This document shows, piece by piece, positions 1 to 64,000 of a stretch of 64,000 nucleotides of DNA (the first letter of the stretch is position 1; each line of letters opens with the position of its first letter). This DNA is from Squalus acanthias (taxonomy: Eukaryota): contig CM059432.1 of assembly GCA_030390025.1 (NCBI GenBank), forward strand, positions 99,822,001 to 99,886,000, given 5' to 3'. A program made the position numbers and the translations under genes. The notes below the pieces were generated by a model. It was not told where the DNA came from, searched no databases, and worked only from the letters and a program-made list of their open reading frames with translations.

Positions 1-205
1 CCACCGAGGTTAGGCTGACTTGTCTGCAATTACTCGGTTTACCCCTTTCTCCCTTTTTTAAACCATGATACAATGTTAGCAGTCCTCCAGTCCTCCGGCA
101 CCACACCTGTAGCCAGAGAAGATTGAAAAAATGATGGTCAGAGCCTCCGCTATTTCCTCCCTTGCTTCTCTTAACCTGGGATACATTTCTTCCAAGTCTG
201 CAGAT
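1..205 (-). mobile_element. CR1 LINE ORF2 (RT N-terminal) fragment
   Basis: The reverse strand reads as degraded REAREEIAEALTIIFQSSLATGVVPEDWRTANIV, the same region as the CR1 copies at 14304 and 25916. Confidence 0.8.
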
Positions 206-729
206 TTATCTGCTAATGAGTGAAAAGGTTAACTAGAAAGAGAAAATGTAGGGAAAATCCCCACATATCCTGCTATGCGTGGGCTCCAGCCTCGCCATCT
301 CCAATGCTCTCTCTGCAAATGTTGTTTCAGGGAAAAAAAGCAGAAGGAATATCTTATTGAAGAAAAGGCTAAATAAATTAAGGCAGAGTGAAATGTCGTT
401 ATCCTGTGCCTCCAGCCTGGTGCCACACTCCAAGACAGCATGGTTGGAGAATTAGCACAACAGTGTTGTAGCTCTATCTCTAATGCATGATCTCTCTAAT
501 CACAGCTCCCTCTGGGAGCCCTGGATCATTAAATTTACCCTCAATACAATGCCAGGTTTTAATCGTAAAATAAAAAATGGAATGCTTGTGCATGCAGGAA
601 CTCGTTATATTTTGCTTGCACAGCATTCAAAGGATCAATAAAGTCGGTGCAGCGCAATATTTTTAGCACATTCCCCGACACTACAATCATAAAGTTGGTA
701 AAGAGATTTTACGAATTAATAAAATATTT

Positions 730-1613
730 GGGTGGAAAAATTCAGTTGCTTTGCGCCTCCTGTCAGCGCCCTAATTGGGCGCTAATGGGGCGCAAAGCAA
801 CTAGCGCCCAGGCGCGGCGGTGTTTGCGCCGCTCGCAAAATTGACCAGACATTTTGCGGCGGCGCTAAACACTACCGCCACAATCTCCTGCAGATCATGA
901 CGTCAGTTGAGCGTGCAACGCCCGGTAGCGCCTCAGACCGGATATTGAATGGCGCCCCCTGCCTCACCGCCTGCCGCTAGCAACGACAGGTTGAGGGGAG
1001 TGTTTTGCAGTCGGGAAGGGATCGGGGGAGCGCTATTTAAAGGCGACTGCTTCCTGCCTTTTTTTGTCGGCGACATTTTTGCACCAGGCATTCTGAGAGA
1101 GAGAGAGTGCCTTCTGGAGAGATTCAACGCTGTAGGAAGGAGTTTTGGGTACTGAGCAGCACTTTGCAGGTTCATTTTGATTTGACCTTCCTTGCATCGA
1201 TTTAGAAGAAACCGTGGGGGCTGCACTCTGAGCTCTTTCCCTGGGTCTCTCCATTGTTCTTTCCAGCAGATTTGATGTACAGGTCTCTCCAGGCCGAGAT
1301 TCAAGGCTGCAATGAGCAGGATGTGGATGGAGAGCAAGATCGACCCTCCCCTTTAAGAACTGGCCGGCGCCAGTGTGTCTGTGTTCCATTGCTGACTGAC
1401 ATCACATGAGCTTCGCCAGCGCTCTGAGGTAGCGCCTTGCTCCTCGGTGTTAGCGCCTTAAGACAGTTGTGTAGCGCCTGATTTAGCGCTCCAATCACCT
1501 CCAGGGGCAATAGAAGCTAAGTTTGCAGTCAGAGGTGATAATTAGCGCCAGGCGCTAAACTTTGCGCCCGGGCGATAATTGCGCCCCAAATGGGGTGATA
1601 CCGAATTTCTCCC
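730..1613. mobile_element. Harbinger-type MITE (GCGCC-rich family)
   Basis: Ends are GGGTGGAAAAATTCAGT and ACCGAATTTCTCCC (imperfect TIR), with TTT on both flanks. Homologous to 4417-5400. Confidence 0.7.
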
Positions 1614-1651
1614 TTTTGCTTTCCATTTTCTAAGATATTTGCCAAGATATT

Positions 1652-3045
1652 GGGCCTGAATTTCCGATCGGAGGCTTTCTGCGGGCGGATGCCTCCAACC
1701 GGGAAAAAATGTACGCACTTACCTGCTGGCTCCATAGGTCCCGAGACTTCCGATCCTGGGCCTCTCCACTAAGAAATGCGCAAAGGCCCAGTTATCCCAG
1801 GGGCGCATGCGGTTCGCAAGCGTCCCTGAGATCACGTGGGCCATGGGGAACCAATTAAAGAAGGGTATTCCCCAGTGCGCACGGAACTGTCAAAAGTATG
1901 AATGGGGATCACTTATAAAACAGTTAAACATTAAATGAATTTTTTTTTAATCACATATTTAAAATCAGTTAAAATTACATTCAATTAAATATTTTAAACA
2001 AAAAGTTAATTTTTTGAAAAAAATTATTAAAGGGGGCTAAATTCGGTTGATTTGTGCCTCCTGTAAGCGCCCTAAGAGGGGCACTTACGGGACGCAAATT
2101 AACTAGTGCCTGGGTGTGGCGCTGTTAACGCATCCCGCGAAATTCAACAGGAGGTTAGCAGCGGCGCTAACTGCCATCGCCATGCGCAGCACCCCGCTCG
2201 CGCCCCAGCTGTAATATTGGGTGGCGCCCCCTGACTTACCACCGGACACTATGTCCGCCGGGGTCAGGGAGGCCTACCTGCGTCCGGGGCGGCGCTAGTT
2301 AAAGGGGAGGTAGCGGGCGGCCATTTTTGTTGCTGGCCGCCTACCAGCACCTGCCCCCGGTGCTGTCCCGGCCCCCGTGAAGCCCCCCTGCAAGGTGCCA
2401 GCTGCTCTCCATGATCCCGGCACTCCTCTTGAGTGCCGGACTCGTTTGCCGGCACTCCCGATCCCTGCAGGAGGAAGGCCTGCAGTACGGCGGCGCGACG
2501 TGCCGCAGCGCATGTAGCGCTGCGATATTGGCTCACAGCGCCCCAAGAGGGATGCAGGGTGCTTCCAGTAGCGCCCCTCTTCCCTCTTGGGGCGCAACGG
2601 GAAAATCGGCCGCGGGGGCGCTAACTTTTTTGGGGCGCTATAATTAGCGAAGGTAGCGCCCAATTTTTACCTCAAAGTTTTTTACGGGGCTAAAAATGAA
2701 CTTACCTTTCTAAAACATATTATTAAATTATAAATGAGTGAAAATGTTTATTTTTTTTATTATTTTGATCTCTTATCCTGCTAAAAGCAGGCCTTACACC
2801 TGCTTCTATCAGGTGTAAGATATTTAAAAGCTTTCAGAGGGCAGATGTTGTGCAGAAAGCGCAACTCTCTGCCCGCGGAGGCCCTTCTCCCGGGCATGCG
2901 TGCAATCTGTCAAGAGGATCCTTGACAGATCGCAAGTGCCAGGTTTCAGCGTATGCGCTTCGCATGCCTAAACCTGGCACTTGCACAGCCCCTATGGGTG
3001 TGTACACACCTCGTACACACCCACAGGGGTCGCAAAATACAGCCC
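1652..3045. mobile_element. Harbinger-type MITE (AT-rich-core family) carrying a nested MITE
   Basis: TIRs GGGCCTGAATTTCCGATC / GGTCGCAAAATACAGCCC with ATT TSD. Collinear with 18066-18817 apart from the 2032-2673 insert. Confidence 0.8.
2032..2673. mobile_element. Harbinger-type MITE nested in 1652-3045
   Basis: Absent from the paralog at 18066. Runs GGGGGCTAAATTCGG ... CCCAATTTTTACCTC with an AAA duplication. Confidence 0.75.
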
Positions 3046-3109
3046 ATTATTAATTGTAGTCATCAGTAAATTTTAAGTTATTAAGAAATTAACCAAAAGC
3101 AAGGATTTT

Positions 3110-3455
3110 ACATCCACTGATGAAGGCCAGTATTTATTGCCCATCCCTAATTGCCCTTGAGAAGGTGGTGGTGAGCCGCCTTCTTGAACTGCTGCAGTCC
3201 GTGTGGTGAAGGTACTTCCACAGTGCTGTTAGCGGTTTGTTACAACTGAGTTGCTTGCTAGGCCATTTCAGAGGGCAGTTAAGAGTCAACCACATTGCTG
3301 TGGGTCTGGAGTCACATACAGGCCAGACAAGGTAAGGGCGACAGATTTCCTTCCCTAAAGGACATTAGTGAACCAGATGGGTTTTTACGATAATTCAATA
3401 GTTTCATGGTTACCATTACTGACACTAGCTTTTTATTCCAGATTGATTTAATTAT
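3110..3455 (-). mobile_element. SINE with CR1-clade LINE-derived 3' tail (lacks tRNA head)
   Basis: Homologous to 40823-41235. The tail (cttctcaagggcaattagggatgggcaataaa on minus) matches the LINE 3' end at 62590-62645. Confidence 0.75.
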
Positions 3456-3915
3456 CTGAATAATATAATATTCATTCATTAGTAATGATAGAAAATTGCA
3501 CAGAGAGTTTAAGACACAATTTCCTGCTTTGTGTGATGAGAAATTTGATATACTTTACTTTTAATGACCGACATGACATATTTGACCCCTTAACAAAGCC
3601 TGATATTGCTTTGTACACTCCTTACAGAGATGTTGCATAAAAACAATTGGAATGATTGGATTTTTTTCAAAACGGTTAAAAGTAATGAAGGTTCATTATT
3701 GCTGACAGTGCATTACTTATGTGTCTTGTGGACCTTCAAGATGTTTGTCTAACTCATTATGCAAAGTAGGTAAAGTATAGTAGATTTTACAAATTTGAAC
3801 TCCCTGCATAAATCTCTGTGCTTGAATTTGTAAACTTTTACTTTGTGTCTTTGTTGCATTTATGCCTCAAAATGAGAAAGAGTAATTCAAGTCCTTGAAA
3901 TTTCATTGAGTCTTT

Positions 3916-4100
3916 GTCTAGATTTTCAACTTGCCGTCCAGATGTAAGATTAGCATTACGGATCAGCCGCCTGTTATAGAAACCAACCGATTTTCATTTC
4001 TATTGATTTCATTGGAAAGAAACATTGGGCAGTTTCTATAATGAGCAGCAGATTCACAATGTCAATTTTATACCCTGGTGGCAAGTTGAAAATCTACCAC
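3916..4100. mobile_element. Short palindromic MITE (Harbinger-type ends)
   Basis: TAGATTTTCAACTTGCC ... GGCAAGTTGAAAATCTA inverted ends, and the interior is also imperfectly palindromic. A related copy lies at ~53222-53353. Confidence 0.7.
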
Positions 4101-4416
4101 TTTGTTTCCTCAGGTAAGATGAGGAACACATATACAACACAACGGGGGTTGAAATTGGGCAAAATTGTGCAATGCTGATTTGACGCAAGCGCTGCCATTT
4201 TGGAGCTCCACGCCCCAGCTACGCCCTCTCTTAACGTCTCATAGCTGAACATGCGTTATGCAGCATGAAGGACCCACCTCCCCCCCCCCCCCCCCCACCC
4301 AGTGCTATTTAAAAGGATCATTAACTACTTCCAGGTTAGTTGCTGGTTGATAAATTCTGGCTGTTGCTACAATTCTACACATTTTTGGTGCTTTCCACAG
4401 TTGTTTCAAGTTTCAA

Positions 4417-5400
4417 GGCCGCAAAATTCGGTAGGTTAGCGCCTCCCGTTAGCGCCTGGCGGGGGCACTAACGGGGCCCTAAGGGGTTAGCGCTTGGCCT
4501 TGGCGAATCCAATGCCGCACACGACCTTCAGTGATAAAATAGTGCTGGCGCTAACTGTTAGCACCTAGGCCTCTAGCGCCTCTCACATGGAGACGTCAAT
4601 GCGTGTGCAACGCCCCGTTAACGGCCCCGATGCAAAATTGCGTTTCGCCCCCTGCTTTAGCGCCTCGCGCCGACAACGCCAGTAAGAGGAGGCGTTGTGC
4701 ACTCGGAAGTACACTGCAGTGACTAAAGGGTATGCTTCCGTGTCGCTTGAACATTGAGAAAAAAGCACTTTCAGTGATCGCACTTGCACTAGTCTGCTGC
4801 CTGTACAAAATTCTTTACACCTTTTCCTCAGACATCTCCAAATGCTGCACTTTCTGAAAGTGATGGGGGCTGCAATGGAAACTCACCCAGGTCGCGTTGA
4901 AAAACACCACTGATGACTATGAGGTTATATAGCGTGAATGACGGTTTCCTCCCACAGTCCAAAGATGTGCAGGTTAGGTTGATTTGGCTATGATAAATTG
5001 ACCCTTAGTGTTAGGGGGATTAAATACGTGGGGTTGCGGGGATAGGGTGGGATATGTGTCGGTGCAGGCTCGATGGGCCGAAATGACCTCTATCTGCATT
5101 GTGGGGATTCTGTGATTCTGTGTGACTCTTCCCTTTAAGAGGTGGAAGCAGCCTGTGTGATTAAAGAGTGCTGTTTGGACTGTGCATGACCTTCTTTATC
5201 ACTCTGCCAGTAGTGCCCCGCTCTCAGAGGTTAGCACCCTAAGTTAGGAGTGTAGCGCTTGATTTAGCGCTCCACTTCCCTCTTGGAGCACTAACAATGA
5301 ATTTCGCGGGAGTCGACAATGATTAGCACCTGGCGCTAATTCTTCAACTTTTATTAAAGTTTTAGCTCCCCAAACGGGGCGATACTGAATTTCTCCCCCC
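4417..5400. mobile_element. Harbinger-type MITE nested in copy A
   Basis: GGCCGCAAAATTCGGT ... ACTGAATTTCTCCCCC. It interrupts sequence that is contiguous in copy E (~59480). Confidence 0.75.
4941..5122 (+). mobile_element. HE1-like V-SINE, 5'-truncated
   Basis: Contains ggtttcctcccacagtccaaagatgtgcaggttagg (V-domain/HE1 core) and a CR1-type gatgggccgaa...gattctgtgattctg tail. Confidence 0.8.
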
Positions 5401-5484
5401 AAAAGTCTACAGGGAGTGGTTTGGCAGGTGCTGAACTATTTTTGCTGACTTCAAGGCTTCTGAACAAACCAGTTGCTCCCAGAC

Positions 5485-6630
5485 ATGGGTGCACTAGTAG
5501 GCCTTCCTCTTGGAATTGAGCATGACTGAGAGAATGAACGGAGGCCACACGGAGCAGGACAAGCTGCTAGAAGAGGGAGGAAGAGGAGGGGGAGAAGGGC
5601 TCTCAGCAGGAGGCCATATCTGCCCAGGGTGTTCAGGGAGCAATTCTACCTGAAGCTTAGCGATGACCAATGTTTGAGACATCTGCGCTTCACTAAGGAG
5701 GCCGTCACTGAAATCTGTCACATGGTGCAGCCACAACTCCAACCTCAGAGCGGGGCAGGGACCACACTGCCAGTGGCTGTGAAGGTGACCGTGGTGATCA
5801 ATTTTTATGTGTCTGGCTCCTTCTAGGCTGGTGCTGGAGATATTACCAAAACCTCGCAGTTTGCAGTGCACTGCTGCATAAGGGAGGTCACTGAGGCTCT
5901 CTATTCAAAGAGAGATAACATAATTTCATTCCTTCTTGCCAGAGAGAAACAGCCAGATTGAGCACAAGGGTTTTCAAGCTTTGCAGGCTTCCCCATGGTG
6001 CAGGGTTAACTGCACACACATTGCTTAGCGGGCACCACTTGCGAACTCTGCCATGTACTGGAACTGAAAGGGATTCCACTCCCTCAACCTGCAGCTGGTG
6101 TGTGACCATAGGCAGTGCATCATGCAAGTCAATGCCCGGTATCCTGGCAGCAGTCACGATGCGATCATTCTGCAGCAGTCCGCTGAGCCAGCTGTATTTC
6201 AACCACCACAGCAAACCAAAGGGTGAGTACTGGATGACAAGGGCTATCTGCTGACGACATGGCTCATGACTCCGGTTCGCAACCCACGCACACACATGCA
6301 CAGCATGTATACAATGAGAGCCATGCTACCACAAGAAATGTTACAGAGCAGACCATTGGCGCGCTGAAGCAATGATTCCGCTGCCTAGACCACTCTGGAG
6401 GAGCCGTGCAGTACTCAGCTGAGCGGGTCTCAAGATTTGTAATGTTATGTTGCATGCTGCACAACCTTGTCATCATGAGGGAACAGCCCTTGCCACCACC
6501 TATCAGGCGAGAAGCTGAGGAGGAGGAGCACGAGAAGGAAGAGGAGGAGGAGGAGGAGGAAGAGGTGGAAGAGGAAGAGAGGCTGCAACCTAGACAGCCC
6601 CTTTCTGCCCGAACTAATTCAAGTGCGATA
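5485..6630 (+). pseudogene. HARBI1-like DDE transposase of Harbinger A (stops and frameshifts)
   Basis: LRFTKEAVTEICH, LPVAVKVT, KGFHSLNLQLVCDH, PGSSHD, EQTIGALKQ.FRCLD, CCMLHNL and a poly-Glu tail. Confidence 0.9.
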
Positions 6631-7229
6631 CCAGTAGCCTCAAACCCAATTCCCCATTCACCAACAGTTCCACACTCCTTACCGTTCCCCGTGTCACTGT
6701 CCATCTCATCGTCCTCTTGGCCACAATGCAAAAATAAAAGCCAACACAAATACACATTCCAAACCAAATTTATAAATTAGAATACAAAATTAAATTAATC
6801 AGCTTTATGCATTGCTTTAATGCCTGTCTTCCGCGTGCCTTTGCCTGTCCAAGTGCACCTACAAAGTGCTACCTCAATAGCTGCTGCATGTCTGGTGGAA
6901 GGCTGTTGAATTTAAGTGGAGGAGACTGTAGATGGCCTTGGAGGGCGACCTTGAGCAGCTCTGGGCCTAGAAGCCCGGCTTCAGACTGCACCATCTTGGC
7001 CTGGGCAGCAGCAGTCTGGGCTGGCTGACAAGCAACAGCAAGGGCACAGGCAAAGTGGTAGGGGTGGGATTATGAATGCTGCCATCCTGAGAGGGGAAGC
7101 AGGTTCATGCTCCATGGAACCACTAGCCACTCTCCCGGGGTGGCACCTCAGCAATCCTAGTAATCTGCTGGAGGACAGATTCCAGGATTGCTGTGACACC
7201 CTGCAACCCCTTTGATCACTGGTATCCAC

Positions 7230-8141
7230 TTACACTAAACATCCGTAAGACAAAGGTCCTCGACCAACCTGCTCCCGCCACACAGTACTGCTCCCCGATT
7301 ATCAAAATCCATGACGAGGCCTTGGACAACGTGGACCACTTTCCATATCTCAGGAGCTTACTGTCAACAAGGGTAGACATCGATGACGAAGTTCAACACC
7401 ACCTTCAGTGTGCCAGTGCAGCCTTCGGTCGCCTGAGGAAGTGAGTGTTTGAAGACCAGGACCTCAACCCAGCAACAAGCTCATGGTCTACAGAGCAGTA
7501 GTGATACCCGCCCTCCTGTATGCTTAAAAGACATGGACCATGTACAGCAGGCACCTCAAAACACTGGAGAGGTACCACCAATGCTACCGCCGCAAGATTC
7601 TGCAAATCCATTGGCAGGATAGGTGCACCAACGTCAGTGTTCTCGCTAAGGCCAACATCCCCAGCGTCGAAGCTTTGACCACACTCGATCAGCTCCGATG
7701 GACGGGCCACATCGTCCGCATGCCCGATACGAGACTCCCAAAGCAAGCGCTCTACTCGGAACTCCGACCGGGCAAGAGAGCCCCAGGTGGGCAGAGGAAA
7801 CGCTTCAAGGACACCCTCAAAGCCTCCTTGAAAAAGTGCAACATCCCCACCGACACCTGGGAATCCCTGGCCCAAGATCACACAAAGTGGAGGAGAAGCT
7901 TCCGGGAAGGCGCCAAACATCTCAAGTCTCTTTGCCAGGAGCAAGCGGAAGCCAAGCGCAAACAGCGGAAGGAGCGCACGTCAACCCAAGCACCCCACCC
8001 ACCCACCTCTTTAACCACCGTCTGCCCCCACTTGTGACAGAGACTGTAAGTCCCTCATTGGACTCATCAGTCATCTGAGAACTCATTTTTAGTGTGGAAG
8101 CAAGTCATCCTCGGTTCCGAGGGACTGCCTCAGAAGAAGAA
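7230..8141 (+). mobile_element. RTE-clade LINE, 5'-truncated
   Basis: LNIRKTKV...FPYLRSLL...QLRWTGHIVRMPDTRLPKQALYSEL, (GAA)n tail, and a GGTATCCAC TSD at 7221-7229 and 8142-8150. Confidence 0.92.
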
Positions 8142-8411
8142 GGTATCCACAGCCATGATGGCAGCAATCAGAGCTTCCACTGCAGCACCCAGATATTTGG
8201 TGGAACCTGCTTGTGCTGCAATGGAAGCTGAGACATTGACCATCAGACGCTGCATCCTGGTTGGGTCCACAAGTATGTTGATGGAGTTGGCCACCAGTTC
8301 CATGCTGGAAAGGATGGGCTCCAAGCTCTGCACAAAGCCCTGTACCAAGTTGGTGCCAGACTCCTCCGTGCTGCTTGACATTGAAAACAGGCTTTCTGGC
8401 AGGGTTCCCAG

Positions 8412-8562
8412 AAATGTTCCTCCTAATTTTTTTAGGGCTGCGCTGCCCATTTAAACTTACATACATGCGTGTTTTTTTGCTTTGGGAAGCTGGCTCACCG
8501 GCTGCACGGGACCTCGAGAAAGCTGCACAGCTGCCTGGCTGCGCAGCTTAAAGGGCTCATTG
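8412..8562. mobile_element. hAT-type MITE
   Basis: TIR AAATGTTCCTCCTAA / TTAAAGGGCTCATTG with a degenerate 8-bp TSD GTTCCCAG/GTTTCCAA. Confidence 0.65.
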
Positions 8563-9618
8563 GTTTCCAATGCACCGAGAATTTTGGCTGTGTATACCCA
8601 TCAGCCTTTTCTGTAGCTTGGCCCATCGAAGTCCTCATCTGAGTCCTCTGCAGCAGAACTTGTGTGCCACCTTGCCCTCTGGCAAGCTGGTACCTGCGCT
8701 ATCCTTGCCCCTTCCCTGGATGTAGCGTACTTGTGCCTGGTGTCTCATCAGGTGCAGATCCTGCCTCTATGCTATCCTCTAAGATCGGTGCAGTGTCAGT
8801 ATCTGAGCTAGGTGGCTGCCAGTGTGAAATCAAGTGATGGTGTGTCTTCATCATCACTGTCTTCATGGTCTTCCTCCACTGCCTGGCCAGGTTCTTGGGT
8901 ATCTGAAAGGAAAAAGGGACAAGGGTAAAGTCGTGTTGAGGGGCGAGGGGAATGTAAGTAGTGCATGCTTAGACTATCAGCTTGTAAATCAGAAGAGATT
9001 GTGGGATGAGGGGGAAGTGGGATGTGAGAAGAATGATTAGGTATGAGGTTCCCCGTCATCTTCAATGGATTTAGCCCCGGCGCTGGCCACGGCCTCAGCA
9101 ATGGCCCTTCCCATAATGGCCAGCACTGTCTCCCCCATGGGGGTTAGAACATGCAGTATGCCTATCCCCCGCCGGTTAGCTCCTGCTGCCTCTGGTTGTG
9201 TGCCATCTTCTCCTGCAAGAGAGAGGGAAGTATGCCAGTGAGTGTTGTGCAATCTGTTTGGGTGCTGTAGCTGTCATGGTTGAATAGGTAGCGGTATTTG
9301 CAAGTGAGATGTGGCTGTGAGGCTTGCAACAGTGTTAAGTGTGTGAGGGTGAGGTGGAGCATATGAATGTTTGGTATGAATCCTGATTGCTAGAGATTGT
9401 TGGTAGGTGAGTGATGGGGTATGGTGATTAGAGCAGTGGCTGAGGCTAGTGATGCAATTGGTAGAATATGGCATTTGAAGATGCACTCATTGACCTTGAC
9501 CATTCGTGTGAGGTCATTGAACCTCTTACGGAACTGCATCCAGGTCCTTGGGGCTGCACTCCTGGCATTAACCTCCACGGCTATCTGCTCCCACTGCCTT
9601 CTTGGCGTATGTCTGGAG

Positions 9619-9789
9619 CTATGTTCACTGTAATTTTTTTTGGCCCTGCGCGACTCCATAAAGGGCTGCGTGGGCCATTCAAAATACGGTGCACGCACGT
9701 TTTTTACATTGAAATGTCGGCATGCCGGCTGCGCGGGTTCCCTGGGACAGTGTGTGGCCATGCGGCCACGCACATTACAGGGAACACTG
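9619..9789. mobile_element. hAT-type MITE inserted in Myb exon 1
   Basis: TIR CTATGTTCACTGTAA / TTACAGGGAACACTG with an 8-bp TSD GTCTGGAG/GTCTGGAA. Removing it rejoins the Myb motif. Confidence 0.8.
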
Positions 9790-10177
9790 GTCTGGAAGGC
9801 CTCCTGCCCCGCTGTGGATACAGCACAGCTCTGTTCCTTTCCACCTCCTCCACCAAGACCTCCAGTGCAGAGTCGGAAAGCCTTAGTGCACGCTCTCTCC
9901 CATGGTCAGCCATTTTTCTTTGTTGCACAGCACTATTCTGAATAATGTCAGCGCGTCCAGCAGCCACAATGCACCTTCCTTTTAAGAGGTACAGGCTAGC
10001 TTTAAGCAGTGTAGGCTACCTGGATTGATGCAGCATGAGAGAAATCAGCTTTTTTCTACACACTCATCATGTAGCAAAGTTTCAATGATTTCTCAGTGCT
10101 GAACGTCAAGAAATTTATCATATTCTGGATCTGAATTTAACAAGCACTGCCTAGTGTAGTGTAAATAGGGCAGTAGT

Positions 10178-11172
10178 GGCCTCAAAATTAGAGTGCAGAC
10201 CTTACCATCTCCATTATTTTCCTGCTGTGCCAGCCACCATCTTGTGTAGGATCCTGAGAAGCATGGCCCGAGGGCCCAGGAGCCTTATGACAGCATGCAA
10301 ATCGTGGTCCTATAATGTAGATAGGACTCCAATGCAATTTTCACGCAAAATAGTAGGCCTACCACTGAGTGCAGGACTCGCCCAGTAGAGTGTGCGATAC
10401 AGGCCGGGAACGGGGCATTTGGAGTGCTAATTAAACAGGAATTCACCTGAAAATCTTTGAATAAATGGATCCATGAGGATGCAAGGTTGTCTTGATTCAC
10501 AGTGCCAGGCTTTTGAGTGAAGACTTTTTCATTGCTAGCAACACTGCAGGAGGCTCAGTGACCCTCTGGAGAATGGGAGTGATTTTGGTATGACCCTTCA
10601 GGTTGGAGGAGGAGGAAGAAGTGCGGCAAAGATGCAGCAGCCGCACTGCAGAGACCACAGGCAACTGCAATGGAGCCACAGAGAATCCACCAAGGAGGGG
10701 AGCAGCACAAAGGTGTCCATACCCACCACATAGGGTATACAGACCCAGCATGGCATGCCTACAGTTCAATGAAACCAATCAGCTTCAGTAGGCTGTGCTT
10801 CAGCAGAGAGGCTATGGCTGCCCTGTGCCGCCTGCTACAGCAGTGCATCCGGAAACCTGGGTGTCCTTGCATGCACCATCTCTCACTGAATGTTCAACAG
10901 CAAGAACCACAGAAACTCGCCAAAAGAAAAAGACACCTCGCTTTAAGAGGCGCAACCTAGCTTTATATGGGCGCCGGGCCTACTGGGAACGTTGCCCCCT
11001 AATAAGCGAGCTGTCCATCAGCGCTGGAAATGTGATGACAGCTCATTAATGAGATTCAAATGAGGTGTAACCATCAAAATTGTTCAGGCTTCTCACTGAT
11101 TCCATTGAGCGGGTGGACTGCTTGCCCTGCCGACCAGATGGCCAAACATTGTCAGAAGTGAAAATCGACCCC
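10178..11172 (+). mobile_element. Internally deleted Harbinger derivative
   Basis: GGCCTCAAAATT ... AAAATCGACCCC ends. It retains the transposase N-terminus (PYPPHRVYRP...LCFSREAMAALCRLLQ). Confidence 0.6.
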
Positions 11173-11192
11173 ATTCTGTACGTACGAAAGTG

Positions 11193-11372
11193 TGGTTTGT
11201 GCTGTTTGTGGGAGCTTGCTGTGCGCAAATTGGCTGTGCGCAAATTGGCTGCCGTGTTTTCTACATTACAACAGTGACGACACTTCAAAAAGTACTTCAT
11301 TGGTTGTAAAGCACTTTGCGACGTCCGGTTGTCATGAAAGGCACTATAGAAATGCAAGTCTTTCTTTTTTTC
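11193..11372 (+). mobile_element. DeuSINE (SacSINE1-like) 3' fragment
   Basis: gctgtttgtgggagcttgctgtgcgcaaattggctg...aaaggcactatagaaatgcaagtcttt, with an L2-like tail and an internal 16-bp tandem duplication. Confidence 0.75.
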
Positions 11373-12649
11373 TGTTTAAACCTGGATTATTGGCACTGTT
11401 TGCAGCTGAGTTTATTAGAGGACAGAATCTCTTTCAAAGTATTGCTTAAATAATATAATTAGCCATGTGGGATTTAAATTGCTAACAAATATCCCTTCAG
11501 TAGCAACAACTTCAAGCCATATTGCCTGGGTCACTGGTGGGATTAGTAGCTAGTTATTTATTTATTTTGAGAATCTTTTATTTGGTCGCATTGTGAAATC
11601 AATGTTATTTGCCTTTGACTAAAAGTATCAATATTCCCATACTACAACAGTCATTGCCAACCAGTCTTTTGCTTAAGCTGATAATCCAACAGCACAGGAT
11701 GTTATCAACTAGAAATTTCCCCTTTTCATTATGATAATTGCATGCATTGATTATATATTAACATGGAGGAATTTCAGTCCTTAACTGCAATGCTTTTTCC
11801 TGCTTTGAGTACTGCTTCTAAAATTCCTCTCTGTGTGAAGTTGTGGTGAGGCCATTAATGGAGACTTCGCATTTAAGTATAGCTCAGCTTGGTACAGGAG
11901 TGATAATTGTCATTTAAAGGTACCTTGAGTACTATTCTGTACCTCGCACAACTGGCACACTTAACAGGCAAATTTAACACTGGCAGCACAGCAACAGCTA
12001 CAGATGGCTTTGTTTCAGTGTCAGGTTCTTTTGTTTTGGGGCATCATGGGGAATTACACAGGATCAGGAGAGAGGACAAGCCACAAGGAAGCAGGGCCTT
12101 AGAGGCAGGTTGAAGCTGAAAAAGACTGCATCTTGGAGTTTGGATGCCCAGGTCTCTAAAACAGCAGCGTAAGCATTCTGAATAAATGGTTCCACTCTGC
12201 TTTTCATCTGCATCTCTGAGGTCTCCAATGTAGATGTGTCTTGTGTAATGTGGACCATTGTAGTTCGTCCATGACTGCAATGGAGTCCTGCATGATCAAT
12301 TCCCCATGTTGCAGTGTGTTCCGTGGAAAGACGTTCTCATGTAGGCAATCTTATTCAGACAGTAATCCCTGTTTACAAGCAAGCCCTATGGGGTCTTAAT
12401 CCCAGTTGCTGCAGCACAGCAATAAGCATACAAAACTACTGCCCAGCCAGTGCCTGCCCTTGTGTATCCAACAACACTTGCTCTTCACCATTTATAAACT
12501 GTGACGCCGCTCTCAATTTTCAATTTTGTTTATGTCAATAGAAGCGAAAATCAACAGGTGGTCCGGCAGATATCGGGCATTTAACACTATCGTTCATAGT
12601 CAAAATGACCCCCAATGAGTCACAGTCTATAAGTAATGAAGAGCAAGTG

Positions 12650-15600
12650 TTGTTGGCTACACAAGGGCAGACACTGGCTGGGCAGTAGTTTTGTATGGTT
12701 ATTGGTGTGCTCATCCATTGTACTGGATGAGCACACCAGGGACTGCAGGGAGGATGAGCAATCTGACCACAGCACCGTGGTACAGGGAGCCATTCAAGTG
12801 CGGGGAGTTAAAAGAAATGTTGTAGTTATAGGGGACAGTATAGTTAGGGGGATAGATACTGTTCTCTGCAGCCAAGAGCGTGTTGCCTGCCCGGTTAAGG
12901 ATGGGGGAAATAATAACCAGAGTGCGACAGGAAGGAACAGAATGTTTAAAAATAAGAGTGCAACAGAAAATGGGGCCAAAACAAGGAGAAATGGTAAAAA
13001 GACAAAGTTAAAAGCTCTATATCTGAATGCACACAGCATTCAGAACAAGATAGATGAGTTGAAGGCACAAATAGATACAAATGGGTATGATCTGATCCCC
13101 ATTACAGAGACATGGTTGCAAGGTGACCAGGGCTGGGAACTGAATATTCCAGGGTATTTGACAATTCGCAGGATAGACAGAAAGGAAAGGGAGGTGGGGT
13201 GGCTTTGTTGGTAAAGGATGGGATCAGTGCAGTGGTGAGAAGTGATATTGGCTCAGAAGATCAGGATGTAGAATCAGTTTGGATGGAGATAAAAAATAAT
13301 AAGGGGAAAAAGTCTCTGGTGAGCGTAGTCTACAAGCCCCCAAACAGTAGCAACACTGTTGGACAGAGTATAAATCAACAAATAATGGAGGCCTGTAAAA
13401 AAGGTACGGTAATAATCATGGGTGATTTTAATCTCCATATTGATTGGACAAATCAAATTGGCCATGGTAGCCTTGAGGAGGAGTTCATAGAGTGCATCCG
13501 GGATGGTTTCCTAGAACAGTATGTAATGGAGCCAACCAGGGAGCAGGCTATCTTGGATCTGGTACTGTGTAATGAGACAGAATTAATAAATGATCTCATA
13601 GTAAAGGATCCTCTAGGAAAGAGTGATCATGGTTGAATTTCAAATTCAGTTGGAGGGTGAGAAAGTTGTATCTCAAACCAGTGTCCTGATCTTAAACAAA
13701 GGCAATTACAACGGCATGAAGGCAGAACTGGCTAAAGTGGACTGGAAAAATAAATTAAAAGGTAAGACAGTTGAAATGCAGTGGCAGACATTTAATGAGA
13801 TATTTCATAACTCTCAACAAAAATATATTCCAGTGAGAAAGAAAGATTTTAAGAGAAGGGAGCGCTATCCGTGGCTAACTAAGGAAGTAAAGGATGGTAT
13901 CAAATTGAAAACGAAGGCATACAATGTTGCCAAGATTGGTGGGAGGCCAGAGGATTGGGAAATTTTTAAAAACCAGCAAAGGATGACTAAAAAAATAATA
14001 AAGAGAGAGAAGATGAATTATGAGAGTAAACTGGCAAGAAATATTAAAACAGAAAGTAAGAGCTTCTACAGGTATATAAAAAGGAAGAGAGTAGCTAAAA
14101 TAAACATTGGTCCCTTAGAGAATGAGGCTGGGGAATTAATAATAGAGAACGGGGAAAATGGCAGAGACACTGAACAAATATTTTGTATCCGTCTTCACGG
14201 TAAAAGACACTAACAACTACCCAATAATGGATAATCAAGGGGCCACAGGGAGGGGGGAACTAAAGACAATCACTATCACTAAGGAAAAAGTAATGGTACA
14301 ATAATGGGACTAAAAGATGACAAGTCCCCTGGACCAGATGGCCTGCATCCCAGGGTCTTAAAAGAAGTGGCTGCAGAGATAGTGGATGCATTGGTTGCAA
14401 TATACCAAAATTCCCTGGACTCTGGAGAGGTCCCAGCGGATTGGAAAACCACAAATGTAACACCCCTATTTAAGAAAGGAAGGAGACAGAAAGCAGGAAA
14501 CTGTAGACCAGTTAGCCTAACATCTGTCAAGCAGAGTCAGCATGGTTTTATGAAAGGGAAATCATGTTTAACAAATTTGCTGCAGTTCTTTGAGGATGTA
14601 ATGAATAGGGTGGATAAGGGTGAGCCAGTAAAAGGTTACTGCATAAGATAAGAGCTCACGGAGTTGGAGGTAATATCTTAGAATGGATAGAGAATTGGCT
14701 AACTAACAGAAAGCAGAGAGTCGGGATAAATGGGTCATTTTCCGGTTGGCAAACGGTAACTAGTGGGGTGCCACAGGGATCGGTGCTGGGGCCTCAACTA
14801 TTTACAATCTACATTAATGACTTGGATGAAGGGACCGAGCGTAATGTAGCCAAGTTTGCGGATGTTACAAAGATGGGTGGGAAAGTAAGTTGTGCAGAGG
14901 ACTCGAAGAATCTGCAAAGGGATATAGACAGGCTAAGTGAATGGGCAAACATTTGGCAGATGGAGTATAATGTGGGAAAGTGCGAGGTTATACACTTTGG
15001 CAGGAAAAATAAAACAGCAAATTATTTAAATGGAGAGAGATTACAAAATGCTACAGTTCAGAGGGACCTGGGGGTCCTTGTGCATGAAACACAAAAAGTT
15101 AGCATGCAGGTACAGCAAGTAATCAAAAAGGCAAATGGAATGTTGGCCTTTATTGCAAGGGGGTTGGAGTATAAAAGTAGGAAGTCCTGCTATAACTGTA
15201 CAGGGTATTGGTGAGACCACACCTTGAGTACTGCGTACAGTTTTTGTCTCCTTATTTAAGGAAGGATATAGTTGCTTTGAAGGCAGTTCAGAGACGATTC
15301 ACTCGGTTGATTCCTGAGATGAGGGGGTTGACTTATGAAGAAAGGTTGAGCAGGTTGGGCCTATACTCATTGGAATTTAGAAGAATGAGAGGAGATCTTA
15401 TTGAAACATAAGATACTGAGGGGGCTTGACAAGGTAGATGCAGAGAGGATGTTTCCCCTCGTGGGGAAATCTAGAACTCGGGGGCATAGTTTCAGAATAA
15501 AGGGTCGCCCTTTTAGAACTGAGATGAGGAGGAATTTCTTCTCTGAGGGTTGTAAATCTGTGGAATTCTCTGCCCAGAGAGTCGTGGAGGCTGGGTCATT

Positions 15601-15777
15601 AAATACATTTAAGGTGGAGATAGACAGATTTTTGCAAGATGAGGGAGTGAAGGGTTATGGGGAGCGGGCGGGGAAGTGGCTTTGAGCCCAAGATCAGCCA
15701 TGATCTTATTGAATGGCGGAGCAGGCTCGAGGGGCCAAGTGGCCTATTCCTGCTCCTATTTCTTATGTTCTTATGTA
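12650..15777 (+). mobile_element. CR1 LINE, near full length with internal deletions (ORF1 SGNH esterase remnant, ORF2 APE + RT)
   Basis: VVVIGDSIVRGID; YLNAHSI, ITETWL, IMGDFN, SDH; KSPGPDGLHPRVLKE, PQGSVLGP, KFADVTK; TTCTTATG tail. Confidence 0.93.
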
Positions 15778-17025
15778 CAACAATAATCAGGCGAGCTACC
15801 GATTCGCTGTCGACCATTTTGCGCTACCGCCCAAGACCAATTTCACTCCCAGTGGGGGTCATTTAAAATGGGCGATATCGATTCAGCCACCATTATACAT
15901 CTCTCTCTCAATTATTATTTCCATTGAAGTCAATTAGCAGTCGGAGCGCTACAATTGATGTCCCCCTCACCCAGTTACAGAGGAAAAAATGGTATTATGG
16001 TGGGTCAGGGCTTCCACCTGCCATTTTGCTGTGCTGCTGACTCAGTCCCAAATCCCGGGGTGGCACAACAGAGGCGCCCGCCCACTGAGGAGGTGGAAGT
16101 TGTAGCAGCAACTTGCCATCTGAAAGGGGCAGTCAGGACTTGACCATGCCTTGGAGTTTCCTGGGGCCTCTGTTGGAGATAGAGCATTCACCAACCCCAA
16201 ACAATGCCAGTGACGTGGAGGGGATGTGGACAGGGATGGGGCTAGGAATGGGGGATCCCAAGCCCAGGAGTTCCCATGTACCTGTCCTCTCAGATGCCCA
16301 GAGGATACTTGACGGCTGGCATGCCCAGTGAAAGGAGGCATATCAGCCACTTTAGTAGATGTGGGAACTACTTGGGGTTCCAGGCCCAGATCGTTGACTG
16401 GACACCTGAAGAAAAATGTTAAGGGTTTTTAAAATAGTTTTTAATGTGGTTTCCTTACAAGGGGACATATAGGGGACACCAGCCTCTGGCCTCCTCAGCA
16501 TGCCAGGCATCCCAGATGCACCCTCCATTGCATTGTAAATGAAGGGACCTCCTCCAATGTCACAACTTTTGACAGGTTCAGCAGCAATGTCCCCAATGGG
16601 TGCAATTCCAACATAATTGCCTGGATCGCTTGCCCACTCAATTTCAGAGCTGAAGTATTTTATTGGAAACTGAAATGGCTGCTCAGAGACACTCAGCTAA
16701 TTCACACCTAGGAAACCCTGTTTGAACTCATGGGAACTGTTAATTGGTTTTCTCCTGCAGTGATGGGACAGAAGGAAATGTAATTTCCAATTATTGTCAG
16801 GTGTTAGAAAAGAAGCTGTTCTGCAAAGAACCTAACAGTTGCTGACTATTATCCAATGCTAAGGTGTTACGTCTCTGATTTGTCCCGATTTATTCAAAAA
16901 AAATTGCTGGAACTTCAAAGGGGAAAATGTCTTTATAATGCAAGAATTTTCTTGTGGCCTTCAGTTTTTGTTCATTGTGCTGTCACAGGCAGAAGTGATT
17001 AGAGTTCTTTAAAAAGTGCTTATGT

Positions 17026-17480
17026 CTCTTCTTAGGCAGTCCCTCGGAACTGAGGATGACTTGCTTCCACATTAAAAATGAGTTCTCAGGTGACTGATGA
17101 GTCCAATGCGGGACCTACAGTCTCTGTCACAGGTGGGGCAGACGGTGGTTGAAGGGGCGGGTGGGTGGGGTGCTTGGGTTGACGTGCGCTGCTTGCGCTT
17201 GGCTTCTGCTTGCTCCCGGCGAAGAGACTCGAGGTGTTCAGCGCCTTCCCGGATGCTTCTCCTCCACTTTGTGCGGTCTTCGGCCAGGGATTCCCAGGAG
17301 TCGGTGGGGATGTTACACTTTTTCAAGGAGGCTTTGAGGGTGTCCTTGAAGCATTTCCTCTGCCCAACTGGGGTTCTCCTGCCGTGTCGGAGCTCCGAGT
17401 AGAGCGCTTGTTTTGGGAGTCTCGTATCGGGCATGCGGACGATGTGACGCGTCCATCGGAGCTGATCGAGCGTGGTCAAA
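17026..17480 (-). mobile_element. RTE-clade LINE 3' fragment
   Basis: ORF 17072-17479 ends in CPTCDRDCRSRIGLISHLRTH, followed by a GAA tail. Same family as 7230 and 21744. Confidence 0.9.
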
Positions 17481-18065
17481 GCTTAGGTATGCAATAACAG
17501 AGACTGAAGATCCTTTAGTCCAACATCCCCAACATATGTGCTGGAATGTGCCGACCCTGAAATTCCACCACTGATCCCAACACACATTCCTGAGTCGGGG
17601 GAAGCTCCTAATTTAAATGTAGCTAACAGGTAGCTGCACCATTTAGGCACTTGGAAAAGGAGATAAGAAATGCAGAATTAGCCAGCCTTTCAAAGAGGAC
17701 CAAAACAAATTATGAAATTGTCATAATCTTTGGAGACCCAGGCCAAGTCCCAGGCCGACCAATTTAAGAACATAAGGGCATAAGAAATTTCTCAATGGGG
17801 CCTCCTTCAACTGGTGTTAGGTGTCTTAAATATGTAAATTAGGAACCAAACGCCAAAAAATTTAGCAGTGGGATTAATGCCTGGGAAGATTGGCTGCAGG
17901 CCGTCCCACAGCTTTTCCAAGATTTATAGCTTTTAAAATATTTACATCACCAATTTTTACAACAAATGCAGTCATTCACCGTGAAGGAGCCATATCACAT
18001 TAAGCATAACATTCACTGCAGTCTGGTCCTCTGGGATAACTGGAAAATATACCCTACAATATAAT

Positions 18066-18817
18066 GGGCCATATTTTCCGATCGGAGGCTTCCTGTGTGG
18101 GGAGGCCTCTGATCTGTAAAAAATCTACAGACTTATCTGAGGGCTCTCGAGGTGCGTATACTTCCGCTCCTGGGCCTCTCCAAACTCGAAATGCGCAGGT
18201 CCCACATATCCTAGAGGCGCATGCAGTTCGCAAGCATCCCTGGGATCACGTGGGCCATGGGGAGCCAATAGGAGAAGGGAATCTCCCTTCATACACTTGA
18301 CAGATAGAGCTGTCAAATATATGAATGGAGGTCACCACAAAAACATAGTAAAACATAAAATATATATTTTTTTAATCACATTTTTAAAATGAGTTGAAAT
18401 TACAATAACTTAATTATTTTAAACAAAAATTTATTTTTTTGAAAAAAATAAAGTTTTTTACGGGGCTAAAAATAAACTTACTTTTTTAAAAGTATTTTTA
18501 AATTATAAATCAGTGAAAAATTTTTTTTAAACTTTTATCAACTCTTATGCTGGTGAAAGCAAGCCTTACGCCTGCTTTTACCAGGTGCAAGATTTCTAAG
18601 GGTTTTCAGCGGGCGGAGGTTCTCCAGAAAGCAGAACTATCCGCCCGCAGAGGCCCTTCTCTAGGGCAGGCGTCCGATCTGTCAAGAGCATTCTTGACAG
18701 ATCGGAAATACCGGTTTTCACCGCATGCGCTTCGCATGCCTGAAACCGGCATTTCCGATGTCTCTATGGGTGTGTACACAGCTCGTACACACCCGTAGGG
18801 ATCGGAATATCCGGCCC
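18066..18817. mobile_element. Harbinger-type MITE (AT-rich-core family)
   Basis: TIR GGGCCATATTTTCCGATC / GATCGGAATATCCGGCCC with AAT TSD. Confidence 0.85.
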
Positions 18818-18818
18818 A

Positions 18819-19732
18819 ATAAGAACATAAGGAATAGGAGCAGGAGTAGGTCATTCAGCCCCTCGAGCCTGCTCAGCCATTCAATAAGATCATGGCTGAT
18901 CTTCTACCTCATCTCCACTTTCCTGCACTATCCCCATATCACTTGATACCCTTAATATCCAAAAATCTATCGATCTCTGTCTTGAATATATGACTGAGTC
19001 TCCACAGCCCTCTGGGGTAGAGAATTCCAAAGATTCACCACCCTCTGAGTGAAGAAATTTCTCCTCATCTCAGTCCTAAATGACCGACCCCTTATTCTGA
19101 GACTGTGACCCCTGGTTCTAGACTCCCCAGCCAGGGGAAACATCCTCCCTGCATCTACCCTGTCAAGCCCTGTAAGAATTTTGTATGTTTCAATGAGATC
19201 ACCTCTCATTCTTCTAAACTCCAGAGAATATAGGCCTAGTCTACTCAATCTCTCCTCATAGGACAATCCCCCCATCCCAGGAATCAGTCTGGTGAACCTT
19301 CGTTGCACTCCCTCTATGGCAAGTATATCCTTACTCAGGTAAGGAGACCAAAACTGCACACAATACTCCAGGTGTGGTCTCACCAGGGCCCTATATAATT
19401 GCAGTAAAACATCTTTACTCTTATACTCAAATCTTCTTGTAATAAAGGCCAACATACCATTTGCTTTCTTAATTGCTTGCTGTACCTGCATGTTAACTTT
19501 CAGTGATTCGTGTACAAGGACACCCAGGTCCCTCTGAACACCAACATTTCCCAATCTCGCACCATTTAAAAAATACTCTGCTTTTCTATTTTTCCTACCA
19601 AAGTGGATAACTTCACATTTCTCCACATTATATTCCATTTGCCATGTTCTTGCCCACTCACTTAGCCTGTCTATATCCCCTTGAAGCCTCTTTGCATCCT
19701 CCTCACAACTTACATTCCCACCTAGCTTTGTA
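18819..19732 (-). mobile_element. CR1 LINE 3' fragment
   Basis: ORF 18967-19638 (EYNVEKCEVIHFG...[15 protein letters not shown]...[12 protein letters not shown]) and the CR1 tail. Confidence 0.92.
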
Positions 19733-19872
19733 TGATAATAGTACTGAAGAAAATATCTTGAGTGCCTAAAATGTCACATCAAAGAATTGTGCACCACCAG
19801 TAGAATAGCAATTGCAAAACATGATGGGTAAAGCATGAAAGGTTTAATCTGTAAATAAACCGTGTTACACAG

Positions 19873-19974
19873 ATCATTCTTTGCTTTTGTGTCATTATTT
19901 TGTGCATTGGACTGTCGTACTATTCAGATAGTGTTCGATACGATAAAGGAAAGTTTAATTCTGCTTATAAAAAG
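19873..19974 (+). CDS. Candidate host internal exon encoding a TM helix (IILCFCVIILCIGLSYYSDSVRYDKGKFNSAYKK)
   Basis: CAG acceptor and AAG|GTATGA donor, 102 nt, phase 0-0, stop-free, with retained CpGs in non-repeat AT-rich DNA. The polypyrimidine tract is weak. Confidence 0.4.
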
Positions 19975-20298
19975 GTATGAGCAAAACCAGAATACAACGC
20001 TGATTGATTTATCAAACAAAACACAGAGGCAGCTTATTGGTCTAAATTTTCAATATCATACTGGAATATATTGAAGCTGTATGCAATCGTTTCAGGTGCC
20101 TCTGATTTAAAATGCTAATTCAAGCAAGACAGTTTACAAAAATAAATTCTAACCATGTCAGAATTATCTAAAAATCCATGTCTTGAGCAACATTGAGCAA
20201 AATTTTAGAATCACCAGTATTGTCCTCTCTAGTCTGAAGCTAACAGCCATCGATTCATACCTTTATTTGGTGTTATGCTATGTAGGTCCCTGCCATAG

Positions 20299-20342
20299 TT
20301 GCAGTATACAAATGAAAATTTTGAGATTGTTTATGCACCTCA
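20299..20342 (+). CDS. Candidate host exon (LQYTNENFEIVYAP)
   Basis: TAG (20298) or CAG (20304) acceptor in frame with the previous candidate, and a GTAAGT donor at 20343. Confidence 0.3.
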
Positions 20343-21743
20343 GTAAGTATTTACTGACAGATGGGGAGACAACACTAATAAATTCTGTATAAAAAAAGTG
20401 CATAGGAAGTAAAATGTCAGAAAGCAAAAAATATAAATTCTTTGTGGATTGTTTCCCATTTTTGAAAATATTAGGGAAGGATTTGCTAAGTCTATGTCCA
20501 AGACACTGGATTGCTTGGGCCCAGCAAATATTGGGGACTTATGCCAAAATTGGGAGAGCTGTCCCACAGACTAGTCAAGCAACAGCCTGACAGACAGAAT
20601 CATACCTTTCACCCAATGTCCCAAACTCCTCCATCACCATCCCTGGGTATGCCCACCAGCAGGACAGACCCACCAGAGGTGGCAGCAGAGTAGGAAGGGA
20701 GTGACCCTGGGAGTTCTCAGACTCCAGACCCCATGAAGTCTCATGACTTCAGATCAAGCCATGGTGTAAGGAAACCTCCCTTTGATTACCACCTACCGCC
20801 CTCCCTCAGCTGATGAATCAGTGCTTGTCCATGTGGAACACCACTTGGAAGAAGCACTGAGGGTAGCAAGGGCACAGAAATGTATTCTGGGTGGGGGACT
20901 TCAATGTCCATCACCAAGAGTGGCTCAGTAGCACCACTACTGACCGAGCTGGCCGAGTCCTATAGGGCATAGCTGCCAGACTGGGCCTGTGGCAGGTGGT
21001 GAGAGAACCAAAACGAGGGAAAAACCTACTTGACCTCGTCCTCACCAATCTACCTGTTGCAGATGCATCTGTAAATGACAGTTTTGTAGCAGTAACCACC
21101 GCATAGTCTCTGTGGCGATGAAGTTTCATCTTCACTCTGAGGATACCCTCCATCATGTTGTGTGGCACTATAACCGTGCTTAATGGGATAGATTCAGAAC
21201 AGATCTAGCAGCTCAAAACTAGGCATCCATGAGGCACTGTGCGCCATCAGCAGCAGCAGAATTGTATTCTACCACAATCTGTAACCACATAGCCCCACAT
21301 ATCCCTCACTCTACCATTACCATGAAGCCAGGGGACCAACTCTGGTTCAATAAGGAGTGCAGAAGAGCATGCCTGGAGCAGCACCAGGCGTACCTAAAAA
21401 TGAGGTGCCAAGCCTGGGGAACTGCAACACAGGACTTCATGCATGCTAAACAGCGGAAGCTGCATGCTATAGACTGAGTTAAGCGATCCCAATGGATCAG
21501 ATCAAAGCTCTGCAGCCTAACACATCCAGTCTTGAATGGTGGCAGAGCCCAGCTCGCAAGTGAAAAAGACAAGGCTGAAGCATTTGCAACCATCTTCAGT
21601 CAGAAGTGCCAACTGGATGATCCATCTTGGCCTCCTCCTGAGGTCCCGACCATCACAGAATCCAGTCTTCAGCCAATTCGATTCACTCCACGTGATATCA
21701 AGAAATGGCTGAGCGCATTGGATACAGTAAAGGCTATGGGCCC

Positions 21744-22733
21744 GTCGAATTACAGTATGCAGACGACGCTTGCATCTGCGCACACTCGGAGGTCGAACTC
21801 CAAACCATCATCAACACCTTCACCAAAGCATACGAGAGCATGGGCCTTACACTAAACATCCGTAAGACAAAGGTCCTCTACCAACCTGCCCCCGCCACAC
21901 AGTACTGCCCCCCGATTATCAAAATCCACGACAAGGCCTTGGACAACATGGACCACTTTCCATACCTCGGGAGCCTACTGTCAACAAGGGCAGACGTCGA
22001 TGACGAAGTGCAACACCACCTTCAGTGTCCCAGTGCAGCCTTCGGTCGCCTGAGGAAGTGAGTGTTTGAAGACCAGGACCTCAAACCCGGCACCAAGCTC
22101 ATGGACTACAGAGCAGTAGTAATACCCGCCCTTCTGTATGCCTCAGAGAAATGGACCATGTACAGCAGGCACCTCAAAGCACTGGAGAGGTACCACCAAT
22201 GCTGCTTCCGCAAGAACCTGCAAATCCACCAACGTCAGTGTTCTCACTCAAGCCAACATCCCCAGCATCGAAGCTTTGACCACGCTCGATCAGCTCCAAT
22301 GGACGGGTCACATCGTCCGCATGCCTGATACGAGACTCCCAAAACAAGCGCTTTACTCGGAGCTCCAACACAGCAGGAGCGCCCCAGGTGGGCAGAGGAA
22401 ACGCTTCAAGGACACCCTCAAAGCCTCCTTGAAAAAGTGGAACATCCCCACTGACACCTGGGAATCCCTGGCCCAAGACCGCACAAAGCGAAGGAGAAGC
22501 ATCCGGGAAGGCGCCGAATACCTCGAGTCTCTTCGCCAGGAGCAAGCGGAAGCCAAGCGCAAGCAGCGCACGTCAACCCAAGCACCCGACCCACCCACCC
22601 CTTCAACCACTGTCTGCCCCACCTGTGACAGAGACCGTAGGTCCCGCATTGGACTCATCAGTCACCTGAGAACTCATTTTTAATGTGGAAGCAAGTCATC
22701 CTCGGTTCCGAGGGACTGCCTAAGAAGAAGAAG
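21744..22733 (+). mobile_element. RTE-clade LINE, 5'-truncated
   Basis: LQYADD RT motif through the C-terminal zinc knuckle, (GAA)n tail, and an ATGGGCCC TSD at 21736-21743 and 22734-22741. Confidence 0.93.
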
Positions 22734-23840
22734 ATGGGCCCAAACAACATCCCGGGTGTTGTGCTGACGACTTGTGTTCCAGAACTAACCGCGCCTCTAG
22801 CCAAGCTGTTATAGTACAGCTACAACACTGGTATCTACCCAATAATGTGGAAAATTGCCCAGGTATGTACTGTCCACAGAAAGCAGGACAAATCCAATCC
22901 AGTGAATTACCGCCCCATCAGTCTATTCTCAATCATCGGCAAAGTGATGGAAGGTGTCGGCGACAGTGCTATCAAGCAGCAGTTACTCACCAATAACCTG
23001 CTCACCGATGTTCAGTTTGAGTTCCGCCTGGACCACTCGGCTCCAGATCTCATTATAGCCTTGGTCCAATCATGGACAAAGGGCTGAATTCCAGAGGTGA
23101 AGTGAGAGTGACTGCCCTTGACAAAAAGACAACATTTGACCGAGTGTGGCAGCAAGGAGCTCTAATAAAATTGAAGTCAATGGGAATCAAGGGGGAAACT
23201 CTCCACTGGCTGGAGTCGTATCTAGCACAAAGGAAGATGTTTGTGGTTGATGGAGGCCAATCATCTCAGCCCCCAGGACATTGCTGCAGGAGTACCTCAG
23301 GGCAGTGTGCTAGGCCGAAACATCTTCAGCTGCTTCATCAATGATCTTCCCTCCATCACAAGGTCAGAAGTGGGGATGTTAACTGATGATTGCACAGTCT
23401 TCAGTTCCATTCACAACTCCCCAGATAATGAAGCAGTCCATGTCCGCATGCAGCAAGACCTGGACGACATTCGGGCTTGGGCTGATAAGTGGCAAGTAAT
23501 ATTTGTACCACACAAGTGCCAGGCAATGACTCTCTCCAACAAGAGAGAGTCTAACCAACACCCCATGAAATTCAACAGCATTAGCATCACCGAATCCCCC
23601 ACCATCAACATCCTGGGCATCCCCATTGACCAGAAACTAAACTGGACCAGCCACATAAATACTGTGGCTACAAAAGCAAGTCAGTGGCTGGGTATGCTGT
23701 GGTAAGCATCTCACCTTCTGACTCCCCAAAGCCTTTCCACCATCTACAAGGCATAAGTCAGAAGTGAGATGGAATACTCTCCACTTGCCTGGATGAGTGC
23801 AGCTCCAACAACATCCAAGAAGCTCGACACCATCCAGGAT

Positions 23841-24369
23841 ATAAGAACATAAGAACATAAGAATTATGAGCAGGAGTAGGCCATACAGCGCTTCGAGCCT
23901 GATCCGCAATTCAATAAGAACATGGCTGATCTTTGACCGCAACTCCACTTTCCTGCCCGATCCCCATATCTCTAGATTCCCCTAGAGTTCAAAAATCTAT
24001 CTATCTCAGTCTTGAATATGCCAGGGGAAACAACCTCTCAGCATCTACCCTGTCAATCACCCTCAGAATCTTATATGTTTCAATTAGATCACTTCTCATT
24101 CATCTAACTCCAGAGAGTATAGTCGCAATCTACTCAATCTCTCCTCATAGGACAACCCTCTCATCTCAGGGATCAATCTAGTGAACCTTTGTTGCACTGC
24201 CTCTAAAGCAAGTATGTCTTTCCTCAGATAAGGAGACCAAAATTGTGCACAGTACTCCAGGTGCGGTCTCACCAAAGTCCTGTACAATTGTAGCAAGACT
24301 TTCTTACTCTTGTACTCCAACCCCCTTGCAATAAAGGTCAACATGCCATTTGCTTTCATAATTGCTTGA
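23841..24369 (-). mobile_element. CR1 LINE 3' fragment nested in the 20530 LINE
   Basis: KANGMLTFIARGLEYKS...RPHLEYCAQFWSP, with an AAGAACAT tail on the + strand. Confidence 0.85.
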
Positions 24370-24900
24370 TTGTACCCGATGCACCACCTTAAACATTCAC
24401 ACCCTCCACCACCGGCGCACCGTGGCTGCAGTGAGTACCATCTACAAGATGCACTGCAGCAACTCACCAAGGCTTCTTCGACAGCACCTCCCAAATGCTC
24501 GATCCGAGTACTGAGTATTTATTGCATTATTTACATGCATTTTAATCAGCCCCCCTCAATTGCCATTGTGTTCTCATCTTGCTGTTATGGCATGTTTCAG
24601 GAAACCAGGGGAAGCGATATTAAAGTTAAAACTGTGTTGAAAGATCGCTCCAATTGAGCAATTAGCATATTTTAATTTTTTTAACTGTCTTTTTAACAGC
24701 TTTCTCAACTTGTTCTGCCACCTTTAATGTGCGTACACCTCCAGGTCTCTCTGTTCCTGCTCACCATTTAAAATTGTACCATTTATTTTATATTACCTCT
24801 CCTCATTCTTCCTACCAAAATGAATCACTTCATACTTTTCTGCGTTAAATTTCATCTTATTGTGTCTGCTTATTTCAACAGTCTGTCTATGTCCTCCTGG

Positions 24901-24999
24901 AATAAAAACAGAAAATTCTGGAAATACTCAGCAGGTCAGGCAGTGTCTGTAGAGAGAGAAACAGAGTTAACGTTTAAAGTCGATGACCCTTCGTCAGAA
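24901..24999 (-). mobile_element. Short PLE-terminal-repeat-type insertion with degenerate hammerhead
   Basis: Minus strand reads AGTT-CTGACGA-agggtcatcgactt-TAAA-CGTT-AACT. TSD is CTATGTCCTCCTGG/CTATGACCTTCTGG. Confidence 0.7.
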
Positions 25000-25239
25000 C
25001 TATGACCTTCTGGAGTCTGTTACTATCCTCCTCACTGTTAACTGCATTTCTGAGTTTTGTTTCATCTGCAAACTTTGAAATTATGCCACATCTATCCAAG
25101 TCCAGGTCATTAATATATATCAAAGATTGCAGTGGTCCCAACACCAACCCCTGGGGGGATACCACTGCACACTTTCTTCCAGTCTGAAAACAACCATTCA
25201 CCACTAAGCTCTGCTTTCTGTCCCTTAGTCAATTACATA

Positions 25240-25645
25240 CAGGAAACTTTTGTTTATCCGGCACCCAAATATCCGGAATTCTCGCTTAACCGGCAAAAAT
25301 CATCCTCCGAAAACTCCTCTCAAATAATCGGCAATGTTGCCGAGTCGCAGTCGAGTCTCCGCGAACGCCGAGTACTCCGAAAACTCCTCTCAAATAACCG
25401 GCAATGTTGCCGATCCCGAGTCCGAGTCCGAGTCCGCGAACGCCGATTTAGTCAGTAAGGGTAGTTTTCAAAAGTGCCACTACTCGGCCTCCTGGCGCTG
25501 TCGGAAGTATACTGCACATTTCTTGATTTATTTATTTTTCTTTGTTAAAAATAGCCTCGGTAAATATAACTCTCCGTTATCCGGTACTTTCGATAAACCG
25601 GCACCACGCCGGTCCCGTCGGTGCCGGTTAATAAAGAGTTTCCTG
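25240..25645. mobile_element. Tc1/mariner (Tigger/pogo-like) MITE
   Basis: 25-bp TIR CAGGAAACTTTTGTTTATCCGGCAC / GTGCCGGTTAATAAAGAGTTTCCTG with TA TSD. Confidence 0.85.
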
Positions 25646-26401
25646 TATATACACAGCCACTGCCCCTTTAATCATATGGGCTTCAATTTTAGTAACAAGT
25701 CTATTATGTGGTACTTTATTAAAAGCCTATTGGAAGACCATATACACAACATCAATCGCACTACCCTCCTTCTTCATCAAAGAACTCAATCAAGTTAGTC
25801 AAACATGATTTGCCTTTAACAAATCCATGCTGGCTTTCAATTATTAACTCACATTTTTACAAGTGCAACTTAATTTTGTCCTGGATTATTGTCTCAAAGT
25901 GTCCCACCACCGACTTTAGGCTGACTGGTCTGTAATTGCAGCTTTATCCCTCTCCCCTTTTTTGAACAGGGGTGTAACATTTTCAGTCCTCCAGTCCTCT
26001 AGCACCACTTCCAAATCAACACAGGAATGGAAAATTGTGACCAGAGCCTCTGCAGTTTCCATCCATATTTCTCTCAGTATCCGAGGATGCATCCCATCCA
26101 GACCAGGTGACTTTTCTAATTTGAGTGCTGTCAAACTTTTAAATATCCCCTCTTTATCTATCTATTTATTCTATCCAATTTCTCTACTACCTCCTCCTTT
26201 ACTGTGACATTGGCAACATCCTCTATAGTGGCAACAGATGCAAAGTATTCATTCAGTACTTCAACCATGCCCAATGCCTCCACAAGAAGATCTCTTTTTT
26301 GGTCCCTAATCAGCCCACCCTGCCTTTGACTACCTTTTTACTATTTATATTTTTAGAAATGACTTATGGATTCCTTTTTATGTTACCCACTAATCGATTT
26401 T

Positions 26402-27953
26402 AATAAGAACATAAGAACATAAGAAATAGGAGCAGGAGTAGGCCATTCGGCCCTTCGAGCCTGCTCCGCCATTCAATGAGATCATTGCTGATTTTCTGCC
26501 TCAACTCCATTCACTGGCCTTATCGCCAATCCCTTGATGCCCTTAGTAGTCAGAAATCTATCGACTTCTGTTTTGAATATACCCAATGACTGAGCCTCTA
26601 CAGCCCTCTGGGGTAGGGAATTCCAGAGATTCACCACCCTCTGTGTGAAGAAATTTCTTCTCATCTCAGTCCTGAATGGCCTACCCTTTATCCTGAGGCT
26701 GTGGCCCCTGGTTCTAGACTCCCCAGCCAAGGGAAACATTCTCCGTGCATCCACCCTATCAAGCCCTGTAATAATTTTATATGCTTCAATGAGATCCCCT
26801 CTTATTCTTCTGAATTCAAGAGAATACAGGCCTAGTTTACTCAATCTCTTCTCATACGACAGTCCTGCCATCCCAGGAATCAATCTCGTGAACCTTCATT
26901 GCACTCCCTCTATGGCAAGTGTATCCTTCCTTAGGTAAGGAGACCAAAATTGTACACAGTACTCCAGGTGTGGTCTCACCAAGGCCCTATATAATTGGAG
27001 TAAGACTTCTTTACTCCTGTACTCAAATCCTCTTGTAATGAAGGCCAGCATACCATTTGCCTTCCTAATGGCTTGCTGCACCTACACATTCACTTTCAGT
27101 AACTCATGTACAAGGACACCCAGGTCCCTTTGAGCATCTGCATTCCCCAATCTTTCACCATTTAGGAAATACTCTGCCTTTCTGTTTTTTCTACCAAAGT
27201 GGATAACTTCACATTTATCCACATTATAATCCATCTGCCATGTTCTCGCCCACTCACTGAGCCTGTCGAGATCCCCTTGAAGCCTCTTCACATCCTCTTC
27301 GCAACTGACACTGCCACCTAGCTTTGTGTCATCAGCAAATTTGGAAATGTTACATTTAGTCCCCTCATCCAAATCATTGATATAGATTGTGAATAGCTGG
27401 GGCCCAAGCACCGATCCTTACGGTACCCCACTAGTCACAACCTGCCATCCTGAAAAAGACCCGTTTATCCCTACTCTTTGTTTTCTGTCTGTCAACCAAT
27501 TCTCAATCCATGCTAGTATATTACCCCCAATTCCATGTGCCCTAATTTTGTTCACCAACCTCTTGTGTGGGATCTTATCGAAGGCCTTCTGAAAATCCAA
27601 ATGCACCACATCTACCGGTTCCCCTTTGTCTACTCCACTAGTTACATCCTCAAAGAACTCCAATAGGTTTGTCAAACAGGACTTCCCTTTCATAAATCCA
27701 TGTTGACTCTGCCCAATCTTACTGTTAGTTTCTAAGTGCCCAGTTATTGCATTCTTTATAATAGATTCCAACATTTTCCAACTACTGATGTGAGGCTAAC
27801 AGGTCTGTAGTTCCCTGTTTTCTCTCTCTCTCCTTTCTTAAGTAGCGTGGTTACATTTGCTATCCTCCAATCTGCAGGAATCGTTCCAGAATCTATAGAA
27901 TTTTGGAAGATGACAACCAATGCATCCACTATCCCAATGGTCACCTCTTTCAC
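26402..27953 (-). mobile_element. Younger CR1 LINE 3' half
   Basis: NYRPVSLTSVVGK, QHGFMKGKSCLTNL, LDFQKAFDK, KFADDTK and an intact CR1 tail. Confidence 0.92.
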
Positions 27954-28398
27954 TCTCTTTACCCCTCTTATTTCCTTTCTCAGTTCTCCTCTGTAATTTT
28001 TTATTCAGCTTGGTTATCTACTGTATTATGAACCTTACATTTACCATAAGCACCCTTTTCTGTTTCATTTAAGATCTTTAATCATCCAGCTTCTTCGTGG
28101 GAATGTGTCTTGTCTGTCCCCAAACTATCTCCTCTTTGAAGGCCTCCCATTGTTCATTTACTGTTTCACCAGCCAATCTTTGATTCCACTCCACTTGAGC
28201 CAGATCCTTTTTCAACTCACTAAAATTATCCCTCCTCCAGTTGAATATTTTCACATTTGATTTCTCCTTGTCCTTTTCCGTAATTACTCTAAACCTAATA
28301 ATATTGTCCATGATGCGGAGATGCCGGTGTTGGACTGGGGTGGACAAAAATGAGAAGTCGCACAACACCAGGTTATAGTCCAACAGTTTTATTTGAAA

Positions 28399-28436
28399 TC
28401 ACAAGCTTTCGGAGCTTACACCCCTTCCTCAGGTGA
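28399..28436 (-). ncRNA. Minimal type I hammerhead ribozyme
   Basis: Exact reverse complement of 31771-31808. Confidence 0.8.
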
Positions 28437-28748
28437 AGTAAAGAAATACAGAGTCGACAAAGTATATATAGATAGAGAACAATGCATGTGTAACTTACAA
28501 TGGCAGACGACTACATTTAAATCATCCTGACTGTCTATCTGCCGAGCTGTGACAAAAGGCAATCAGGTCAGCCAGGAAGGTACCACATCAAAGACATAGC
28601 AAGATACAACTGAGACAATGAGGTGGAGCCACAGGGGGTCCAATGTGTCAAAAGCCGCAGTCGGTATGGGAAACGATAAACTTTAAAATTTTTACTTTTT
28701 TACTGGGAATCACATCTGTGAACAAGCCAACGACGACTCGAGTCTGGA

Positions 28749-29340
28749 TCACGTCATGTATCGTGACATAAACCCAAGATCCCGGTTGAGGCCGTCCTCA
28801 TGAGTGCGGAACTTGGCTATCAGTTTCTGCTCGATGATTTTGCGTTGTCGTGTGTTTCTAAGACCGCCTTGGAGAACGCTTACCCGCAGATCCGAGGCTG
28901 AATGTCCTTGACTGCTGAAGTGTTCCCCGACTGGGAGGGAACACTCCTGCCTGGTGATTGTTGCGCGGTGTCCGTTCATACGTTGTCTCAGTGTCTGCAT
29001 GGTCTCGCCGATGTACCATACCGCGGTGCATTCTTTCCTGCAACGTATGAGGTAGACAACGTTGGCCGAGTCACATGAGTATGTACCATGTACCTGGTGG
29101 GTAGTGTCCTCACGTGTGATGATGGTATCTGTGTTGATGATCTGGCATGTCTTGCAGAGGTTGCCGTGGCAGGGTTGTGTGGTGTCGTGGTCGCTGTTAT
29201 CCTGAAAGCTGGGTAATTTGCTGCGAACGATGGTATTTCTGAGGTTAGGCGGCTGTTTGAAGGCAAGTAGTGGAGGCGTGGGGATGGCCTTAGCGAGGTG
29301 TTCGTCGTCATCGATGACATGTTGGAGGCTGCGAAGAAAC
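28749..29340 (-). pseudogene. PLE A C-terminal GIY-YIG endonuclease region
   Basis: CKTC, NVVYLIRC, WYIGET, RMNGHR, PVGEHF. Confidence 0.9.
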
Positions 29341-29652
29341 TGATAGCCAAGTTCTGCACTCATGAGGATGGCCTCAACCGGGATCTTGGGTTTATGTCAC
29401 GATACATGACGTGATCCAGACTCGAGTCGTCGTTGGCTTGTTCACAGATGTGATTCCCAGTAAAAAAGTAAAAATTTTAAAGTTTATCGTTTCCCATACC
29501 GACTGTGGCTTTTGACACATTGGACCCCCTGTGGCTCCACCTCATTGTCTCAGTTGTATCTTGCTATGTCTTTGATGTGGTACCTTCCTGGCTGACCTGA
29601 TTGCCTTTTGTCACACCTCGGCAGATAGACAGTCAGGATGATTTAAATGTAG

Positions 29653-31389
29653 TTGTCTGCCATTGTAAGTTACACGTGCATTGTTCTCTATCTATATATA
29701 CTTTATATACACACCCGCCAACTCAATAGACTGATCAAGACCTTCGATCCAGACCTTCAAAACATCCTACGCGCTCTCATCCCACGTACTCCCCGCGTAG
29801 GAGACTTTTACTGCCTCCCAAAGATACACAAAGCCAACACACCCGGACGTCCTATCGTATCAGGCAACGGAACCCTGTGTGAGAACCTCTCTGGGTACGT
29901 CGAGGGCATCCTGAAACCCATCGTACAGGGAACCCCCAGCTTCTGTCGCGACACTACAGACTTCTTGCAGAAACTCAGCACCCATGGACCAGTTGAACCA
30001 GGAACACTCCTCGTCACAATGGACGTATCGGCACTCTACACCAATATCCCCCACAATGACGGCATCGCTGCGACAGCTTCAGTACTCAGCACCAACAACA
30101 GCCAATCTCCGGACGCCATCCTACAACTCATCCGCTTCATCCTTGACCACAATGTCTTCACCTTCGACAACCATTTTTTCACCCAAACACACGGAACAGC
30201 CATGGGGACCAAATTCGCACCCCAATACGCCAACATCTTCATGCACAAGTTCGAGCAAGACTTCTTCGCTGCACAGGACCTCCAACCAACGCTGTACACC
30301 AGATACATCGACGACATCTTCTTCCTTTGGACCCACGGCGAAGGATCACTGAAAGGACTACACGATAGCATCAACAGGTTCCATCCCACCATCAAACTCA
30401 CCATGGACTACTCCTCAGAATCGGTTTCATTCTTGGACACACGAATCTCCATCAAAGACGGACGCCTCAGCACTTCACTCTACCGCAAGCCCACGGACAA
30501 CCTCACGATGCTCCACTTCTCCAGCTTCCACCCTAACCACGTTAAAGAAGCCATCCCCTATGGACAAGCCCTGCGAATACACAGGATCTGCTCAGACGAG
30601 GAGGAACGCGATGGACACCTACGGACACTGAAAGACGCCCTCATAAGAACGGGATATGACGCTCGACTCGTCGATCGACAGTTCCGACGGGCCACAGCGA
30701 AAAACCGCATAGACCTCCTCAGAAGACGAACACGGGACACAACCAACAGAGTACCCTACATCGTCCAGTACTTCCCCGGAGCGGAAAAACTACGCCATGT
30801 TCTTCGCAGCCTTCAACATGTCATCGATGACGACGAACACCTTGCTAAGGCCATCCCCACGCCTCCACTACTCGCCTTCAAGCAGCCGCCTAACCTCAAA
30901 AGTACCATCGTTCGCAGCAGATTACCCATCTTTCAGGAGAACAGCAACCAAGACACCACACAACCCTGCCACGGCAACCTCTGCAAGACATGCCAAATCA
31001 TGGACACAGATACCATCATTACACGTGAGGACACTACCCACCAGGTACACGGTACATACTCATGTGACTCGGCCAACGTTGTCTACCTGATACGTTGCAG
31101 TAAAGGATGCTCCAGAGCATGGTACATCGGCGAGACCATGCAGACACTGAGACAACGTATGAACGGACACCGCGCAACAATCGCCAGGCAGGAGGGTTGC
31201 CTCCCAGTCGGGGAACACTTCAGCAGCCAGGGGCATTCAGCCTCGGATCTGCGGGTAAGCGTTCTCCAAGGCGGCCTTCGAGATACACGACAGCGCAAAA
31301 TCATAGAGCAGAAACTGATAGCCAAGTTCCGCACTCATGAGGATGGCCTCAATCGCGATATCGGGTTCATGTCACGATACAGAACGTGA
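29653..31389 (+). CDS. PLE reverse transcriptase + GIY-YIG endonuclease (uninterrupted frame; the first ~19 codons are flanking sequence)
   Basis: FYCLPKIHK, GRPIVS, MDVSALYTNIP, GTAMGTKFAPQYANIFM, RYIDD, FLD, LYRKPTD, NVVYLIRC...YIGET. Confidence 0.93.
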   Translation: MSAIVSYTCIVLYLYILYIHTRQLNRLIKTFDPDLQNILRALIPRTPRVGDFYCLPKIHKANTPGRPIVSGNGTLCENLSGYVEGILKPIVQGTPSFCRDTTDFLQKLSTHGPVEPGTLLVTMDVSALYTNIPHNDGIAATASVLSTNNSQSPDAILQLIRFILDHNVFTFDNHFFTQTHGTAMGTKFAPQYANIFMHKFEQDFFAAQDLQPTLYTRYIDDIFFLWTHGEGSLKGLHDSINRFHPTIKLTMDYSSESVSFLDTRISIKDGRLSTSLYRKPTDNLTMLHFSSFHPNHVKEAIPYGQALRIHRICSDEEERDGHLRTLKDALIRTGYDARLVDRQFRRATAKNRIDLLRRRTRDTTNRVPYIVQYFPGAEKLRHVLRSLQHVIDDDEHLAKAIPTPPLLAFKQPPNLKSTIVRSRLPIFQENSNQDTTQPCHGNLCKTCQIMDTDTIITREDTTHQVHGTYSCDSANVVYLIRCSKGCSRAWYIGETMQTLRQRMNGHRATIARQEGCLPVGEHFSSQGHSASDLRVSVLQGGLRDTRQRKIIEQKLIAKFRTHEDGLNRDIGFMSRYRT

Positions 31390-31736
31390 CTTGACATCAT
31401 GGCCGGTCTTCCCAGGTGTTTTTTTTTAAAAAGACTAACACAAGAACACAAATTGACAGGATATGCAGCCAGCAGGTGGTTTGACACGTTGGACCCCCTG
31501 GGACACATCTCATTGTCTTGGCTGTGCTCTTTGTTGTAGGGAATAATGTGAATAGATTTTGTCTGGGTTTAAATTGTGAATTCTGGGAGATTCTCTCATT
31601 GCTAACTTACCTGACAAAGGAGCGAACTGCTTCGAAAGCTTGTAAAATTAAATAAATCTGTTGGACTATAACCTGGTGTTGTGCGACTTCTCATTTTTGT
31701 CCACCCCAGTCCAATGCCGGCATCTCCACATCATGA
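29705..31736 (+). mobile_element. Penelope-like element B, 5'-truncated, nested in PLE A
   Basis: Exact TSD TATATATACTTT at 29693-29704 and 31737-31748. Its 3'UTR differs from that of PLE A. Confidence 0.9.
31607..31645 (+). ncRNA. Hammerhead ribozyme motif of PLE B (core variant CTGACAA)
   Basis: TTAC-CTGACAA-aGGAGCgaactGCTTC-GAAA-GCTT-GTAA. Confidence 0.65.
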
Positions 31737-31770
31737 TATATATACTTTGTCAACTCTGTATTTCTTTACT

Positions 31771-31808
31771 TCACCTGAGGAAGGGGTGTAAGCTCCGAAA
31801 GCTTGTGA
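31771..31808 (+). ncRNA. Minimal type I hammerhead ribozyme of PLE A
   Basis: TCAC-CTGAGGA-aGGGGT(GTAA)GCTCC-GAAA-GCTT-GTGA: conserved core, GNRA-capped stem II and palindromic AAGCTT stem III. Confidence 0.82.
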
Positions 31809-33375
31809 TTTCAAATAAAACTGTTGGACTATAACCTGGTGTTGTGCGACTTCTCATAATAATATTGTGATCACTGTTTCCCAAATGCTCCCCCAGTGAA
31901 ACATACTCCACTTGCCTCACTTCATTCCCCAGAACTAAATCCAGCACTGCTTCCTTACTTGCTGAAAACATACTAATCAAGGAAGTCCTCTTTACCCTTT
32001 ACAATGCTATTTTCCCAGTTTATATTAGGATAATTGAAGTCCCCCATTATCACTACTCTAAATTTCTCGCATCTTTCTGCAACTTGCCTGCAAATTTACT
32101 CTTCTATCTCCTTCCCTCTGTTTGGTGGCCTATAGTATACATTAGCAGCATAATAGCTTCTCTATTGTTCCTTAATTCTAACCAAATAGATTTTGTCTTT
32201 GAACCCTCAAGTACATCATCCTTTTCTAGAGCTGTAACAGAATCTTTGATCAATATTGTTACCCCCCATCCTTTTATCCCTTCCCTATCTTTCCTGAATA
32301 CATTGTAGCCAGGAATATTAAGTGTTCATTCCTCCCCTTGTTTAAGCCAGGTCTCCATTATTGCCACTATATCATAATTCCATATGGCTACTTGAGCCTG
32401 CAGCTCACCAACTTTACTTACCTTGCTCCGTCTATTTATGCACATGCACTCCAATCACATCTTAGTCTGCCTTGCATTTATCCACCCCACCACCCCACCA
32501 TCCCACCCCCTCCCTTCTGATTCCTCATATTCCTGAACTACTCTTTATTCTAATACTGTTTGTTTCTCCCAGTCTTCTGTGCACCTTGTATCTCCTCTCT
32601 AATGCTTGATCTTGGTGCCCCTTCCCCCACAACACTTGTTAACCTCCCTGCGAGGACATTGATCCTAGCCCTATTGAGGTGCAACCTGTGCATCTTGTAC
32701 AGGTCCCAAGAACTGGTCCCAAAGCCCCAGGAATCTGAAGCTGCACCCCATCCCCCACCATCACCTCCACTCCGATTGATGTTTAGAAGCAGAGAATGTG
32801 CTTTTGTTTCTTAAAAGGGGTTGCTTCCCTTTATTCTTGGAACAATAGCTAAAGCAAGCATACTAATGCCGAGACTTTCTTTGGGGCTGCGCAATTATAA
32901 CTTTGCTTGAAGTGCGGCATAAACTTCAGTTTACACATGCAAACAGGGTTTCCGCTGCACTTCCGGCAATGTTATGGCAGTAAAGTGGAAGCAGCTCTAA
33001 TGAAATTTCTAGCCTGAGTGTAAAAGCCATGCCCTGTGTTTGGTTGCTATTAATGATGTAGGCTGATGAGACTCTGTTTAGCTGGTCAGTGTGTTGTACT
33101 ATATGGCCGCGATTTTCCAAGTGGAGGCGGGTTGGAGGCGGCTTTGCTGTTCAGCGGGTTCTGGTCCCGCTGCCGGTTTCAGCCTCCCTGGAATTACAAT
33201 TTTTGCTTCAGTGGGCTGATTAAGCCTGTCGTGCGTGTTACCCGGCCCAATCAGTGGGTTCAGGTCTGCTGCTCGCCTCTGCTGACGTCTTTCAGCCAGC
33301 TGCATTAAAGGGGCCCATGCAGCCTCGTTTTTGATCAATCCTATTCTGCTGCTTCTCGGTGTGGCACATCTGAAA

Positions 33376-35287
33376 ATGACTGCTCAAGACCAAAGGCATC
33401 TCCCAGATTCGATGATGACTCCCTCCATGCTCTCGTGGAGGGAGTGAGAGGGCGCCAAAAGCTACTGTTCCCCTCAAACAGACGGAGGAAACCTCCTCAG
33501 CAAACCAAAGCAGCCTGGTTGCAAATTGCTGAGGAGATGAGCGCCAGGTCTTTGTGTGGTCACACCTGGGTTCAGTGCAGGAAAAGGTTCAATGATCTGC
33601 TACGCACAGCAAAAGTGAGTATAACATGACACTTACCTTCAATCTGCTCCCCATCTCCTTTCATCACCAGCACTCTGCATTGTCAACCGACTCCTGCACA
33701 TCCTATTTTAACCTTACATCCCTTGCACCCTTAACCATCCCTCATTCTCTATGTACAGAATCACTTCACTATTCTACTATGCACCCCTCACACTCGCTAT
33801 CACTGTTATGCAATGACAACAACTAACAGCGCACAGGGAGGGCCCTTGGTATTGGCACCTCACTCCATCTTTGTCTCCCTTTAAGCATCTATGCTATGGA
33901 TTCTCTACATTCACTCCAACATTCACACTCAAACTCTACTTGTGTCCCTCATTGCACGAAAAGAGAGACCATAATAAGAGGGAGAGGGGCAGGACAGGAG
34001 GAGGGTCACCTTCGATTGCCCACTTGACCACTGCTGAGGAGGCTCCTCTTGACATCGTCGGAGATGCTGAGGATCTGGAAGTGGGGGACAGTCAGATGGG
34101 CACAGCAGAGCAAGTTGGTGACAGAATAGATTTGCAGCCCTCTCATTTAGATTGCATGAGTGACTGATATGGCATCTGATGTTCATACAGATTGAGTTCT
34201 GATCATCTGCACAATGGGATGTGTCTGCTACGTTAATATCACATGTCTAACTCATGCCTTTACTCCCCCACAGGACCATCGAGAGCCCCCTTCCCACTGT
34301 CCAGGAGGAAGAGCTGGAAGACTCTTCAGAGGAAGTTGCAACCTCTGAGGACGCACTGTCAGCAGAATTGAGCGTACCCAGCACCAGCACAGAGACGCAC
34401 ACCTCGGTGGGTCATTTGCGAGATAGAGTAGTGTTGTCACCTGATGTATCACAGCTCACAAGTGAGCATCAGCAGATGGTGGAGACAGGGACAGCAGTGG
34501 AGAGTCCTCGTCGGAGGCCGCAGGGCGCTCCTAGCTTTGCTCAGCTGCTTGTGGACCCTGCGTCTCTGGGGCCATCCAGAAAGAGAGCAGTACTGGAACT
34601 TCAGCAACAAGTGCAGGATTCTCTAACAGGGTTTGCATCCACGGTAACTGCAAGTGTGCAGAGAATGGAGGAGTCCATCTCAAACATAAGCAATGCCATG
34701 GTGGAGGCAATGGTGCATGAACGTGCCACCATGGAGAGGGTGGCAACCTCCTTGGAGGACATAATTTGCCAGACTCAACAGAGCATGGTGACTCTTCTAA
34801 ATAGATGGTCTGCTATAGGGGATAGATGGGCAGCTATTGAGGAGAGACACCAGAGGTACATGGACATCCCCGTTATGAGGACTGTCAGTACAGAAACGGG
34901 TCTCATGACCCCACTGATGGGCAGCAAGGTGCTCTCCAGCTACTTGCTAGCAGTGAAGTGCGGGCAACCCATGAGAGGGACGTTGGTGGTCGACAACAAG
35001 TAAGTGTGGGCTCCTCTCCAAGCGCTCATACTCCCATGCCACTGCGGAGCCCTCGCTCAGAGCCCCAGATTCCTCACCCAACTGAGATGGCCATCTCAGC
35101 CCCTGCACAGCCGCAGGAGGAGCAGACTGTTGCCGAGCCCTCCCAGGCTCCCAAACCCAGAGGACGCCTGCCAAAGGCGTCAAAGCAGGAGCAGCATGAA
35201 AGTGAGCAAGGTGCCTCCACATCTGCTAAAGTCACAGGGGAAGCACCAAGTAGAAGCACGCATAAGAGAAAGTTAACACACACATAG
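33376..35287 (+). pseudogene. Myb/SANT gene of Harbinger B (exons ~33376-33613, ~33958-34118, 34274-35287)
   Basis: AWLQIAEEMSARSLCGHTWVQCRKRFNDLLR with a GTGAGT donor, EKRDHNKRERGRTGGG, and a long Ser/Glu-rich coiled-coil exon. Contains frameshifts. Confidence 0.85.
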
Positions 35288-35550
35288 TCACAAGGGTAGT
35301 CACTTGGGTGTTTTGATGTCATACATATTTAAGATTATGATCAGCATTTCAATTGTAATAAAGAAATGCGATGGCAAACATTCAAAGAGTTGGCCTATGT
35401 GTGCCCAGAAATGGAAGTGTCACAGTGAGGTGTCAGGACGCCTTTCATCTGTAATGATGGTGGTGAGAGTGATAGGAACCCACAGTTTATTGTACAGATG
35501 GTGTATGGTGTGTTAAGAAGGTGGCAACCACATGTGTTTGCTTCATAAAC

Positions 35551-36761
35551 TTAAGCGAATCTGGCATGGATTAGTGCAACCCTTGCATCACAGCCATCAA
35601 TGTGCTCGCATGCTGGTGGAACTGGTGGACCTCTGCAATGTCTTCCTCCTCCTCCTCCTCTTCTGAGGCTGTGCGCTGAGCCACTTGTTCCTCAGGCAGC
35701 GGTAAGCCACGCTGCTGTGCGATGTTGTGCGGTGCACAGCAGACCAAGATGATTCTGGAGACCCTGGCTGGTGAGTACTGTAGGGCTCCACCTGATCTGT
35801 CGAGGGATCTGAATCACATTTTGAGCAAGCCGATGGTTTGCTCGATGATGGCTCTTTTGGAAATGAGGCTGCCATTGTAGAGCTCCTCAGCTTCATTTGA
35901 TGGCCTCCTCAACGGCATCATTAGCCACGTCTTCAGGGGATCGTCCTTGTCTCCAAGTAGCCATCCGGAAAGTTGGGTTGGCGGATTGAAGAGCTGAGGC
36001 ACAGTAGACTGCCGCAGGATGAACGAGTCATGGCAACTGCCAGGGAACTTGGCGCAAACATGCATAATGTCCTTTCTGTGGTTACACACCAGCTGGATGT
36101 TAAGGGAGTGGAAGCCCTTGTGGTTCACAAATACAGCTTAGTTGTGATGGGGTGCCCTAATAGCCACATGTGTGCAGTCTACGACGCCCTGCACACTTGG
36201 CAAGCCTGCCATATTTGCAAAGCCAACCGCACGCGCGGTTACACTTGCTTCGTCTGTGGAGAAGTGAATGTAATTGTGCGCCTTTGCGAAGAGGGCATCG
36301 GTAACCTGCGTGATGCAAGTGTGTGCGGCTGACTGGGAGATGCCGCTGATGTCTGCTGATGATCCCTGGAAGGAACCTGAAGCAAAAAAATTGAGTGCGG
36401 TGGTGACTTTGACAGCCACTGTTAAGGAGTGTCCACCCGCTCCTCTGGGCTCCAGGTGTTGGTGCAGCATTGTGCAGATGTCAGCGACTACCTATCACGG
36501 AAGTCTCAGCCTCCTTTGGCACTGCTGCTCAGTCATGTTGAGGAAGCTCATCCTCTGCCTATAAACCCTGTGTTGGGGGTATCTCCTGTGGCACGGTGCA
36601 GCCCTGCGCTGACGCCCTCTGCCCTGTGCAGCATCAGGTGGGTGAGGAGGAGGTTGCCGCTCTTGTTGTTGGTGCTGCTGGTGTGCCTGGTTCTGTTACT
36701 GCCGCGGCTGCTCTTCCTCCGATTTTGAGGACCAGGATGAGAGGGTATAAATAGTTCCCAT
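35551..36761 (-). pseudogene. HARBI1-like transposase of Harbinger B
   Basis: [55 protein letters not shown]. Contains stops and frameshifts. Confidence 0.92.
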
Positions 36762-37443
36762 TCCACTGGCATATATCTCAGTTGTGGAATAGATGTTATA
36801 AGCGCTCAGGCAATGTGGGGAGAGGGTTTTCCAAGGAGGTCACAGTGCATGTGGATCTCAGCTTAACCACTTACAAGCTCAATAGACCTGCAAAAAGTGT
36901 TCCAACTCCTCAAAAATCAAAGTTCTGTCTTCTGAAACTCAACCATGTTACAGGTCCGCTTTTATGCTGCAGGTGCAGCTGTCAAGAATTCAGGTACAAT
37001 CAGCTGGCGTGTTTTGCGAATGGCATGGAACATGCTGAAAATGTCCTAAAATGGGAAGAGCTGGCTAAAATCGGATTATGTAGGCAGTTAACAAGCTGTT
37101 AACTGCCTAAAGTGCCTCTCCCGCCGCTTGGTGGCGGGTCCAATCGGGACTCCCAGACCCGATACTTGGCAAAGTTGTGTGGAGGCGGGTTGACGGCGGG
37201 TTCAGAACCCACCGTCAATCAAAATGAATTTAACCTCTGACCCGCCTCCAAACCCGCCCTCTGAGCGCTGCCAAAATCGCGGCCTAAGTGTCTATTCTAT
37301 GAATGGAAAATTACTGAACACTTGTACCAGTCTTATGAGATGGAAGTGTTATACTTGTTAAAATTGGAATGTCTGGGTGTGTGTCTAATAATAATTTTCA
37401 TGGTGTCTGTTGTAATTGTGTAGAAAGCTGGTGTGGACAGATA

Positions 37444-38073
37444 GGGCTGGATTTTCATTGACCCGTGGAGGCGGATTTGGAGGCGTGTGGGGGGTTAAAA
37501 TTGCAAAAAGTGGCGGGCGGACACAAGTCCGCCTCCATCCTACCTCCACGCAATTTTGATGAAATCGTGTCTGCTCGTCCCACCTGCGTCCCGCCTTTAA
37601 GAGATGGGATAGGCTGTTAAGGCCCTTAACAAGCACTAAATTGGCTCTATAATGCCATTTTGAAAGGCATTTGTGATTTTAACCCTTGTTCTACGTGAAG
37701 CACGCCTGTTCTGAAACATGATTGTGAAACCTGGCGGGAGCATATCAGTGAGTGAGTGGCTGGCTGGCATCTGGGAGTGGTGGAGCAAAAAAAATTCTCT
37801 CTCTCTCTCTCTCTCCTGCTCATTTTGCATCCAGGTCCTCTCACAGCAAAGGCCAGGCAGTCTCTGACCTTCAATGCAGCAGCAATGATGACATCATCAG
37901 AGGTGACTTTCAGACTGAAAACACTAATTGGGTCATGGGTTCCCACATGCTGGAACTCAATTGCCCAATTAGGTGAAAATTGCATCAATCTCCCACATCC
38001 AATTGCAGTCGGGTGGATAACACGAAATGCGGATGACACGACCTCAACCCGCCCCAGTATCAAAATCCAGCCC
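37444..38073. mobile_element. Harbinger-type MITE
   Basis: Perfect 12-bp TIR GGGCTGGATTTT with ATA TSD. Confidence 0.85.
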
Positions 38074-38136
38074 ATAGTCTTTGTATGCGAGATAAAACAC
38101 GGAAGAGGTATCTGTGCATGATAACCAGGCAACATT

Positions 38137-38799
38137 GTCCCAGATTTTGAGGTTGTAATGACAGCGAAACTGTCAGCGTTCGTCGTCATTACCTCTCTGA
38201 AACTGACCGTAACTTCAAGATTGAGCACATGTGCAGATAAACATGGAAATCCTGAAGTTGTGGTCAGTCATTCCTGTTCCGCCACAGGCTGCGCTGTTGA
38301 ACTCCCCATAGCCGGCAATCAGTGAAACCACTTGAGCTGATGAAAACTTCCCCTTTTCTGCTCTAATATCGCTGTTAAACAACCCATAAAAAGTTAACTG
38401 GGGTTTTAACCATGTTTTGACTGCTGAACATCCATTCTGGCTCTGAAAAACTAATTTTATATTTGTGGAATGTAAAATTTCTCCAATGTGATAAAAATTA
38501 CTAGATTTTTAAAATAATTTAAAAAAAATTTAAAGTTTCTTTATATTTCAGCTTCTACCCTAACCCATGTGTATGTTCCAATCTTTATTTTGCTCTCTGT
38601 AAATTTTTTAAAAAGTGAATGCTAATAAGTGCTTTTTAATTTTATGGTTTGCTGTCTGTGAGAATTCTTCAGTGTGATTGGCTGCTTAGTCAGCTTGATA
38701 ACATCACTGCTAATGTATATTTTGACAGTGCTACAATCAAATTAATGTCGAGAAAGCTAAAGTTTGTGGGCAGCTTTCTTTGAGGTCAAATTCCAGGCC
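38137..38799. mobile_element. Harbinger-type MITE
   Basis: GTCCCAGATTTTGA / TCAAATTCCAGGCC with ATT on both flanks and an AT-rich core. Confidence 0.55.
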
Positions 38800-38924
38800 A
38801 TTATGTTTATGGTTAGCGTAAAGTTAAATCACAAATATAGTAAACAAGTTGGGTATAAGTATAGCCAGCCTAGCTGTTGTGTGTTAGAAGGTAGCTCCAA
38901 AGCCACTGCATCTCCGTTTTCCAG

Positions 38925-38993
38925 ATTGGAAAACTATGCTCTGTCTGTGCTTTGCAGTGCTGTTAATAAAGTCTTAAATGACAATCCGTTGCT
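38925..38993 (+). CDS. Candidate host exon (LENYALSVLCSAVNKVLNDNPL)
   Basis: Good acceptor tctccgttttccag and GTGAGC donor, 69 nt, phase 2-2, compatible with the 20342 donor. Confidence 0.22.
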
Positions 38994-40822
38994 GTGAGCT
39001 TGATTATCTCATGTCAGAAACCATTAGACTGCATTCCTTAGAGTCTATGATAGGATGACACAATTGTACATTAATCCCAGCCATTCAATTCACAGTCAGG
39101 GATTGTTTGTATAAAAAAGACACAGACTTAAAATTGTAAAGGACACAACCCACTTATCGAAACTGTTGTTAAGTCATTGAATGAGAAAAAGTTGCAAAAC
39201 AATAACATTTACTTCAGGAGATTGGAATAATGGTAACTAACATCATATTTGGTATCTGATGCTGATTTACAGGCTTGCCACCTTCACTTTTGAGCCATAA
39301 TGATATTCCATTACTGTCAGGACACCATGGGGCTAATAATGCTGTGCCAGCACTTGTGTAAGAATGAGCTGACCCCAGCCCATAATGCAAGTTCATATTA
39401 TTAGCATTTCTTTTGTGATCTTGATGCATTGTTCATGATGCACTGAGGAACCGGAGCTGGAATTTAAGCCTCAGCAGGCGGTGATGGGCTACTGATAGAG
39501 CACCAGCAGGTTTTACTGGGGGAGAGTGACAGTGGGAATGAAGGGGGACGGGGAAGGGAGTTGACATGGTGGAAAACGGAAAGAAAGGGGGGCAGAAAAA
39601 ATATTTCAAATTTTTGAATAGAGACGCCGATTCAGCATCCATTTTAAAATGGTCAACTGGAGTGCTGTTCATATGCTCCCGTTGCATTATGGGAAGGCCC
39701 CCTGAATTTTATGTTTATTTTTCAAACATGCTGAGCACCTCAAGCTGCAGGTCTCCGGCCTTCAAATCCCATATTATGAGGAGTGGACAATTGATGCACT
39801 TCAGTGCATTGGGCATCTACCATCACATTATTGACCCCTGTATAAAGAGTTTAGACAGCCACAAGCTGATTATCATCTTCAAACACACAACTGCTCCTGG
39901 CCAATTATGCCCCGATATGATTGACATTCATGGATTTAAATAGTAAAAATTGTGAGAAAATAAATGCAAATTTTAATTCTTTAAAAAAAATGTTTTTACA
40001 AAGCTAGCTACTAATTTACCAGGACTAAGTATATCACCAGTAATCTTCCATGAAATTAAAAAAAACTGAAAGGCAAGCACTGGTAATGGACGGTAAACAA
40101 TTTCATATTATTTTCAGCTAATTCTTTATTAATAATTGTACCTTGAATGCCTTCCATACCATTACAGTCCTTCATTTAACCCTCTAGCATTCCATTTGGC
40201 AGATGACCCATATTTTTAATCTTACATTAGTAAAAACATTTGGTTGACTAATGTTTTAAATAGAAAGGCAATAGTGATTGATCAACTGTGGTTTTTTGGC
40301 AATGAAAGCACACACCCTGTCCTTCAAATATGTCATGTAGCATTAAAACCATGGTATTTATACTTTAATTGCAGAGATACTGAAAGTACATAAGTAAGAT
40401 AATTTTGCTGGCAATATCTTCTGTTATAGTTGAAATAGCTGACTTAAAATTTCAGCATAATTCCATCACAAGAAATATACAGAATCCTGAAGACATAAAA
40501 ATAGAGCTTCTGAAATCAATTAGTACCTTTGCAAACAGAAGAATGATAATATGCAAAAAAAATGTTAACTGTGTAAACCAAAACTAATTTATTACTGGAA
40601 TCTGGGTGATTACTTTCTATTATATGCACTTTCATTCCTCTCATTTTCTCTCCAAGGAGAAAATGAGTCACAGAGAGTTAAAATAAATATGCTGTATTAC
40701 TTTAAATGTTTAATTTTTGATGTATACTTTGGCAATTAAGACAAATATCATGTACCAGCTATGAATACACGGACCAGTTAGATAGACATATCAGATACAG
40801 GTAGCAAGCTACATGTTATTTT

Positions 40823-41235
40823 TTTATTCATTCATGGGATGTGGACATCGCCAGCATGACCAGCATTTATTGCTCGTTCCTAATTGCCCTCAAGAAGGTG
40901 GTGGTGAGCCGCCTTCTTGAATACAACTGAGTGGCTTGCTAGGCCATTTCAGAGGGCGGTTAAGAGTCAACCACATTGCTGTGGGTCTGGAGTCACATAT
41001 AGGCCAGACTGGGTAAGGACGGCAGATTTAATTCCCCAAAGAACATTAGAGAACCAGATGGGTTTTACGACAATCCGGTAGTTTCATGGTCACCATTACT
41101 AATACTAGCTTTTTATTCCTAAGTTACTAAATTATTGAATTTAAATTCCCCAGGTGCCATGGTGGGATGTGAACTCACGTCTCCGGATCATTAGGCCAGG
41201 CCTTTGGATTACTAGCCCATAACGACTATGCTACC
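40823..41235 (-). mobile_element. tRNA-headed SINE with CR1-clade LINE tail
   Basis: The minus strand begins with A-box/B-box-like motifs (tagcatagtcg, gagttcacatcc). Body and tail match 3110-3455. Confidence 0.8.
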
Positions 41236-42665
41236 CTAACCCCATTAACAAATAAATTAATCAATTTGTTTTTCTTTCATGTGAAGTTCTATACTGTTGT
41301 TACAAATTTGAGTCTGCCATACAGATCTGAGGATCAGTGGCCTGAGTTGCTCCTGTAAATTGATCTCATACCCCTTATGTGCTAGATTAGATTCATACAG
41401 TCAAATGTCTACTTATACAGTAACATAACCCAGGGGCGTAACAATCGGACCGCCAGTGATCTGAACCAAATAATTGTGTCTTTCGCACATGTCCCCAGGT
41501 ACCTCTCCAATCTTTCAAACGTGGACCAATAAAACACTTCGGCTAGGTCATATATCACTCATTAAGCTCTTTTATTTCTCATCAAGTGAACAGAGCAACA
41601 GTTTTAATCGGACTTACTTAATTCAATCTTTGCATAATAATACAAAATAATGAAAATGCTATGCTTCCCTACATCAGTAGGTAGTCTTGCTTGGCTTAAA
41701 CAAAATCATTCCTAACTACAGTACCCTCCTGTATTCTCCTTCTGAGCTGGGCCAAAGTTGGCCCTCAGAACTTTCTATTTTAAAAATCTGACTGACTGCC
41801 TATGTCTCTGTATCTGTGTCATCTCCCTATGTTCACTGCCACAGGGATTGCCAGCCAGACCACCCCTGCTGCGTGCCCATGACCAATGACTTCCCAACAC
41901 AATGAGTATGAAATGATTATTGATTACCAAGCTAAGTTAACAAAGTGCTTATCATTTACAGTATATAATACTTAGCTGATTAGTATTTTAACCATCTTTC
42001 ATCTCTGTGCCTTTGTTTTAACTTGGGTGCACGCACTTTGCTTTAAAACACAATCTTGAAATGTAACTCTATTACAAATCCATAGTGCAACAATGGTCAA
42101 AAAACCCTGAAACATAGGCCTGAATTTTCTGGGGTCCGTGCGGGCACGATTGGAGGCGGGTCAGGTTGGAAATTCGTAATATCTTGCAGTGGGTCAGGAA
42201 CCCGTCGTCATCCCGCCCCCACACGCCTTTCCCTCAGGCACGTTTGCCGACGCAGCAGCGACCCGAACGGCAGAGGCGGGTGATCCAATTTAAATCATTA
42301 TTAGGAACTTGTCAGACCCTTAAGAATCTATTTAACCCTACCTTTCAAATTTCACTGGATGACCACGGGAATCACGCAGCTCGGGAACCGCGTCTGTCAA
42401 GCTGAGGCGGAAGTTGAGTGGCCATTGATCCAGCTGATTAGTGCACAGCTTGAAAAGTACAATAAAAACTCCCACCTCACAGCTGATCACTTTCCTTAGG
42501 CAGAAGATGTTGCTGACTGCATTGCCAGCACAGATTTAGCTTTCTAGAGGCTGCAAGTGTTTCCAGCAAAGTCTCCTTCCAGTGTCACCTCATTGGTAGA
42601 ACTTATCACATCATTGACAGATTGCTTCTGTCATCTCTATTTGACCTGCCATCTCTTCCATCAGC

Positions 42666-44628
42666 ATGGGTGCCAGCTATACTGTCTCACCTTGGTCCTC
42701 AGAATTGGACCACGATGAGGCCAAACACCAGCAGCACCAGGCACACCAGCAGCAGCAACAACAACACCAACAACCTTCTCCTCAACCACCTGATGCTGCA
42801 CAGGACAGAGGGCATCAGAGCAGGACTGCACCGCGCCAGAGGTGATACACCCAACACAGGCTATACAGGCAGAGGATGAGCTTCCTCAACATGACTGAGC
42901 AGCAGTGCCAAAGAAAGATCAGGCTATCGTGCCACGTCGTCGCAGACATTTGCACATTGCTGGATCAAGACCTGCAGTCCAGAGGATCTGGTGGACACGC
43001 CTTACCAGTGGCTGTCAAAATCACCAGCACCCTTAACTTCTTCACCTCAGGCTCTTTCCAGGGATCTGCAGCAGATATGTGCCACCCACAGATGCATCAC
43101 ACAGGTCACCGATGTCCTGTTTGACAAGTCAGCCAATTATATCAACTTTGCCACTGATAACACCAGTGTTACTGAGCGGGCGCTGGGCTTTGCCGCTCTG
43201 GCTGGCCTCCCACGACTGCAGGGCGTCATTGACTGTACACATGTGGCCATCAGGGCAACCCATCATAAGCCAGGAGTGTTTGTCAACCGCAAGGGCCTCC
43301 ACTCCCTCAATGTGCAGCTGGTCTGCAACCATAGGAAGATCATCATGCATGTGTGCGCCCAAATTCCCTGGCAGCTGCCATGACTCTTTCGTCCTGCACC
43401 AGTCCAGCCTCCCTCAGCTCTTCACTCCTCCAGACAGATTTTCTGGCTGGCTGCGTGGAGACAAGGGGTATCCACTGAAGACATGGCTCATGACAGCCTT
43501 GAGGAGGCCAAGTACTGAGGCCGAGGAGAGAGGCCAAAAATTCATCCCGCGACGCGAGAGTACGCATTGCGTACTCTCGCGTATTCTCTCTCCAATTGCC
43601 GGTTTTCTGCATGCCCTGCGCATGCGCTGAAAACCGGCACTTGGTCTTTTGAAAAGGGGGCGGTTCCTCGGTGCATCGCGTGCGCGCTACAGGCTGCGCG
43701 CACGCTGTGCACTTCATGCTTTGGACGCGCAGGTAAGTACGGAAGATTTTAGAAATGGAAAAAGGAGGAGTAAGACCCACTTTTAACAAGGTAAGTAGTG
43801 AATTAAGTATTTTTTTGAATTTTTTTTAACAGGTATATCTTTTTTAGAGACTTTAAAGACAGGTAAGTTTATTTTTAGAACTTTTTAAAAGATTTTAAAT
43901 TTTTTCAAAAATTTAATTTTTTATTTAAAATGGTTAATTTATTTAACTATACTTATTTTATTAATGTGATGGTTTTTTTTTAAAATTTAATTGAGGTTTA
44001 GCTGTTATTTTGGGGGGGTGTAAGATTCATAGATTTCACAGCACTTATGTGAAACTTATGAATGGAAGATGGTGTGCTGCCATTGGCTCTAACTGAGTCA
44101 CGTGATCCCACAGCTCGCACGAATTCACTACGCCGGTGGGATACGCAAGCACTGCCCAGCTGATGTCTGGAACATCAAGTTCGTGCGAGCTGGATCTGAA
44201 AAAGCACAAGCGGAGTGAGAGATCGCGGGGAAGCCTTACCCCCGCGGGAACAGAGCGAGATCAATTTCTGGGCCAATGAAAGCCACATTTCCACCAGATG
44301 TGTCATGGAGCAGACAATAGGCATGCTGAAAATGTGCTTCAGATGCATTGACAGAGCTGGAGGAGCCCTTCAGTATACACCAGCCAAGGTCTCCAGAATC
44401 GTCATGGTCTGCTGCACCCTGCACAACATAGTGCAGCAGCAAGTATTAGCGCTGCATGAGGAGCAAGGCACTGAGCGCACAGCCTCTTCAGAGGAGGAGG
44501 AGAAGCATCAGCTGGAAGACGAGGAGGAGGAGGAACAGGAGAAACCTACGGTCCAGATCCCACCAACACCCAAGCACATTGCTGCCCGGGAGGCCAGGGA
44601 TGGGCTCATCACAGCCAGATTTACTTAA
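42666..44628 (+). pseudogene. HARBI1-like transposase of Harbinger C, split by a MITE
   Basis: [48 protein letters not shown]. Confidence 0.9.
43531..44274. mobile_element. Harbinger-type MITE inserted in transposase C
   Basis: TIR AGGCCAAAAATTCATCCCGC / GCGAGATCAATTTCTGGGCC. Shares the gcgcatgcgctgaaaaccgg motif and AT core with the 18066 family. Confidence 0.82.
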
Positions 44629-45731
44629 CTTTACGCATTACACCTATATGGCTGCCACATGCTGTGCCAGGTTGGCACCACCCCACAGCAACACCATAAA
44701 GCATCCCTACAATGACCAAGCCATTCATTTCACACAGGCCACCATTGCTAGAGGTAACGTTATGTCTCACATTTCACTCCAACTTACTAAGCCACTTCCA
44801 AAGGTGCACACAAATTTGTCCATGACTGGAAAGTCGGGAAAATAAAGATTTTTACATGTGACATTAGAGTAACGGAAACTTTATAGAATCATTTAACAAA
44901 ATATCCAATACTATGATGGAGTGGGGTGCCAACGCCAAGTGGCCTCCTTGTGTGTTGTTAGCTGGTATGATTGCATTAGGATGAGGGTGAGTGTGAGGGG
45001 TGGCTAGTGAGATGGGGATGTGACAATGTAGGTAGAGAGGGAGAGGGATGGGTGGTCATGCCAGGTATGTTGGTGTGAGTAAGGATATGCAGCAGCAGGG
45101 TTGGGAAGACAGAGTGATGGGGATGTGATGAGAGGCACAGCAGGATGAAGTTGAGTGTGGCTTTGTACTCACCTTTCGTGATCTAATGAGATTATTGAAA
45201 CATTTCCGGCACTGCACCCTGATCCTCCTCACCACATCCCTGCTGTTTACCTCCTCTACTATTTGGAGCCAGGCTTTTTTGGTCTCCTGGGGAGGTCGCT
45301 TCCGCCCATTAGGAGGGAAGAGGACCTCCCTGCATGCTCTGACTCTCTCCGCAAGCTTATGGAGGGAGTCATCGGAGAACCTGGGTGCCGCCCTCTGTCT
45401 AAGTGTAGTCATATTTGACATTCTTTTAGCAGTCCAATTGTGCAGTGGGCTGCCTGCACACTCCTAGATAAACCTTCAAATGCAATGTGGCTACAGCTCC
45501 TTTAAATAACCCGACTGAAAATGCGTCATCAATGACATCATCAGACCCGCACCATTTAATAGGGCCGGGTAACGAGCAGGGTGGCCTGAATAGGCCCCAA
45601 AGTGCTCCAAAGTCGTAATTTGATAGTTTTTGTTCTGTATTTGCTACCACCCACTCAAAAAAGGACTCTGAAATAGCATCAGAAGCTCTACAATTTCCAG
45701 GACATCATTTTACCTCAAAACAGAACACTTA

Positions 45732-46604
45732 GGGGGAAATTCTTACCTGAATAAACGGGTGGGCTTGGAGCGTGGGTGTAGTTAAATTGTTAAAAATCGG
45801 AATCCCGACCTGAACCCGCCTCCAACCCGCCCACTTCCGGTTTTAATGGAGGTGGGACGGGGTGGGGGGTGTGCGGGCGGGACGGAGGCAGGCAGCCAAC
45901 CCACTGCCAGGGGGCAGGACATCAATTTAAATATTACAATGAGGCTGGAAGCCTCTTCTTCAGCCACCACTTTGTTTTTAACTCTATCTGGTCGGGTTTT
46001 ACACACATCATAAAACCCAGCAGTTACAGCAAGGCGAGGACTGCTGCATCCAGGAGGTAAGTGCATTTACACTCACCTCCTGAATTCAGGGTCCCGGCCT
46101 AGCCCACCCTCTGCAATCGGAGACCCCCCTCACGAGGCCTCCAATCACCTTCCCGGACTCCCCTTCTCCCGATCATCCTGAGGCTGGCCACGATCTTCTG
46201 GTGGCCGGCCCCGATTTGATCCTCCTCCCCCACCCAATGCTGGCAGGCCACAATCCTCTGGTGGCAGGCCGCGATCGTCCTCACCTCCCCCCCCTCGCCC
46301 CAGTCCCCCAGAGGCTGGCACCAGCCCCCACCTGATCCCTCCCTCCTCTGTGTGGCCTAGTGCCACAGGTCTACCCGCCCGCAGACAGCCAGCCTCTCCA
46401 TCTAGCTGGCTGCGGGTGGGAAACAGAGGCTTCAGATGCAAATCAGTCCCTGCCATTAAAGTCCGCTGGATAATCTCTTGGATTCAACATCACTGGTCTC
46501 ACCTGGAAGGAGATCCGAAGTCTCTCAAGGTCAAGAGTTTTCTTTACTGCCCAATATCTAGTAATATTAACACTGACCCGGGACTATAACAGTAAAGTCC
46601 CGTC
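45732..46604. mobile_element. Probable Harbinger-type non-autonomous element
   Basis: TTA on both flanks, degenerate TIRs, and subterminal acccgcctccaacccgccc motifs as in copy B. Confidence 0.5.
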
Positions 46605-47522
46605 TTAAATGAACTGAATACTGTAATCTCACACGTGCCTCCGTGGGCAGTTTCCAATCTTTCAAAAGATGACTGATTCACACTTTAATGAGATGAGGCC
46701 AAGTGCAAATCAACAAACTAGTTTGAATGGAAGAAAAATATTTGTAATAAGTCTCATCATAATTTTGTATCACTCATCGTAATAAGAAAAAATAATGCCA
46801 CACTGTCCTCATTAGTGGGCTAAGTATTCACTTTTTCTGGTCAGCTCTATCTTAAGGAAAAAGTCCTTGGCCTCTGTCTATCTGTGTTTCTCTCAGCAGA
46901 CCTTCTAGACCATGTGTTCCTTCTCCTTTGTTCCGAGCTGATACAGAAGCCATCAATTTGACCTCTGACTCTGGTCGGAATTTTCATTACCTGGGCGGGT
47001 ATGGTGCGGCCGGTTGGCGTAGCGGGTCAGAACCGCATTCTTCTTATCATCCCACTCCTCAGAGCGACTTTCTGTTAATGGTGCCTATTCAGGCAGGCCT
47101 GTGCGTTATCCGGCCCTATCAGATGGTGCGGGTCTGATGACATCATTGATGACTCATTTCCAGCCGGGATATTTAAAGCAGCCTTGGCCACATTGGATTT
47201 AAATGTTCACCCAGGAGTGTACAGGGAGGATAATTCACCATTGGTTATTGCTCAGCCTTCACAACGACAGAGGGCTGCACCCACGTTTTCAGATGACTTC
47301 CTACATATTCTGTGGAGGGAATCAGCGCACGCAGGGAGGCCCTCTTGCCTGCTGATGGGCGGAAGAGACCTCCCCAGGAGACAAAAAGAGCCTGGCTCCA
47401 AATTGCAGAGGAAGTGAACAGCAGGAATGTGGTGAGGAGGACCTGGGTGCAGTGCCGGAAGCACTTCAATGATCTCATAAGATCAGGAAAGGTGAGTGCA
47501 AAGCCACACTCACCTTCATCCT

Positions 47523-47733
47523 AAATAAAAACAGAAAATGCTGGAAACACTCAGCAGGTCAGGCAGCATCTGTAGAGAGAGAAACAGAGTTAACGTTTCA
47601 GGTCAATGACCCTTCAGGTCATCGACCTGAAACGTTAACTCTGTTTCTCTCTCCACAGATGCTGCCTGACCTGCTGTATATTTCCAGCATTTTCTGTTTT
47701 TATTTCAGATTTCCAGCATCTGCAGTATTTTGC
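47523..47733. mobile_element. Hairpin (inverted) short PLE-terminal-repeat-type insertion
   Basis: About 90-bp inverted arms and an exact 16-bp TSD CACTCACCTTCATCCT at 47507-47522 and 47734-47749. Confidence 0.85.
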
Positions 47734-48341
47734 CACTCACCTTCATCCTGCTGTGTCTCTCATCACATCCCCATCACTCTGCCTTCCCAAGCCTACTCCT
47801 GCTCATCATTAATCACACTAACATACCTTACACGTCCACCCATCCCTCTCTCTCTATCTATTTATTCACATCCCCCTCTGAGTAAACACCCCTCACACTC
47901 ACCCTCACCCTAATGTAATCATAACAACTAACATGACACAAGGAGGTCATTTGGGATTGGCACTTTGGCATTGGCACCATACTCCCTCTGAGTCACCCTC
48001 TAAAGATGTAACCCACACATTCCATACACTCATGTCATCACTCTCACTTAAACTTCTCTTCTTTCTCTCCTTGCAGGAGAAACGAGTTCACAATAACAGG
48101 GAGAGAACCGGAGATGGCCCTCCATCCTTCACCACTTTGACAGCAGCAGAGGAGGTCGCCCTGGAGGTGTCAGGAGTTGCGGAGCAGCTGGCGGTGGAAG
48201 ACGGAGAGATGGGGACCTCTCAGCAACCTGGTGATAGAATTACATCTCATACAGCCACATGGTATACATCAGTCACTCACATGGTGACATGTGTCAGCAG
48301 CCAGTGAATGTTCATCATGTGCGTAATGATATTGGTAGCCA

Positions 48342-49635
48342 TGTAAGATTCTCAAAATTCACAGATCCCCCAAAACTCGAAGACAATCCCTAAGGAAAAA
48401 GACGTTGGACTCTTTTCTAACTATTACAGTGTGGTGAAGTGCATTGGGCCTAACCGAAGGACTTTTTGAGCAAAAAACAATTTTTGGTACTTTTAAAACA
48501 TGTCTGGGCTTGTAAGGGAGAAAAGGCTGTGAAGGAAGGTGGGTTCAACCTCTGTAAAAACAGTTTGGGTATTGGAGCTGATTGGAACTGTCTGGGGAAC
48601 CGCATGACCTCGCTGGGAGTGTAAATCGGCCCCTATCAGACATTAGCATCCTAACAATAAACCCGAGGAGAACCAGTCTCCACCCCAAGTTTACAGAGCC
48701 CATTAAAGACATGCATAAACGGCTCACTCTATAGAAATTCCTCGGCTCAGTCAAGAAACCCAAAACATAAGAACAATCAGCTACAATTAAACAACAGATC
48801 GACAGGATGGAGCCATCCCCGAAACCACTTCACACATTTACAAACCAGTTACTGTTAACGAGCCCTCCAAAATCTTACAATGACCGGGATTTGATTTGGC
48901 GCGCAACAAAGGAGGCTTCAATTAGTATAATTGAAGGCCTGCTTTTCTCAAGTTCAAGCAACAAGCAGGACAGGAGAAGCACAGGAGTCACACAGACAAG
49001 CAGCAAGGAGTTCAGCAAGCAGTCCGGCAGAAGGCAGTTCCACAGTTCTGCAAGAAGGCAGTTCAACAAGGCAAGGGGGCAACAGAAAGAAGTTCAACAA
49101 GGAAGGCCAGCAGCTCCAGAAGCAGGCCGACACGCAACAAGAGACCAGAGCGACCGCCTCAGTGACCATCGGACACCTCATGGCAACAAGGGCCTTACGA
49201 AACTTCTTACTTAAAAGGACTCTAAACCCTACCTCTAACCAAAGAAAAGTGGGTACTCACCCGATAAATCCAATCCAGCGAACCCCGAAACCGCGAACCA
49301 TCTCAACTGTCAAGGATTCGTTTGGTGAGCATTATCCCTGGTTCTCCAGAGTCCAACTTAGCTAGTGAAGTGGGATTGGGAGGGGTGAAGTATTCTTCTA
49401 ATGTTATTTCCCTCGCTTCTACCGAAGTGTTCCCCACTTTTAGAGTGTTAAGGGTGTTTGTGTTGTGTTTTACTTTCTTGAATAAAGATCAAAGTTCTTG
49501 CATCAAAACCAGTTGTCTGCTGCACTTTTTATCACAACCCCCAAATAAGTCCAAGGTCTAGAACCAAGGGAGTGGGAGCGATTCAAACCGCTCAGAAGTC
49601 AGACGTGAAGCTGACACAAACCACCACCCCCTACA
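48342..49635 (+). mobile_element. Solo LTR (1294 bp; the 4-bp TSD is consistent with Gypsy or ERV1-type)
   Basis: TGTA...TACA ends, GCCA TSD, AATAAA at ~49481. It lies in Myb intron 2 and is absent from copy B. Confidence 0.8.
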
Positions 49636-50977
49636 GCCATTCTTAATATAACATTTCTAAATCATCTCTTTACTCTCCCATACGTCCATCAAGAGCCGCC
49701 CCCCCCCACCCCCACCACCCCCCACTGCCCAGCTGGAAGAGGAAGACAACGACTCAGAGGAGCCTCCAGCCTCTAAGGGCGCACTGGCACCAAACCTATG
49801 CACACCCAGCACCAGTGCAGACATGCACACCTCGGTGGGTCCTACGTGACATAATGTAGTGTTGTCACCTGGTGTCTCACAAGTCACAAGTGAGCAAAGG
49901 CAGATGGTGTTGACAGGGACAGCAGTGGAGACTCCTCGCTGGAAGGCGCAGGGCGCTCCCAGCTCTGCTCAGCTGCATGCAGACGCTCAGCCTCGGTGAC
50001 GATCGAGAAAGAGGGCGATCCTGGAGGTGCAGGAAGAAGTGCAGGAGGCTCTGACGGGTTTTGTGGCCGTGATGTCTGCAAATGTGCAGAGAATGGAGGA
50101 GTCCAACTCCAACATGAGCAGTACAATGTCGCAGGCGATGGGGACGGTATGCTCTTCTATGGAAAGGATGGCCACCTGCATGGAGCAGCTAATGCGCCAC
50201 TCACATGAGCACATGCTATCTATGGGGAATAGATGGCAGAGGCTCATAGACCTCCTCTCTAGGAGGGATGTCAACGTAGACTTGGGTCCTCATGGCCCCA
50301 CTGCTGTGCAGCAAGGTGCTCTCCAGCTCCTTGCTAGCAGGGAAGTGCAGGTGGCCCATGAGAGGGATGATGGTGAGAGGGGACATGGAAATAGGGGCTC
50401 CTCTCAAAGCGCTCACACTTCTCCCCTGTTGCAATCCCTCAGACAGAGCCCCAGATGCCTCCTTGGACCGCGATGGCCAAGTTTGCCCCTGCACAGTCGT
50501 AGGAGCAGCAGACTTTGGCAGGGCCATCACAGGCTCCAAAACCCAGAGGACGTCCGCCAAAAGTGTCTATGCAGTCGCAGCAGGGAAGTGAGCAGGCTGC
50601 CTCTACCTGTGCTGAAGCCATAGGGTTTGTACCTCGTAGAAGCGCAGGTAAACGAAAAATGACACAGAGGTAAATGCACAAGGGTATGCACATGGGTGTT
50701 TAAAGAAGATTTTTTCTTAAGGTTCTGTTACTGTTATGTCACATATAAAAATATTTATTTTCACCACTTTCCGGTCATGCCCATTTTTGTCTGCTACTTT
50801 GGAAGCGGCTTAGTGAGTTGGAGTGAATGGTGAGACGTGACGTTACCTCCAGCAATGGGGGTCAGTGTGAAAGGAATGGCTTGATCATTATAGGGATGCT
50901 TTATGGTGTTGCTGGAGGGGGTGGGTGGGGGGAACCTGGCACAGCATGAGGCAACCATATGTTTGTAATGCAGGAAT

Positions 50978-52234
50978 TTAAGTAAATCTGGCCATGTGAG
51001 GCCATCCCTGGCCTCCCAGGCAACAATGTGCTCGGGTGCTGGTGGGATCTGGACGTCAGGTTCCTCCTGCTCCTCCTCCTCATCTTCCAACTGATGCTCT
51101 TCCTCCTCCTCTTTCTCCGAAGAGGCAGTGTGCTCAGAGTCTAGCTCCTCAAGCAGAGTCTAGCTCCTCAAGCAGCGCTAATCCTCGCTACTGCACTATG
51201 TTGTGCAGGGCGCAGCAGACAACGATGATTCTGGAGACCCTGGCTGGTGCATACTGAAGGGCTCCTCCAGGTCTGTCAAGGCACCTGAAGCACATTTTGA
51301 GCATGCCTATTGTCTGCTCTATGACACATCTGTTGGACATGTGGCTTTCATTATATCTCTCCTTGGCCTCAGTACTTGGCCTCCTCAAGGGTGTCATGAG
51401 CCACATCTTCAGTGGATAGCCCTTGTCTCCAAGCAGCCAGCTGGTAAGTCTGTTTGGCGGTGAAGAGCTGAGGGAGGCTGGACTGGTGCAGGACGAAAGA
51501 GTCATGGCAGCTGCCAGGGAATTTGACGCACACATGCATGATAATCTTCCTATAGTCGCAGACCAGCTGCACATTGAGGGAGTGGAAGCCCTTGCGGTTG
51601 ACATACACTCCTGGGTTATGATGGGGTGTCCTAATGGCCACATGTGTGCAGTCGATGACGCCCTGCACCCGTGGGAAGCCAGCCAGAGTGGCAAAGCCCA
51701 GCGCCCGTTCAGTAACACTGGCATTATCAGTGGCAAAGTTGATATAATTGGCTGACTTGTCAAATAGGGCATCAGTGACCTGTGTGATGCATCTGTGGGC
51801 AGCTGACTGCGAGATCCTGCAAATGTCTGCTGCTGATCCCCGGAAGGAGCCTGAGGCGAAGAAGTTGAGGGCGCTGGTGACTTTGACAGTCACTGGTAAG
51901 GTGTTTCTACCAGGTCCTCTGGGCTGCAGGTCTTGCTTCAGCAAGCTGCAAATGTCTGCGATGATGTGGCGCGATAGCCAGAGCCTCCTTTGGCACTGCT
52001 GCTCAGTCATGTTGAGGAAGCTCATCCTCTGCCTGTATACCCTGTGTTGGGGTATCGCCTCTAACACGGTGCAGCCCTGTGCTGATGCCCCCTGTCTTGT
52101 GCAGCATCAGGTGGTTGAGGAGAAGGTTGGTGGTGTTGTTGTTGGTGCTGTTGGTGTGCCTGGTGCTGCTGGTGTTGGGGCTCATCCTGGTCCGATTCTG
52201 AGGACCAAGGTGAGACAGTATAAACGGCACCCAT
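50978..52234 (-). pseudogene. HARBI1-like transposase of Harbinger D (few frameshifts)
   Basis: ORFs 51369-52067 and 51188-51772 together give [39 protein letters not shown] and CCALHNI. Confidence 0.93.
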
Positions 52235-53221
52235 GCTGATGTAATAGATGGCAGGTCAAGTAGAGATGAGATAAGCAATCTGTCAATGGTGTGATAGTTA
52301 AAAGCAATGAGATGAGAGTGGCTTCCGAAGTTGTAGAAAAGACTTGCAAACTGTAGACACCTAAATCTGTGCTCAAAATGCACTCAGGAAGAGCCTTTCC
52401 CTAAGGCAAGTAAGCAGGTGTCATGTGGGAGTATTTATTGTGCTTTCCATTTTCTGCAGTAATGACTTCAATCAATGGCCACTGAACTTCCGCCTCAGCT
52501 TGACAGACGTGGTTCCCGAGCTGCGTGATTCCCGTGGGCATCCAGTGAAATTCAAAAGGTCTGGTTAAAAAGACTGTTAAGGGTCTGACAACAAGGTATT
52601 AATGAGCTAAATTAGGTCACCTGCCTCTGCCGTTCGAGTCCGTGCCGCGCTGGGCAAACCCGCCCGAGTTAAAGGTGCAAGGAGGCGGGATGACGGCAGG
52701 CTCCTGACCTGCTTCCATTTTTTGCGACTTTTACTCCTGGCCTGCCTCCAATCCCGCACGCACAGCAGCATGAAAGTTCCAGCTCTCTTTGTCCAGGGAT
52801 TAGTTCATAGGACTGCCAATAAATTTTGTATCCCCTACCCTCTCCTTCTCTCCCCCCTGGACATGAGTCTCATCCAAACCTCATGTTGTACATCCCTGAA
52901 TTCAATTCCTCCAATCATCTCATGTGTGGCCTCTGAAAGTTTTCGCAATGTGATAATAATCTACCTAATGTCCCAATCTGAAAAGGACTGCAGCTTTCGA
53001 TGTCTGGCTCATTAACTGATTGGAGAGCTCATTAGCACACCTATCCCCCACTTTGTACCAATGGCTCCAGCTTATTTCCCGCAGTGAAGTTAACCCCTTG
53101 TGAGTTAAATTTAACTTACTAGTAACATTTTAATAAGAATCATAACAAGATGTGGCAAAATGGTCAGGATCCGGAAACGCAATGAACACCTCATTTTAAC
53201 GTCTCTCAGAAATGTAACAAC

Positions 53222-53353
53222 CACCTGTTATAGAAACCACCTGATATTCATTTCCATTCATTTCAATGGAAATTTAAATCGGATGGTTTCTGTAACAGGC
53301 AGCCAATCCGCAACGCCAGTTGTACGTTTGGGCGGCAAATGAAGATCATCCCC
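53222..53353. mobile_element. Fragment of the palindromic MITE family of 3916-4100
   Basis: cctgttatagaaacc...ggtttctgtaacagg internal palindrome. Confidence 0.55.
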
Positions 53354-54476
53354 AAGTCTTGAAACCCAGAACCTTTTGATCCTTGGGTAAAAGAGCTACC
53401 AACTGAACCAAGTTGACATAATAAGGTTACTTTTCCAACTTTCTGTTACCCACGGAGAGTCTTATCCACTGGGATTATATACTGAAAATTTGGGGTTTAT
53501 ATGATTTTTTGAGGATTATTTTAAATAATCAAAAAAGTATGCTTGCTCAAATTTTCTACACGCACTTCTATCAGGCAATGGTAATGCAAAGTGGGAAAAT
53601 GACCCTTCGAGGTAAAGTCAGCTGTATGTTGCTTTCCTTAGTTCCTCTGTTGATAAAGGACTGGCTTCATTGTGATGAATGTGGCTTTTCTTTTGACTCT
53701 TCTTCAATGGATAATGAAGTCTCTAAATGGCAACACTGAAGTATGTGAAACCTTGAAGGGCTTACAAGAATTATTCGAATAATCTTTCCCCTATGTGCAC
53801 TTTTTTGGTAAATATTAATTTTGTATGTCTTGCATTGATTAATGAGGCCGACATCCTCTAAGTATTCCCTTAAATACAGAATATCATGGAAACAATGAAA
53901 CATGCTTAACTCTATTTTTGCGGGTTCATTGTTACATCATAAATGTACAATATACTGATTAACTGAACACTTTTTGACCCTAGGTTCAAAGCCATATCTC
54001 TATGTCATCGTTTAATTGCACATGAAAGGGTGTCTCAATTGAATGGACCACAGCAACACTGTGTGAGAACATAACAAAATACATTATAAGAAAAGAGATT
54101 TCATTCCATCTGGACCATTTTACTCAATAGATAATGTATCATTTGCACTGCTATAGACTCTAACAAAATAATTTAATTTCCTGAGGGAAGAAAATAACCA
54201 TAGATAAAACTCCGAAGATAAAGCTATCCAAAATAAATTTCTGATCTCCAAACTCTGGGATATCAATTTAACGTTACAAACTACAGTATTAAACTCCAGG
54301 TCACAGATGAAATTTCATTGATATCCAGCAGCAAAGGGAGCATGATATTCCATCAGGTATTTGATCATCTAGATCTCTGTGGTAAATTTAACAAGGCTGC
54401 ACTTCCATCTAGCGAGGCCCCATCCGGAAGCACAGCCGTACCAAATTTACTCCTATATCTACTGTTATGACTTTAG

Positions 54477-55210
54477 GAACATAAGAAGAGAAGTATACCA
54501 TTCAGCCCCTCGAGCCTATTTCACAATTCAATTAGATCATGGCAGATCTGTATTTTAACTCCAACTATCTGACTTTCACATTCATTTTTGAAAGGTAATT
54601 GTCCAACTCCTTTTTAAAGACATTAACATAGCATGTCTCTTTGACAGTCTATGTCACCTATTCACTACTCTGTGGTTAATAACAAAAGAATATTTTGAGC
54701 TCCAGTCTCACTTGAAACTTTTTCATTTTGCACTGATGTCCTTGAATGATACGATCACAGTGAAAGAAAAAGATCTGCAGATGCTGGAAATCGAAATCGA
54801 AAATGCTGGAAAAGTATGACAGGTCCCATGTTAAATCTGGCAAATCTCTTGGCATAATTTAGGACAGCGAGTCTAAGAATCATCAATCTTCTGAGGATCT
54901 TTTGCACTTTTGATGGTAGGGTGTCCAAAACTGTAACCAGTATTCCAACTGTGGCCTTACCAATGATTTATACACTGCTAAAATAATTTGTTTTGAGTAT
55001 AGTCAAATGTCCTTGATATGCATCCCAGAATATGATTTGCTTTGTTGATTATAGCTTCACACTGCCTGGATACTTTTCATGATTAGTTAATAATCACCTC
55101 AAAACCTTTTCCCCTTTCCAGTTTTATTAATGGCTGTCCCATCATCATATACAATCTTCCTATTTCATGTTTCAATGTGATAATCTTATATTTTTCCACA
55201 TTAAAATCTC
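54477..55210 (-). mobile_element. Old degraded CR1-clade 3' fragment
   Basis: gaacataag...ccattcagcccctcgagcc tail and a tccaaaactgtaaccagtattccaactgtggcc (RPQLEY..QFW) remnant. Confidence 0.55.
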
Positions 55211-57461
55211 TCATTTTTTTAGTCAATTGGTTAATGTGAAGATGTCAACCCTTACACGTTTCTGATTCAGTTATTGGCCAGTCCAACTATGCGTTGGCTG
55301 GACACATTCCTGCAGGAAGTTCTGACATATCTGTGAAGAAATAGCTCCCACTTTGTGGATTTTTTGTTTATTTTTGTTTTAAAAATAACTGAACAAAATC
55401 TCCAGGCCTGTGAATAAATATAGCACAGGGTAGGACTGTGCACCTGCTCTGTACTTAAAATGAGAAACCTCACAGTCAAACTAACATCCTCCTCCTATTC
55501 CCACACCATCAGTCTTTATACTCAAATTCGACTCCCATTTCTTCACGTAATTTTCGGAAAATAGTGCTGCCTTCTTACTACTTCCCTGTAAGGGAGCTTT
55601 GGGTGTTTGTTGCCATCCCAGCTGTTGCACAGCAACACAAACCCATTCATAAGGAACGGAACCTTTAAATGAACATGCAAACCACCAACATGCAAGTCAT
55701 AACTTCTAGGACACATAATTTAAATTAAAAACTTGCCATGTCATTAAAAGTAGGAACAATAAAAAAAGCATGCCTGGTTGCCTTTAAAAAATCAAGATCT
55801 TCTTGGTCCACCACGAGGATTTTAGATGCACCTGCCCCATTAATGGTGCTGCTGCCTTTAAGTCCTGTTCTCACTGCATCCAGTAGAGCACCTCCAAAAG
55901 TGCTTGAAGTCCATCCTCTTCATTATATTGAGGGCCGGCAGGAAATCCTAGTGCTTTATTACTTCCCTTGGGGTGGGACAGGTTTGATTTACAAGGACAC
56001 AGGAGATGGTTAATATGTATGAGCTGCTCAGCAGCTGTTGTCAGTTTTACTCCTGAGGTGAGGCAACCCACTTCCCAGATGAAAAACTGAAGGGCTGGTC
56101 AATAGGCAAGTACTGTATAAAACTGAATGATTCCTCTATTAGATAGAGAGACAGCATCTATCTGTGAGGTTCAGATAAAATAGGTGAGTATAATTCCGGG
56201 CTCTTGTGCATCTCTTACATCGTAATGGTTATTTGATTCAAATGCCTTGCCTAATTGTGTGGTCCTAATTATATCTAAATCAGCATGGCATATAGCAAGG
56301 CTTTACTAATTGATAACCTTTTTTGTATCTCAATAAACTGTTCTAGTGTTATCTAACTGTGTTTAGCACTCCATTTGAACTCAGCAACTAAACATCATCA
56401 GGGTTTGCTCTTGATGAAGCCTAAAAGGATATAATTTCAATAAGTGGTGACAGCTCATATGGAACGTTTATGCCTTAATATGGTCCTGTTCATAAAGATC
56501 AGGTTCTATTGTTGGCCTGTGCTGAGTTTTCTGATCTCATCCTGGGTGACAGTGACACTAAAATCAAACACGGTTTCACATCTTAATTGCTACTTGCTGA
56601 GTCTTGCTGAATGTGCATGCATGTGGTTGTTGAGTGAGAGCAGATTTAGGCTCACTTTTGATGCCCTCCTTATGATTGAATAGTTTGCTGAAAATTGCTG
56701 CCTACGATCATGTGTGAAGAAAGGTAACTTGGGTGAGATACCAGAGTGCTCCCACTGCCTGGTGAACCATACCACAGCATGAGTCAGGAAGAGAACGTTA
56801 GTGAACAAAGAATAAAAACAATTGCACTGATAATTCACTCCGATTGTGTTTTTTTAAAGCCGCTCTGCATATTCGTTAAGCTCGAGGGTTGTGCTGCATG
56901 GTCCACAAAGATCAATGGGTACAACTCTTGTAACAATTGATTCATTGTGACATCCATAAAAATACATGGACTCGGAGAGGAAGTAATTGCACTATCTTTG
57001 TGAAAATCTATGTTTTTTTTAACTCACTAATATTGATTCACCCCTAGATGCCCTGTTATCTGCAGAAATTCAGAGTTAAATGCATGTTGTGCTTGTAATC
57101 CAAAAATCTTCAATTAATAATTATGTTTCAAATATCAAGTTTATTTTTGCTTCCCCATTTCTTTTTCCATCACTTTGCTCCCCTGCTTCCTGGTAAGCAT
57201 TTATTCCTTGCTGTGGTATAGTTTGACTGCTAACTGTTGTCATCTGATATCTTTCACTTTCTACCCTCCATAAACTTGAGGTCATCCAAAACTCTGCTGC
57301 CCATGTCCTAACTCGTACCAAGTCCCGCTCACCCATCACCCTTGGATTTTTTTGATTTTATTGAAGTAGTGGCTTGGTGCAATGCATGTTAAAAGTTTTT
57401 TAAGTGTGCAGGGAATGCTGCTGGATGTTTGAAAAGCCTCAGATGGTAAAGGAAGGCCTCT

Positions 57462-57597
57462 GAGAAGACAGAAAATGCTGGAAAAACTCAGCAGGTCAGG
57501 CAGCATCCGTGGAGAGAGAAACAGAGTTCACATCTCAGGTTGAGCTGCTGAGTATTTCCAGCATTTTATGCTTTTATTTCAGATTTAAAGCATCCGC
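57462..57597. mobile_element. Short inverted PLE-terminal-repeat-type insertion
   Basis: aaaatgctggaaaaactcagcag ... ctgctgagtatttccagcatttt. Same family as 47523. Confidence 0.65.
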
Positions 57598-57735
57598 TCA
57601 CAGAGGGAAGAGGAAAACGCAGAAGAAGAGGGAGCAGAAGAGGAGGAAGCAGAAGAAGAAGAAGTAGAAGAGGAGGAAGCAGAAGAGGAGGAAGCATAAG
57701 GAAGGATGCAACCCAGACAGCCCCTTTCTGGCCAG
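57598..57735 (+). pseudogene. Harbinger transposase acidic C-terminal remnant
   Basis: Poly-Glu codons followed by caacccagacagcccctttctg, as at ~6585. Confidence 0.55.
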
Positions 57736-58340
57736 GATATCAACAGATTTTTAGCAATCTCCAATTTCTAGGCCAGAGTCTCCAGGTTAATGTGAAAAAA
57801 AAATCACCAAGGATTACCACTCTAAAACACTGCCCATTGATTACTGTTGAAAGTGTGCATACATGAATGTCAGACAGGGACAGGACCGAGTTGAAATTCC
57901 ATGTTTCTGCAGCTAAGTAGCCTTCTAACACTTACTGTTGAAGCTCACAGATTAAGGGTGATCAGTTGGGAAAGGTACTGGAGGGTTGCCATTTCCCCTA
58001 GAACTGCACTCCAGCATGAGCCCCCACCTTCAAGAGAAGAAAGATAAGGGCAGAATATTGACGGAATTGCCAAAAAACCCAGATATCGGCTGTATCATTA
58101 TCTGATTATTAATATAACCAAAGGGCGTCAAATAAGTGTGGCCACAGATGGTGAAATGAACACTGTGACTGGGATGATGTGAGTACCTGGCAGGATTTTA
58201 TGCTTGAGTTACACCAGCTCTCCAATATAGCTCAAGTCTAGATGTTGGAACATTTTCAAGAGTTTATACACTGATATCCCCACTAACCTCGCCAGTACTG
58301 GTGTTTCCTGTCCAAAGTAATGTCAGGCATATATTACGTT

Positions 58341-58492
58341 AAAAAGCAAAATACTGCGGATGCTGGAAATCTGAAATAAAAACAGAAAATGCCGGAAATA
58401 CTCAGCAGGTCAGGCAGCATCTGTGGAGAGAGAAACAGAGTTAGCGTTTCAGGTCGATGACCCATCACCAGAACTGAAAAAAGTTAGAGATG
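58341..58492 (-). mobile_element. Short PLE-terminal-repeat-type insertion with degenerate hammerhead
   Basis: Minus strand reads GTT-CTGGTGA-tgggtcatcgacct-GAAA-CGCT-AAC. TSD TATTACGTT at 58332 and 58493. Confidence 0.7.
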
Positions 58493-60004
58493 TATTACGT
58501 TCAATCCAATATGGACAGGTATATTATAATAAGATGCAAATGATGAGAATGCAGCATATACCGTAGATCCTATCATTTGCACATTAGCAACACTGGGCGC
58601 AAGCTTGGCATTGAGCATTGCTATGGGCAGCTATGGGGGATTTAAAATTTTAAATCTCTCCATGAAAATTGAATCAACCATGGGCAATTGATTAATCTCC
58701 CTAACCTAGTGATTTCCAAATATTGTTCTGTCTATGGTAGCTCCACAGGCCGCCAACCATGTTACACCATGGTAGGCTTTAAGGCCCAGTTGTAGCCATG
58801 TTCTTTTGCACCCCCACACCCCGCTTCCCCCAGGTAGACTCCCCAATAGAAGCCAGGGAACTCCCTTCAATTATGCAAAATACTGGGAACCCAGAAAATC
58901 AGCTGGGATCATGGGGTTTATCATTGTAGTGGCAGAATTCCTGCCTGACCAAAGATGAGTTTGGATTCCACAGAAGTGGAAAATCATAGCCAGCATTTGT
59001 GGATTGCAAGAAGAAGGGTTAAATTGTGTAGATTGTACTATTTGTTGAAGTTCTGTTATATATTGCCTTCAGGCATAAGGGAGACATTTTAGAGAACTTT
59101 GGCCACAAAATTCGGCTCCTTAGCGCCTGGTGTTTTGGCGCTAGGAGAGCCGTTTCAGCTTCTGGTGGGAGTTGTGCCAGATGCCATTGTGGTGAGGATG
59201 TTAGCCCGCATGCAGTGAGCATCTGCTGGAATTATGCAGAGCAGGCAGATCGTGACGTGCACGCTGATTTGACGCCAGCGCTGCCATTTTTGATCTCAAC
59301 GCTCCAGCTAACGCCCTCTCTTAAACTCGCATAGCTGAACACGCGATGAGCAGCAGGAAGGACCCTCCACCAGCACTATTTAAAGGGATCATCAACTACT
59401 TTTAGGTGAGTTGCTGATTGATTTCTGCTCGCTGTTGCTATGACTGTACAAGTGTTTGGTGCTTTCTAGAATTCTTTAAAGTTGCTAAAGTATACAGGGA
59501 GTGGAGTGGCAGGTGCTGAAGGACTTTGTCATGACTTCAAGGCTTCTGCACAAACCAGTTGCTCCCAGACATAGGTGCACTAGTAGAAATTCGCCTTGGA
59601 ATACAGCATGACCTGGAGAATGAACAGAGGGAAGACAGAGCAGAACAAGCTGCTGGCAGAGGGAGGAGGTGGAGGGGGAGAAGGGCTCTCAGCTTGAGGC
59701 CATATCGGCCCAGGATGTTTAGGGAGTAACTCAGCTACCTGAACCTCAGCGAGGAACAGCGAGTGTGTAAGACGTCTGTGCTTCAGTAAAGACGTCCTCA
59801 CTGAAATCTGCCACCTGCTGCAGCCACAACTGCAACCTAAGAGCACAGCGAGGATTGCATTGCCAGTCGTTTTGAAGGTGACCATGGCCATGAACTTTTA
59901 TTGTCGGGCTCCTTCCAGGCTGGAGCTGGAGAGATTTGCAATATCTCCCAGTTTGCCATCCACTGTTGCATAAGGGAGGTCACTGAGGCTCTGTATTCCA
60001 AGAG

Positions 60005-61452
60005 AAAAGAAAGACTTGCATTTATTTACTGCCTTTCACAACCTCAGGAAGTTGCAAAGCACATTACAGGCAATGAAGTACTTTTTGAAGTTTAGTCACT
60101 GTTGCAATGTAGGAAACGCGACAGCCAATTTGCGCACAGCAAGCTCTCACAAATAGCAATTGGCGACATCATTCGAAAACACAGCATCAGTTTCCACATG
60201 TACGCTGACGACACCTAGCTCTACCTCACTGCCAGTTCTCTCAACCCCTCCATGGTCTCTAAATTGTAAGACTGCTTGTCTGACATCCAGTTCTGGATGA
60301 GCAGAAATTTTCTCCAATTAAATATTGGGACGACAGAAGCCATTGTTTCTGGTCCCCGCCACAAACTCCGTTCCCTAGCCACTGACTCCATCCCTCTCCC
60401 TAACATCTGTCTGAGGCTGAACCACACTGTTCGCAAACTTGGTGTCATATTTGACCCTGAAATGAGCTTCCGACCACATATCCGCAGCATAACTAAGATC
60501 GCCTATTTCCACCTCCGTAACATCGCCCGTCTCCGCCCTTGCCTCAGCTAATCCACTGCTGAAACCCTCATCCATGCCTTTGTTACCTCTAGACTTGACT
60601 ATACCAACGCACTCCTGGCTGGCCTCCCACATTCTACCCTACGTAAAGTTGAGGTCATCCAAAACTCGGCTGCCCGTGTCCTAACTCGCACCAAGTCCCG
60701 TTCGCCCATCACCCCTGTGCTCACTGACCTACATTGGCTCCCGGTTAAGCAACGCCTCGATTTCAAAATTCTCATCTTTGTTTTCAAATCCCTCCATGGC
60801 CTCGCCCCTCCCTATCTCTGTAATCTCCTTCAGCCTCACAACCCCCCAAGATATCTGCGCTCCTCTAATTCTGCCCTCGTGAGCATCCCTGATTATAATC
60901 GCTCAACCATTGGTGGCTGTGCCTTCTGTTGCCTAGGCCCTAAGCTCTGGAATTCCCTGCCTAAACCTCTCCGCCTCGCTACCTCTCTTTCCTCCCTTAA
61001 GACGCTCCTTAAAACCTACCTCTTTGACCAAGCTTTTGGTCACCTGCCCTAATTTCTCTTTATGTGGCTCGGTGTCAAATTTTTTGTCTTTTAACACTTA
61101 TGTGAAGCACCTTGGGATGTTTTACTACGTTAAAGGCGCTATATAAATACAAGTTGTTGTTGTTGTTGATAATGAACAAATAATCTATTTTTGTGATGTT
61201 GATTGAGGGGTAAATATTGGCCAGGACACCAGGGATAACACCCTTGCTCTTCTTTGAAATAGTGCTATGGGATCTTTTACGTTCACCTGGGCAGAAATAT
61301 GACGGGCCAGTGTCAGCCAGTGGCTCAGTTGGTTGCATCCTCGCCTCTGAGTCAGAAGGTTGTGGATTCTAAGTCCCACTCCAGGGACTTGAGCACAAAA
61401 GTCTAGGCTGACATTCCAGTGCAGTACTGAGGGAGTGCTGCCCTGTTGGAGG
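60005..61452 (-). mobile_element. DeuSINE (SacSINE1-like) split by an L2, with inverted tRNA head
   Basis: Tail (-) at 60005-60160, Deu core (-) at ~61168-61293, and head (+) at ~61310-61452 (gtggctcagttgg...agtcccactccag). Confidence 0.75.
60161..61168 (+). mobile_element. L2 LINE 3' part
   Basis: HMYADDT, NFLQLN, RKLGVIFD, HAFVTSRLDY, LHWLPVKQRLDFKIL, and a (TTG)n tail. Confidence 0.92.
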
Positions 61453-61844
61453 TGGCTACTGGGCGACAAGGGCTATCCATTAACGACATGGCTCATGACT
61501 CCGGTGTGCAACCCACGTGCACTAGGGCAGCATGCATACAACGAAATGTCATACAGCACACGACTGGCCTGCTGAAACAACGTTTCTGCTACTTGGACCG
61601 CTCTGGAGAAACCCTGCGGTACTCAATAGAGGGAGTGTTAAGATTTGTGATGGTCTGCGGCATGCTGCACAACCTCACCATTATGAGGGCACAGCCCTTA
61701 CCACAAGCTATGTAGCTGAGGAGGAGGAAGAGGAAGGGAGGAGACAACCTAGGCAGCCACTTTTTGTCTGGGCTGTCTGTGAATGACTCATCTGCAATAC
61801 CAGTAAATGCAACCCCAATTCCCCATTCACCAACAGTCCCATAC

Positions 61845-62375
61845 CAGTAGAATGGTGAAAAGCTAAAAACAGTGGAGATCCAAAGAGACTTGGAGGTCCA
61901 GGTACATAGATCATTAAAATGTCATGAACAGGTGCAGAAAATAATCAAACAGGCTAATGGAATGATGGCCTTTATATCTAGAGGACTAGAATACAAGCAG
62001 GTAGATGTTATGCTACAGCTATACAAAGCCCTGGTTAGACCACACCTGGACTCCTGTGAGCAGTTCTGGGCACCACACCTTAGGAAGGATACATTGGCCC
62101 TGAGGGAGTGCAGCGTAGGTTTACCAGAATGATACCCAGACTCCAGGGGTTAAAATATGAGGAGAGACTACACAAACTAGGGTTGAAATTTAAAAGGTTA
62201 TGGGATGATTTGATCAACATTTTCAAGATATTAAGGGGAACAGATAGGGTAGATAGAAAGAAACTATTTCCACTGGTTGGGGATTCTAGGACTAGGGGGC
62301 ATAGTCTAAAAATTTGAGCCAGGCCTTTCAGGAGTGAAATTAGGAAACACTTCTACACACAAAAGGTGGTAGAAG
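61845..62375 (+). mobile_element. CR1 LINE fragment
   Basis: QRDLEVQVH...LVRPHLDSCEQFWAPH...SRTRGHSLKI. Confidence 0.85.
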
Positions 62376-62650
62376 TCGACAGCAGCTCCTAAACCCGCGA
62401 CCTCTACCACCTAGAAGGACAAGGGCAGCAGGCGCATGGGAACACCACCACCTCCATGTTCCCTCCAAGTCATACACCATCCTGACTTGGAAATAGATCG
62501 CCGTTCCTTCATCATCGCTGGGTTAAAATCCTGGAACTCCCTCCCTAACAGCACTATGGGAGTACCTTCACAGCACGGACTGCAGCGGTTCAAGAAAGCA
62601 GTCCACCACCTTCTCAAGGGCAATTAAGGATGGGCAATAAATGCTCGCTG
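62376..62650 (+). mobile_element. 3' end of the second CR1-clade LINE family
   Basis: KSWNSLPNSTMG...GLQRFKKAVHHLLKGN* followed by gggcaataaatgc. Confidence 0.8.
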
Positions 62651-62804
62651 TGATAATCTGCATGAACATCTTTACGGCCTTCTGCACATGCGTGCTCTTT
62701 ACCGAGGCCGCGCATGCGCAGTACCCAACAGTTGTGGCCTGCAGTATGGGCCACGCTTTCCTCGGCTCCATAAGGAGAAGGTCACTGGATTCATTGGTGG
62801 CTTG

Positions 62805-63715
62805 GGAGGGGGGATGCGGGGGGGTAAGAGAGAGGATCGAAAGGGGAGAGAGAGGGGGAATCGGAGGGGGGAGAGAGGGGGTGAGAGAGGGAGGATTGGA
62901 GGGGGAAAGAGAGAGGAGATCAGAGGGGGGCAAGAGGAAGGGAGAGAGAGGAGGGAGAGAGAGAGAGAGGAGGGAGAGAGAGAGAGAGGAAGAGAGAGAG
63001 AGGAAGAGAGAGAGAGGAAGAGAGAGAGAGAGGAAGAGAGAGAGGAGGAAGAGAGAGGAGGAAGAGAGAGGAGCAAGAGAGAGAGGAGGAAGAGAGAGAG
63101 GAGGAAGAGAGAGAGGAGGAAGAGAGGAGGAGAGAGAGAGGAGGAGAGAGAGAGGAGGAAGAGAGAGGAGGGAGAGAGAGGAGGGAGAGAGAGGAGGAGA
63201 GAGAGGGAGAGAGAGGAGGAGAGAGAGAGGAGGAGAGAGAGAGGATTGGAGGGGGAGAGAGAGAGGAGATCAAAGGGAGAGAGAGGAGGGGAGAGAGGAG
63301 GGGGAAAGAGAGACAGGGTGAGAGAGAGAGGAGGGAGAGAGAGAGAGGAGGGGGGCGAGAGAGAGGATTGGAGGGGGAGAGAAAGAGGAGATCAGAGGGG
63401 GGCGAGAGGAAGGGAGAGAGAGGAGGGGAGAGAGGAGGGGGAAAGAGAGACAGGGTGAGAGAGAGAGGAGGAGAGAGAGAGAGAGGGGGGGAGAGAGAAG
63501 AGGGGGACAGAGAGCAGAGGAGGGAGAGAGAGAGAGGAGCGGAAGAGAGAGGAGGGGAAAGAGAGGAGGGGGAGAGAGAGAGAGGAGGGGAGAGAGAGGA
63601 GGGGGAAAGAGAGGAGGGGCAGAGAGGAGGGGGAGAGAAAGGAGGGTGGAGAGGATCGAAGGGAGAGAGAGGATCGAAGGGGGAAGAGAGAGGATTGGAG
63701 CGGAGGGGAGGGGAG
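62805..63715 (+). repeat. Polypurine (GA-rich) compound tandem repeat
   Basis: Almost exclusively G/A. The unit gagaggattggaggggg...gaggagatcagaggggg recurs at ~62890, ~63240 and ~63362. Confidence 0.95.
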
Positions 63716-64000
63716 GTCATGAACTCGGGGGGAAGAGAATGTCAGGAACTCAGGGGGTAAAGAGCACGGAGAGCACAGTGGGGATGGGGGAAGAACATAA
63801 TCCAGCTCTAAAGGGGAGTGGAATGAGATGAGAATGTGATCCAGCTGATAAGATGGAGCACGTTCTTCCAACCCCATCCCCTTTACACCCGCATCATGTT
63901 CTTCCTCTCCTCTCCATAGACCTGGTTGATTTCTCAGAAAGCTTGGTGCGTGTGTGGCAAGTGACATCATTGACTGGACGAAACCCGGAAGTCATGTCAC

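What the first reader, a model, noticed from the sequence alone, without database searches (positions are those of the whole stretch)
28296..31868. Penelope inside Penelope: two PLE subfamilies nested, each with its own exact 12-bp TSD
Seen in sequence: the outer element (TSD TAATAATATTGT) has an inverted two-arm layout. Its plus arm is cut at TATATATACTTT by a second PLE with a similar ORF but a different 3'UTR, and the minus arm (28441-28480) preserves the empty site. The insertion lies ~25 nt upstream of the outer hammerhead, so the locus ends in two tandem hammerhead + tail units (31607, 31771). Established: PLEs make 5' inversions and tandem pLTRs. Inference: self-targeting of the AT-rich pLTR site could build chimeric tandem pLTR structures from two subfamilies.
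Basis: partly seen in the sequence, partly recalled or inferred. Interest (0 to 1): 0.72.

Follow-up and report, generated by a model that had tools for sequence, protein, structure and literature searches.

The report
Penelope retroelement nested in its relative
One jumping gene (a Penelope-like element) sits inside the end of a close relative, which in turn sits inside an older LINE; the nesting is real and cleanly marked in the sequence, but it is likely an ordinary result of these elements' known preference for AT-rich DNA rather than a new self-targeting system.

Summary
The anatomy is confirmed. A fold-back Penelope-like element (A; 12-bp TSD 28296/31857) splits a CR1-type LINE. Its short arm is split by a 5'-truncated relative (B; 12-bp TSD 29693/31737), and A's long arm keeps the empty site (28459-70). 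Both are Neptune-type (CX4CxxC linker, GIY-YIG): ORFs 92.5% alike, tails 90/99, 3'UTRs alike only in islands.

B hit the only (TA)4 run of A, a TATA-like box 26 nt before the hammerhead core. That fits the AT/(TA)n preference reported for such elements. A Penelope inside a Penelope (Adineta Pen2a in Pen3) and nicking of the element's own pLTR (Anolis PAc) are already in print. The product is not a working tandem pLTR: no ORF follows B's tail, B lacks about 320 N-terminal residues, and B's hammerhead reads A at the conserved G8.

Enrichment at this site could not be tested: no genome is held and the one read-laying run was swamped by repeats. It did show that 96-98% of family depth carries G where this copy has its fourth TA's A. 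The scan noted fold-back PLEs and PLE hot spots elsewhere in this genome, but my look-ups returned no PLE-in-PLE note.

The parts
27418..28295 (-). CR1-type LINE, part downstream of the PLE insertion (endonuclease-RT linker and RT, with stops); 'CR1' is my label from recalled family features
   Evidence: RVT_1 E 2e-13 at 27418-27792
28296..28307 (+). Left copy of the 12-bp TSD of element A
28308..29338 (-). Long (minus) arm of PLE A, 1031 nt: last 196 codons of the ORF (28749-29338), 3'UTR, hammerhead motif, full tail
28308..28350 (-). 42-43 nt tail extension present on this arm of A and on B, absent from the plus arm of A
28399..28436 (-). Minimal hammerhead motif of A with intact CUGANGA...GAAA core
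   Evidence: no Rfam hit; cleavage untested
28459..28470 (-). Uninterrupted (empty) copy of B's target; the only (TA)4 run in the arm; fits the TATA-box consensus
29335..29338 (.). Fold-back junction, 4-nt overlap shared by both arms
29335..29704 (+). Short (plus) arm of A, first part: last ORF codons to 29414 and 3'UTR up to the target
29693..29704 (+). Left copy of the 12-bp TSD of element B
29705..29708 (+). Four non-element bases at B's 5' junction (AT dinucleotides, possibly copied from the target)
   Evidence: table 7 (one contig of run X7 continues with other letters before 29709); (P0001 match starts at 29710)
29709..31389 (+). 5'-truncated, stop-free ORF of PLE B (559 codons from 29710): RT, CX4CxxC linker, GIY-YIG endonuclease; first in-frame ATG at 30019, inside the RT
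31390..31606 (+). B-type 3'UTR, about 95 nt shorter than A's, no TATA-box match
31607..31645 (+). Hammerhead-like motif of B; A instead of the conserved G8 at 31616
31646..31736 (+). B terminal segment and full tail (90 of 99 nt identical to A over 31638-31736)
31737..31748 (+). Right copy of the 12-bp TSD of element B
31749..31856 (+). Short arm of A, second part, with hammerhead motif 31771-31808; stops 42-43 nt before the tail end
31857..31868 (+). Right copy of the 12-bp TSD of element A
31869..32325 (-). CR1-type LINE, part upstream of the insertion (endonuclease region)
   Evidence: (weak Exo_endo_phos_2)

Best explanation
This is a three-layer nest, LINE > Penelope-like element A > Penelope-like element B, each PLE bounded by its own exact 12-bp duplication, likely made by two separate target-primed insertions, the second of which probably landed on A's TA run through the family's general AT/(TA)n preference and left a product predicted to be inactive. 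Step 1 (order shown, chemistry inferred from Anolis PAc): the A protein nicked both strands of an AT-rich LINE site 12 nt apart. Both DNA ends primed reverse transcription on A RNA at two start sites 42-43 nt apart. The cDNAs stopped after 1031 and 479 nt and were joined head-to-head through a 4-nt overlap. Step 2 (order shown): B later nicked the TA run in A's short arm, copied about 2030 nt from its tail, and was closed with four extra bases and a 12-bp duplication. Step 3 (inferred): the two adjacent hammerhead-plus-tail units are a by-product. They follow because the TA run lies 22-26 nt before A's hammerhead and every PLE insertion ends in its own hammerhead and tail.
For: Exact, unique TSD pairs and an internal empty site. 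LINE frame continuous across the empty outer site. Arms differ at 7 of 479 sites, 6 CpG-type. Both arms and both inner TSD copies carry A at a position where 96.5-98.2% of laid depth reads G in four runs (28463), so the arms likely come from one template and B came afterwards. A tail on one arm only and an inverted truncated copy are the described PLE layout (PMC8557442 passages; PMC3846280 section 6). 14 of the 15 joints shown (of 391) in public contigs are similar fold-back joints. PAc cuts and extends both strands, prefers AT-rich DNA and has two RT start sites that delimit the tail (PMC11167929). B has the CX2-5CxxC linker that PMC8557442 links to (TA)n insertion bias. Both empty targets have 11 of 12 A/T, and A's target is in a LINE, not a pLTR. 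Precedent: Pen2a inserted in an AT-rich segment of Pen3 with a 9-bp TSD (PMC3846280).
Against: B hit the one (TA)4 run, which accounts for only 2 of the 20 AT-rich 12-mers in the arm, and missed the longer 27-nt A/T patch. TA runs of 8 nt or more are rare in the flanks (2 in 60 kb), so the choice looks more specific than plain AT content. The two empty targets resemble each other more than AT-rich sites usually do in one of five flank widths tried (16 of 28 matches, p 0.033; p 0.14-0.34 for the other four). Both are C-[12 nt]-G, a flank pair seen at 28 of 1141 AT-rich 12-mers (post hoc, n=2). PMC11167929 itself proposes nicking of the element's own pLTR. No independent contig confirmed the junctions.
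Confidence: 0.72

Rival explanations
1. Real hot spot: the endonuclease of this family has a longer sequence preference (a C-[AT-rich 12]-G pseudo-palindrome) or recognises the shared terminal repeat, so A's TATA-like box is a preferred landing site for B and B-in-A junctions recur at this base across the genome.
For: The hit is the single (TA)4 run of the arm. The two targets share C..G flanks and 16 of 28 positions. A and B share a 90/99 tail. D. virilis Penelope EN needed the tail sequence to recognise and cut plasmid DNA, and PAc cut its own ORF-pLTR junction (as stated in PMC11167929). An earlier scan note (e1-9979726, unchecked) reports motif-driven PLE hot spots in this genome.
Against: n=1. 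The target likeness is not significant for 4 of 5 flank widths against AT-rich controls. B entered the arm that lacks the tail extension, not the arm that has it. A's own insertion is in a LINE. Most family copies carry G in the run, so this copy's site is atypically TA-rich.
Confidence: 0.2
2. The A-B-A stretch was copied ready-made: the short arm was reverse-transcribed from an RNA of another locus that already held B inside A, so the nesting happened elsewhere and earlier.
For: 5 of the 6 CpG-type differences lie in the plus arm. PLEs can carry other sequence between pLTRs (PMC3846280 passages).
Against: Both arms share the minority A at 28463/29700, and only 1 of 479 positions differs by a non-CpG change. 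A 5:1 split of six is within chance (two-sided about 0.2, my arithmetic).
Confidence: 0.05
3. Assembly artefact: a collapse or mis-join of two abundant repeats.
For: Both families are very abundant (summed contig depth 1e5-1e6), and no listed contig bridged the junctions.
Against: A mis-join would not create two exact 12-bp duplications at the element boundaries, four non-element bases at one junction, an internal empty site and a continuous LINE frame. The B/A junction lies outside the sequence the two families share.
Confidence: 0.03

Closest known systems
Pen2a_Av inserted in Pen3 of Adineta vaga (Arkhipova et al. 2013, PMC3846280; section 6 read whole, passages of the Discussion)
   Same: A Penelope-like element as a secondary insertion in another Penelope family, with its own TSD (9 bp), in an AT-rich segment that the authors call an attractive target. 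Inverted pLTR, tail on one side only, and a TATATATA box shortly before a TCACT-like sequence in the pLTR.
   Different: There the insert is in the coding N-rich segment and in opposite orientation. Here it is in the terminal repeat, in the same orientation, between two subfamilies 92.5% alike, and the locus keeps its own empty-site control.
PAc, Poseidon-type PLE of Anolis carolinensis (Frangieh et al. 2024, PMC11167929; parts 1-2 of 4 of the main text read)
   Same: [quoted passage not shown]
   Different: PAc belongs to the clade without the CX2-5CxxC linker, and its hammerhead and tail overlap the ORF start. Here the linker is present and the tail is 42-43 nt.
Neptune-clade PLEs (as defined in Craig et al. 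2021, PMC8557442; passages and four supplement rows seen)
   Same: CX2-5CxxC linker before a C-terminal GIY-YIG with two internal cysteines; long spacer after the linker as in the Neptune rows; inverted truncated copy plus tail; hypothesised microsatellite bias.
   Different: No RT tree with named references was built. These shark subfamilies were not found by name in searches.
Minimal hammerheads of metazoan PLEs (Cervera and de la Pena 2014, PMC4209133; passages)
   Same: 4-bp stem I, an extra base before stem II, palindromic positions around stem III, dual copies on opposite strands a few hundred to a few thousand nt apart.
   Different: Two copies from different subfamilies lie 164 nt apart on the same strand; one has A at G8.

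Membership tests
Canonical endonuclease-positive Penelope-like elements | Single ORF with RT followed by a C-terminal GIY-YIG endonuclease | tested here: met
   B: RVT_1 E 1.2e-8; RT and GIY-YIG motifs with R, E, N residues located by pattern. Pfam itself gave no GIY-YIG hit on B. A keeps the last 196 codons, 89% identical to P0001.
Canonical endonuclease-positive Penelope-like elements | CCHH motif with two cysteines between GIY and YIG | tested here: met
   Two Cys inside the motif at residues 477-495 and His residues downstream; definition from PMC8557442.
Canonical endonuclease-positive Penelope-like elements | Terminal repeat (pLTR) direct or inverted, with a 30-40 bp tail at one end only | tested here: met
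   Inverted arms; extension of 42-43 nt on one arm, slightly longer than the quoted range.
Canonical endonuclease-positive Penelope-like elements | Minimal hammerhead motif in the pLTR | tested here: inconclusive
   A meets the motif; B has A at G8; no Rfam hit; cleavage untested.
Canonical endonuclease-positive Penelope-like elements | Short target-site duplication | tested here: met
   12 bp for both elements.
Neptune clade | CX2-5CxxC linker between RT and EN, with the long spacer of Neptune rather than the short one of Nematis | tested here: met
   CX4CxxC at residues 439-447. 23 residues to the next Cys by my count, against long spacers in the 2 Neptune rows and short ones in the 2 Nematis rows shown (4 of 62 name occurrences seen).
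Neptune clade | RT phylogeny with named Neptune references | not tested
   No named reference proteins were available as stored sequences.
Penelope/Poseidon clade | Absence of the CX2-5CxxC linker | tested here: not met
   The linker is present.
Partial-tandem (pLTR-ORF-pLTR) active PLE unit | Truncated copy upstream whose tail runs on into a full-length ORF downstream | tested here: not met
   B's tail is followed by a TSD and 108 nt of A. B's ORF starts at about residue 324 of an 881-aa homolog; first in-frame ATG at 30019. Definition from PMC2377424.
L1-type twin-priming 5' inversion (definition recalled) | Inverted segment comes from a different, upstream part of the RNA | tested here: not met
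   The short arm duplicates 479 nt of the long arm.
Target-specific retrotransposon aimed at another element | Recurrent independent insertions at one base of the target, above matched controls | not testable with these tools
   No genome held; 0 matches of the tail in three collections; the read-laying tables were cut to the best-supported rows.

The most novel reading that the evidence does not exclude
The TATA-like box just before A's hammerhead is a true hot spot for the sister subfamily B, through a C-[AT-rich 12]-G endonuclease preference or recognition of the shared tail. B-in-A junctions would then recur genome-wide. They would put A's promoter-like 3'UTR directly in front of B's ORF and give a route for 3'UTR/promoter exchange between PLE subfamilies, which would fit near-identical ORFs and tails around barely alignable UTRs. 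The majority G allele in the TA run would be an escape from self-insertion.
Probability: 0.12. Interest if true: 0.6.

Novelty: new member of a known kind. Interest (0 to 1): 0.27.

Why it matters
As it stands this is a clean teaching example. One locus shows the fold-back layout, the one-sided tail, two 12-bp staggered cuts and its own empty-site control, in line with the two-strand, two-start-site model from Anolis PAc, here for a Neptune-type element. It would matter more if the site proved a hot spot. How PLEs regenerate and exchange their pseudo-LTRs is an open question (PMC2377424 says no obvious mechanism is known beyond a tendency to form tandems), and insertion into a sister's TATA-like box would be a countable in vivo test of the proposed nicking of the own pLTR.

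Tried and rejected
Genome-wide count of B-in-A junctions: not possible, no genome is held for this window. Exact search for a 24-nt tail word gave 0 stretches in viral, prokaryote-genome and metagenome collections. Protein-based locus searches returned 80 metagenome and 28 genome-contig loci and none from viral contigs. These are distant PLEs (best-segment identity 62% for one, 48% or less for the rest); none of the 38 blastn hits touched the UTR or tail, so they say nothing on this target.

A conserved TATA box before the hammerhead in relatives: 2 of 15 distinct motifs with 60 nt upstream had a match, at 38 and 44 nt, so no support.

Laying contigs of four runs: no listed piece bridged a junction and no empty-allele joint was among the 15 of 391 joints shown. 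This is no evidence either way. Summed depths are not copy numbers.

A shared target consensus derived from the two sites is circular for those sites and was not used as evidence.

An intramolecular A/B hammerhead dimer: both motifs share the palindromic GAAAGCUU, but B has A at G8 and one of the two cross-paired stem I helices would hold a C-A mismatch (read from sequence), so I rate it unlikely. Whether the G8 change is private to this copy is unknown, because that row was not among the 40 of 176 shown. Folding z-scores of the motifs were not significant (-0.4 to -1.1), as expected for such short motifs.

Literature: searches found one PLE-in-PLE precedent and no study of site enrichment or of shark Neptune elements. 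The library holds open-licence papers only, and Arkhipova 2006 and Pyatkov 2004 were seen only as cited by others. The retrozyme preprint (10.64898/2026.07.22.740005, passages) had nothing on nesting; its supplements are closed. Look-ups of earlier findings by sequence and by nearness returned nothing.
Full report
Observation. Two exact 12-bp direct repeats bound the whole locus (28296-28307, 31857-31868) and two more bound an inner 2-kb block (29693-29704, 31737-31748). Neither word occurs elsewhere in the window, except that the inner word occurs once on the minus strand at 28459-28470. The chance of a fixed 12-mer at a fixed boundary is about 1e-7. With the inner block and one duplication removed, the plus arm is 479 nt and differs from the minus arm at 7 positions, 6 of them CpG-type transitions, so the minus arm is an internal empty-site control. 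With the whole locus and one duplication removed, the flanking LINE frame runs 79 codons without a stop. The flanks give an RT hit (E 2e-13) and a weak endonuclease hit (E 0.05). The nest therefore has three layers: a CR1-type LINE (label recalled), PLE A, PLE B.

What the elements are. B has a stop-free frame to 31389 with an RT hit (E 1.2e-8), a CX4CxxC linker and a GIY-YIG motif with two internal cysteines. Its nearest proteins are from sharks (91% to a Heptranchias perlo protein; 2890 hits among 8000 candidates scored, 120 listed). It matches residues 324-880 of an 881-aa homolog, so about 320 residues are missing, and the first in-frame ATG lies inside the RT. The linker excludes the Penelope/Poseidon clade, and its spacing resembles the two Neptune rows rather than the two Nematis rows I saw in the supplement of PMC8557442. 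I call it Neptune-type without a tree. A keeps only the last 196 codons. A and B differ at 44 of 590 nt (dS 0.19, dN 0.049), share 90 of 99 terminal nt, and have 3'UTRs of 316 and 222 nt as cut in the script. The UTRs align better than all 200 shuffles but only in islands. 'Two subfamilies' is fair.

The outer layout. The long arm (1031 nt, minus) ends in a full tail. The short arm (479 nt, plus) is a second copy of the same 3' end that stops 42-43 nt earlier, and the arms meet at a 4-nt overlap. This is the described PLE fold-back with a one-sided tail (PMC8557442 passages; PMC3846280 section 6), not an inversion of upstream sequence. It fits the PAc data, where both target strands are cut and extended and two RT start sites delimit the tail (PMC11167929, parts 1-2 of 4). 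That the same chemistry acted here is inference. In public contigs, 14 of the 15 joints shown (of 391) join the minus arm to a plus-oriented copy, so fold-backs are common in this family group. At 28463, 96.5-98.2% of the laid depth in four runs (three samples at most) reads the other base, whereas both arms and both inner duplications of this locus agree with each other. The arms thus share a minority allele and likely one template.

The inner target. B's site is the only (TA)4 run in A's 1031-nt arm. It is one of three AT-rich patches and holds 2 of the 20 twelve-mers with at least 11 A/T; the 27-nt A/T patch was not hit. It matches the TATA-box consensus with either allele and lies 26 nt before a TCACC, much like the putative TATA box and initiator in Adineta Pen2a. 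B's UTR has no such match, only 2 of 15 distant hammerhead-bearing motifs had one, and the D. virilis promoter is TATA-less (PMC2377424 passages), so a promoter role is a guess. A's own target is also 11/12 A/T but is not a TA run and lies in a LINE. The two targets share C..G flanks (28 of 1141 AT-rich 12-mers do). They match at 16 of 28 positions (p 0.033 against AT-rich controls), but at four narrower widths p is 0.14-0.34. This is a post hoc hint from two sites.

Chance expectation (rough inference). TA runs of 7 nt or more occur 4 times in 60 kb of flank. Summed contig depth in run X1 is 2.3-4.3e5 over A-specific UTR bins and 1.2e6 over a B-specific bin, against 35-47 for 4 of the 8 divergent contigs listed. 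The tool warns these are not copy numbers, but they point to thousands or tens of thousands of copies each. A's TA runs could then be a few per cent of such sites, and a general (TA)n bias, which PMC8557442 links to this linker, would by itself yield many B-in-A events.

The tandem claim. Two hammerhead-like units do follow each other, at 31607 and 31771. But a working partial tandem has a truncated copy upstream and a full ORF continuing from its tail. Here B's tail is followed by a duplication, 108 nt of A and the LINE. B's core has A at G8; in PAc a G8C change abolished cleavage, and G8A was not tested there. Rfam found nothing in the window at gathering thresholds. The double end follows automatically from any same-strand PLE insertion just upstream of another's hammerhead. 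The one feature worth keeping is on the other side: A's UTR up to the TATA-like box now abuts B's ORF. With a less truncated insert this would be a promoter-ORF fusion between subfamilies (inference).

Prior art. A Penelope inserted in another Penelope family with a 9-bp TSD, ascribed to AT-rich target preference, is in PMC3846280. Nicking of the element's own pLTR is proposed in PMC11167929. Minimal hammerheads in PLE repeats, including Neptune, are in PMC4209133 (passages). Searches found no study counting PLE insertions at a pLTR site. Earlier scan notes on this genome report fold-back PLEs, true tandems, Tx1 and Harbinger elements that hit PLE ends, and a PLE with motif-driven hot spots. 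I could check none of their genome-wide claims, and none of the listed notes described PLE-in-PLE.

What could not be done. No genome is held, the tail word was absent from three collections, and the 108 fetched loci share no UTR or tail sequence. The one read-laying run listed no contig across a junction. Enrichment and assembly confirmation remain open.

Verdict. A real, well-preserved nested insertion of known kind. Best reading: two independent insertions guided by AT/(TA)n preference, with a product predicted to be inactive (0.72). Rival readings: a true hot spot (0.2), a ready-made chimera (0.05), an artefact (0.03). Interest 0.27.

Noticed in passing
window 28295/31869 and 29692/31749: Both empty targets are a 12-nt core with 11 A/T flanked by C on the left and G on the right (28 of 1141 AT-rich 12-mers in the flanks have this pair), a possible symmetric preference of a dimeric endonuclease.
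   Followed up: partly
window 28463 (and 29700, 31744): This A copy has a perfect (TA)4 run; 96.5-98.2% of laid depth in four runs reads G at the last base of the run.
   Followed up: partly
window 27840 joined to 28313 in public contigs: A joint between the LINE and a PLE tail occurs in three runs at depth 116-186 (table 5), suggesting another PLE insertion site present in several LINE copies or an amplified one.
   Followed up: no
window 28433-28748 vs 31390-31611: The A and B 3'UTRs share only islands and differ by about 95 nt in length, while ORF dS is 0.19 and the tails are 90/99 alike. Loose ends near 31530 in two runs resemble A's UTR, hinting at intermediate or mosaic subfamilies.
   Followed up: partly
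window 28308-28311 and 31733-31736: Both full tails end at or just after an ATG, which may be the ORF start of the next tandem unit; not tested.
   Followed up: no
window 47507-47749: A second repeat family forms a short fold-back with an exact 16-bp, non-AT-rich duplication. Other copies lie at 24897-25001 (degenerate hammerhead-like motif on the minus strand), 57465-57597 and 58346-58475.
   Followed up: partly
L081-L108: 28 loci with PLE-like ORFs occur in prokaryote genome contigs, 19 of them in one Stappiaceae-labelled assembly; likely host-animal DNA in those assemblies.
   Followed up: no
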